The position numbers and the translations under genes are program-made. Positions 1 through 44,184 of a stretch of DNA of 44,184 nucleotides are shown in pieces (positions within the stretch are counted from its first letter, which is position 1; every line of letters starts with the position of its first letter). The DNA comes from a virus (Duplodnaviria; Caudoviricetes), in the IMG/VR virus record IMGVR_UViG_3300023314_000003, positions 1 to 44,184 of that record; one strand, given 5' to 3'. The notes beneath the pieces are model-generated. The model did not search any database, had not been told where the DNA came from, and saw only the letters and a program-made list of their open reading frames with translations.

Positions 1-127
1 TGAGGGCGGTGATGACTTTGCAACAGGGGCGGCTAAACTAATTGGCGATAAGATTTATATTACAGATGTTTTGTACAACACAGACGGTGCAGACTTTAAC
101 GAGGCTGCATTGGTTAGGTTGTGTTTG
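1..127. repeat. Terminal direct repeat, copy 1 (circular assembly overlap)
   Basis: Bases 1-127 are identical to 44058-44184, and the TerL frame continues across the join. Confidence 0.97.
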
Positions 128-490
128 GCGGTAAAAGCAGGTAGTTGCGGAGTTGAATCTGTGTTAGGTTGGAAAGAAACAGCCGAACGGGTAAGAATAG
201 AATTAGAAGAAAAAAACTATCAGGGTGAGTTTAGGTTGTTGCGACCGCGTACAGGTAAACACAGCCGTATATTAAATCGCGCTTCATTTATAAGAAATAA
301 TTTCTATTTTCGTAAAGATTATAACGATTATCCAGAATATGCTAAGTTTATGAGGAATTTAACTTCTTATTTGCGCATACAAGAAGCAGGCAGGGGCAAC
401 AAGCACGACGATGCACCCGACATATGCGAAATGATAGCCGTTTATTATGAAAAGAATTTTGCACATTTGTATGGTAACAACTCTAACTAA
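2..490 (+). CDS. terL: Terminase large subunit, C-terminal nuclease part (continues from 43045)
   Basis: In frame with 43045..44184 across the overlap; RNase H-like acidic motifs (ADPANEGGDD, KHDDAPD); directly upstream of the portal. Confidence 0.92.
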   Translation, partial: EGGDDFATGAAKLIGDKIYITDVLYNTDGADFNEAALVRLCLAVKAGSCGVESVLGWKETAERVRIELEEKNYQGEFRLLRPRTGKHSRILNRASFIRNNFYFRKDYNDYPEYAKFMRNLTSYLRIQEAGRGNKHDDAPDICEMIAVYYEKNFAHLYGNNSN

Positions 491-1939
491 ATGACTTGGT
501 ATAATCCTACAACATGGGGCAAGGATATTGCTACACGGAGCGCAGGCATGACAGCCGATAGTTTCCCTGATAAAGTTTTCGTACAAGGCCCATTCGGCGA
601 CCAATACCATATGAATGACTATGAGTATTCAGGTGATGCGCCAGCGAGATTAGACAGGACAATTGATAATTTATTATACGGCGATTACGGACGACAAAAC
701 TTTATACAGCTATTTTATTCTCTTCCTGAAATATTCGCACCAATAAACGAAATAGCAAGCAGGGTGGCCGATGCAACATGGCAGTTACGTAAGTCATGGA
801 ATGATGAGGTAGATTATAATGACACCGAGTTTAATAGGCTTTTTAGCAAGCCAAACCCATTAAGAACATTTAAGCAATTTGTTTATGAGGCTGTTTGTTA
901 TGAGTATCTAACTGGCGCAAACATCGAGTACTTTAACAGACCGTTAGTATTGCCTGACGAATACCGAAACTATTTAAGCTGGTTCAATCTACCATCTGAT
1001 AAAGTTTGCATTGAGCGAATTAAAAACGCTGATATCTATTCTTCTACAGAAATTACAGATCTTGTAAGCGGCTATAAAGTTGGAAACAGGCAATTTGATG
1101 TTTCTAACGTTTTGCCATTCATTACAGGCAATTTACAAAAGCCCGAAGATATTACGTCTTTTCGCTCACCATTATGCGGCGCTAAGTTAGCCATTAAAAA
1201 CCTTTTGCCTGTTTATGAAGCGCGTGGGGTGATATATATCAAGCGCGGAGCATTAGGTTTTTTGGTTTCTAAAAAGTCAGATGAAAGCGGTTTAATTAGC
1301 CTAACTAAAAACGAGAAACAAGAAGCGCAAGAGGAATTCCAAAATACATACGGTCTTAGAGGTGATAAACATCAGGTAGGTGTAAGTTCCGCTCCCGTTG
1401 ACTTCATTAAGACATCAATGAGTATACAGGAATTGCAACCTTTTGATGAAACATTGGCCGATGCTGTAGCTATATATTCCACGTTAAAAGTACCACGCCA
1501 CTTAGTACCTACCAAAGACCAAAGTACATTTGCCAATGCAGATGCAGACATGAAGTCTTTTTACGCTAACGTAATTATCCCCTGCGCTAATCGTTACGCA
1601 GAGGCATGGACAAATAAGTTTAAGTTTGATCGTCGTTATATTTACGCAGACTTTTCTAACATACCTGAATTGCAGGAAAACCGAAAAGAGAAAGCAACGG
1701 TTGATAAAACAATGGGCACAGTATGGTTGGAACGTTGGACAAACGGTGTATGTACGCTCAATGACTGGTGTGTATCTGCCGAGTTGCCAAAAGGTTCAGG
1801 CAGTATTTACGAAAAGAAAATATTCGACTTAACACCCGAAGAATTGCAATTGGCAAAAAATGTATTAAATTTGAAAGCAAATGTCACTACATCCCAAGAT
1901 ACAGGAACTACGCAAGAGAGCAGCACCAATCAGTTATAG
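491..1939 (+). CDS. Portal protein (HK97-like)
   Basis: 482 aa between TerL and the protease; portal-like segments (INEIASRVA, SPL, LKVPRHLV, STFANA, F-Y-x-x-x-I-x-P). Confidence 0.88.
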   Translation: MTWYNPTTWGKDIATRSAGMTADSFPDKVFVQGPFGDQYHMNDYEYSGDAPARLDRTIDNLLYGDYGRQNFIQLFYSLPEIFAPINEIASRVADATWQLRKSWNDEVDYNDTEFNRLFSKPNPLRTFKQFVYEAVCYEYLTGANIEYFNRPLVLPDEYRNYLSWFNLPSDKVCIERIKNADIYSSTEITDLVSGYKVGNRQFDVSNVLPFITGNLQKPEDITSFRSPLCGAKLAIKNLLPVYEARGVIYIKRGALGFLVSKKSDESGLISLTKNEKQEAQEEFQNTYGLRGDKHQVGVSSAPVDFIKTSMSIQELQPFDETLADAVAIYSTLKVPRHLVPTKDQSTFANADADMKSFYANVIIPCANRYAEAWTNKFKFDRRYIYADFSNIPELQENRKEKATVDKTMGTVWLERWTNGVCTLNDWCVSAELPKGSGSIYEKKIFDLTPEELQLAKNVLNLKANVTTSQDTGTTQESSTNQL

Positions 1940-2627
1940 TACAACTATTGTTACTATTAACGGCGAATTACAGGAACGCGAAAGTCTTTTAGACAAACGT
2001 GTAGTAGAGGGATATGGCTGTATTTGGGGTCAACCTAACTTGCATCAGGAACGTTTTTTTAAAGGCGCATTTTTGCGTAGCATAGCAGAGAATGGCCCAG
2101 ATAGCGGGGCAGCATATCAAATTAAATTCCGTGACGAACATGGCAGGGCTTGCGCCTTGTTTGAGGTTCTAAAAGAAGATGAAATAGGGTTGTATTTCCG
2201 TACTAAGCCCTTAGACGATGTTAGTTGGGCAGACGATATGCTTACCCAACTACGTAGCGGTACAATCAATAACTTTAGCAACGGATTTAAATATATTTTT
2301 GATGACAAGTCAACCAAATGGAACGAGAAAGATGAGTTGATTGATATATTTAACGCAAGGTTGTTTGAGATCAGTGGCACCGCTATCCCATCGGATATGA
2401 AAACGTTTGCTATCCGTTCTATTGATAGCGATGAATTATTTGATTTAACCGAGGACTTCATTAAATCACTACCTCGTAAAAATCAGTTAGAAGCACGCAG
2501 AATATTTGCCTATCATAAATCGCAATTTGAAGTTGAGGCGCAGCAGGAACAAGCCGAAGCCCTTAAAGTAGAAACGCCGATAGAGAAAAGAGCAATTGAT
2601 TATAATTATTTAATTAACAAACTTTAA
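1881..2627 (+). CDS. Prohead protease (HK97 family)
   Basis: VEGYGCIW, EH, EDEIGLYF, FSNGF and LFEISG..IPS motifs; lies between portal and capsid. Confidence 0.88.
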   Translation: MSLHPKIQELRKRAAPISYSTTIVTINGELQERESLLDKRVVEGYGCIWGQPNLHQERFFKGAFLRSIAENGPDSGAAYQIKFRDEHGRACALFEVLKEDEIGLYFRTKPLDDVSWADDMLTQLRSGTINNFSNGFKYIFDDKSTKWNEKDELIDIFNARLFEISGTAIPSDMKTFAIRSIDSDELFDLTEDFIKSLPRKNQLEARRIFAYHKSQFEVEAQQEQAEALKVETPIEKRAIDYNYLINKL

Positions 2628-2637
2628 AATCATTAAC

Positions 2638-3963
2638 ATGACAGCAGAAGAACAAGCCGCTCATGATGCTCTTTTAGGCAAAGTAAAAGAAGTTGCCAAA
2701 AAAGAAATCGAAGCACGTGGCTACACAGACAGCGAAGCGGTTCAGAACCTACTGAACAACACGCTAAAAGATTTACCACTTGACGCACTGCGCAAGTACA
2801 CCGAAGAAACTGACAAACTTAACTTATCTATCCGCAACATTGCAGGCGAGTTAGAGAAAGTTAAAAACATTCGCGTAGGTGAAGTATCAAACGATGATAC
2901 CAAAGAACTTATTCAACGTTCAATCAACTCATTGCTTTTCCCTGAAGAAGGTAAAACAAGTGATGTAGAAATGATGATGCGTGAAAAAGGCAGGGGTTCA
3001 CAAAAAGAGGTTGTACTAAACATTCGTGCAGCCGCGAATATGCAAACTGACAATACTATAAACGAAAACAACTATCCGCTTGCGATGATTGAATCGTTTA
3101 ACGTTATTGACGGCGTTGTTAAAAAACGTAGAGGTACGCAATACATTTTTGATATTGCAGACGTTACTACGGTCGGCGAATTAGAAGAGTACACTACGTG
3201 GTTAGAAGAAGGTACAGAACAAGGCGCGTTTGCTATAGTAGCAGAGGGCGCGGTTAAACCTTTAGTTTCTTATGCATTGGTACGTAACTTCGCTAAAGCT
3301 AAAAAAGTTGCGGCAAAATATGTTATCACAGAGGAGTTTGCTAAATTCCGTAAGAAAGCACTGCAAATAATTCAGAACTTAATTAACGACAAAATCCTAC
3401 GTGATTATGCCGCTATATTAACAACTGACTTACAGGCACAGGCAGCGTCTTACGTGGGGACATCTTTGGATGATACATTTGTTTCCCCTAATGACTATGA
3501 CGCTATTGGTGCAGTAGCAGCACAGATAGAAACCTTAAATTTCTTTCCTGACTTGCTAATAATTCACCCGCAAGACAAATGGCGTTTATCTTTAGAGAAA
3601 GATAGCCAAGGCCGTTATTACATGATGATCCCAATGTACAATCCCGATGGACTTGTAGTAATGATGGGTTTCCGTGTATTGACAAGCACTTATCAAACTA
3701 TCGGAACATTTACATTAGGTGAAAGCGGTTTGTTCAAAATTGAGCAAGAGGCGTTAACAATCCGTATGGGTTATGGTATCGACTTTACTACTGCTACCGT
3801 TTCAGGTACCAGCGTTGTAACTTCAGTAACAAGCGACTTTGACAACAACCGTATGCGTATAATTGTAGAGAACTTCTTTAAAGATTATATCGCAACCAAC
3901 AACATCGGTTCATTTGTTACCGCATCATTCGCAACAGTTAAAGCAGCACTTTTAAAACCTTAA
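2638..3963 (+). CDS. Major capsid protein (HK97 fold, N-terminal coiled-coil scaffold domain)
   Basis: 441 aa; VAEGAVKP, IHPQD..L..EKDSQGRY and GFRV motifs; position after the protease. Confidence 0.92.
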   Translation: MTAEEQAAHDALLGKVKEVAKKEIEARGYTDSEAVQNLLNNTLKDLPLDALRKYTEETDKLNLSIRNIAGELEKVKNIRVGEVSNDDTKELIQRSINSLLFPEEGKTSDVEMMMREKGRGSQKEVVLNIRAAANMQTDNTINENNYPLAMIESFNVIDGVVKKRRGTQYIFDIADVTTVGELEEYTTWLEEGTEQGAFAIVAEGAVKPLVSYALVRNFAKAKKVAAKYVITEEFAKFRKKALQIIQNLINDKILRDYAAILTTDLQAQAASYVGTSLDDTFVSPNDYDAIGAVAAQIETLNFFPDLLIIHPQDKWRLSLEKDSQGRYYMMIPMYNPDGLVVMMGFRVLTSTYQTIGTFTLGESGLFKIEQEALTIRMGYGIDFTTATVSGTSVVTSVTSDFDNNRMRIIVENFFKDYIATNNIGSFVTASFATVKAALLKP

Positions 3964-3967
3964 TATC

Positions 3968-4201
3968 ATGGCTCAGAAATCAAAAGAAGAAGAAATAGTA
4001 CCAGCAGGACAAGAGGATATTAAGCCTCTAACTACTGCCAACTCTGTAGTTGACGGCGGTACATTGGTTAGACCAAAAGAAGATGTTGTAATTATCGGCA
4101 CTAAAGACAGTTTATTAGGCGATGGGATTGAGCACACAGTTCACCGTGTACTTGCTGATAAACTTGTTAAAAAAGGCCAGGCAACTCTTAAAAAAGACTA
4201 A
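3968..4201 (+). CDS. Small head-associated hypothetical protein
   Basis: 77 aa directly after the capsid gene; ends ADKLVKKGQA. Confidence 0.6.
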   Translation: MAQKSKEEEIVPAGQEDIKPLTTANSVVDGGTLVRPKEDVVIIGTKDSLLGDGIEHTVHRVLADKLVKKGQATLKKD

Positions 4202-4204
4202 TCA

Positions 4205-4756
4205 ATGGCAAATATAATACAGACTACCGACTTTAAAGGTGAAATTCAGATAGCCAATGTTGCTCAGGAAGATGTTGCAGCAGACCTAAATGTTTTCATA
4301 ACCAAATATGAGCCTCGTTTTTTGAAGCAATTATTTGGTGAAAGTTTTTATGCTGTATTTATTACCGACATAGACGAGGAAAGATTTACAGACCTGATAG
4401 CTATAGCAGAATTTAAACCTGCTATAGCTTCATATATCTACTATTGGTATATCAGAGATCAGGTTACGCAAACGGCAGGTGTAGGCAACGCTGAAAGTAA
4501 ATCAGGCAACGCCACAATAACCAGCAAGGGCAGAAAGCAAACAAGGGCGTTTAATGAAATGGTTAAGTATGTTTACGAGATTATTCGATACATTACTACA
4601 TCAGGACTTTACCCTGAATATGTTATGCCACAATGGTTACAATGGAGGATGCAGCATTACGGACAGTATTGGTACAGCAGCGAGCGTTATTATTACCCAT
4701 ATCAATTTAGATTGATACCTGAAATATTTAGCAGCATAACAGAAAACAACATATGA
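4205..4756 (+). CDS. Putative head-tail adaptor
   Basis: Position in the morphogenesis operon; helical 183 aa; function inferred from synteny. Confidence 0.5.
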   Translation: MANIIQTTDFKGEIQIANVAQEDVAADLNVFITKYEPRFLKQLFGESFYAVFITDIDEERFTDLIAIAEFKPAIASYIYYWYIRDQVTQTAGVGNAESKSGNATITSKGRKQTRAFNEMVKYVYEIIRYITTSGLYPEYVMPQWLQWRMQHYGQYWYSSERYYYPYQFRLIPEIFSSITENNI

Positions 4757-5307
4757 CAAACAAACCAGTATATATCCCTGATATTATTGGCGAAAATGTC
4801 GCACGTGTTCAGACTAAGTTATTAGCAGCTTTTCAGGTTTTAGACCCGACAATAATAGGTATCAATTACCAGTACGGGCCATATAAAGAAGTGTTTGGCA
4901 ACCTTGTTCAGATGACTAAAACAAATGACACAAGCGTTAAAAAATACCCTTTGGTTTGGTTGGTATTACCATTGTTTGAACGGATGGGAACTGATATAGG
5001 CGTTTACGGTGTAGAGCCTATTAGGATAATAATAGCACGTTGGGGTAATGCCAGAGATAAGACACCAACAAGGTATGAAAAAAACTTTAAAAAGTTTCTT
5101 TACCCGATTTACATGGAGTTGTTAAATCAATTTAGCTTAGATAAGCGGTTGTTAAAAACAGATTCAAACGGGTTTAAGCATACTAAAATTGATTGGCCTT
5201 ACTGGGGTGGTGATAATCCAACACCAGATGTAAATGTACTTTCGGACTACGTAGACGCTATAGAGATCAAAGATTTAGAATTAAAAATTAAACTATCTAA
5301 CTGTTAA
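4753..5307 (+). CDS. Putative tail completion/terminator protein
   Basis: ATGA-coupled; KYPLVWL motif; immediately before the major tail protein; function from synteny. Confidence 0.45.
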   Translation: MTNKPVYIPDIIGENVARVQTKLLAAFQVLDPTIIGINYQYGPYKEVFGNLVQMTKTNDTSVKKYPLVWLVLPLFERMGTDIGVYGVEPIRIIIARWGNARDKTPTRYEKNFKKFLYPIYMELLNQFSLDKRLLKTDSNGFKHTKIDWPYWGGDNPTPDVNVLSDYVDAIEIKDLELKIKLSNC

Positions 5308-5312
5308 ATAAA

Positions 5313-6263
5313 ATGGGAGTTAAAAACGTATTAGTAAGTTGCGCTGGTAACTTCGGCAATACAGGTTTTGGTGAATGCTTCACCGACTTTGGTATGCCTA
5401 AGTTTATCTTCTTTGTCCCTCGCGGTTTCAAGGGAGATTTAACCAGCATTGCAACGATAAAAGCAGACCTTGAGGCTTTGCTTTTAGAGGACGTACCATC
5501 ACAACGGGGTTATCCTGTTAATGGTATCGTAAATGTTACATCAAATTCAGAGGATGTAGTAGTTCAAACATTTAATACTGGCGCAATAGCAAAAGTTCGC
5601 GATGGTAACTATGACATTACCGTACAATGGGTACAAGGTGGCTTCTGCTTGCTTTATGGCCTATTAAAAGGTAACGGCAAAAATCAACCGTTCCTTATCG
5701 GTACTGACAATGGGTTCTTAATCGGAACTGATACAGGTGACGGTTTACTGTCACCTATCAAACCTAACTTTGTTAACGCTAACAAATTTACTTGGAGCGA
5801 TGGCACAAACGTTTCTGCGTATACTTTGCGCTTAAACTTTGAGCCTGCACAGGTAAATCAAAACGTAAACTTTGTTGACTTTTCAAATGATGGCGGTTTG
5901 TCATACTTTGAGGGATTACAAGGCTTGCAAAATGTTAACTTAGCACAGGCAGCAGCAAGGGCATTAGGTGTATTGAAGGTTAAGGCTTCAACATCTTGCG
6001 GTAGTGTTGATATGTACGACTTATACAGCGCAGACTTAGCGGTTGTAGGTGCATGGGTAGCAACAAACCGTTTAACAGGTAATGTTATTACAATTACTTC
6101 GGTAGCTGCAGATGCGAATGTTAAGGGTTGGACAATTACCCTTAACACCGCTGATCCTGATTACACAGCAACAGCAGGCGACATACTTATTTCATTGGCT
6201 GGCCCAACTGAATTGGCCGCTATTGATGTTGTAGGTTATGAATCAAATAAACTTGCTCAATAA
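5313..6263 (+). CDS. Putative major tail (tube) protein
   Basis: 316 aa, beta-rich; N-terminal C..NTG..C motif and an Ig-like C-terminal extension; synteny. Confidence 0.6.
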   Translation: MGVKNVLVSCAGNFGNTGFGECFTDFGMPKFIFFVPRGFKGDLTSIATIKADLEALLLEDVPSQRGYPVNGIVNVTSNSEDVVVQTFNTGAIAKVRDGNYDITVQWVQGGFCLLYGLLKGNGKNQPFLIGTDNGFLIGTDTGDGLLSPIKPNFVNANKFTWSDGTNVSAYTLRLNFEPAQVNQNVNFVDFSNDGGLSYFEGLQGLQNVNLAQAAARALGVLKVKASTSCGSVDMYDLYSADLAVVGAWVATNRLTGNVITITSVAADANVKGWTITLNTADPDYTATAGDILISLAGPTELAAIDVVGYESNKLAQ

Positions 6264-6514
6264 TGGAACGCGGTTCGTTTAATAAGAAGTACGCCCAAAG
6301 TGTTAGTAAGGCCGACTTCGTTAAGCAACATGAACACCTGAAAGAGCAATTTGATTTGGGTAATGAGTGGGAGGATTTGCAGGAGAAAAAAAAACCAAAA
6401 GGTGAAAAGCAAACCACTATAAACGAGCCAAATCCAGATTATGGTAAAAGGTCTGCTCAGGATGAAATAATGAGCCATAAAGGCGCACACCCTGACGATT
6501 TAAAGGCTGGTTAA
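6263..6514 (+). CDS. Hypothetical protein (possible tail assembly chaperone)
   Basis: TAATG-coupled to the tail tube gene; 83 aa, charged. Confidence 0.45.
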   Translation: MERGSFNKKYAQSVSKADFVKQHEHLKEQFDLGNEWEDLQEKKKPKGEKQTTINEPNPDYGKRSAQDEIMSHKGAHPDDLKAG

Positions 6515-6543
6515 AAATAGTTTTCATATCAGTTTTGTTAATT

Positions 6544-6572
6544 AGCCGCTTAGAAATAGGCGGCTTTTTTTT
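6544..6572 (+). terminator. Intrinsic terminator between convergent units
   Basis: AGCCGCTTA-GAAA-TAGGCGGCT hairpin followed by a T run. Confidence 0.85.
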
Positions 6573-6573
6573 G

Positions 6574-6666
6574 TTATGATATTTTATTTGCTTTGTAAAT
6601 AAGAAAAATTAAACCTATCCAAATAGCTGCTATTTCAATATAGGCTATTGTCATACTCCATCTCAT
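6574..6666 (-). CDS. 30-aa single-TM micropeptide
   Basis: MRWSMTIAYIEIAAIWIGLIFLIYKANKIS; start overlaps the stop of the upstream RHH gene (TGATG). Confidence 0.45.
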   Translation of the reverse strand: MRWSMTIAYIEIAAIWIGLIFLIYKANKIS

Positions 6667-6905
6667 CATTTTATTATAGAATTAGGACGAACACCGCATT
6701 TACTACAAACGGCTTCGTAATTATCAATATGACAACTGCCATTATTATTTATTTGACGGGTAATATAAACATGGTCGCAACCATCGAAGCGAACGCTTAA
6801 TATCGTCTCCACCATATTATTAAAACTACGATTTTCTTTTTTCGCCAACTGCTCTATTTTTTCGATGAGTTCGGCTTCTATCTTAATGCTTTTGTGTTGT
6901 TTCAT
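6666..6905 (-). CDS. Ribbon-helix-helix (Arc/CopG-like) regulator with C-terminal Cys/His motif
   Basis: KSIKIEAELIEKIEQLAKKENRSFNNMVETIL is an RHH pattern; followed by CDH...CSKC. Confidence 0.75.
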   Translation of the reverse strand: MKQHKSIKIEAELIEKIEQLAKKENRSFNNMVETILSVRFDGCDHVYITRQINNNGSCHIDNYEAVCSKCGVRPNSIIK

Positions 6906-7216
6906 TTTATTGCAGGTGTAAAAGTTATAAAAAAAGTAATTTTATCTTTTGGGAAATCGTCCCCATCATAAACGGAGCCAGTTCGCATTGTGCCGATTAA
7001 AACATCCTGTACAAAATATTCCGTGTCACCATTAGGGTATATCTTGCTTGTTAGCTTATTGGCATCTTGAATTAAATCAAACGGCCTACCTAAGTAATTT
7101 TCTAAAGCCTCATTTAAAACATTGTGGTATCTTAAAGCCGCCTTCTTGTTAATATATTCATTAATTTTAGGTATATCGTTAATGTTTTCTTTGTGTATAT
7201 GCCTTATCATTTTCAT
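6902..7216 (-). CDS. Hypothetical protein (moron), 104 aa
   Basis: Start re-assigned to ATG 7216 (MKMIRHIHKE), just after a GTTGTATATTAG promoter-like box; ATGA-coupled to the RHH gene. Confidence 0.6.
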   Translation of the reverse strand: MKMIRHIHKENINDIPKINEYINKKAALRYHNVLNEALENYLGRPFDLIQDANKLTSKIYPNGDTEYFVQDVLIGTMRTGSVYDGDDFPKDKITFFITFTPAIK

Positions 7217-7280
7217 AAGTGCTAATATACAACACTTAGTAACACCATGCAAAATTATTTTAAATTTGTTACCTTTGAAC
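7217..7280. promoter_or_regulatory. Divergent Bacteroidota-type promoters
   Basis: + strand TACCTTTG at 7270-7277, 3 nt before ATG 7281; - strand TTTG ... TATATTAG before ATG 7216. Confidence 0.6.
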
Positions 7281-7727
7281 ATGGGCACCATCTCCGCTTT
7301 CAACCAACGCATACAACAAGTTGACTTTAGAGCAACGGTAGTATTGTGCATGGAACAAAGCCAATATGAGATATTATCTTTCAATAGGGGGCAGCTATTC
7401 ATGGGTGAAACAAGCACGGACAAACTTATATCTCCCATGTACCGCAGCGAAGGATATGCAGAATTTAAAGAGAGTATAAACCCTAAACCGGGCAAAGGTG
7501 TACCGGATTTATTTGTTACAGGGGAATTTTATAATGGGTTATTTGTATCATTCAACAAAGTAAAATACACTTTTACAGTTGCCAGCCGTGACAGCAAAGC
7601 GCCTAAATTAGAACGTAAATATGGTGAAAAAATATATGGGCTTAATTCAGAAAATAAGGGGTATTTTGCAACAGAAATCCTTAGACCAAAACTTATCAGC
7701 CGTCTCCGCGACCAACTCGGTTTATAG
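7281..7727 (+). CDS. Putative tail/neck morphogenesis protein (HK97 gp10-like position)
   Basis: Start re-assigned to MGTISAF; PDLFVTGEFYNG resembles the L..TG.L..S motif of neck proteins. Confidence 0.5.
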   Translation: MGTISAFNQRIQQVDFRATVVLCMEQSQYEILSFNRGQLFMGETSTDKLISPMYRSEGYAEFKESINPKPGKGVPDLFVTGEFYNGLFVSFNKVKYTFTVASRDSKAPKLERKYGEKIYGLNSENKGYFATEILRPKLISRLRDQLGL

Positions 7728-8286
7728 CACGTGCGCTGATTTGCCGCTGTATAACTGGATTGAACTTTGTGTAACTGGCGATTTGAAATGGTTAGTAAAA
7801 GATGGGGAACCTACAGATTTGAGTGAAGCATATTTAGCCATAGCTGATGAATATAGCGAAGTTGCTAAAGACCCACAGGCACTACATACGTTAACACTAA
7901 AAAAACAGATTGCTATACTCAATAATAAATTAGTCTGCATACAGTTGGCGGTTGACCACTTGCAAACGGTAAGAAATGAAGAAGTTATTGCTATATTGCG
8001 TAAGGATTTGGGTTTTGCCTCATTAAATTATGCTGACTTAGAAAAAGATTTGCCTAGAACTATTAATTTAGCGAAGTCAATGTATGCTAAATTACAGATT
8101 TTAGAGAAGCAATTAGGTGAGCAGGTTAAGAAACCGGGCGGCGAAGTGACAAGAGAGGGTTATTATAGGGAAATTCAGATAATAGCGGATTGGGCTAAGA
8201 TACATATTTCACCCAAAAAATATAGCGTAATGGAATATATTGTGTTAAAAAACGCATTTAAAGGAGCAGAAAATGGCGGGAAATAG
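7621..8286 (+). CDS. Hypothetical protein upstream of the tape measure gene (possible chaperone)
   Basis: Helical ORF overlapping the previous gene; true start uncertain (7621, 7636 or TTG 7741). Confidence 0.55.
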   Translation: MVKKYMGLIQKIRGILQQKSLDQNLSAVSATNSVYSTCADLPLYNWIELCVTGDLKWLVKDGEPTDLSEAYLAIADEYSEVAKDPQALHTLTLKKQIAILNNKLVCIQLAVDHLQTVRNEEVIAILRKDLGFASLNYADLEKDLPRTINLAKSMYAKLQILEKQLGEQVKKPGGEVTREGYYREIQIIADWAKIHISPKKYSVMEYIVLKNAFKGAENGGK

Positions 8287-11110
8287 CCAAATTATAGATG
8301 AAGTAGTAGCCCCCATAGCGGAGAAACAGGTCAATGATCTAAAGGCTGCATCGGCTGCGCTTAACGCAGAATTTGCGGGGTTGCTAAAGACTACTATTGA
8401 ACTAAATTCTCAAATAGGCAAAGTAGCTAACAACAGTAAGTTTGCAAAGGCGCAGGAGCAAGCTGCTTTAGCTGCTGAAAAATTAGCTGCTGCGCAATTA
8501 AAAACACAACAAGCGGCAGCAAATGCTCAATTCGCTATTGATAGGCAAGCAGCGGCACAAGCAAAACTAAATCAGGTTAACGCAAAGGCGGCATCCGCCG
8601 AAGCCGAACGTAATCGTTTAGCTGAAAAAAGGCGTAGGATTGTACAGGAAGGGACAGCCGCTGACCTTGCGGCGGCAAATGCGCAACGTACAGAAACGGC
8701 AGCGGTTAGCCAAAATACAAATGCTTTAGCGGCTAATGAGGCCGCTATGCGCCGAAATACCATTGCTGAAACACAGGCCGAACAAGTTGCGGCAAGGTTA
8801 AAAGCAGAAAGATTAGCAGAGGCAGTAGCAACTGCTGAAGCAACAGCGGCTACCGCTGCTAATACTGCGGCTCAAAATTCTAATTCAAATGTATTCGCAA
8901 ATGTTGGGCGTAATTTAACAAGGGGTTTGGGTTACTTGCGTACTCTTGCCTATATATTGCCTGGTATTGGTATTGCAGGCATTTTTACGTTAGCTTTTGG
9001 CGCCATAGAGAAAGCCGCTAACGCTTTGGGCTTGTTTAATAAAGAAATAAGTACTTCAAAGTCAAACCTTGATAATTTCAATGCTGTAACAAGGGATTCG
9101 GCTAAATCCGCATCTGAAAGTTCTACGAAATTAAGAATTCTATATAAAGCGGCTACAGATGTGGCCAATGCCGAAGAAAATAGACTTGAGGCTGCAAAAG
9201 AGTTGCAGAAAGAGTTTCCTAAGACATTTGCTAATATAGATAAGGAAACCATACTAAACGGCGGTGCAAGCGCAAGTTATAACCAACTCACAAAAGATAT
9301 TTTAGCGAATGCAAAAGCAAAGGCCATAGCGGGTAAAATAGCAGAGGTAGCTGCAAAGAAAGCGGAAGAAGAAATAAAATTATTAAAAATACAAAATGCA
9401 AGTACTAATCAAATAAGAAGGGCTGTAATTGAGGCAGATAAGGAAGAGGAACGTAGGTCTGGCCCTCGTGCTGGTGGCATAGGTGGTAGTGGGTATAGAG
9501 TTAATGCAGCCCAGAAAGCGAAAACAGCTTTTGACGATGCTACTAAGGCTATTGATAAATCGACAAAAGCTATTAAGGGGTATGATGACCAAATAGCATT
9601 TTTAGAAAAAGCAGGTGGCGGTAATAACGAAATAGCAAAAGGATTAACTGACCCTATAAAAGAAAAGAAAACGCCAACAAAGCAGGATAATACTTTCGCT
9701 CAATATTTAGCGCAACAGCGTGAGGTATTAGATAGTACTTTGCAATATGAAAAATCAACATATGACGAACGCTTATTAGCTATTGATGCGTTTGAGCAGT
9801 CCAGTAAAATATTAATAGAAAGGGGTGTTAAGGCAAAGGAATTTACCCAGATAGAAGCAAATACAAAGATTTTAGACGCTACAAATGATGCCAACAAAGA
9901 ACGCTTAAAAGTCGAATCCGACGCTCAAAAAGAGTTGTTAAAGCTATTCAAAGAAGGTATTGAAAATCAAAAATCTATACTTGAAAACAGCAAAAATACA
10001 TTTGAGGCTTTTAATGCTGATAGGTTATTGCAAATTGAGAAAGATAAGGATGCTACACTAAATGCACTTGCTGATCAATATGCTAAAGGCAAAATCAAAA
10101 CTAAAGAGTATAACGCCCAAAAAGAACAGATAGAAAGGGATGCTAACGTTGCTACTATTGAATCAGCCATTAAATTGGCACAGGATTTAATAAAAGTTGA
10201 ACAGGAGTTAGGCTTTGATACCGCAGACGATGAACGCAAATTAGCTGAATTACAAATTAAATATTCAGCTGCGGTTAGAGATGCTAAACTAAGCGACCTT
10301 AAAAAAGTAGAGGATGCTCAAAAACAACAAAGCCAATTATTAGGTGACATTGCTAAGGAGGCCGCTAACTTTGTGATTGCCCTAGTCGACGCTGGCTTCA
10401 CCAACCGTAAAAACGCCCTGCGTAAAGAACAGGACGAAATTGAAACAAGGGCGCAGGCAGAGATAGGTGCGGTTGACAGATCTTTAGCAACAGAGCAACA
10501 AAAAGCTGATAAGATAACTGTTATAAACGCTAAAACCACAGCAGAAAAAGAACGTATTGCAAGGGAAGAACGCAAAATAGATGTAGAGAAAGCTAAGTTT
10601 GAAAAGTTGGCATCTGTAGCACGCATTATAGCCGCTACAGGCGTTGCAGAGGTACAAGCCTTAACCTACCTTTCAAATCCATTTACAGCGCCACTATACC
10701 CTGCTATTGCGGCTGCAATAGCAGGTTTAGGAGCGTTGCAATTAGCAACCGTTTTAGCTACACCAATTCCCCAATACGCTAAAGGCACCAAATCAGCTAA
10801 AGGCGGGTTGTCAATTGTTGGTGAGCGTGGTAGGGAGTTGGTAGAAACGCCAAGCGGAATGAGTTTCTTAACAGCAGATACGGCACAAATGATAAATTTA
10901 CCGAAAGGATCAAAAGTTACGCCACACCATGAAACTATGCGCATGATTGGCAGACCTGAAAATTTGAGTAAGTATAGCGGTGGTGAGCAAATACCATGGC
11001 GGGAAATGATGGATATAATGAAAGCTAACAAGCCAGAAAAGAACCGCACTGCCGTAAACGTAAAAGTTGACGCAGGATTTTACCAATATAGACAAAATCA
11101 CTTTAGCTAA
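8273..11110 (+). CDS. Tail tape measure protein
   Basis: 945 aa, Ala/Lys/Glu-rich coiled coil with hydrophobic segments; C-terminal YAKGT..GG..IVGERGRELV motif. Confidence 0.88.
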   Translation: MAGNSQIIDEVVAPIAEKQVNDLKAASAALNAEFAGLLKTTIELNSQIGKVANNSKFAKAQEQAALAAEKLAAAQLKTQQAAANAQFAIDRQAAAQAKLNQVNAKAASAEAERNRLAEKRRRIVQEGTAADLAAANAQRTETAAVSQNTNALAANEAAMRRNTIAETQAEQVAARLKAERLAEAVATAEATAATAANTAAQNSNSNVFANVGRNLTRGLGYLRTLAYILPGIGIAGIFTLAFGAIEKAANALGLFNKEISTSKSNLDNFNAVTRDSAKSASESSTKLRILYKAATDVANAEENRLEAAKELQKEFPKTFANIDKETILNGGASASYNQLTKDILANAKAKAIAGKIAEVAAKKAEEEIKLLKIQNASTNQIRRAVIEADKEEERRSGPRAGGIGGSGYRVNAAQKAKTAFDDATKAIDKSTKAIKGYDDQIAFLEKAGGGNNEIAKGLTDPIKEKKTPTKQDNTFAQYLAQQREVLDSTLQYEKSTYDERLLAIDAFEQSSKILIERGVKAKEFTQIEANTKILDATNDANKERLKVESDAQKELLKLFKEGIENQKSILENSKNTFEAFNADRLLQIEKDKDATLNALADQYAKGKIKTKEYNAQKEQIERDANVATIESAIKLAQDLIKVEQELGFDTADDERKLAELQIKYSAAVRDAKLSDLKKVEDAQKQQSQLLGDIAKEAANFVIALVDAGFTNRKNALRKEQDEIETRAQAEIGAVDRSLATEQQKADKITVINAKTTAEKERIAREERKIDVEKAKFEKLASVARIIAATGVAEVQALTYLSNPFTAPLYPAIAAAIAGLGALQLATVLATPIPQYAKGTKSAKGGLSIVGERGRELVETPSGMSFLTADTAQMINLPKGSKVTPHHETMRMIGRPENLSKYSGGEQIPWREMMDIMKANKPEKNRTAVNVKVDAGFYQYRQNHFS

Positions 11111-13317
11111 TGCCGGACATTAACGATATACAACCTAAAAAGTTTAAGTACACCCTAGATATTAGAGGCGTATTGACAGAGGTTTTATTTAATTCTCCGC
11201 AGGAATGGCTGGAAACTAAGATTGAATACAAACGTGCAAAGGATTACGGCGGTATTATACGCTCAATTATGTTGCCGTTGACATTTGTTTTTCGTGGTGC
11301 TGGTTTGTTACGTGCAGAGTTTTATAAATATGGTGCGTTTTCTCGTGTTGGAGTAGTTATAGGCCAATTAGTTGCGGCTACATGGCTGTATAAAAATATT
11401 TATTTCGGCAAAGTTGATTTTTCCACATGGGACGACGATCCAGATACAGGTGTAACAGTAACCGTTACGGAAAACAATTTCAGCGTTAATTTAAAGGCTT
11501 ATGATGACCAACAATACGCAATACCTGTAGAAGTACCCGAAGCAGTAGATGTTGAGTTAACACCTTTAACGCTTGTTGAAACAGCCGACTTTCTATTTAC
11601 ACCAAACATTGATAACAGAAGTGATGCTTTCTTTGAAATGAAGATTATCACTAATCAGCAAAACGCTGTAATAGCAAGCGTTAACGATGTTGGTTTTTAT
11701 GCTGATTCAACCCCTATATGGGCGACAGATGGGCATTCATTTTTTACAGCACAAGTTGATACAAATGTAAGGTATAAAGGGCATTTTGAGGGATTGATAA
11801 TAGCGCAACCCGTTAGCGGAGTTCAAACGTATAGAATATTGCTTTATAAGTCGGATGGTACATTGGTTCAGGTGCTATACACAGGCTCAACCGACACGGC
11901 CATAGGTTTCAGCTTCGATTACGATTATACTACATCTGTTTTATATGGTGAAAGATTATTTTTCTATTTCGAGCGCGTAGGTAGCACAAATTCTGATTAC
12001 GGTTTCAGGCTTACAAATTCAACCCTGAATTTAGAATACAACACTATTAGCGCAGCATCCATGTGCAAGGCATTAAGGTGTGATTATATTTTTCAGGAAT
12101 TGGTAACTAAAATGAATCAGGGTGTGGTGTATCCCGCTGTTAGTTACTTATTGAGTAATGCCTTGAGTCCATTAGTTATGACCTGTTCTGATGCTATACG
12201 CCAAACCTCGGCGGTTGGTACAATATACCAAGCTGGCGATACTCTACAAATCAATGGCAGGTATCTTGTTTTAGGTGGTGCGATAACCTATAATGGTACG
12301 CTTAGAAATGTAGGGACTTATTTTAATTACGCATTAGGTGTAGAGGAATTTACAACTTTAGCAAATGGTTTTGTTAAGCAAGTATCACAAAATACAAGTA
12401 TATCAATATCCTTTAAGGACTTTTACCAATCCATCTACTCCATCATGGGCGGTCAGGCTGCTTTGGGCTGCGAAACTTCACGGGTGGTTTTAGAAGATTT
12501 AAGCTATTTCTATAGGGCAGGGATAGGTGCTATAAAGTTTGGTTCTGATATACAAACGCCACGCATAACACCTGCTATTGATATAATGTGGAATACTATA
12601 AAAGTAGGTTATGAAGATCAGCAATACGATAAGTTTAACGGCACAAAAGAGGTTAATTCTACACAATTTTATAGCACAGATTTAACTACTCCAAAGCGTG
12701 AACTGAACTTAGTTAGCAAGGTTCGGGCTGACCCGTATGGAATTGAAACGGTACGGATTACGCCTGTAGATACCGCAGCATCCCGTTCGGATAATGATAA
12801 TTTCTTTATTTGGTTGAAAGATGAGCCAGAAAGTGGGCAAACGTATTACAGGCCATTACGTATGGAAGGGCTATTATCTATTACAGGAGCGGATGAAAGC
12901 TATTACAACTGGAAGATTACACCAAAACAAAATCTATTGCGTGGCGGGGCTTATTTACATAGCATACTGGATAAGATGGATGGCTATAAGATTAAATTAA
13001 CTGATAGCCGTAAGAATATTAGCTTAGTGACGGTTGACCTGAGTGGTAGAAGGGTCGGAGAGGGTGACGATATTGAAATAGGGAACTTACCTGATCCGCT
13101 GTTCTTGCCCTATTATATGTCGTTCGTTCCTGCTTCACCGCCTAACGCATTAGATTTAATTGATAGTACTCCTTATGCTGATATATGGTTTGATTTTTAC
13201 GGTGTAACATGGAAGGGTTTTATTGATGAGTTATCTATCGACGCTGCCGAAAATTCACCGCAGACTTATAAATTGCTACTTTCCCCTGATAATAATTTGT
13301 TAAAGTTGGTGCATTAG
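11110..13317 (+). CDS. Tail tip / baseplate-type structural protein
   Basis: 735 aa, beta-rich, TAATG-coupled to the tape measure gene. Confidence 0.6.
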   Translation: MPDINDIQPKKFKYTLDIRGVLTEVLFNSPQEWLETKIEYKRAKDYGGIIRSIMLPLTFVFRGAGLLRAEFYKYGAFSRVGVVIGQLVAATWLYKNIYFGKVDFSTWDDDPDTGVTVTVTENNFSVNLKAYDDQQYAIPVEVPEAVDVELTPLTLVETADFLFTPNIDNRSDAFFEMKIITNQQNAVIASVNDVGFYADSTPIWATDGHSFFTAQVDTNVRYKGHFEGLIIAQPVSGVQTYRILLYKSDGTLVQVLYTGSTDTAIGFSFDYDYTTSVLYGERLFFYFERVGSTNSDYGFRLTNSTLNLEYNTISAASMCKALRCDYIFQELVTKMNQGVVYPAVSYLLSNALSPLVMTCSDAIRQTSAVGTIYQAGDTLQINGRYLVLGGAITYNGTLRNVGTYFNYALGVEEFTTLANGFVKQVSQNTSISISFKDFYQSIYSIMGGQAALGCETSRVVLEDLSYFYRAGIGAIKFGSDIQTPRITPAIDIMWNTIKVGYEDQQYDKFNGTKEVNSTQFYSTDLTTPKRELNLVSKVRADPYGIETVRITPVDTAASRSDNDNFFIWLKDEPESGQTYYRPLRMEGLLSITGADESYYNWKITPKQNLLRGGAYLHSILDKMDGYKIKLTDSRKNISLVTVDLSGRRVGEGDDIEIGNLPDPLFLPYYMSFVPASPPNALDLIDSTPYADIWFDFYGVTWKGFIDELSIDAAENSPQTYKLLLSPDNNLLKLVH

Positions 13318-13327
13318 GTTATATTTG
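13296..13327 (+). promoter_or_regulatory. Bacteroidota sigma-A-type promoter of the moron
   Basis: TTTG at 13296 and TATATTTG at 13320-13327. Confidence 0.65.
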
Positions 13328-13364
13328 TGTGTCGGCAATGGTGCTGATAGAAAAATAGCGAAAA

Positions 13365-13883
13365 ATGAGAATTACTAAAGAAATTGCTGCAAATGTGGCA
13401 AAACAACTCGTGTCGAGTAAAAAAGAGGAAATAAAATCCTTAAAATCACAACAAAGCGAATTTATTACAACTATTTATGAAGCTTCATTATCCGAACTGA
13501 TAAAACAAGCATTTAAAAAACACAAAGGGTTTTTATACACAACTACAAGCATCAGACTGATTGGTTCTGGCTTGCCTGTAGGATATAAATCCTACCAATT
13601 AACAAAGGTATTACCGCAGTGCAATTCATGTGGACAATTTCCAATGAATGACGAGCAGGCTGATGTTATTATTAATTTTAGTAACAAAATTGAAGACTTA
13701 GAAAAAAGCACACACGAATTGCAAAATAATATTGAAGCGGCTTTATTTAATCTTCGCACATACAATAATGTTGAAAAAGAATTTCCAGAGGCTTTTAAAT
13801 TATTGCCAGCCTCTAAAGTGAATACAGGCTTAATGGTTAATATAAAAGATATTAGGTGTAAACTGGATAAAGGCAACTGTTAA
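13365..13883 (+). CDS. Moron protein, Nmad5-like (nucleotide modification associated domain)
   Basis: MRIT..I N-terminus and RTY..VEKEFPEA..LLP C-terminal motif; own promoter and terminator. Family recognised by eye. Confidence 0.55.
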   Translation: MRITKEIAANVAKQLVSSKKEEIKSLKSQQSEFITTIYEASLSELIKQAFKKHKGFLYTTTSIRLIGSGLPVGYKSYQLTKVLPQCNSCGQFPMNDEQADVIINFSNKIEDLEKSTHELQNNIEAALFNLRTYNNVEKEFPEAFKLLPASKVNTGLMVNIKDIRCKLDKGNC

Positions 13884-13909
13884 GTTTATCGCTATTCTTA
13901 GCGGTTATT

Positions 13910-13945
13910 AGCCCGATTAGCATTAATTGTTTTTCGGGCTTTTTT
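13910..13945 (+). terminator. Intrinsic terminator
   Basis: AGCCCGA...TCGGGCT followed by a T run. Confidence 0.75.
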
Positions 13946-14027
13946 GTTATCAAAATTTGTATATTTACCACAATGAATTGTATTTGCGGAGCTTGTGAAA
14001 CCTGTTTATGTTGCAAGGAGGTAGTTA

Positions 14028-15728
14028 ATGGCTAACTTTGCATCAAAACCCGTTCTTAACGGCTTACGTTTCGCTAATAACAACCCATCAACTGCTTATA
14101 ATACCATACCATTTGAGGATGCTGTAGACCTTAGAAGCTACCCGCAAAAGTGGCAAAGAAACGATGTTTGCCCTATACAATTGCTATTTGATTTTGTGCC
14201 TACGTTAGATATTTATACCTGCGATGATATATTTGTTCAAAACATCCCACTCACACCAACGGCAAACGGAGTTTTAGATCAAACGTTTCAATGCTATGAG
14301 GGTGAAATAGATTTCTCAACACTAGCAGAGGGGTTTTATTATGGGAAGTTGACTTATGAAGATGAGAACGAAACACTTCAGGATTACCGCACTTCACCTT
14401 TAGACATTGCCGACTTACATCCCGGCACATCATTAATCCAATATAAAAATTCACAGAATGACAAAGGTGTTATTTTTGATACTGGCATAGAATTCTGCCT
14501 AAGAATTGAGTGTAACTTTGATGAGTTTACCCCAAAGGCTAAAAAGGCGCAATACGAAGATCAGAAATATAACGGTATGCTGCTTAATGGCATACCATAC
14601 CGAACATTTGTTTTATACTTCGGTAGTACAACTACACAGGGCGATAGTACTTTAATACCTGATTGGTTAGTAGATAAATTAAATGTTATATTTACGTGCG
14701 ATAGCGTAAAGATTGACGGAACTTACTATATTGGGTTAGAGGGTGCAGAATTTAAGCCTTATCGCGTTGGTAATTCATACCCAAACGATGGATATTGGAG
14801 TTTAGAAGTACAGGACGTACCAAATTATGATTTAAATAAATATAGTTCAGGAACAACACCCGAAGGAGATTTAATAGTGATAAAACAGGCTAAAACATAT
14901 AACAATGTTGCTGCATCCTTTAATGTAGTGGGTGTGTTTACCGATAATATGAATTTAATTCGGGTTGCTGTTTGGAATTATAATGCAAGCGACGAAGACC
15001 CGCAACCGTTTATAATGCGTTTAGGTACTTCGGCTTTAGGCAACCAGATTGCGCAATTTGATTTTTCAGGAACAGACCTCACAAGTAGTGACGACATAGG
15101 CCACGTATTTAACGCTGCTCAAACTGTTTACGTTACCTTTACCGACTTATCTGGCAATGTAATTACAGGTGTTAACCTTAAAGTTATATTTGATTATAAT
15201 AAATACGATGCGCCTGTATTAAATCCTGTTATTGGTGACGGCGGCAAATATCCAAAAGGCCACTTTGGTTATTACTATGAAGTAACACCCGGCGATTTGG
15301 GTATTCATTGGAATTTAGCAACAGGTTTAGGACAACCCGATACAAAATTTGAGAATTGTGCTATAGTTGGCACAAACGGCATAGATGATTTAACAGGAAT
15401 GTATATTCAGGTTTGGGACAAGGAGAGTTTAGCAACGTTCCAAACGCAAATAGGGGCTGTAGATAATACGATTGAGTTAACGCGTGCTGTTTTACCTGAT
15501 GAGGGTATAAAGTTATTTGTTAACCAAGCTAATCCAAACACCAACCAAAAACCAAACGCAACGCAGCCTGTAGCTATAACAGGGGCAGCAGGAACATTGA
15601 GTTATGAATTGGAAAGGGCGACAGGCGAACCGGGCATAGGGCTTTCAGGTAAATTAGGTGACGGTGATCCTTTAGAAATTACACCGAGTTCGTTTTTATT
15701 ACTGGCGTTTGTAGCAATAACTGACTAA
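14028..15728 (+). CDS. Tail/baseplate structural protein
   Basis: 566 aa, acidic and beta-rich; C-terminal region resembles a tail-collar domain (NGIDDLTG..G....ELT...LP). Confidence 0.55.
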   Translation: MANFASKPVLNGLRFANNNPSTAYNTIPFEDAVDLRSYPQKWQRNDVCPIQLLFDFVPTLDIYTCDDIFVQNIPLTPTANGVLDQTFQCYEGEIDFSTLAEGFYYGKLTYEDENETLQDYRTSPLDIADLHPGTSLIQYKNSQNDKGVIFDTGIEFCLRIECNFDEFTPKAKKAQYEDQKYNGMLLNGIPYRTFVLYFGSTTTQGDSTLIPDWLVDKLNVIFTCDSVKIDGTYYIGLEGAEFKPYRVGNSYPNDGYWSLEVQDVPNYDLNKYSSGTTPEGDLIVIKQAKTYNNVAASFNVVGVFTDNMNLIRVAVWNYNASDEDPQPFIMRLGTSALGNQIAQFDFSGTDLTSSDDIGHVFNAAQTVYVTFTDLSGNVITGVNLKVIFDYNKYDAPVLNPVIGDGGKYPKGHFGYYYEVTPGDLGIHWNLATGLGQPDTKFENCAIVGTNGIDDLTGMYIQVWDKESLATFQTQIGAVDNTIELTRAVLPDEGIKLFVNQANPNTNQKPNATQPVAITGAAGTLSYELERATGEPGIGLSGKLGDGDPLEITPSSFLLLAFVAITD

Positions 15729-16162
15729 TGGGAAAGCACGACATAGCAGTTAATAAGATCAACTCAAAAGAAGTTGGGGCAAATATAATTGCGCAGGATA
15801 AACTTACTTATCAGGAACATTATAACGCTATTGACTTTGATGTTGATGATTTAGTTAATAAGCAAGCTGTATTAGATTTAATTTCAAGTACTGGAATAAC
15901 AGGCAGTGATAAATTTTATGCGGCTACAACAGCATTACCTATCACAATGGTCAATGGGGTTGATTTTGTTACTACAGCTTTACGGCCTATAGTGAACATG
16001 ACTATTGAAAAGGACGCGACAACTGACACCAATAACGGATCTGTTGGTGTATTGGTAGATTATAACTTTACGGACGCTACTAAAACTGTACTTGCCTCAA
16101 TAACAATCCTAGATAACGGATTCGGTTCACTTGAGTTTGATAGTTGGTTTAGGGTGGTTTAA
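15728..16162 (+). CDS. Putative structural protein
   Basis: 144 aa, TAATG-coupled to the upstream tail gene. Confidence 0.5.
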   Translation: MGKHDIAVNKINSKEVGANIIAQDKLTYQEHYNAIDFDVDDLVNKQAVLDLISSTGITGSDKFYAATTALPITMVNGVDFVTTALRPIVNMTIEKDATTDTNNGSVGVLVDYNFTDATKTVLASITILDNGFGSLEFDSWFRVV

Positions 16163-16407
16163 AGCTGAATGCCAGTTATAATTATATCACCTTTAATCGC
16201 GTGAGACCATACACATTTACATCCTGAAAACATAAAATAATCTCCCTCTATAATATTGGTGGGATATGTATACAAAATACGGTTATTAAATTCCTTTATG
16301 CAATCACGCCAAAAATCATAACCGACTGTCATTGTGGGGTTATGTTCAAACCCATATTTTTCGTTGAACTTATTTATATTGTATAGTAATAAATCTAACT
16401 TTTTCAT
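16159..16407 (-). CDS. Hypothetical protein
   Basis: Last gene of the minus-strand block; ATGA-coupled. Confidence 0.6.
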   Translation of the reverse strand: MKKLDLLLYNINKFNEKYGFEHNPTMTVGYDFWRDCIKEFNNRILYTYPTNIIEGDYFMFSGCKCVWSHAIKGDIIITGIQL

Positions 16408-16586
16408 TTTCCCTCCTTTATCAAATAATCCTGTAATATTTGCAGTTCGCTTTCGAGTTGGGCAATGCGGTCGGTAGCAGGCTCAACTAACTTAGTTAAT
16501 ATTTCAATTGCCTTATTTTCCTGTTGCATCATCATGCGGTAGGCTATAGCTGTGCACACGGCTAACATCTTCTCCTCTTTATTCAT
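16404..16586 (-). CDS. Hypothetical coiled-coil protein
   Basis: 60 aa, ATGA-coupled on both sides. Confidence 0.55.
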   Translation of the reverse strand: MNKEEKMLAVCTAIAYRMMMQQENKAIEILTKLVEPATDRIAQLESELQILQDYLIKEGK

Positions 16587-16774
16587 TTACATCTAAATTC
16601 TAAAATTGCCATTATAATTTTGTAGGGTAGTATTTTATTTTGATTTGGCACATTTTTCATAAGTGCATGAACGTAGAATGGTTTTTTACAAGTTGATGCA
16701 CTCCATATAGAGAAAGGTAATAGCAACCACTCTTTAATTACAAACCATTCCCAAGATTTTCGCTTACTTCCCAT
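16583..16774 (-). CDS. Hypothetical protein, paralog of 31199..31399
   Basis: 47/58 aa identical to the copy at 31.2-31.4 kb. Confidence 0.75.
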   Translation of the reverse strand: MGSKRKSWEWFVIKEWLLLPFSIWSASTCKKPFYVHALMKNVPNQNKILPYKIIMAILEFRCK

Positions 16775-17108
16775 TTAGTGCTTTGTTGATGGCGTTTAAA
16801 AGGGCGGTTATTTGTGTGTCGGAGGGTATCTTTCTTTCGCCCCACATTCCGTTTTCGTTTTTGCCCTTAAAGTTGCTCATCATTTCTATAGCGGCCTCTA
16901 ACAATTCATCATTTACCATTGATTTTTGACCTCTATAGTATTGGTGCCTACCATATGGAGTTAATATATCTACAAGCTGTAACTGTTCATCATTACTCCA
17001 TTTGTACTTAGCAGCTAAATCAACAATAGCATCCCTTGTGTTATAAAGGTCGTTGCGCTTGTACTTTTCAATTTGTTCATCTATGCTTAATTCCATATCT
17101 CCCACCAT
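16764..17108 (-). CDS. Hypothetical protein
   Basis: 114 aa ORF in the coupled block. Confidence 0.6.
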   Translation of the reverse strand: MVGDMELSIDEQIEKYKRNDLYNTRDAIVDLAAKYKWSNDEQLQLVDILTPYGRHQYYRGQKSMVNDELLEAAIEMMSNFKGKNENGMWGERKIPSDTQITALLNAINKALNGK

Positions 17109-17181
17109 TTCTTTTTAGGTTGTTCTTTTTTGGTTGCTTTTCTTAGGGCATCTTTACATTTCAGTAAGTGCCAATTATACA

Positions 17182-17439
17182 TTACCAAATCCTTTTCGGT
17201 AATGTCGTGGGTTGCGTTGTAGGGTTCCATTCTATCTCTATTACTGTTAATTCAAACGTTCTATCGCCAAAGCTCATATTATGCACCTGATTTAAGTTTG
17301 CTTCTATAACGGCTGCATAAACTTGATCAGTAACATCCACCTTATTGCGCCACATCCCCTCTTTTACTATTGATCCCGCAAATATTGTTTTAGTTATTGG
17401 GGAACACGCTATCCTTATTTTTTCCAATTCTACTTTCAT
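17182..17439 (-). CDS. Hypothetical phage protein
   Basis: 85 aa; SPITKTIFAG...W..K.DVT pattern. Confidence 0.6.
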   Translation of the reverse strand: MKVELEKIRIACSPITKTIFAGSIVKEGMWRNKVDVTDQVYAAVIEANLNQVHNMSFGDRTFELTVIEIEWNPTTQPTTLPKRIW

Positions 17440-17602
17440 ATCTTTTTATCCTTTTACTTTAAATCCCCACCCTATCTCTTTATCATTATAATAAGCCCTG
17501 TAGCAAAACATTGTCGGGTGCCCTGTGAAATATTTATTGTTATACATGCGGACGTAGTATATTTGGTTTAGGGGGTAAGGGTCGCGGGCGTAAACGAACA
17601 TA

Positions 17603-17821
17603 TTATAACAATTCGTAATCAGCCGCCTTAAATTCCTTACAAATACCAAACCCTTTTACAACTATTCCGAATGGATGTTCGCCTTTGTCGAGGTCGTCAT
17701 AATCAACCGAAAGCGTACCGCCTTCATGGAATTTAGGGTGACAATCTACAGTAAGTTTTATCCTTACTTTAGTACCATCGGGCATATTGCACATTTGTTT
17801 ATTTGTAAATATCTTTTCCAT
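17603..17821 (-). CDS. Hypothetical protein
   Basis: 72 aa with an A-rich start region. Confidence 0.55.
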   Translation of the reverse strand: MEKIFTNKQMCNMPDGTKVRIKLTVDCHPKFHEGGTLSVDYDDLDKGEHPFGIVVKGFGICKEFKAADYELL

Positions 17822-17823
17822 AA

Positions 17824-18030
17824 TTATAATTTATTTACACCGCTAAACCAACGTATTAATAATTGCGCATGTTCTGTATCTCCAAAATCACCATCTGAAA
17901 AAGGAACGTTAAAATGTATTTGTAAGTTATCTACAACACAATCGTATAGAGAACAAACAGTATTATTTGAATATCTCGTTGCGATTGGCTTGTTTTTATA
18001 CAACAGTTTTTTTATTTCGTTTAATTCCAT
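17824..18030 (-). CDS. Hypothetical protein
   Basis: Start re-assigned to MELNEIKK (68 aa); the longer track ORF runs into the RNA hairpin. Confidence 0.55.
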   Translation of the reverse strand: MELNEIKKLLYKNKPIATRYSNNTVCSLYDCVVDNLQIHFNVPFSDGDFGDTEHAQLLIRWFSGVNKL

Positions 18031-18055
18031 ATCTAAATTTTTAATTAATTCCTTT

Positions 18056-18091
18056 AAAAAACAGCGGCTCCCTCTCGCAGTTGACCGCTGT
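18056..18091 (-). terminator. Terminator-like hairpin closing the RNA cluster
   Basis: ACAGCGG...CCGCTGT followed by TTTT on the minus strand. Confidence 0.6.
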
Positions 18092-18138
18092 ATAAACCTA
18101 AACACACAATTATGAAACTACCTTTGCGGTAGTGCTTT

Positions 18139-18201
18139 GACGGACTATTAACCCTATAGCCTACATTTCTGCGGATAGCTCGGGGTTGCTATCTACCCGT
18201 C
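18139..18201 (-). ncRNA. Putative structured RNA (4-way junction with loop-loop pairing) directly 3' of the tRNA-like element
   Basis: GACGG/CCGUC closing stem; GAUAGC/GCUAUC hairpin (loop AACCCCGA); GCA-GAAA-UGU; CUAU/AUAG hairpin (loop AGGGUUA); the loops are complementary (AACCC/GGGUU). Confidence 0.55.
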
Positions 18202-18203
18202 CG

Positions 18204-18289
18204 TGATTGAGGCAGGACTCGAACCTGCACGGTAACTTAATCCTTTCAGCCTTTCAGCCGCCTGCGTCTACCAATTCCGCCACTCAATC
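18204..18289 (-). tRNA. tRNA-like element with Leu-type body and non-canonical anticodon arm
   Basis: Acceptor stem GATTGAG/CTCAATC plus discriminator A; D arm TGGCGGAATTGGTAGACGC; T arm GCAGG-TTCGAGT-CCTGC; the anticodon stem does not pair in register; no encoded CCA. Confidence 0.8.
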
Positions 18290-18414
18290 ATGTACGGGTC
18301 TCTCCCCATCTGTCACCTTAGTTTATCATGTGGCCAATTCGCTGTCCCCCAAGGTCAAAAAGCTATCTTCTTAAATATCTTTTACCCATTTAGCAGGTGG
18401 GTGACTGTTTTATG

Positions 18415-18765
18415 TTAGTCAAGAACCTCGATTTTAGCTTTTGTGAAAAAATCGTATTGATCCTCTACAATTATAGGTGACGTTTGCCAACAACCATCAT
18501 TTCCATCAAATACAATTATTCCTGTACCTAATTGGCCTTTGTCGCTATGCCCCCAATTATAAATATTTACTTTTTGCCCTTCAAATATGGGGTTTCCTGA
18601 TACGTCGGTACGGCCTATATATTGACCTATGGTTTCGGGCTTAACTTGCCAAACAGCACCATCAGGACGTGTAATATAATGGCATTCGGGCGTACCTTGT
18701 GTGTAGTGCCCTGTAACGTATTTGCCAGTTTCGTAGCTTATCGCTCTAAATGTATATCTGTTCAT
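18415..18765 (-). CDS. YopX-family protein
   Basis: YTFRA...G.Y...VKPETIGQYIG..D..G..IFEG motif; start re-assigned to MNRYTF. Confidence 0.8.
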   Translation of the reverse strand: MNRYTFRAISYETGKYVTGHYTQGTPECHYITRPDGAVWQVKPETIGQYIGRTDVSGNPIFEGQKVNIYNWGHSDKGQLGTGIIVFDGNDGCWQTSPIIVEDQYDFFTKAKIEVLD

Positions 18766-18905
18766 CTTATCTTTATTTTTTAATGTTTTTTCATCCAATT
18801 AACATCGCTATCATCGTTCGGGTTCTGTTCGAGGTAAAAGCGGATTTGCTTGCGTAGGGTGTAGGCTATTATTAGGGCGGTGATGGTGAAGAATAAGTCC
18901 ATGAT

Positions 18906-19190
18906 CTAAAAAGTTTCAATAATTGCGTCCTCATTAAACCACTCGTCAACTTCCTTAAAAACCTTTACATCGCTAACTGATACATCCTTTAAAGGGTATT
19001 GGGCGTAAACGTCTGAATTAAAGCAAATATCGCCCAATTCTAAGTTTGTGTGAAAGCCAGCGTTTTCCTCTAATGTTGCTTCGGTTGCTTCATATACGTG
19101 GGCTTCCCCATCAACATATCCCATACTGATTAGTACTGAATAGCCACTATCGTAAAATTGTAGTAACTTTTGTGATTGATCTTTTGTCAT
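18906..19190 (-). CDS. Hypothetical acidic protein
   Basis: Start re-assigned to MTKDQSQ. Confidence 0.55.
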   Translation of the reverse strand: MTKDQSQKLLQFYDSGYSVLISMGYVDGEAHVYEATEATLEENAGFHTNLELGDICFNSDVYAQYPLKDVSVSDVKVFKEVDEWFNEDAIIETF

Positions 19191-19192
19191 AA

Positions 19193-19360
19193 TTATTTTT
19201 CCTCTCCTAAATTTAATTGGTTTAAAAAGTTGCGTAGTTGGATGGCTTCTTGCTCGGAAAGCCAAATGCTATCTTTATCTTGATTAATACGAACGCCGGA
19301 TGCCGTCCTGCGCACCTTAATATCCTCGGCAATTGTTAATGTCTTTATCTCTGTTTCCAT
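19193..19360 (-). CDS. Hypothetical protein
   Basis: METEIK..., 55 aa. Confidence 0.5.
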   Translation of the reverse strand: METEIKTLTIAEDIKVRRTASGVRINQDKDSIWLSEQEAIQLRNFLNQLNLGEEK

Positions 19361-19367
19361 ATCTACT

Positions 19368-19667
19368 TTACTTGTTGAGGGCTGCAAGTTTTTCGCTTGC
19401 TTCGGTTAATTGTTTTTGATAGTATTCTTTGCGGCTGCCAATTTCTCGGCTTAACAGGCTTTTAGCATGTTCTTGTGTAAATACGACCTGTTTAGCATCT
19501 ACCATTTTTGGCAACGGCTCACCCTCAGCTAAAAAGAACGCTTTGGTGTTTTTAGACCAATCATCGGTATACTCTAAAATAAAAGCATTGCCTGTAATAA
19601 TTTTATCGCCCCAAGACTTAACCATGTAGGCTTTTTGGTATTTAGGTTCTTTCAATTCCGTTTTCAT
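19368..19667 (-). CDS. Hypothetical protein
   Basis: 99 aa with a C-terminal coiled coil. Confidence 0.6.
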   Translation of the reverse strand: MKTELKEPKYQKAYMVKSWGDKIITGNAFILEYTDDWSKNTKAFFLAEGEPLPKMVDAKQVVFTQEHAKSLLSREIGSRKEYYQKQLTEASEKLAALNK

Positions 19668-19680
19668 TTACTCTTATGGG

Positions 19681-19839
19681 TTAAATCCAGTATAATATGC
19701 CGCTACCTGTATGTAAAACAGCGTTGAGTAAATTAGTGCCTCTTATGTTAACGCCTATGCTTACTGCCGAGCTGTCGTAATAGCTGTAGCCGGTTGAAGT
19801 TTTATAAATTCTTATTCTATATTTTTCTTCCGTTTTCAT
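19681..19839 (-). CDS. Hypothetical 52-aa protein (not in ORF track)
   Basis: MKTEEKYRIRIYKTSTGYSYY...ILYWI; fills the gap in the operon. Confidence 0.5.
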   Translation of the reverse strand: MKTEEKYRIRIYKTSTGYSYYDSSAVSIGVNIRGTNLLNAVLHTGSGILYWI

Positions 19840-19873
19840 ATCTTATGGGTTAAAGGTTAGTGGTAATGAGGGG

Positions 19874-20071
19874 TTAAAGTTCTTGTACCTTATTCAGAAC
19901 CCATTCGTCACCAAAGTTTTCTAACAATTGAATCATTATAGATTCTCCCGATACGTTAGATATTTTAACCTCGACACCGATAACACCGCTTCTGTTCCCT
20001 GATGCTCTTATTAGTGTAATATCATCGCCAACTATTGTTAGTGGCAATAAATCGTTTTTTAATTCGCTCAT
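19874..20071 (-). CDS. Hypothetical protein
   Basis: 65 aa. Confidence 0.5.
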   Translation of the reverse strand: MSELKNDLLPLTIVGDDITLIRASGNRSGVIGVEVKISNVSGESIMIQLLENFGDEWVLNKVQEL

Positions 20072-20086
20072 GATAATCTGTTGTTT

Positions 20087-20206
20087 TTAATAATTAATTA
20101 CTATACCAAACATTGGTATCGGAAATACATAAACTGCTCTTTTCTTTTTGTCAATGAATATGCCTATCCATAGGTCATACCATGCGAATATTGGTCTTAT
20201 TTTCAT
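20087..20206 (-). CDS. 39-aa hydrophobic protein (not in ORF track)
   Basis: MKIRPIFAWYDLWIGIFIDKKKRAVYVFPIPMFGIVINY; starts 2 nt after the upstream stop. Confidence 0.6.
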   Translation of the reverse strand: MKIRPIFAWYDLWIGIFIDKKKRAVYVFPIPMFGIVINY

Positions 20207-20208
20207 AA

Positions 20209-20475
20209 TTAGTTTAATAAAGGCACACATTCGCCAGTTTGTAAATAATACGCCATTTGTAAAAAGGAAACCGTATGATCAGCTAATCCTATCAGCGAAC
20301 CAATTATGTGAGACTTGCGCCATTCTACATAGGTTTCTAAGTTGTTTACCTTAACTTCACCACGTACTGCCTCGTCAATACACGCTTGCGCATTATCGGC
20401 ATACCAATTACGTGTTGCTAAAATAGTACATCCTGTTATGCCTAATTCTTTGCCGTTAATGTATGCTTTTTTCAT
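20209..20475 (-). CDS. Hypothetical protein
   Basis: 88 aa, ATGA-coupled. Confidence 0.6.
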   Translation of the reverse strand: MKKAYINGKELGITGCTILATRNWYADNAQACIDEAVRGEVKVNNLETYVEWRKSHIIGSLIGLADHTVSFLQMAYYLQTGECVPLLN

Positions 20476-20627
20476 ACCCCTTTATAATTTAACATTGCGT
20501 TTTCGATTCGGTTAAGTATTTTGTAGTAGCGGGTTGCTTCTGATTGAACACCCATTGCAGACCACATTTCAACAGCCCATAGAGCGTTGGTGCGCATGAT
20601 GATTAAACACGAGTAGGTTGTTTTCAT
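20472..20627 (-). CDS. Hypothetical 51-aa protein (not in ORF track)
   Basis: Coupled at both ends (TAATG and ATGA). Confidence 0.5.
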   Translation of the reverse strand: MKTTYSCLIIMRTNALWAVEMWSAMGVQSEATRYYKILNRIENAMLNYKGV

Positions 20628-20902
20628 TATGCGGCCTCCTGTAAGTTAGTGGTAAGATAATCAAGAACAACATCGGTTAGGTTATCTTCTAAGTAAGATA
20701 AAGCGTCAACCTCTGAAAGAACATCAGGTGCAGTTATGTATAACCAATTCATCTCATTATCAATTACATGCTCCAAAAGAGTTGTTAATTTGATGTTTTG
20801 GGTTATGTTGGCAATATTGTCACCGTCATAAATAGCGTATATGGCATTGTAAACGGTTGAGTTCTTTTTTACTACTTCAAAGATTTCAATTTCAGTTTTC
20901 AT
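20627..20902 (-). CDS. Hypothetical acidic protein, first gene of the leftward operon
   Basis: 91 aa, downstream of the TATCTTTG promoter. Confidence 0.6.
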   Translation of the reverse strand: MKTEIEIFEVVKKNSTVYNAIYAIYDGDNIANITQNIKLTTLLEHVIDNEMNWLYITAPDVLSEVDALSYLEDNLTDVVLDYLTTNLQEAA

Positions 20903-20924
20903 AATTTGTGTTGATTTGTTAAGT

Positions 20925-20936
20925 CAAAGATACAAC
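20925..20936 (-). promoter_or_regulatory. Bacteroidota-type promoter -7 box
   Basis: GTTGTATCTTTG on the minus strand. Confidence 0.65.
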
Positions 20937-20972
20937 TACTTTTTAATAATACAACACTTTTTATAAAAATAA

Positions 20973-21143
20973 TTATAATTTATTGAAAAAATCTCGCAAA
21001 AGCCTGTTTAAACCTATGCCATGTCGCTTTCTAACATCAGTTAATTTTTCTTTTTCTACTTTAAAGGTTACCACTATAGGGTTTTGTAACTCTTTTTTAC
21101 GGCCTGAATTGGCTATTCTGCCCTCAATTTTGTTTTTACGCAT
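20973..21143 (-). CDS. 56-aa putative RHH-type regulator (not in ORF track)
   Basis: MRKNKIEGRIANSGRKKELQNPIVVTFKVEKEKLTDVRKRHGIGLNRLLRDFFNKL; TAACTTTG box 4 nt upstream of the ATG (likely leaderless). Confidence 0.6.
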   Translation of the reverse strand: MRKNKIEGRIANSGRKKELQNPIVVTFKVEKEKLTDVRKRHGIGLNRLLRDFFNKL

Positions 21144-21296
21144 AATACAAAGTTAGTCATTTTTTAATAGCGCAACACTTTTTTTTATACTTTGTAGGTG
21201 TGTGTGTATTTTTACCAATATGCAATTCGCTATCAAATCATTCGGCTACCTAACAGGTTTAATTAACCTATATGCTATAACCACATTCATAATCGT

Positions 21297-22253
21297 ATGC
21301 GTAAACTCTTAATATTACTCCTATTCCCCCTTGCTGCTTTAGGGCAAGCACCGACAAACGCAACCACGCAAATTAGCGGATCATCGGCGTTCACCCCTAA
21401 CGGTTGGCGGTATAAGGATAGCACACAGGTACAGATGTACAATACTACGTTAGGCAAGTATTATCAATTGGTTACAGGAAAGCAGTTTAATGACTATATT
21501 GGTACGGCAACACAGGCTGCTATAACAGCAGGCGGCACCGTAAATGGATGGACAGTAAGCAGTGTGCCATCAGTGGGGCAGGTTGTAACAACAGGGACGC
21601 CACAGGAAGTTTTTTATCAGCTTTTTAAACAAACCCAAGTTCCTACAGCATCATTAACAGGCGGTACTACCTTAAGGCTTTCAACAACAAACTACAGCGG
21701 TACGCTTAATTATAGCTACGGTAGGCAAATAGCTACTGAGCCAATAGCAAGTGCTGTAATAACGCCCGGTTCGCTCAATGTTTATTCAACACAGCCCGCA
21801 CAGCCGGGTACTGTTTCAGGCACACAAGCGGTAAGCGTACCCGCTAATACTAATACAACTTATACGCTCACTGTAACTACTTCTGATAGCAAAACAGCAA
21901 CAGCGACCTCAACTTACACTTGGTTACCCGATAGGTTTTGGGGTAGGTCTGCAAGCCAAACACCGAATAATTCTATTGTAACAGCTTTTGCGGGCGGTGG
22001 CAATGATTTGGTTGGAACTAAAGACAAATCAGGGTTCACAATAACAGCAAGCGGCAGCAACTATGTTTATTATGCCTATCCAGCAAGCAAAGGGGATTTG
22101 ACTTTCATATCGGTAGGTGGATTTAGCTCTTTCGGAGCATTTACAAAGTCGGTCGTGTCTATAACGAATATAAACGGGGTAGTGGATAATTACAATGTAT
22201 ACACCTCTAATAATACATTTTCATCAACCACACCTTCAATAATTGTATACTAA
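21297..22253 (+). CDS. Signal-peptide-bearing fibre/adhesin-like protein
   Basis: MRKLLILLLFPLAALG|Q; Thr/Ser/Gly-rich beta protein; TYTLTVT and YVYYAYPAS.G motifs. Confidence 0.7.
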   Translation: MRKLLILLLFPLAALGQAPTNATTQISGSSAFTPNGWRYKDSTQVQMYNTTLGKYYQLVTGKQFNDYIGTATQAAITAGGTVNGWTVSSVPSVGQVVTTGTPQEVFYQLFKQTQVPTASLTGGTTLRLSTTNYSGTLNYSYGRQIATEPIASAVITPGSLNVYSTQPAQPGTVSGTQAVSVPANTNTTYTLTVTTSDSKTATATSTYTWLPDRFWGRSASQTPNNSIVTAFAGGGNDLVGTKDKSGFTITASGSNYVYYAYPASKGDLTFISVGGFSSFGAFTKSVVSITNINGVVDNYNVYTSNNTFSSTTPSIIVY

Positions 22254-25200
22254 TGAAAAAACTACTCACGATATTATCACTATTCATAAGTACAGCAGCG
22301 TTGGCGCAGGTGCCCTTAGCTGGCTATGTAACCACTATTGGCCCAAGCGACACTTATCCCGTTACTTTAGATTCATTACAGGCAGGCGGCTATACCACAA
22401 CCTACAATTATACAACCCGAAATGCAATACCAGCTGAAAGGCGTAAAATATCCATGGAGGTTCGGTATAGCAGCAATAAGGATTCAACATTTGTTTTAAG
22501 CGGGGGTATAACGAATAATGACTGGGTTTATACAGGTATCGGTAATTCTATTCAAAATCAAAATATATTTGCTCAATCAGCTAATGCATGGATAACAGGA
22601 TCGTATAAAGGCGCAGCAGGGATATTTACAGACGGAGCAGGCAACACTACAACGGCCTCTGCTGGTTCTATTAGCGTATCTACAACAACGGGCGGAGGTT
22701 CTATATCACCTACATCTATCGGTTTTGGTAATTCATCAGGAGGGTTTAGTCTTAATAATTCGGGCTTAACTTTTGGGGTAGGTTCTTATGCCAATAAATT
22801 TAGCATAATTAACCCGTCAACATCCGAAGTTTTTAGCACAAACGACCTTAAGCTAACTGGAACACATGTTTATACAAATGTTGTACCGACCAATTCAAAT
22901 GATTTAGTAAGGTTAACCGACTTGCAAACACTAGGTATCCAAAACCAGTACACGGCACCACAATCGGGTGCGGGGCTTTGGACAGCAGGCAATATCAGGG
23001 CAAGTGGAAACATTCGCGCAGATGGAGATTTTGCAGTGCAGGGATTGTTGTACAGGGTAGGTGGCCCGTGGAGTATACAGGCAGACGGTTCAACTGTTTT
23101 AAACACGCTAACGACAACCTCAACAATTAAAATAGGTAACACTTCATCGGGTGAGGTAGCTTTAAGGTTGCAGTCTAAGCCTAACGGTGGGGCTTATGAT
23201 TGGCAGTTCATGGCTAATTCTATGTCGGGGGATACTACGCTTTCATGGAAGTACAGGGGCACTGATATTGTTGTAGCAAAACCAAACGGCAATATCTATA
23301 ACGGTGGCGGGTATAGGTATTTGACTGCTTTAGATAGCACCTATTCGGAAAACACGTTTGTGCATAAAGCAGGCGACAACATGACAGGCCAGTTAAACCT
23401 GCCTACTATCAAAGTGGGCACCCATTCATTAAATCCCGGGACAGGAAGTGGTGCATTTAATGATATAGGGTTAATAACTGAGGCTGCGGGCAGATCGACC
23501 CAAATATTTTACCTTGATAGCAGTGGCGTAGCAAAGCCAAGATGGGCGTGGTCGAGAGAGACATCAACAAATGGTTACGATTTGAGGCTTTTAAGATATG
23601 ACAGGTCGGGATTAAGCACAAACTTTGATATTCCGTTAGAATACTCATATACAACTGGCAGCGCAAAATTTAAGGCTCCAGTATTTAATACGAATACAAA
23701 TTTAGGGGTAGCAGGAACAGACAGCTTAATAGCTAAAAAATCAACAGGTGAGATAGTAAGATTAGCGCCTTTAACGTCTGTTCTCGGTGGATACGTGCCG
23801 TACACAGGCGCATCGGGAGCGGTTAACCTAAATGGGCAAAACCTTACTAACGTTGGTAATTTTGCACTTTCTGGCTCAGCAACAATTGGTGCAGGGTACA
23901 CCGGTGCGCAAGCAAACAGACATACCATTACAGACGATAATGCATCGGCTACTATAAGTCCTTTAGGCATACAAAGTAAGGCAGCTACGGCTACGGCTTC
24001 TATAGATTACTATAGCAACACAGGCGTTCTCCAATCCGCTATAGGTTATGCTAATGCCTCTGCTCCGGCTGTTATCGCTGGTACAAATTACTTTTTTAGT
24101 TCTTCAGCACCGTGGCAGTTCAATTTAAATAATACAGAGAAAGTAAGAATAAATACCACTGGGATCATAGTTACCCAAAATAATTTAATTACTACAAGTG
24201 CTGCAGGGTTATTAATTACGAACCCAACAGCGGCCACGGCAGTTAGTGCTTTACAATACTCGCCGCAAATCAAACTATCAGGCACAGCGTGGAATACAAC
24301 AAGTAGTGGCTCGTCTGATACACACGAATCGGCTTTTGAACTAAGAACGGCATCAGGCACTACAACCAATGCAAGCCTTAACTTAGGGTTTAGGGTGAAT
24401 GCAGGCGCATATACTTATCCGTTTAACGTATCTAATATTGGCATAATCACATTAGGAACTGCGGGGCGCTTGCTTGTAGGAACAGTACCCAGTGCGGGTA
24501 AGGTGGTAATTGGAACCGATGCCTTTAGTACGTCTGCTGCTTATGGAACAATGGGTATGGGATTTCAGTCAAATGCTGCGACTTATACGAGTACAGCAGC
24601 GGCGGGCAGTCCTGCATCTGTTGGTGTAAATACTTTTGGCATCCCGACTTTAACAGCTACCAATGCGCAGGCGATAACAAACGCTTCGACATTCAGGATA
24701 GCAGGGCCGCCAGTAGCAAGCACAAATGTTACTATTGCAAACCCTTTTGCTCTTGACGTAGCGAGCGGAAATACGCTGCTTTCAGGTTCTATAATGAACA
24801 CCAATACAGCGGCGGGAACAGCGGGAACAGATAGCTTATTGGTAAAAGTAGATGCAAGCAACGAGATAAGGAGGATATCCCCAACGTTTTACGGAGCTAT
24901 AAACGCAGCAAACACATGGACAGGCAATCTTAACAGATTTACGTTTGGAATAGCACTTAACAGCGGTGCAAAAGTAAATTGGGATACGAGTGGCGGCACA
25001 AATACAACTCTTGGTGCAGATCCGTTGGTAGCTACCAATGTGGCTGTTATAATGCCTAAAGAAAGCGGCACATTAGAGTTAGGAACAAAGCTACGCCTCA
25101 CAGGCAGCGGGACAGGAGCAGCTACAACCATCAGTATAGCGCACGGATTAACTGGCGTTACATCGAGTAGCATAGCTATGGTACAGCCTATTAACGCTGC

Positions 25201-25315
25201 ATCGGCAGGAATAAGCTATGTGACAACCGATTCGGCAAATATTAACATCGTATACACTGTCGCCCCTGCGAACGGCACTAATAATTTATCTTACAACGTA
25301 TCTATCAAACCATAA
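22253..25315 (+). CDS. Signal-peptide-bearing tail-fibre-like protein (1020 aa)
   Basis: MKKLLTILSLFISTAALA|Q; fibre motifs RNAIPAERR, FVHKAGDNMTGQL and YVPYTGASGAVNL; internal repeats. Confidence 0.75.
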   Translation: MKKLLTILSLFISTAALAQVPLAGYVTTIGPSDTYPVTLDSLQAGGYTTTYNYTTRNAIPAERRKISMEVRYSSNKDSTFVLSGGITNNDWVYTGIGNSIQNQNIFAQSANAWITGSYKGAAGIFTDGAGNTTTASAGSISVSTTTGGGSISPTSIGFGNSSGGFSLNNSGLTFGVGSYANKFSIINPSTSEVFSTNDLKLTGTHVYTNVVPTNSNDLVRLTDLQTLGIQNQYTAPQSGAGLWTAGNIRASGNIRADGDFAVQGLLYRVGGPWSIQADGSTVLNTLTTTSTIKIGNTSSGEVALRLQSKPNGGAYDWQFMANSMSGDTTLSWKYRGTDIVVAKPNGNIYNGGGYRYLTALDSTYSENTFVHKAGDNMTGQLNLPTIKVGTHSLNPGTGSGAFNDIGLITEAAGRSTQIFYLDSSGVAKPRWAWSRETSTNGYDLRLLRYDRSGLSTNFDIPLEYSYTTGSAKFKAPVFNTNTNLGVAGTDSLIAKKSTGEIVRLAPLTSVLGGYVPYTGASGAVNLNGQNLTNVGNFALSGSATIGAGYTGAQANRHTITDDNASATISPLGIQSKAATATASIDYYSNTGVLQSAIGYANASAPAVIAGTNYFFSSSAPWQFNLNNTEKVRINTTGIIVTQNNLITTSAAGLLITNPTAATAVSALQYSPQIKLSGTAWNTTSSGSSDTHESAFELRTASGTTTNASLNLGFRVNAGAYTYPFNVSNIGIITLGTAGRLLVGTVPSAGKVVIGTDAFSTSAAYGTMGMGFQSNAATYTSTAAAGSPASVGVNTFGIPTLTATNAQAITNASTFRIAGPPVASTNVTIANPFALDVASGNTLLSGSIMNTNTAAGTAGTDSLLVKVDASNEIRRISPTFYGAINAANTWTGNLNRFTFGIALNSGAKVNWDTSGGTNTTLGADPLVATNVAVIMPKESGTLELGTKLRLTGSGTGAATTISIAHGLTGVTSSSIAMVQPINAASAGISYVTTDSANINIVYTVAPANGTNNLSYNVSIKP

Positions 25316-25833
25316 TGAAAAAGTTAATATTAATCTTACTCCTGTGGGCGGGAGTTTCGAAAGCCCAAACTATACCCGCTGCGCAACTATCTTTTAGTAC
25401 GCTTTCAGATTTAAGATCGCAAGGTTCAACCCCAAATTCAATAGCGTTGTTAAATGGATTAAGCACCATAGGCGATGGCAACGGCGGAACATATATGTGG
25501 AACGCTACAAGCACAGCCACAGACGATGGATTTATTACCGTTAAAGTAAACAATATTACCACAGGGCGTTGGATAAGGCTTGTTAACAGCAATACCATTA
25601 AAGGCACTAAAATATTATCCGGTGCTGTACTGCAAACCGCATATACCATCCCATTTGATAACACTTTGCCAGCCATTCCAGCAATGGTTATTATACAAGC
25701 GTACTCATCAAACGCAGCTGTTCCTAGTTGGGTGAGTAACGTTACTACTACAGGGTTTACAGCTAACTTTGCTAGCGTCCCTGTGTTAGGTACAAATAAT
25801 ATTGAAATTCGTTATTTAATAATTAAACAATAA
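25315..25833 (+). CDS. Signal-peptide-bearing protein with tailspike N-terminal-like domain
   Basis: MKKLILILLLWAGVSKA|Q; TLSDLR...GDGNGGTYMW.ATSTATDDG...GRWIR motif. Confidence 0.75.
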   Translation: MKKLILILLLWAGVSKAQTIPAAQLSFSTLSDLRSQGSTPNSIALLNGLSTIGDGNGGTYMWNATSTATDDGFITVKVNNITTGRWIRLVNSNTIKGTKILSGAVLQTAYTIPFDNTLPAIPAMVIIQAYSSNAAVPSWVSNVTTTGFTANFASVPVLGTNNIEIRYLIIKQ

Positions 25834-25849
25834 TTTAAAACAACAGATC

Positions 25850-26014
25850 ATGCCAGACAAAGTATCATGCTCGCAACCAAAACCAACAGATCACCCTACT
25901 CCTTATGGGGAATACATATGCGTAGGTGGTTATTGGCAATGGCAAGAATCCTACGGTCGCCGAACCGACAAACAAAAGGACAAGAATAAAAAAGATGATA
26001 AGAACGACGACTAG
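25850..26014 (+). CDS. 54-aa Cys/Pro/Trp peptide with charged tail (not in ORF track)
   Basis: MPDKVSCSQPKPTDHPTPYGEYICVGGYWQWQESYGRRTDKQKDKNKKDDKNDD; A-rich start region; overlaps the next ATG. Confidence 0.6.
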   Translation: MPDKVSCSQPKPTDHPTPYGEYICVGGYWQWQESYGRRTDKQKDKNKKDDKNDD

Positions 26015-26357
26015 AGCAGCATTGGTAATGTTTTTACTTTCGTTTTTATTTATTTACTTTTATGGAATGTCAACAGGATGTTTCGGAAGTGAAACCAAAG
26101 CAAAAAGTTTTTACCAGATAGGGATGGCTGTTTTTACAGCCTCTCTATTTGTGCCTTCAAGAAAATATTACGAAAAACAATTTACATATGTCGGTTTAAG
26201 TGCTATGTTAGCATTCTTTGTTGTTGGTGTTTTTAAAAATTCAGGTTTATTGGCTTTGTCTACCTATCCCCTTATGATACGCTTTGCTGGCCTGTTTTTT
26301 GTAACAACTTCTATAATATTATATTATGGGAGGAAATATGGCTTATTTAACGAATAA
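25995..26357 (+). CDS. Multi-pass membrane protein (about 4 TM, 120 aa)
   Basis: Start re-assigned to MIRTTTR; four hydrophobic stretches. Confidence 0.7.
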   Translation: MIRTTTRAALVMFLLSFLFIYFYGMSTGCFGSETKAKSFYQIGMAVFTASLFVPSRKYYEKQFTYVGLSAMLAFFVVGVFKNSGLLALSTYPLMIRFAGLFFVTTSIILYYGRKYGLFNE

Positions 26358-26358
26358 A

Positions 26359-26619
26359 ATGCAAGGGGAAGAATCAAACGCCTTTAATACTTTCGTCTCG
26401 TGGTTAGATGAAAACTGGAAATATGTAGCAGGCTTTGGTTTGGCCTCACAGTTAGTTGACCAATTTTTCAAATGGTTAACTAAAAGATCAGAAGCCCGTA
26501 TTAAAGAGATTTACAAAGAGCAATATGACAACACTGTAAAGCCAGAAATATCTAAATTAACTCAAAGCATAGATGGATTAAAAGAAAGTATTTGGGAGCT
26601 GAAAAATCAAATTAAATGA
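26359..26619 (+). CDS. Membrane-associated coiled-coil protein (holin/antiholin-like)
   Basis: Amphipathic/hydrophobic N-terminal half and coiled-coil C-terminal half; the start may be 26338. Confidence 0.55.
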   Translation: MQGEESNAFNTFVSWLDENWKYVAGFGLASQLVDQFFKWLTKRSEARIKEIYKEQYDNTVKPEISKLTQSIDGLKESIWELKNQIK

Positions 26620-27029
26620 ACGGCATAAAAATAATAGTAAACGTGCTCGATGACGAAGAAGCTATATTAATTGGAGTTGAAGATATTTTATCTGATAATA
26701 CTGATTTGAAAATTGAATGCTTTAACAAGGTTGATACATTTTTTGAAAAAATAGATACTAATACTGACCTTGTAATAACCGACGTTAGATTAAATCAGGG
26801 CTATGACATTGAGGTTATAATTGAGCGCATAAACGTTAAAAACCCTAATTGTTACATTATTGTTATATCGGCTTACATGGATTTAAAATTAGCTGAACAT
26901 TTATCTATGTTAGGTATAAGGTGGGTTCAGAAAGATAATGTCGATTGGCTGGATAAACTTAAAAAAGTTGTAGATATTATTTACCCGTCGTTAAAGATAC
27001 GTGCCAAGAGTAAACACCTATTTAAATGA
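26616..27029 (+). CDS. Stand-alone response-regulator receiver (CheY-like) domain
   Basis: Conserved D12/D13 (LDDEE), phospho-acceptor D56 (VITDVRL), S85 (IVISAY) and K106; no output domain. Confidence 0.88.
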   Translation: MNGIKIIVNVLDDEEAILIGVEDILSDNTDLKIECFNKVDTFFEKIDTNTDLVITDVRLNQGYDIEVIIERINVKNPNCYIIVISAYMDLKLAEHLSMLGIRWVQKDNVDWLDKLKKVVDIIYPSLKIRAKSKHLFK

Positions 27030-27187
27030 AGCTGCAAGAATGGTTACCCGCTATTACCGTAGTTATATCTGCCGCTATATGGGTTATTAATCTTATGATT
27101 ACCAACCGATCATTAAAGGACAAGGTAGAGAGGTTAGAGCGCGATAATAGCGAATTGCACGAGTATGCTAAGAATAGTAAGCCGTAA
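27026..27187 (+). CDS. 53-aa single-TM plus coiled-coil protein (not in ORF track)
   Basis: MKLQEWLPAITVVISAAIWVINLMITNRSLKDKVERLERDNSELHEYAKNSKP; ATGA-coupled to the receiver gene. Confidence 0.7.
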   Translation: MKLQEWLPAITVVISAAIWVINLMITNRSLKDKVERLERDNSELHEYAKNSKP

Positions 27188-27203
27188 TTAATATGGTTTT
27201 TTA

Positions 27204-27227
27204 TTTGCAATTACTTTATTACCTTTG
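27204..27227 (+). promoter_or_regulatory. Promoter-like element ahead of the endolysin unit
   Basis: TACCTTTG at 27220-27227, 4 nt before ATG 27232; upstream TTTG at 27204 is closer than usual. Confidence 0.5.
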
Positions 27228-27231
27228 AGTT

Positions 27232-27321
27232 ATGAATTTTGACCCGGTAAAGACGCTCGTGTTTTGGTTTATAATTGTAATGTTTATTGGGTTTGCATTT
27301 ATAAGAGCCTGTAACGGATGA
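27232..27321 (+). CDS. 29-aa TM micropeptide
   Basis: MNFDPVKTLVFWFIIVMFIGFAFIRACNG; ATGA-coupled to the next ORF. Confidence 0.5.
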   Translation: MNFDPVKTLVFWFIIVMFIGFAFIRACNG

Positions 27322-27404
27322 GAACTAAACACCCCTACGCTTTGCCTGTGATAATTGGAGGGGTTCTTACCATTGTGGTAATTAATGTAACATTTGGATT
27401 ATGA
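27318..27404 (+). CDS. 28-aa TM micropeptide
   Basis: MRTKHPYALPVIIGGVLTIVVINVTFGL; ATGA-coupled to the endolysin. Confidence 0.5.
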   Translation: MRTKHPYALPVIIGGVLTIVVINVTFGL

Positions 27405-27973
27405 ATAAAAAACTTACCGATGCACAGATATTCCAGCTTGCTTGCGAGTTCGGATATGAATACCGGATGCTAAAGGCTATTATAAAGGTCGAGAGCGGCG
27501 GTGTAGGTTTTTCTGATACAACAGGTAAGATAATAATTCAGTTTGAGCCACACTGGTTTAAACGCCATAAAAAGGATTGGGCAAACGCTACTAAGCACCT
27601 TACATGGCAATCAAATAAAGTAGGCAATCAAACAGAGGAATGGAAAGCGTTTAATGATGCGTTTGCGGTAGATGCTAATGCCGCGATGAAAAGTACGTCA
27701 ATTGGCTTAATGCAGCTTATGGGGTTTCATTACATCATGGCCGGTTTTAAGACTGTTGGCGAAATGTGGGACGCGGCTAAAGAAAGCGAATATAACCAAG
27801 TACGAATGACGCTGGTTTGGATTGGTAAAAATCCTTCGCTTGTAAATGCTATTAAGAAACGAGACTTCCGCAAAATTGCTTATTACTATAACGGATCTGA
27901 ATACGAAAAGTATAATTATCATAACCGTTTATCTACGGCTTACAGTACATCAAAAGAATACGTACCTAATTAA
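27401..27973 (+). CDS. Endolysin, N-acetylmuramidase family (DUF3380-like)
   Basis: AIIKVESGG.GF, I.FEPHWF, STSIGLMQLMGF and YYNG..Y motifs. Confidence 0.92.
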   Translation: MNKKLTDAQIFQLACEFGYEYRMLKAIIKVESGGVGFSDTTGKIIIQFEPHWFKRHKKDWANATKHLTWQSNKVGNQTEEWKAFNDAFAVDANAAMKSTSIGLMQLMGFHYIMAGFKTVGEMWDAAKESEYNQVRMTLVWIGKNPSLVNAIKKRDFRKIAYYYNGSEYEKYNYHNRLSTAYSTSKEYVPN

Positions 27974-28035
27974 ATTATTATGACAGACTTAATCGTGAAA
28001 GATACGACACGAAACGTTTATAAATACTTATTACC

Positions 28036-28314
28036 ATGAAATCACTATCGGACAATATTAAGCCCTTATTAGCACTTATCTTAGTCGTGGGGTGTCTATC
28101 ATACCTTTTTATGATAACGTTCATTTATAGAGGGGATAGCAACGTTCTATCGCAAGCATTGATTGCTATTGTAACAGCGTTAAGTACTGCCACTGGATAT
28201 TACTTTGGATATTCGCAGGGGGCGGCTAAAAAAGACGAAGTTATTGCATCGCAAACCGTCGCCGCAACTCCTACGGCTACTACAGAAAGCGGTGACATTA
28301 CAGTTCAAAAATAA
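28036..28314 (+). CDS. Holin-like 2-TM protein
   Basis: Two TM helices followed by GYYFG.S.G..KKD; follows the endolysin. Confidence 0.75.
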   Translation: MKSLSDNIKPLLALILVVGCLSYLFMITFIYRGDSNVLSQALIAIVTALSTATGYYFGYSQGAAKKDEVIASQTVAATPTATTESGDITVQK

Positions 28315-28340
28315 ATCCCCGGCGATTTGTCAGGGATTTA
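28312..28340. terminator. Bidirectional terminator-like hairpin
   Basis: TAAATCCC...GGGATTTA between convergent operons. Confidence 0.6.
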
Positions 28341-28344
28341 TAGG

Positions 28345-28545
28345 TTAAATTCTACCTATTCGTTTCAAATCCTCAAATGCTGCCATATATCCCCCTAAAA
28401 AGAATTCACTACCGAGGTCTTTGAATTTGCTATCAGCTAATAAATCGGCTATCTTCATGGAATTTTTATGCCTGAATGCCGCTTCGCTGTTTTTCATATG
28501 GTTGCGAAAATCTACGAATAGTTTTTCCATTTCTTCGTTCTCCAT
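28345..28545 (-). CDS. Hypothetical protein
   Basis: 66 aa. Confidence 0.5.
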   Translation of the reverse strand: MENEEMEKLFVDFRNHMKNSEAAFRHKNSMKIADLLADSKFKDLGSEFFLGGYMAAFEDLKRIGRI

Positions 28546-28548
28546 AAC

Positions 28549-28935
28549 CTAGTCCATTACAAGGTTTTCATAAGCCGCTAAAACAATTAAGATTACTTCT
28601 TTCCATTTAGGTGGTAAAACCCCCGCTAATGCTTTAGCTACATAGTAAATTCCCTGCGCTATGCTTTGCCAAAGCGTATTCCAATCAATGGGGCTGGCGG
28701 CTTTTTTAGCGTATGATTGTATGTAGCCAATCACATCGTTTATATCTGTGTATGCTATGCCGAGACTGTTTGCCATTGAGCGCAGATATTCGATGGTTAA
28801 ATCAATATCGTTTGCTAATTCAGGTATTTTATCCAGTATGTTTTTTATTACATCTTGTGCGGAAGCATCAAGGTTTGTTTTAATCACCTGCGTGATCTTA
28901 ACAGCTATATCCGCTAATACTTTGTCGTCTTTCAT
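28549..28935 (-). CDS. Hypothetical helical protein with amphipathic C-terminus
   Basis: 128 aa, ATGA-coupled to the micropeptide chain. Confidence 0.6.
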   Translation of the reverse strand: MKDDKVLADIAVKITQVIKTNLDASAQDVIKNILDKIPELANDIDLTIEYLRSMANSLGIAYTDINDVIGYIQSYAKKAASPIDWNTLWQSIAQGIYYVAKALAGVLPPKWKEVILIVLAAYENLVMD

Positions 28936-29033
28936 ATCAAATGTGTGTTAAATTGTTTATTAAAATAAATCACAACTGCTATGCAAAATATCATTAGCAG
29001 TGTGAAGTAAAGGTATGTTTTAAATGTGTTCAT
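28932..29033 (-). CDS. 33-aa TM micropeptide
   Basis: MNTFKTYLYFTLLMIFCIAVVIYFNKQFNTHLI; ATGA overlaps at both ends. Confidence 0.55.
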   Translation of the reverse strand: MNTFKTYLYFTLLMIFCIAVVIYFNKQFNTHLI

Positions 29034-29128
29034 TGTCCGTTATGAAACCGCCGCCTATCTAATAAACATACGATAAACAACACAGGGAATGCTATTAAGG
29101 ATGTTATCAGGTAAGAGAATAGTTTCAT
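29030..29128 (-). CDS. 32-aa TM micropeptide
   Basis: MKLFSYLITSLIAFPVLFIVCLLDRRRFHNGQ. Confidence 0.55.
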   Translation of the reverse strand: MKLFSYLITSLIAFPVLFIVCLLDRRRFHNGQ

Positions 29129-29134
29129 TTACTT

Positions 29135-29251
29135 TTAATTTGCGCAACAACAATGCCGCTCAGTATGAGAAGCAAGGTACTTGCTTTGAATAGGTCGAAA
29201 TAATATTGCACAGGCTAATATAATTAATAATATCATAGCGTATAATTTCAC
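29135..29251 (-). CDS. 38-aa TM micropeptide with Cys-rich tail
   Basis: GTG start overlapping the upstream TGA; MKLYAMILLIILACAILFRPIQSKYLASHTERHCCCAN. Confidence 0.45.
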   Translation of the reverse strand: MKLYAMILLIILACAILFRPIQSKYLASHTERHCCCAN

Positions 29252-29415
29252 CTTTCGCCTCGCTTCTTGATTGACAGTGTTAAGATACACAATATCAGCA
29301 AACCTGCTGCAATGTGGTAAAGGCTATCGTAAAGCAGAAAGTTAACTAAGGCATAAGCAACCCCGATTAGGGTTGCTATTAAATGCGCGGGGCCGTTTAC
29401 TCGTGGGTTTCTCAT
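29248..29415 (-). CDS. 55-aa 2-TM protein
   Basis: MRNPRVNGPAHLIATLIGVAYALVNFLLYDSLYHIAAGLLILCILTLSIKKRGER; ATGA-coupled. Confidence 0.55.
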   Translation of the reverse strand: MRNPRVNGPAHLIATLIGVAYALVNFLLYDSLYHIAAGLLILCILTLSIKKRGER

Positions 29416-29684
29416 TTCTTAACTTTAGTTGTGTCAACCGGAATCAACTGTTTGTTTAAAGCCTCGTATATAGGGCTAAATGACAGCGCAAACCATTTAC
29501 TATAGCTTTTGCTGTCTAAACTATTGGCGGTGTTTGTAATGGCGCTATCGAGCCTTAAAAACTGTTGTTGGGTTAATGTTACCGTTACCGTTTTAGGCAT
29601 CGTGAATTTAGGCTCTGTTTTTGTTTGAGCGAAAGAGGCTGTAGTAAGGAATAATGCTGTTAGTGTAATTAGAGTTTTTTTCAT
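29412..29684 (-). CDS. Secreted protein (signal peptide, Gln at +1)
   Basis: MKKTLITLTALFLTTASFA|Q. Confidence 0.7.
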   Translation of the reverse strand: MKKTLITLTALFLTTASFAQTKTEPKFTMPKTVTVTLTQQQFLRLDSAITNTANSLDSKSYSKWFALSFSPIYEALNKQLIPVDTTKVKK

Positions 29685-29938
29685 GGTTTTATTTTTGAAT
29701 GATTAATTATAGGGTTAAAGTAAATGTTGCGTGTTAATTTTCTATAGACTATGCAGCCTCCGCTTATCATTTCTTCGCCTGTATTGCCTTTTTCATATGT
29801 GGCGTTTGGAACTACTTCTAATAAAACGGTGTCAATAATAAGCGGCTTGGTCTGGCATGTTTTAACAATTGGCTTTTCGGATTCTTCACACCCCACAACC
29901 ATAAGGCATAGTAGGGTTAGGTAAATTGGGTTTTTCAT
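29681..29938 (-). CDS. Putative lipoprotein
   Basis: MKNPIYLTLLCLMVVG|C lipobox-like. Confidence 0.6.
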   Translation of the reverse strand: MKNPIYLTLLCLMVVGCEESEKPIVKTCQTKPLIIDTVLLEVVPNATYEKGNTGEEMISGGCIVYRKLTRNIYFNPIINHSKIKP

Positions 29939-30348
29939 TTGAAGTCGTTTAATGTTTGAGCGTCTTTATTTTTACCGTCGATATAGCTTTTTAAAACAGC
30001 TTTTGCATTTGCGCTATCTAAAAACAAATCGTAGGCTATCTCTTTATAATATGGTTCAATTCCATACTTGCCGTGATAAAGATACTGCCCTGAATCATAT
30101 CCTTTAATAACTTTTATAGCGTAGTATTTCCCGTTTGATACTATTTGGTAATTGGGCGGAACTTTATAAGAATTTTGCTTTCCATATAACTGATTAAAGT
30201 ATCTATTGTGAAATGCCATTGAGTCTAAGCCGTAGCAAAATACAAATAAGGCAAAACTTATTAGTAGTCCCAAAAACAATCTCGGTAGAAAGCCTATAGG
30301 CTTATCTTCCTCATTTTCTTCTGTAAGTTCTAATTTTTTAGTTTCCAT
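29935..30348 (-). CDS. Single-TM membrane protein
   Basis: FLPRLFLGLLISFALFVFCYGL segment. Confidence 0.6.
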   Translation of the reverse strand: METKKLELTEENEEDKPIGFLPRLFLGLLISFALFVFCYGLDSMAFHNRYFNQLYGKQNSYKVPPNYQIVSNGKYYAIKVIKGYDSGQYLYHGKYGIEPYYKEIAYDLFLDSANAKAVLKSYIDGKNKDAQTLNDFK

Positions 30349-30408
30349 ATAATTATTTTTAAGTGTTTTTTCTTTCCCCCACCCTAATAAAGACAGGGTG
30401 AGAGGGGG

Positions 30409-30603
30409 TTAAAGTTCTGTTGTTTTAATCGGCATACAGTATTTATCACATGTACTTGATGTATGTGTTAAAAAATCTCCCAAAGTACATTCATGCGCTC
30501 TGCCTGTATGCTTGTAATACTTGCAATTTTTACATATAGGTATATTTGGGCTTTTTACCCATCCCTGCTTAATTCTTTCATCATATTTTCCTACATAATT
30601 CAT
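30409..30603 (-). CDS. Small Cys-rich protein
   Basis: CKNCKY...C...C pattern. Confidence 0.55.
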   Translation of the reverse strand: MNYVGKYDERIKQGWVKSPNIPICKNCKYYKHTGRAHECTLGDFLTHTSSTCDKYCMPIKTTEL

Positions 30604-30648
30604 TTGCTAATTTTTGTCTTTTACCCACCTATATATGGCGGTGGTTAG

Positions 30649-30813
30649 TTATTTGGCTTCTTCTGCAAGTTTAAGTTTAGCAAACTTTCTCATAGCCCGA
30701 AGTGCTGTATCAATGCTTACTGTGTAGTACTGTCTGTCTTGCTTATTATAGTCACGAATAATTTCGCCCTTAACAAATTCTGTAAGGACGGATTCTGCGG
30801 TTACTTTTTTCAT
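30649..30813 (-). CDS. Hypothetical 54-aa protein (not in ORF track)
   Basis: MKKVTAESVLTEFVKG...; ATGA-coupled. Confidence 0.5.
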   Translation of the reverse strand: MKKVTAESVLTEFVKGEIIRDYNKQDRQYYTVSIDTALRAMRKFAKLKLAEEAK

Positions 30814-31202
30814 TTATTCTTGATTATGTTGTTAACTATTTCGGGGGTAACTTTCTTAATGTAGCGAGGGTTCAACATTTCCACATACTCCAACGTCTGC
30901 CTAACTATATCAGCTATAAAGGCGGGGTCGGATTGTTGCGGTAACCTACTGAATATCCATTCGACATTATTGAAGTCTGTACGGGTTTCAATAACGGTAG
31001 CAACCGTTCTATCGTCAATCTTTAATATACTCAATCGGTCATCTGTTTGGTTATAGGTTTTGACTTCGCAAAAGGGATTGCCTTTATAATCTGCTGCTAC
31101 CTTTATGAAAAATTCGCTTACACGGTCTTTCATATCTTCAACCTGTGTGCGTACCCTATCGACAATAGTCATTTCCTCTACTGTTTTTTCTTGTTCGTTC
31201 AT
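30810..31202 (-). CDS. Hypothetical protein
   Basis: Start re-assigned to MNEQEK (ATGA overlap). Confidence 0.55.
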   Translation of the reverse strand: MNEQEKTVEEMTIVDRVRTQVEDMKDRVSEFFIKVAADYKGNPFCEVKTYNQTDDRLSILKIDDRTVATVIETRTDFNNVEWIFSRLPQQSDPAFIADIVRQTLEYVEMLNPRYIKKVTPEIVNNIIKNK

Positions 31203-31399
31203 TGTGACCTCCATTCTAAAATTGCCATTATGATTTTGTAAGGTTTTATCTTATTCTGCTCGGGAACATTTTCCATAAGGGCGTGAACGTAGTAGGGCCT
31301 TTTACAAGTGAGTGCAGCCCAAACTGAAAACGGCAACAATAGCCACTCTTTAACCACGAATAATTCCCAGGATTTTCGTTTATTATTTTCTTGGCTCAT
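31199..31399 (-). CDS. Hypothetical protein, paralog of 16583..16774
   Basis: 47/58 aa identity; start uncertain. Confidence 0.7.
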   Translation of the reverse strand: MSQENNKRKSWELFVVKEWLLLPFSVWAALTCKRPYYVHALMENVPEQNKIKPYKIIMAILEWRSQ

Positions 31400-31421
31400 T
31401 TGCGTAGGGGCTTTTATTGGG

Positions 31422-31640
31422 TTAGTCATGGTCTTTTGGATTGTATATGTCATAAACCTTTATGTGATTATTGTATCGGCAATTACGGCACGTTTCAATG
31501 ATTACTTTATTTTGTATCAAATCTTCTTCCTCGGATAAAGACGATGTGTTTTCATAATCGCAAGACAGACAATTCCAATTAAAGTTAATCATGGTAACTA
31601 TGTGGTTTGGTTGCCGCCCTACTACTTTTGCAGTTTTCAT
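31422..31640 (-). CDS. Zinc-ribbon protein
   Basis: CLSC...CRNC. Confidence 0.55.
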   Translation of the reverse strand: MKTAKVVGRQPNHIVTMINFNWNCLSCDYENTSSLSEEEDLIQNKVIIETCRNCRYNNHIKVYDIYNPKDHD

Positions 31641-31749
31641 CTTTTCTAATCTTTTACACCCCTGATGGGATTAAATTATCCTAATTATCCCTATAATAAA
31701 ATAAATCGCTATCAATACTGGCACGATCATAAATAGGCGGTTGAGTTGG

Positions 31750-31971
31750 TTAGTTGTCATTTGATGCGGGTTGAATGCGTTTAGCGGTTACAAAATTAGC
31801 GACCATATCGGAGTACTGAATGCGCAAGGTGGGGTCGATTTTCTTAGCCTTGCTAACATATGTTTTAAATGTTCCTAAAACCATTCCGTGTACTTCCCTT
31901 GTTTCGCCTATAGCCATAGAGGCTATTTCTTTAGGGGTAATTCTTTTTGTTGGTATTTCTCTTTTAGCCAT
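31750..31971 (-). CDS. Small basic putative DNA-binding protein
   Basis: 73 aa, Lys/Arg-rich. Confidence 0.5.
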   Translation of the reverse strand: MAKREIPTKRITPKEIASMAIGETREVHGMVLGTFKTYVSKAKKIDPTLRIQYSDMVANFVTAKRIQPASNDN

Positions 31972-32062
31972 AATATTAATGTTGTTTACTGCCGAATCCG
32001 CAAGCCTTGTGAGCGTTGCGGTGGCAGATCCTGAAATGTTATCAAGGCAAATCAGAGTGTTT

Positions 32063-32416
32063 TTATAGCAAAGCGTTAGTCGCTTTTAAAAAAGCTTTTT
32101 CTCCATTTTCAGGACTTAGTAAAGCGTATTTTTTAAGCGGGTTGATAGCATCTTGCAATGCTTCTTTATATTTATTGGTAATTTCAGTAGGTTGAAAAGC
32201 TAAAGGGTCAATAAATGGTTCAAAGGAAAGTATTTCTAAAATATTCCATCCAGTAGGGCTTTCATGCATCTTACATTCGGCGTCATAATGATTTCCGTAG
32301 CTATCAATTCCTGTTAATGTGCCATAATACTCTTGAATATCATCCGCCCATACGGGGTTGTTAGCTTTATCACCAACAACATTAACACTCCATTTTATTT
32401 CAATATCTGTTTTCAT
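32063..32416 (-). CDS. Hypothetical protein
   Basis: 117 aa. Confidence 0.55.
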   Translation of the reverse strand: MKTDIEIKWSVNVVGDKANNPVWADDIQEYYGTLTGIDSYGNHYDAECKMHESPTGWNILEILSFEPFIDPLAFQPTEITNKYKEALQDAINPLKKYALLSPENGEKAFLKATNALL

Positions 32417-32438
32417 ATTATATATAATTTAATCTTTA

Positions 32439-32660
32439 TTAATCATTCCAAGATGGCGACATGCAGTCTCTTGCACGGCTATGTGGTTCTATATATTGTG
32501 TATTTATCCCTAAATATTCAGCAGCATCAAAGCAAATCCACTTACAACGCTCATATTCCGAAATATCTCCTGATTGTGATTCTCTTGCTCCCATTCTTAG
32601 TATTCTACCAAAAGCTAATTCAAATGCAGATTGAGCTTCTTGTGCTGTATCGAATTTCAT
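32439..32660 (-). CDS. Hypothetical protein, first gene of the leftward early operon
   Basis: Start re-assigned to MKFDTAQ, downstream of the promoter. Confidence 0.55.
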   Translation of the reverse strand: MKFDTAQEAQSAFELAFGRILRMGARESQSGDISEYERCKWICFDAAEYLGINTQYIEPHSRARDCMSPSWND

Positions 32661-32694
32661 AATAACGTTTTTTAATTTGCCTTGATTGACACTA

Positions 32695-32787
32695 CAAACA
32701 TACAACTAATATTTACATTTGCAAAAATTATTTTAAAATTTATTTTTTATTTTTATTTGCAATTACCAACCCCACCCCCTATATTTG
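32695..32787. promoter_or_regulatory. Divergent early promoters
   Basis: Minus strand: TTTG (about 32725) and GTTGTATGTTTG (32706-32695). Plus strand: TTTG (32756) and TATATTTG (32780-32787). AT-rich spacer between them. Confidence 0.75.
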
Positions 32788-32813
32788 TACCGAACTAAAA
32801 GGAAAAGAGAAAA

Positions 32814-33062
32814 ATGAAAAAGATATTTGTAAGCGTAGCGGAACTACAGGAAAATAACAAAGGCGGCTATTTATCAGCTCTACATAATAGAGATGTATAT
32901 ATAAGCAGATTTGGCGGCGATTTGGAATTTACCGGTAAGTTTATGTCAATGGATGGCGATACTGTTACCTATGATAATTGGGATACGCACTCAACTGAAT
33001 ATTTAACGGCCGATAAGAATCACATTTTTATTGAGATTGAAACAACCCCTATTTGGCTTTAA
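32814..33062 (+). CDS. Hypothetical protein
   Basis: 82 aa, first rightward early gene. Confidence 0.6.
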   Translation: MKKIFVSVAELQENNKGGYLSALHNRDVYISRFGGDLEFTGKFMSMDGDTVTYDNWDTHSTEYLTADKNHIFIEIETTPIWL

Positions 33063-33101
33063 CTAACCCCCACCCTTTCCAAACATTAAACACAGGAAGA
33101 T

Positions 33102-33359
33102 ATGAAAAAGATATACCTACTTACACTCGACGACGAAGATGGTTCACATATCGGCATGGTTGCGCTTGTTGATAATAATAAGTCCGATGTCATTAAGGGC
33201 ATAAATCATATAATGGCTAACGGTGGCGAATATTACGAAAGTTACCACCGTGACGAAAAATTAGACGGTTCGGATAATAATATTCAGGGCGGCTCTTATA
33301 TGGATACTGTTAGGTGGTCTACCACTTATTTATCTGTTGACGAAATAAAAGTCATTTAA
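33102..33359 (+). CDS. Hypothetical acidic protein
   Basis: 85 aa. Confidence 0.6.
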   Translation: MKKIYLLTLDDEDGSHIGMVALVDNNKSDVIKGINHIMANGGEYYESYHRDEKLDGSDNNIQGGSYMDTVRWSTTYLSVDEIKVI

Positions 33360-33386
33360 CCCACCCCCACTACAACACTTAGCGAT

Positions 33387-33818
33387 ATGAAAAGGGAAAT
33401 AAAAATAACTGAATTGGCGGCATACTTGCCATACGCCACTCAGATAATAAGCGATTACGATAGGGCAACAACGGTTTTAGACGGTAAAATGTTAACCGAA
33501 AAGCACTATAATAAGTACTTTAATGTTTTAGGTTACAAGCCTATATTAAGGCCGTTAAAAGAAGCTATCGTCCCGTATGATTTAATTCAAACTGGGACAG
33601 ACGGATATAAAGAACCTAATGATTTATTAGTCGATGAGAATGGCATGGTTGCTATGGATTTTCAAGCAGGTGGAGCAACAATATCATGGCCTATATATAA
33701 TATGCAATTATTTATGCAAGAATTGTTTGAGCAGCATTTTGACGTTTACGGCCTGATTGATGCAGGATTAGCCATTGACGTTAACACTTTAACCCCCACT
33801 TCAAACGACAGTATTTAA
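33387..33818 (+). CDS. Hypothetical phage protein
   Basis: LAAYLPY, KPILRPL and HFDVYGLI..GLAID motifs. Confidence 0.65.
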   Translation: MKREIKITELAAYLPYATQIISDYDRATTVLDGKMLTEKHYNKYFNVLGYKPILRPLKEAIVPYDLIQTGTDGYKEPNDLLVDENGMVAMDFQAGGATISWPIYNMQLFMQELFEQHFDVYGLIDAGLAIDVNTLTPTSNDSI

Positions 33819-33832
33819 GGAGAAAAGGAAAG

Positions 33833-34072
33833 ATGAAAGGATTAAAACACGGAATTTACGAGATATATTGGCAATCGGGCGGCAGTTCATTAGCGGCTGT
33901 TGGATTTGATAGAGAAGGTAATAATTGGATGGCTCCCGTAAATTGGACAAGCGGAGTAACAATAGACTGGGATGGCGTTTCTGCCTATAAACTATTGATA
34001 GAAAATGACTATAGCGTCAAAACTAAGGGTATCAAATCAGTACACCCAAAAGTTAAACTAACAACTAAATAA
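33833..34072 (+). CDS. Hypothetical protein
   Basis: GIYEIYW.SGGSSLAAVG...W.AP.NW. Confidence 0.6.
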   Translation: MKGLKHGIYEIYWQSGGSSLAAVGFDREGNNWMAPVNWTSGVTIDWDGVSAYKLLIENDYSVKTKGIKSVHPKVKLTTK

Positions 34073-34078
34073 ATTAAT

Positions 34079-34636
34079 ATGGAAAAACAGAAAAGCACTG
34101 TGCCAATGAAGTCGGCAAACAAAGTGCAGATTGCAACCCTCACAAAGGACTTAGGACTGGCAGTACAGATTGATAATCTCAATACACTGCTTAACACACA
34201 ACCGCCTAAAACATGGTTTAAAAACCATAAAGGCAATGACTACCTGCCAATTGACAGAGTAAAGAATAACCTTATTACTATCTTTCAGGATTACGATTGG
34301 GAGATACAAAGCATTCAGGTTATCGCTAACTCAATTACAGTAGTCGGAAACCTATTTGTTATCAACCCGATAACAGGGCGCACCCGCAAGCTTGCGGGAG
34401 TTGGCGCATGGCCTATTCAATTAAAGTCGGGTAGTGCACCAACTGATTTTAATAACATTATTCAGGATGCTATCCAAAAGAACGCACCAGCAGCCGAAAG
34501 TTTGGCATTAAAAAATGCTGCCTCTAAATTAGGTAAGTTGTTTGGCGGTGGTAGTGATGATGTGGAGTTTGCGCCTGCTTACTCAAAAGAAGTCCCTTTA
34601 GACGAAATTAAATCTGCGATGCATGGAAACGATTAA
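34079..34636 (+). CDS. Single-strand annealing protein, Sak/Rad52-like
   Basis: YL....V...L..IF..W and A.S.ALKNAA..LG..FG motifs; adjacent to the exonuclease. Confidence 0.7.
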   Translation: MEKQKSTVPMKSANKVQIATLTKDLGLAVQIDNLNTLLNTQPPKTWFKNHKGNDYLPIDRVKNNLITIFQDYDWEIQSIQVIANSITVVGNLFVINPITGRTRKLAGVGAWPIQLKSGSAPTDFNNIIQDAIQKNAPAAESLALKNAASKLGKLFGGGSDDVEFAPAYSKEVPLDEIKSAMHGND

Positions 34637-35279
34637 TGGCATTAAAAACGATCAACAGCAAGTACCTGAATGGTACTTGCAAAAGTTAGGCCGTTTCGGT
34701 TGCAGCCAATTCTACAGGCTTATGACAGAGCCTAAATTAAAGGCCGACAAAGAAGCGGGTAACTTGTCTCAAGGTGCAATGACTTACGTTTTAGAATGTG
34801 TTGCAGAGCGATTGACAGGGCAAAAAGCTAAAGAAGATTTTACATCTAAGTTTACAGAGTGGGGTAACGACCATGAACCTATTGCTAAAGGTATTTACAA
34901 TTCAGTATTTGAGGTTGTTATTGCCGATACTGGTTATATCGAATGGCAGCACAACGCTGGCGGTTCACCTGACGGTTTAGTATGCGAAGATGGGTTAGTT
35001 GAAATTAAATGCCCTTACACTATTACAAGTCATTTAGAGCATAAGTTAAACGACCTTGCAGATAAGCCAGAGTACTACTGGCAATGTTTAGGCTATTTGC
35101 TTATTACAGGGCGTGAGTGGATAGATTTTATTTCTTATAGCCCTCACTACCCTGCAAAATTACAGTTGATTAAAAAGCGTTTAAATGCCTCGGAAGTGCA
35201 TGACGATTTAAAACGCCTCGAAACCAAAATAATTAAAGCTAACCAAGTATTCACTGAAATATTAAACAACTTAAAATAA
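34623..35279 (+). CDS. YqaJ/lambda-type exonuclease
   Basis: W...KLG..G.S, WG..HEP.A, GSPDG, EIKCP and YYWQC motifs. Confidence 0.92.
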   Translation: METINGIKNDQQQVPEWYLQKLGRFGCSQFYRLMTEPKLKADKEAGNLSQGAMTYVLECVAERLTGQKAKEDFTSKFTEWGNDHEPIAKGIYNSVFEVVIADTGYIEWQHNAGGSPDGLVCEDGLVEIKCPYTITSHLEHKLNDLADKPEYYWQCLGYLLITGREWIDFISYSPHYPAKLQLIKKRLNASEVHDDLKRLETKIIKANQVFTEILNNLK

Positions 35280-35554
35280 TGATAGTAGCATCAATCTGCG
35301 CAAGCGACATTCCAAAGGACGCAATAACTATAAGCGAAAAGAACGGTAAAAAGTATTTTTCAATTGTTATAGATGAGCGTAAGCAACCCGACAATTACGG
35401 AAATACGCATAGCGTAACACTTAACCAAACAAAAGAACAACGGGACGCTAAAACGCCAAAGGTTTATGTAGGAAATGGTAAAGAATACAATTTTAACAAG
35501 CCTGCTGCTAAACCCGACTATGAGCAATTGCCTGATGAAGATCCGTTCGCTTAA
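35279..35554 (+). CDS. Small SSB-like protein
   Basis: Beta-rich; acidic tail DEDPFA; coupled to the exonuclease. Confidence 0.55.
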   Translation: MIVASICASDIPKDAITISEKNGKKYFSIVIDERKQPDNYGNTHSVTLNQTKEQRDAKTPKVYVGNGKEYNFNKPAAKPDYEQLPDEDPFA

Positions 35555-35587
35555 CTCCCTACCAACAAATAAGATAAAAGAGAGATT

Positions 35588-35803
35588 ATGAAAAAGACCT
35601 TAGCAAACATACTCAACGAAAGGACACGTACTATCGAATACCGTGCTATACGTAAACAATGCATGAATGTTGCGCAAAATAGAGGCACGCAAATACTGCT
35701 TATGCACATCCAGCCCGAAACAATAACCATGCTGCAAAACGAAATGTTAACTGTTACTGAAATTCAAGATCATGGCTACAAAAAATACAAAATCAGTTGG
35801 TAG
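35588..35803 (+). CDS. Hypothetical protein
   Basis: 71 aa. Confidence 0.5.
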   Translation: MKKTLANILNERTRTIEYRAIRKQCMNVAQNRGTQILLMHIQPETITMLQNEMLTVTEIQDHGYKKYKISW

Positions 35804-36251
35804 TTTAATTAAAGGCCAATCCCGTGAGTATTGGGTAAATGCTGCCAAGCAATTTATTTGGCCTATAGATTTTACCGACTTTCAAATATTGGTGCCTGAA
35901 AAAGATTTGGAATTGGCGAATAATAACTTAATGGTTTCTCATTTTCGTGCGGCAGGCTGGCATATTCAATCTGCTATTAGTGTGGAATATACAAAACCAT
36001 ACGTTGCTCCTGAAAGTAACGGAAATCCAATATTTAAGCCGATTAAAAAAGAGGAGCCAGTCACCGAAACTGCCTTTAAATTAAATGATAAATTTCGTGT
36101 AGTTTCTACTGGGTGTGAATTGGCTATTTGTTTGTTTGATAAGCAAAAAATTCACCTTAAATACTTAAATAGGCCGAATAAACACAACATCATATCGAGT
36201 GAGGAAAATTTATCACGCACTTTAAAAATGGGGACATGGATAAAATTATGA
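35772..36251 (+). CDS. Hypothetical protein
   Basis: 159 aa. Confidence 0.55.
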   Translation: MATKNTKSVGSLIKGQSREYWVNAAKQFIWPIDFTDFQILVPEKDLELANNNLMVSHFRAAGWHIQSAISVEYTKPYVAPESNGNPIFKPIKKEEPVTETAFKLNDKFRVVSTGCELAICLFDKQKIHLKYLNRPNKHNIISSEENLSRTLKMGTWIKL

Positions 36252-36529
36252 AAAAACAGAAATATATCTGTATAGCTAAGGGCAAAGAGCAGTTTAATTA
36301 TAAAGGGGAAAGCATGGGTATGGGAAATGACAGGGCTTTATATTATTCTCGATCATTAGGGAGGGGTAGAGTTTACCGAAGCAGTTATCCTACTCCACCC
36401 GTAAATCCAAAAAATGACTTCAGGTTGTTGTCGTTTGTAAATCAGGAAAACGCACATGTGCTGTGCTCGCAAATTAATGCCGTTTATAATGATTGCTTTA
36501 TAGCCATCGAACAAACAAACCTTTTCTAA
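36236..36529 (+). CDS. Hypothetical protein
   Basis: 97 aa. Confidence 0.5.
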   Translation: MDKIMKKQKYICIAKGKEQFNYKGESMGMGNDRALYYSRSLGRGRVYRSSYPTPPVNPKNDFRLLSFVNQENAHVLCSQINAVYNDCFIAIEQTNLF

Positions 36530-36972
36530 TGAACCAACACGAATGGAGCGAAAGCGGCAGGGAGTTGCTGCGGAACTTTAATTTAGAAATACAGCGCAAC
36601 GGCGGTTTATATAAAACATACCTAAAGATTAAGCGAGAATCAAACAAAAGGATTTACAGATTTAAATCAGTAGAATCTAATCCATCTGAGGATAACATTA
36701 TATTCAGTAATTGGGGTAAGGTAACAGTTGAAAAAATATGTGAATTGACAGGAAAGCGTCCAACTTATGTAAGAAAAAGAGCAAGATGGTTGGGTTTGCC
36801 TGACAGTAGTTACAAAAGGGAATATATAGGAGTTATAGTGTTAAATATAGAAAATGGTATTTATTATGAAACAGCTTGTTCCGCTGCTAAATCTTTAAAT
36901 TTAAATAGACGCTATCTTAATTCACAGCTTTTAGGAAAAAGAAAAAACAAAACAAATTTTATTAAAGTATAA
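36529..36972 (+). CDS. DNA-binding protein with HTH and NUMOD1-like C-terminus
   Basis: Start re-assigned (TAATG); ICELTGKR..YVRKRA..LGL and GIYYETACSAAKSLNL motifs; no nuclease motif seen. Confidence 0.55.
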   Translation: MNQHEWSESGRELLRNFNLEIQRNGGLYKTYLKIKRESNKRIYRFKSVESNPSEDNIIFSNWGKVTVEKICELTGKRPTYVRKRARWLGLPDSSYKREYIGVIVLNIENGIYYETACSAAKSLNLNRRYLNSQLLGKRKNKTNFIKV

Positions 36973-36985
36973 ATTAAAATCAAAA

Positions 36986-37336
36986 ATGGAATTAACAGGT
37001 AAAGTACATGAAATCGGGCTTACAACAGCGGTAAGCGAAAAGTTAAACAAGCGTGAATTAATTGTCGAATACGCGGACAATCCTCAATATCCAGAATACA
37101 TCAAGATGGAGTGCATTAATGATAAATGCGCCTTATTGGATAGCTTAAAGGTTGGGCAAGATGTGGATGTTCACTTTAATTTAAAGGGTAGGCCGTGGAC
37201 GGATAAGACTGGTAAAAAAAGTTATTTTAATTCGCTTCAGTTGTGGCGGGTTAATGTGGTTGGTGGATCAGCACAGGAGGAATATAAAGCACCTGCAAAT
37301 ATTACACCTGCGGACGACGATGATCTGCCGTTTTAG
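36986..37336 (+). CDS. DUF3127-family SSB-like protein
   Basis: MELTGKV...KRE...QYP...L.VGQ.V.V.F.L.GR.W...YFNSL..W; tail DDDLPF. Confidence 0.85.
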   Translation: MELTGKVHEIGLTTAVSEKLNKRELIVEYADNPQYPEYIKMECINDKCALLDSLKVGQDVDVHFNLKGRPWTDKTGKKSYFNSLQLWRVNVVGGSAQEEYKAPANITPADDDDLPF

Positions 37337-37345
37337 AAAGGTAAA

Positions 37346-37383
37346 TAAAAGGGTAATTAATTTTACCCTTTTAACTTTTTTTT
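37346..37383 (+). terminator. Terminator-like hairpin
   Basis: TAAAAGGGTAA...TTACCCTTTTA followed by a T run. Confidence 0.6.
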
Positions 37384-37419
37384 GTTTGTAAATATTAAGT
37401 TTTATTTATATATTGCGCT

Positions 37420-37587
37420 ATGAATTTAAAAGAACGAATTAAAAAATCGGGCATTAAGCAGGTAAAAATAGCAGAGGTTTTAGGGTTAACCCCTGAATAC
37501 CTTAATCTTATGATTAATGGTAAACAAATCATGTCAGAGGATATTAGGAACAAAATTAATGAGTTGCTTTCAAAAGTGACAATATGA
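37420..37587 (+). CDS. 55-aa Cro/XRE-like HTH protein (not in ORF track)
   Basis: MNLKERIKKSGIKQVKIAEVLGLTPEYLNLMINGK...; promoter-like TATATTGC just before the ATG. Confidence 0.75.
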   Translation: MNLKERIKKSGIKQVKIAEVLGLTPEYLNLMINGKQIMSEDIRNKINELLSKVTI

Positions 37588-37623
37588 TTTTTAGGCTATT
37601 GACTTTTTATTTTTCTTAATATT

Positions 37624-38931
37624 ATGCCCGATATAGAACATCCAATTAATGCATTTCCTGAACAATTACAGGAAATAATTTCACATTTTTCTGAAGCAAA
37701 GGGCTATCCGCACGAATATTATATAACTGCTGTTTTGGGTGCTTTTAGCACAGCTTTGGGCAGGTCGGTTACTTTAAATACTGGTAACTATGTAGCTATT
37801 GCAAGTATGTGGGCTGCAATTGTAGGGCGAAAGGGTTTTACTAAAAGTGAGCCACAATCAGATGCATTTAAACCGATTAAAGCCTTTCAATCAGCAATCA
37901 TAAAGGATTGGAAAAATCAACAATTAGAATTAGAACACTTTAAAGCCGAGCACCCGAAAGCAAAAGTAAATGAACTAGCTGCGCATCCTATGCACATATT
38001 AAACGATATTACTCCTGAAAGTTTGGTTATGAAGCTAGCTGAAAATCCTAAAGGTTGCGGTATTGTTTATGATGAACTTGCAGGCTTTATAGGGCGTTTT
38101 GATAGATACAAAGCAGGGGCAGATGAAGAAATGTTTTTGAGTTTGTTTAATGGTGACAGTATAAGCCGCACAAGGGTTAACGCTTCGTCGAATGCTTACG
38201 CTGATCACTCATACCTAACTATAATAGGAACTATTCAACCTGCCGTTTTAAAGAATGTGTTTTTCAATAAATCTGAAAGCGGTTTTTTTGATAGGTGGTT
38301 AATTTGTTGCCCTGAAAAGGTGCAAAAGCAATACCCAAACGCTTACGGTATTAATCCTATTATGCAAATAAAGTATTCCGATATGGTTAAAAAACTTTTG
38401 CTTTTAGAGTTTGAGGAACGTGATGAATGCTTAATGAGTTACACTCCTGAAAGCTACGCAATAGTAAACACATACCAGCGAAGTATAATTGATGAAGAAA
38501 ACACTACGGATAACGATGATTACAGGGGAGTTTTAGCAAAAATTGAAATTTACCTACATCGTTTTGCCTTATTGCTTCAGTGTATTGAATACGCTTGCGA
38601 ATTGAAATTTAACAAATTTGATTTGCTTTATAAAGTATCTGAAAATTCAGCTAAAGGTGCTGTAATATTATGCAAGTACTTTGTTAGCGAGGCAATGAAA
38701 GCAAGAATATTAAGCCCTGTTGAATGCCTAAAGGATCAGTGGGTTGATATTTATAATGCTTTGCCAAATCATGGTAAATCATTTGACCGTCTGCACTTTA
38801 TTAAGATTTGCGATAAGTTTGGTATAGGCCAGCGCAGGGCAGATACATTTTTAAAGGATAACGCAGACCGTTCGGAAAGCAAGCTATTTTTTAAGGTTAA
38901 ACATGGTGAGTACAATAAAAATTTATTTTAG
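37624..38931 (+). CDS. DUF3987/YfjI-like P-loop protein (putative replicative helicase)
   Basis: Walker A-like GRKGFTKS, DITPESL, Walker B VYDELAG, IIGTIQP and GFFDRW motifs. Confidence 0.8.
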   Translation: MPDIEHPINAFPEQLQEIISHFSEAKGYPHEYYITAVLGAFSTALGRSVTLNTGNYVAIASMWAAIVGRKGFTKSEPQSDAFKPIKAFQSAIIKDWKNQQLELEHFKAEHPKAKVNELAAHPMHILNDITPESLVMKLAENPKGCGIVYDELAGFIGRFDRYKAGADEEMFLSLFNGDSISRTRVNASSNAYADHSYLTIIGTIQPAVLKNVFFNKSESGFFDRWLICCPEKVQKQYPNAYGINPIMQIKYSDMVKKLLLLEFEERDECLMSYTPESYAIVNTYQRSIIDEENTTDNDDYRGVLAKIEIYLHRFALLLQCIEYACELKFNKFDLLYKVSENSAKGAVILCKYFVSEAMKARILSPVECLKDQWVDIYNALPNHGKSFDRLHFIKICDKFGIGQRRADTFLKDNADRSESKLFFKVKHGEYNKNLF

Positions 38932-38933
38932 AT

Positions 38934-39116
38934 ATGAAAAAGATTATAATACACAATAAAACCAATTTAGACATTTCATCGGTTTTAAAAGCCGTAGAAA
39001 TACACCACTTAACATCTACTGGGATGTTCTGCGATATAAAAGTGGGGGTGGTGCACTTTTTAAGTGTTAGGCATGAAAATAAGGACAGCGTAAGATACAC
39101 AATTCAAAATAGCTGA
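38934..39116 (+). CDS. Hypothetical protein
   Basis: 60 aa. Confidence 0.45.
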   Translation: MKKIIIHNKTNLDISSVLKAVEIHHLTSTGMFCDIKVGVVHFLSVRHENKDSVRYTIQNS

Positions 39117-39120
39117 AATC

Positions 39121-39282
39121 ATGAAGTATTTAATATTAAATCACGGAAAACCATTTTTTACTACATATTATGATAAGCAAAATCATTTTGTAGAAGGTAT
39201 GATAATTATTGACCCTTATACTGATAGGTATAGTATAGATGGTGGCGATACGTGGATGCCAATTGAAGACGATGAATTATGA
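39121..39282 (+). CDS. Hypothetical 53-aa protein (not in ORF track)
   Basis: MKYLILNHGKPFFTTYY...; ATGA-coupled to the primase-like gene. Confidence 0.5.
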   Translation: MKYLILNHGKPFFTTYYDKQNHFVEGMIIIDPYTDRYSIDGGDTWMPIEDDEL

Positions 39283-40139
39283 GCAGCCTAAACAACAAAT
39301 GCACATTCTATAAATGCGTTATGCATCCTAACTCTAAAAACTTAGTTGCGCCGGGAAAGTTAGTATCAATTATAGATTTGCTTACTGAAGAACGGTACAC
39401 TAACTGGAAGTTACTTAACGATGTGCGTAACAGTGGTTATAAAAGTCCTTTTTACGAGGAAAATAAAAGGTTTCTATCTGCTGCCTGTTTTAGTAGCGCA
39501 CAAGACGACTTAACAATTGACAGGAGTGATAAAAATCATTTATTCCATACCGAATACATATCGTTTGATATTGATATTGGCGCAAATCCCTACCTATTAA
39601 CGGATTCTGAAGGTATCAAGGAACATCTAATTGATAGAATACCGCATATAGCATACATAGGTAAATCAATATCAAATATTGGTTTATGGGGGCTGATACC
39701 GATACTGGATAAAAATGCGCACTACGACCATTACGAGGCTATGAAAATGCTTTTTAAAGCGCACGATGTTGAGATTGATAAAACAAGCGATATTAGCCGA
39801 CTAAGATTTTTGGCTTATGATCCTGATGGGTATATAAACCACGATGCAAAAGTATTTACCGAAACAATACACTTAGAAAAAACGGTTAACAATACTATTG
39901 ATGAGTATGAGAGAACTGCAACGGATTCATTTTTTATCGCAGCTTGCAGATGGGTAGAGGCTAAATATGAAATTAAGTTTCAAAAAGGCTGTATACATAA
40001 TTACCTGCTTTACCTTTATAGCACTTTAAGGGGTTGCCATGTATCGAGAGATGCCGCATTAAACTGGATATACAACAACCTTATTGAAGAAAGCCAAGTT
40101 ACCACTAACTGTTTAGATGAGCCAAAATGGATAAAATAA
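39279..40139 (+). CDS. Primase-like protein (VirE N-terminal/BT4734-like domain)
   Basis: K..L...CFS, H..YISFDID, S.S..GL and D.....D.SRLRFL.YD motifs; helical C-terminal domain. Confidence 0.7.
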   Translation: MSSLNNKCTFYKCVMHPNSKNLVAPGKLVSIIDLLTEERYTNWKLLNDVRNSGYKSPFYEENKRFLSAACFSSAQDDLTIDRSDKNHLFHTEYISFDIDIGANPYLLTDSEGIKEHLIDRIPHIAYIGKSISNIGLWGLIPILDKNAHYDHYEAMKMLFKAHDVEIDKTSDISRLRFLAYDPDGYINHDAKVFTETIHLEKTVNNTIDEYERTATDSFFIAACRWVEAKYEIKFQKGCIHNYLLYLYSTLRGCHVSRDAALNWIYNNLIEESQVTTNCLDEPKWIK

Positions 40140-40145
40140 CTACGC

Positions 40146-40400
40146 TGTGCAATTTGTGCAATTTGAAAGGGTATAAAAACAGGGCAAAAAGTGCGTTTAA
40201 ACGCTTTAAATTGGGAAATTGCACAAATTGCACAAATTGCGCCATGCCTTTAAATAAGTGTACTCACATGTGTATCCTCATTTTGAATAATATTATTAAT
40301 ATTTATATATTACTGTGCAATATTGCAATTTGTGCAATTTGGCTGTTTTTGATACCATTAGGGCACTTTTTTACTGTTTTCATTTTGCACATTTTGCACG
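40146..40400. repeat. Iteron-like TGTGCAA(TTT) repeats, candidate replication origin
   Basis: Four clusters in alternating orientation (40146-40164, 40216-40240, 40314-40340, 40383-40400) around an AT-rich core, directly after the primase-like gene. Confidence 0.7.
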
Positions 40401-40414
40401 AAATTTTATAGAAT

Positions 40415-40564
40415 ATGAAAAAACTACTCTACTACATCGGACAATACCTATCAGTTAGGTATTGTCCTCACAAGAACAAAACACCACTATTTGAGGATTG
40501 GGCTGAAAGGTATGTATCTTACATTTGTAAGGATTGTAAAAAGCAAATTTATGAGGACTTGTAA
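40415..40564 (+). CDS. 49-aa zinc-finger-like protein (not in ORF track)
   Basis: CPH...CKDC; TAATG-coupled to the next gene. Confidence 0.5.
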   Translation: MKKLLYYIGQYLSVRYCPHKNKTPLFEDWAERYVSYICKDCKKQIYEDL

Positions 40565-40779
40565 TGCCACCTAAAAAATTCAAACTCGGTCAAGAACGCG
40601 GCTACATAGGTGAGAAAAAAAGCATCTACAAACCAAAACCATATAACGAGAGCGAGGTACTAACCGAATACCGTCTGCACCGCAACATCTGCTACTACAT
40701 CCAACACGGCGGAGAGTGTGAGTGGAGTGAGGAGGAGGTTGATATGGTTAGGGGGATTTATTTTAAAACTTTATTTTAA
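40564..40779 (+). CDS. Hypothetical protein
   Basis: 71 aa. Confidence 0.5.
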   Translation: MPPKKFKLGQERGYIGEKKSIYKPKPYNESEVLTEYRLHRNICYYIQHGGECEWSEEEVDMVRGIYFKTLF

Positions 40780-40864
40780 TTATTTATGAAAAAAGTTTGC
40801 AAGTATCAAAAAATATTCTTACAATTGTATTGTCAATACAGACAAACAAAAAACTTGCAAAAAA

Positions 40865-41149
40865 ATGAAAACTCAAAATCAATTAACATTCACAGGCGCA
40901 AATAATGCAATCGAAGCTAAAATTATAGTAGATGCTTATTTGGAAACTTTAACCGATGAAATGGCATTTAAATTACTTAAGGTATCTATGAAAGCTGACA
41001 CCTATTTTAAATTAGGTTTTGAAATATCTGCTGCTATAGGTTCAGGAAGCTATTATTATGGTGCTGAATGCAAAAGATTTCCTAATGAAGTTATCAAATA
41101 TGAAATAACAAATAGGGCATGCAATTATGCAGCCCTATTAAAAGCATAA
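40865..41149 (+). CDS. Hypothetical protein (moron)
   Basis: 94 aa; upstream TTTG (40796) and TACAATTG (40820) promoter-like boxes. Confidence 0.55.
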   Translation: MKTQNQLTFTGANNAIEAKIIVDAYLETLTDEMAFKLLKVSMKADTYFKLGFEISAAIGSGSYYYGAECKRFPNEVIKYEITNRACNYAALLKA

Positions 41150-41160
41150 ACCGACAGTTT

Positions 41161-41214
41161 ACCGCAAGTTTCTGCGGTTTAACTTTAGCCCATACCTTAA
41201 TCGGTTGGGCTTTT
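41161..41214 (+). terminator. Tandem hairpins / terminator
   Basis: ACCGCA-N6-TGCGGT, then AGCCCA...TGGGCT-TTT. Confidence 0.55.
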
Positions 41215-41222
41215 GGTGGTAT

Positions 41223-41468
41223 ATGGTAAGAACAAATCAGCGTGGCGGATCACGCAAAGGGTCAGGTCGTAAAAAAGGAGTCGAAACCAAAACAATAGCT
41301 TTCAGGGTGCCATTAAACTCACCTGCCGATTTATCAAAGGTTGGTAGGCTTTACGTTTTACATAGTAAGTGCACTGATGATAATTTGAGTGGGTTAACAA
41401 TTGATGAGGTTAATGAGTATAATGATATTAAAATGATGCTATCTGATATACTGCCTATTGATGTGTAA
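41223..41468 (+). CDS. Putative DNA-binding protein (GG.R.GSGRK motif plus RHH-like strand)
   Basis: Start re-assigned to MVRTNQRGGSRKGSGRKKGVETKTIAFRVP. Confidence 0.6.
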   Translation: MVRTNQRGGSRKGSGRKKGVETKTIAFRVPLNSPADLSKVGRLYVLHSKCTDDNLSGLTIDEVNEYNDIKMMLSDILPIDV

Positions 41469-41508
41469 TATTTTAAGGAAGAATTTAAATTAACTTTATT
41501 TTGAGATT

Positions 41509-42069
41509 ATGGATTATACGCCACCACACCTACGCAGCCAAGAGGAAAAAGACTTATTACTATTTGGTAAAAAAAACTTAAAGATAATGAACGGAACCGC
41601 AAAGCTACCGGCAAAACGAAAACATGAAGAAGCTGATTTGCATTTAGCATTCTGCAAATGGGTTAAGATAACTTATCCAAACGATCAGTTTATACGTCAC
41701 GAGCGAGAGGGGAAACGTTCGTGGTATATGCAGAACTTGTTTAAGATGTATAATTCAGATTTGGATAAGATGCCAGACTTTGAGTTGTTAGAGCCTGTAT
41801 ACGAAATGATGCATATCGATGGGATTATGGTGGTTAAGTTATTATACTGCCGCCTCTACATCGAATTTAAGAAGCCACAAACGACTTTAACACTAAAGGA
41901 CGGTATAACCATCAAACCTGAATATTCAGAGCAATACAAGCGACATAAACGTTTTTGGGAACAGAATAGCCCTGCTTACTTTTGTAATAACATCGATGAT
42001 GCAATTGCTATATTTAACGCTTATAAGGTAGGCCGCCCTTTACCCCAACAACTTTTTGAGATAAGATGA
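41509..42069 (+). CDS. VRR-NUC-like PD-(D/E)xK nuclease
   Basis: E..LH, MPDF, LYIEFK and EQ motifs. Confidence 0.7.
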   Translation: MDYTPPHLRSQEEKDLLLFGKKNLKIMNGTAKLPAKRKHEEADLHLAFCKWVKITYPNDQFIRHEREGKRSWYMQNLFKMYNSDLDKMPDFELLEPVYEMMHIDGIMVVKLLYCRLYIEFKKPQTTLTLKDGITIKPEYSEQYKRHKRFWEQNSPAYFCNNIDDAIAIFNAYKVGRPLPQQLFEIR

Positions 42070-42506
42070 GGAAAGAAAATATGAAAAAGATAGATTTAAA
42101 CGATTTGATGATTGGTAACTATGTTACTGATGATGAAAACCAACTATGCAGAATTGAAAGCATAGGCAGTAAAGCATTTACCGATTGGAATAGCGGGGAT
42201 GATTACCAACTTAAATTTGCTACACCAAGAGGTGTATGCGAGGGAGATGTTTTTGGTATACCTTTATCACCGGATGTTCTTAAAATATTAGGTGCTTACG
42301 AATTGCCTTATGGTAATGACTATACATATAAGCTGCCAATAAGCGCAATATCAATCTTATTTAGGTTTAACGGTATTGATTGCTATTCTGAAATAGGAGG
42401 TATTTATATGGGTAGTCAAATTGAATATGTTCATCAGGTGCAAAATGTATTCCGTATTTTAAGTGGCAGGGAGTTAGTAACTGATTATGTAGATATGCCT
42501 TTATAA
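42066..42506 (+). CDS. Hypothetical phage protein
   Basis: LMIGNYV, IPLS..VL and YVHQVQN motifs. Confidence 0.65.
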   Translation: MRKENMKKIDLNDLMIGNYVTDDENQLCRIESIGSKAFTDWNSGDDYQLKFATPRGVCEGDVFGIPLSPDVLKILGAYELPYGNDYTYKLPISAISILFRFNGIDCYSEIGGIYMGSQIEYVHQVQNVFRILSGRELVTDYVDMPL

Positions 42507-42581
42507 ACAATATTAAAGTTTCCCCCTTGACTTTATAAAATTTTGTGTAATTTTGGGGTAAAAAGTTTACTATAGTTTACC

Positions 42582-43058
42582 ATGTTAGAAAGTCATAAAA
42601 GGTTTGCGGATAGGTACTTTGAAACGCTAAACGGCAAAGAATCAGCCATTTACGCGGGATTTAGCGAAGATACAGCTAAACAAAAAGCATGGACTTTATT
42701 ACAGCAAGAAGATATACAAGAATACCTACAATCATTAAGGGCCGAATACGCTGAAAAATCTGGAATAACTAAAGAGTGGGTCATTAAAAGATTTGAACAT
42801 ATTTCCGATGCTTGCGTAAAGGCTAAGCCTGTTATGAAGTGGGATGCTGGACTAAAAGAGTTTATCCCAGTTGAAGATGAGTGGGGTAACACTGTATATG
42901 AATTTGATAGTGGAGGCGCTAATAAAGCTACTGAAATGTTGGGCAGAATAATTGGAGTATTTGAAAAGGATAACAGCCAATTAAAACCAGTAAACAATAT
43001 CAATCTTACTAAAGAAGCTGTTAAAAAGTTATCAGATGATTTAGATGGAAGTTATTGA
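42582..43058 (+). CDS. terS: Terminase small subunit
   Basis: F...Y....NG..SAI.AGFS..TA...A..LL....I motif; directly upstream of TerL. Confidence 0.88.
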   Translation: MLESHKRFADRYFETLNGKESAIYAGFSEDTAKQKAWTLLQQEDIQEYLQSLRAEYAEKSGITKEWVIKRFEHISDACVKAKPVMKWDAGLKEFIPVEDEWGNTVYEFDSGGANKATEMLGRIIGVFEKDNSQLKPVNNINLTKEAVKKLSDDLDGSY

Positions 43059-44184
43059 TAGAGATTTACTAACAGTTGCCAAAGTCAAGTGCCTTAAAAG
43101 CCTGTTATTTCACACCCGATATTTTTTCAAACATCAATACAACCGCAAATTCGTTATAGGTGAACACCACGAACTAATATGTGAAGCCTTAGAGCGGATA
43201 CTAAGCGGAGATTTAAAGCGGCTTATAATCAACATAGCACCTCGATACGGTAAAACTGAATTAGCGGTAAAGGCTTTTATATCTCATGGGCTTGCGCTTA
43301 ACCCATCTGCTAAGTTTATACACCTGTCATACGCCGACGATCTGGCATTAGATAATTCAGAAACCGTAAAAGATTTAATTCAAACGGAAGCCTACCAACA
43401 ATTATTCCCAAATGTTCAAATAAAGAAGGACGCTAAGGCTAAAAACAAATGGTATACTACAGCTAATGGAGGAGTATTAGCACGTGCAGCGGGGGGGCAA
43501 GTTACAGGCTTCGGAGCTGGCAAGGTAGATGAGGAAGAGGATTTTGACGAGTGGTTAGCAGGAACTGAACAAATAGAAGGCAGTCATTTGGAACGAAAGT
43601 TTAAGTTTGGGGGTGCTATTATAATTGACGACCCTGTTAAACCTGAAGATGCAGATCAGGATACCATCCGAGAAAAAGTAAACAGCCGATTTGATAGTAC
43701 TATACGCAACCGTGTTAACTCACGGCATACGCCTATAATAGTTATTATGCAGCGGTTACACCCTAATGATTTAGCTGGTTATTTGCAGCGCGAGGGAGAG
43801 CAAGACGAGTGGGAAGTAATTTCTTTACCTTGTTTAAAAGAGGACGGAACGGCATTGTGGCCTTTTAAACACACCGTTGAGGAATTGTTAGCTATGAAAA
43901 AAGCTAATGATATTGTTTACGAACGGCAGTTTAATCAGAATCCAAAACCGAAAGCAGGTTTATTGTTCCCTATTGATGACTTACATTTTTATGACCCGTC
44001 ACAAGTTAAAGGATTATCCGACCCTGATTTCTGCTATGTTGCTGCTGACCCTGCTAATGAGGGCGGTGATGACTTTGCAACAGGGGCGGCTAAACTAATT
44101 GGCGATAAGATTTATATTACAGATGTTTTGTACAACACAGACGGTGCAGACTTTAACGAGGCTGCATTGGTTAGGTTGTGTTTG
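43045..44184 (+). CDS. terL: Terminase large subunit, N-terminal ATPase part (about 500 aa in total with 128..490)
   Basis: Not in the ORF track because it is open at the window end; LIINIAPRYGKT (Walker A), IIIDDP (Walker B) and IMQRLH motifs. Confidence 0.93.
   Translation, partial: MEVIDRDLLTVAKVKCLKSLLFHTRYFFKHQYNRKFVIGEHHELICEALERILSGDLKRLIINIAPRYGKTELAVKAFISHGLALNPSAKFIHLSYADDLALDNSETVKDLIQTEAYQQLFPNVQIKKDAKAKNKWYTTANGGVLARAAGGQVTGFGAGKVDEEEDFDEWLAGTEQIEGSHLERKFKFGGAIIIDDPVKPEDADQDTIREKVNSRFDSTIRNRVNSRHTPIIVIMQRLHPNDLAGYLQREGEQDEWEVISLPCLKEDGTALWPFKHTVEELLAMKKANDIVYERQFNQNPKPKAGLLFPIDDLHFYDPSQVKGLSDPDFCYVAADPANEGGDDFATGAAKLIGDKIYITDVLYNTDGADFNEAALVRLCL
44058..44184. repeat. Terminal direct repeat, copy 2
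   Basis: Identical to bases 1-127. Confidence 0.97.

Follow-up and report, generated by a model that had tools for sequence, protein, structure and literature searches.

Why should a phage that encodes no recognisable histidine kinase carry, among small membrane protein genes upstream of its lysis genes, a stand-alone phospho-receiver with all its catalytic residues? We have analyzed this question in the window, by which we mean the whole stretch of 44,184 nucleotides, and in related viral contigs that carry the same gene. The window is a closed phage genome (~44 kb, with a 127-nt terminal repeat and classed as 100% complete) that encodes portal, prohead protease, capsid, tape-measure and terminase proteins. 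A search for tyrosine integrases gave none in the window or in four related near-complete records, so that no lysis-lysogeny switch is evident in these five genomes. The best named relatives of its endolysin are those of Mucilaginibacter and Niastella (59-65%), and homologues of the first three genes of the block described below (a, b and c) were found in a prophage-like region of a Mucilaginibacter-genus genome; these two observations make a member of the Bacteroidota the likely host.

The receiver block and its surroundings

Five genes follow one another in the order a (peptide), b (membrane protein with 3-4 TM segments), c (TM plus coiled coil), receiver and e (TM plus coiled coil), with junctions of -20, +1, -4 and -4 nt (Table 1). 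A preliminary description of the locus had spoken of five tightly coupled genes, and all five ORFs are present; the two-cysteine peptide and the small TM plus coiled-coil protein that it listed are genes a and e. Two other assignments stood in part. Gene b is a membrane protein, with three segments by hydropathy here instead of the four or so described, a number reached in 5 of 9 relatives. Gene c has the helix and the coiled coil attributed to it, its hydrophobic segment being weak in the window (maximum 0.75, against 1.3-2.2 in the relatives).

Table 1. Features of the block and of the adjacent regions (window coordinates).
Feature	Position	Strand	Remarks
Three ORFs (318, 1020, 172 aa), possible fibre/spike or exported proteins	21297..25833	+	by composition and N-termini
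Gene a, 54-aa peptide	25850..26014	+	C7 and C24
Gene b, membrane protein, 120 aa	25995..26357	+	likely start ATG 25995
Gene c, 86 aa	26359..26619	+	weak N-terminal hydrophobic helix and predicted cytoplasmic coiled coil
Stand-alone receiver, 137 aa	26616..27029	+	putative single-domain response regulator
Gene e, 53 aa	27026..27187	+	N-terminal TM (about 7-25) and predicted cytoplasmic coiled coil
TAnnTTTG motif	27220..27227	+	weak evidence
Single-TM ORF, 29 aa	27232..27321	+	overlooked; maximum hydropathy 2.44; 4-nt overlap with next ORF
Single-TM ORF, 28 aa	27318..27404	+	overlooked; holin/antiholin-position candidate; stop overlaps endolysin start by 4 nt
Endolysin, N-acetylmuramidase	27401..27973	+	PF11860, 142 bits
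Two-helix membrane protein, 92 aa	28036..28314	+	likely holin by position; phrog_9990, unknown function

The three ORFs upstream of the block are rich in Ser, Thr and Gly and have a signal-peptide-like start ending in Gln, as judged by eye. They had been called fibre genes, which is only a possible identity for the three: the 172-aa ORF has a clear match to a tail spike family (phrog_38440, E 8.7e-07), and the 318- and 1020-aa ORFs gave none. The block is tightly joined to these exported-type genes, the last of them ending 16 nt before a, and in the relatives genes with signal-peptide-like ends precede the block at every locus that has them in view. In the full-text literature searched, which included few subscription papers, we came across no description of signal-peptide fibres or of receivers in phage lysis regions. 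An Rfam scan of the window detected one tRNA only, outside the block, and a reverse-strand ORF of 128 aa compared with similar helical proteins of the relatives gave an E value of 0.11, with which homology is not established.

Downstream, the preliminary description had put the block inside the lysis cassette. Actually, it is located upstream of the lysis unit, since the two mini-membrane ORFs that fill the 213-nt gap between e and the endolysin are coupled to the latter and a holin-like gene comes after it. This 92-aa gene has 39% identity over 59 aa to the gene that follows the GH25 endolysin of one relative (L194). At five of the ten loci tested (the window, L002, L007, L196 and the receiver-less L198), the start of the endolysin is overlapped or directly adjoined by a short TM ORF; at three such ORFs are further away, and at two none was found. 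AT-rich DNA can yield such ORFs by chance. The endolysin is found 213-4316 nt downstream of e in 9 of 10 receiver loci, and the intervening stretch usually crosses unrelated or reverse-strand genes; in L008 a two-helix gene begins 45 nt beyond e, and the 5.8 kb fetched downstream of e contain no endolysin. Under a constant block we found five types of endolysin: muramidase, GH108, GH25 (five times), M15 peptidase and phrog_181. The link of the receiver block to lysis, which had been suggested as a candidate, is one of position only, and the genes inserted ahead of the endolysin extend over as much as 4.3 kb. Tail genes followed by lysis genes are the default order in siphoviruses, so the nearness of the block to the lysis genes is partly expected and is weak evidence. 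No spanin was recognised in the window genome. As for regulatory signals, the motif TAnnTTTG, which we take to be the Bacteroidota -7 promoter element, occurs at 41 sites on the same genome strand, so the one at 27220 may be due to chance; within 500 nt of the endolysin it was present in 6 of 10 loci, near background, and a scan for sigma70 promoters and terminators gave results at chance level.

The receiver and its family

The preliminary description had recognised a CheY-like receiver with all key residues, and indeed D12, D13, D56, S85 and K106 are all present. In the available part of the source, true receivers are defined by these five active-site residues (DD, D, T/S, K; PMC12632262). 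The protein exceeds the Pfam Response_reg cut-off (33.8 bits against 30.2) and has no attached output domain. Its AlphaFold2 model (pLDDT 93.7) is a (beta/alpha)5 fold of five strands and five helices in which alpha5 is long (residues 111-135). The top Foldseek matches were the receivers of LuxO, FixJ, DctD and NtrC1, with 16-21% identity and with TM-scores of 0.72-0.81 among the six best. Unlike these regulators, the window protein has neither an AAA+ nor a DNA-binding domain. The extended alpha5 is shared with DctD and NtrC1, where it has a linker role. By sequence and modelled fold, the protein appears to be a bona fide, true single-domain response regulator, and such a protein must act by contact or by phosphotransfer.

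An exhaustive phmmer search with the receiver gave 75 hits, of which 23 were aligned with the query, the alignment growing later to 29 sequences with those derived from the loci; the matches left out were more distant, multi-domain or fragments. The family shows 24-45% identity to the query. D56, on whose conservation the preliminary description had made its reading depend, is invariant (29/29), as are the second residue of the DD pair, S and K, the first DD position being D or E. Only seven columns of the alignment are invariant and four of them are catalytic, in a family that was gathered by similarity to a query already carrying these residues. The residue after the S (T+1) is Ala or Gly in all 29 (A86 in the window), and the T+1 figure for receivers generally is 74% (available part of PMC12632262). 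The same source gives an aromatic residue at K-3 in 86% of receivers, against 2 of 29 here, the window having W103 beside a one-residue deletion. No member has Pro at K+1. That proline is a feature of the CheY-type switch, and by both the K-3 and the K+1 positions the family departs from that type. On the other hand, a Trp a few residues past K is invariant (W111 in the window) and the tail after K is always 27-35 residues long. With the five catalytic sites kept and K-3 and K+1 lost, the chemistry seems to have been kept and the usual CheY-type output switch not.

Selection could be estimated in one close pair, L194 and L196, that are ~91% identical over the block. Between their receiver genes we counted 39 synonymous against 4 non-synonymous changes (dN/dS 0.017), and between their c genes 19 synonymous and none non-synonymous. 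More distant pairs were saturated or gave a dN/dS of 0.16. The receiver is under purifying selection in the relatives.

Alignment-based scans of viral contigs, with alignments of the receiver and of b, retrieved nine other receiver-bearing contigs (L002-L008, L194 and L196). A viral scan with the single receiver protein, another with a more distant receiver subgroup and a scan of genome contigs for the family gave no match. In cultured phages, tblastn with three queries found only generic host-type regulators and no member of this family. A metagenome scan that covered 26 of 64 parts contained at least two members among the best 80 of 365 confirmed loci, one duplicating L004 and one matching the window; among the matches listed, the next best receiver scored 58 bits against at least 136 for members. 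Over the fetched loci, members, which are in the training set of the profile, scored 136-174 bits and the next receiver 58. In cell genomes the family was found in 0/401, 0/229 and 0/301 (overlapping sets, with 10-18 candidates scored per genome and without a cellular positive control). The receiver family was therefore found here only in phages, which is partly built into the collection searched. In a quick tree, with groups chosen by hand, another 17 more distant stand-alone receivers (one a 102-aa fragment, the others of 139-162 aa) cluster with the family at an SH-aLRT of 95.

The absence of a histidine kinase from this complete genome, already noticed in the preliminary description, held when searched with profiles: HATPase_c and HisKA gave 0 matches in the window, with controls positive in 14/14 and 13/14 genomes. 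HATPase_c gave 0 matches also in eight related records, four of them at least 90% complete (L194 and L196 left out), and Pfam scans of most window ORFs found no HPt or HisKA_3. There is no conserved His in c or e, and c of the window has no His at all. A complete two-component system is thus not found, no cognate kinase or phosphotransfer protein being detected among the encoded genes.

Neighbouring genes in relatives

A sporadic placement of the receiver, which would have spoken against the preliminary description, is not what we found. Its neighbourhood is common to all ten loci: the order c-receiver-e is found in 10/10 genomes (the window and nine relatives), and a-b precede c in the nine receiver loci with the region in view, L006 beginning inside the block. 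Our comparison of block content comprised these ten loci and three without receiver. In L103, a complete phage of 43.8 kb, two other membrane genes come after a and b, and the genome lacks a receiver altogether. In L197 the run a, b, c continues with a second c-type gene and an M15 endolysin, both receiver and e being absent. L090, from Mucilaginibacter, keeps a lone c-type gene (45% identical to c of L006), without a or b, and this gene is immediately followed by a muramidase and a holin-like gene. Both receiver and e are missing in all three, while a-b-c, a-b or a c-type gene are kept, so that receiver plus e looks like an optional pair of genes added to a conserved envelope-gene block. The five genes are then not the single system that had been proposed, a-b-c or a-b existing without receiver and e. 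The complete relative that lacks both indicates that they are dispensable for lysis in that phage.

Gene a is the positional counterpart of hypervariable peptides in the relatives, with homology undetected (a leave-one-out profile misses the a of the window). It has no signal peptide and a net charge of 0. The tails of the a peptides vary strongly and several have a Cys hairpin. As a specific signal motif this hairpin was discarded, being a generic phage module: among 83 loci with the pattern only 3 are a-type peptides, and most are inside large unrelated proteins. A role of a as a cationic outer-membrane peptide was also rejected, these peptides being neutral or acidic in 10/10. Gene b is homologous to the b of the relatives (leave-one-out profile E 9e-07, best of 218 ORFs), has no invariant His or Cys and gave no Pfam or PHROG match, its Atlas neighbours carrying no names; the L005 gene is shorter, with no clear homology. 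The a family had no Pfam match either. Gene c was recovered by its leave-one-out profile as the top among 218 ORFs (E 3.3e-08). As paralogues, c and e were rejected (only 20 columns, probability 53%).

The same test put e at the top of the 218 ORFs (E 9.9e-06). Alone among the neighbours, e was seen only at loci with a receiver; the two genes overlap in 10/10 loci, and c and the receiver in 9/10. In 229 Mucilaginibacter-genus genomes the e profile gave one chance match only. From its charge bias, with 0-1 K/R before the TM and 2-5 after it in 9/9, the tail of e is predicted to be in the cytoplasm, on the side of the receiver. The matches of e to PHROG families are overall weak and mixed (holin, Rz-like, unknown): the window protein matches a holin (phrog_1350, E 0.004, weak), the e of one relative and one c match holin families at E about 0.001-0.002 and others do not, one e protein matches an Rz-like family (E 8.2e-05), and three match DivIC weakly. 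The flanking proteins had been called holin-like, a status that these matches do not establish, and other genes exist in holin position. When residues 36-86 of c and 20-53 of e, their soluble parts, were co-folded with the receiver, both runs scored 0.00, with controls not folded, a result that speaks neither for nor against a contact.

Possible roles of the receiver and gene e

The explanation that we favour, tentatively and as a possibility rather than a probability, is a host-charged receiver whose target e would serve as an accessory factor in lysis. The receiver would be phosphorylated by a histidine kinase of the host or by a small phosphodonor (e.g., acetyl-phosphate). The five catalytic residues and the small T+1 point to the phosphorylation, and the donor would come from the host since none is encoded by the phage. 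The phosphorylated receiver would contact the predicted cytoplasmic coiled coil of e, a partner suggested by co-occurrence, translational coupling and a shared cytoplasmic side, and this contact possibly tunes the start of lysis. The signal probably exits through alpha5, instead of the CheY-type alpha4-beta5-alpha5 switch, because the K-3 aromatic and the K+1 Pro are lost and W111 and the long alpha5 are kept. Lysis as the output is suggested by position and by the likeness of e to Lcc6 of the Shewanella phage LambdaSo, a protein of 65 aa (TM 5-22, cytoplasmic tail) which is needed for lysis at the holin level according to the available part of its description (bioRxiv 2024.01.23.576932). The e proteins, of about 50-77 aa, have the same plan, with an N-terminal TM and a predicted cytoplasmic tail, a likeness in size and topology only; it is this shared plan that favours e as the element through which the receiver may act. 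As described there, Lcc6 is encoded at a distance from the lysis genes of its phage, is essential and lacks a neighbouring receiver, whereas e is absent from some relatives.

An unlikely alternative, in our estimation, is that the receiver, made late together with exported and membrane proteins, serves as a phosphate sink or decoy draining host kinases of envelope-stress or defence two-component systems, with an indirect effect on lysis and e at most holding it at the membrane near those kinases. Such a sink requires only an intact active site and a small T+1, hence fewer assumptions on the output, and the loss of the Y-T output switch apparent at K-3 would be natural in it (86% aromatic in receivers generally, in the available part of PMC12632262). 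The single-domain receivers MrrA and LovR are promiscuous hubs and sinks in what is available of PMC5964349, and the block follows genes with signal-peptide-like ends wherever these are in view. However, a free sink has no need for the fixed overlap with e, a coupling that it explains less well, nor for the invariant W111 and the long tail after K. Quite unlikely is a block that takes part in superinfection exclusion or serves the upstream exported proteins, by exporting or anchoring them or by adding fibres late, with receiver and e modulating that step and the lysis genes being merely next. It would fit the 16 nt that separate a from the last exported-type gene, the variable and insert-filled gaps between e and the endolysin, and the promoter-like motif and separate mini-membrane ORFs before the latter, but L090 has its c-type gene directly before the endolysin with no a or b, the promoter motif is at chance frequency, and an O-glycosylation motif showed no significant enrichment in the exported-type proteins upstream (best p 0.052).

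A phosphorylation-independent adaptor or scaffold, or a tolerated passenger gene, would be in keeping with the lack of a kinase in the phage, the non-canonical K+1 and K-3 and the absence from some relatives; we regard it as very unlikely, given that conservation is highest in the catalytic columns (with the bias of the query mentioned above), that dN/dS is as low as 0.017 and that the position is fixed in ten genomes. There is a slight chance that the block is a kinase-less, quorum-like peptide sensor, in which a would be the signal, b its receptor and c the relay to the receiver and to lysis. That a precedes b always (in the nine receiver loci with the region in view and also in L103 and L197), with variable tails and in several a Cys hairpin, speaks for it. 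The idea is weakened by the persistence of a-b and a-b-c without the receiver, by the lack of a conserved His in c and by the generic nature of the hairpin; besides, a has no signal peptide, no AgrB-like processing gene was found, b lacks invariant His or Cys, and the five near-complete genomes have no tyrosine integrase. The least probable of all is that c and e are unrecognised spanin-like (Rz/Rz1-type) subunits that disrupt the outer membrane and a is disruptin-like, the receiver being a bystander or a gate. No spanin was recognised in the genome, and the Rz-like and DivIC matches of some e proteins could be read in this way. An i-spanin has an N-in/C-out topology in the inner membrane, the opposite of the cytoplasmic coiled coil predicted for e in 9/9; the block contains no o-spanin-type lipoprotein or lipobox ORF, and the a peptides are not cationic (10/10).

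Known systems resemble the locus in parts. Like CheY, Spo0F and the Caulobacter proteins MrrA and LovR, as presented in the available part of PMC5964349, the receiver is a stand-alone (beta/alpha)5 domain with the five catalytic residues and no output domain; unlike them it is encoded by a phage, with no kinase found, and coupled to a membrane coiled-coil gene. From CheY-type single-domain regulators the family differs also in the K+1 and K-3 positions, the invariant Trp and the long alpha5. Phage phiCDHM1 of C. difficile also carries part of a two-component pathway and leaves the rest to the host. In the available part of its description (PMC3901668) it has AgrD, AgrB and the kinase AgrC, with no response regulator listed. 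The window would be its mirror image, with a receiver, no kinase or AgrB, and a location in the late envelope region; no agr-type set (AgrB protease, AgrD precursor, AgrC kinase) is found in the block.

The host-charged receiver acting on e can be given a more specific form, which we consider rather unlikely: in Sphingobacteriaceae-like hosts, the charged receiver would bind the coiled coil of e and hold or release holin triggering, wiring host phosphorylation into the lysis clock. The timing of lysis is commonly ascribed to the holin itself, and few external inputs to it are known. If true, receiver-gated triggering would let metabolism or stress act on the time of lysis, an input of a kind undescribed in the literature searched.

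The feature, which is best seen as a receiver-e pair added upstream of the lysis unit, is real, conserved and under selection, and the functional question is narrowed to this two-gene unit. Natural comparisons are provided by the receiver-less loci, which include a prophage-like one in a genome of the Mucilaginibacter genus, and the overlooked membrane genes of 28-29 aa belong in any lysis reconstitution. With an intact switch, no kinase, e beside the receiver in every receiver-bearing relative found and a place ahead of the lysis genes, the receiver may allow lysis to be tuned by phospho-signals of the host. A conserved, intact and kinase-less receiver under strong purifying selection in the late envelope region suggests that, when infection is advanced, these phages either sense host phospho-signalling or interfere with it, and either would be new phage biology.

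Small ORFs around the lysis genes

Directly upstream of the endolysin we have found chained single-TM ORFs of only 25–44 aa each, smaller than usual gene-calling limits and often overlapping the endolysin start, in the window, in four of its receiver-bearing relatives (L002, L007, L194 and L196) and in the receiver-less locus L198. They are candidates for minimal holins or antiholins. No spanin was recognised among the scanned ORFs of the window (Pfam, PHROGs). The holin-like gene is repeatedly adjoined, mostly on the opposite strand, by a helical ORF of 128–170 aa; these ORFs are weakly similar to one another, and in L002 a region resembling them is fused to the Cys tail of gene a (the two-Cys peptide). 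Muramidase plus holin-like clusters with phage-like genes alongside were also found on Mucilaginibacter chromosomes, possibly as prophage remnants.

Coordinates of the features described
Feature	Locus	Position	Strand
Short single-TM ORFs	Window	27232-27321, 27318-27404	+
Short single-TM ORF chain	L002	8020-8195
	L007	7009-7086
	L194	10331-10686
	L196	9119-9452
	L198	9175-9303
Helical ORF	Window	28549-28935	-
	L003	8720-9172	-
	L007	9450-9953	-
	L196	11275-11763	-
	L093	6805-7194	+
Helical region, gene-a Cys tail fusion	L002	4774-5316
Muramidase + holin-like cluster (Mucilaginibacter)	L090	5667-6812
	L093	5998-7194
tRNA	Window	18204-18289	-
Large fibre-like ORFs, signal-peptide-like start	Window	21297-25833
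Inserted exported-type protein, gene e/endolysin interval	L005	8605-10122
	L006	1139-3193
	L194	7099-8931
	L196	6567-8402

Distribution of the Cys hairpin and the receivers

The hairpin C-x2-G-Y-x2-D-P-x4-C-V is a widespread small module of unrelated phage proteins (viral contigs L105-L187), its carrier often being 380–530 aa long and located immediately before a terminase-like gene (identified by eye). A wider set of stand-alone receivers, of 139–162 aa and with long C-terminal helices, groups with the window receiver family (P0024, P0029, P0030, P0032, P0034, P0039, P0042, P0045, P0047, P0048, P0061, P0063, P0066, P0067, P0072 and P0074), and some of them sit on contigs of 47–74 kb.

Large exported-type proteins

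In the window, a reverse-strand cluster containing a single tRNA match (39.2 bits, Rfam) separates the tail genes from the operon at 21297-28314. Between gene e (the TM plus coiled-coil protein following the receiver) and the endolysin, four relatives have inserted large exported-type proteins of about 500–680 aa, those of L006, L194 and L196 being mutually alike and repeat-rich. The large fibre-like proteins of the window, with counterparts in L002-L005, L007, L008, L194, L196 and L198, carry N-termini that, on inspection by eye, resemble signal peptides with cleavage before Gln. Such N-termini suggest export across the inner membrane, an unusual situation for tail fibres.
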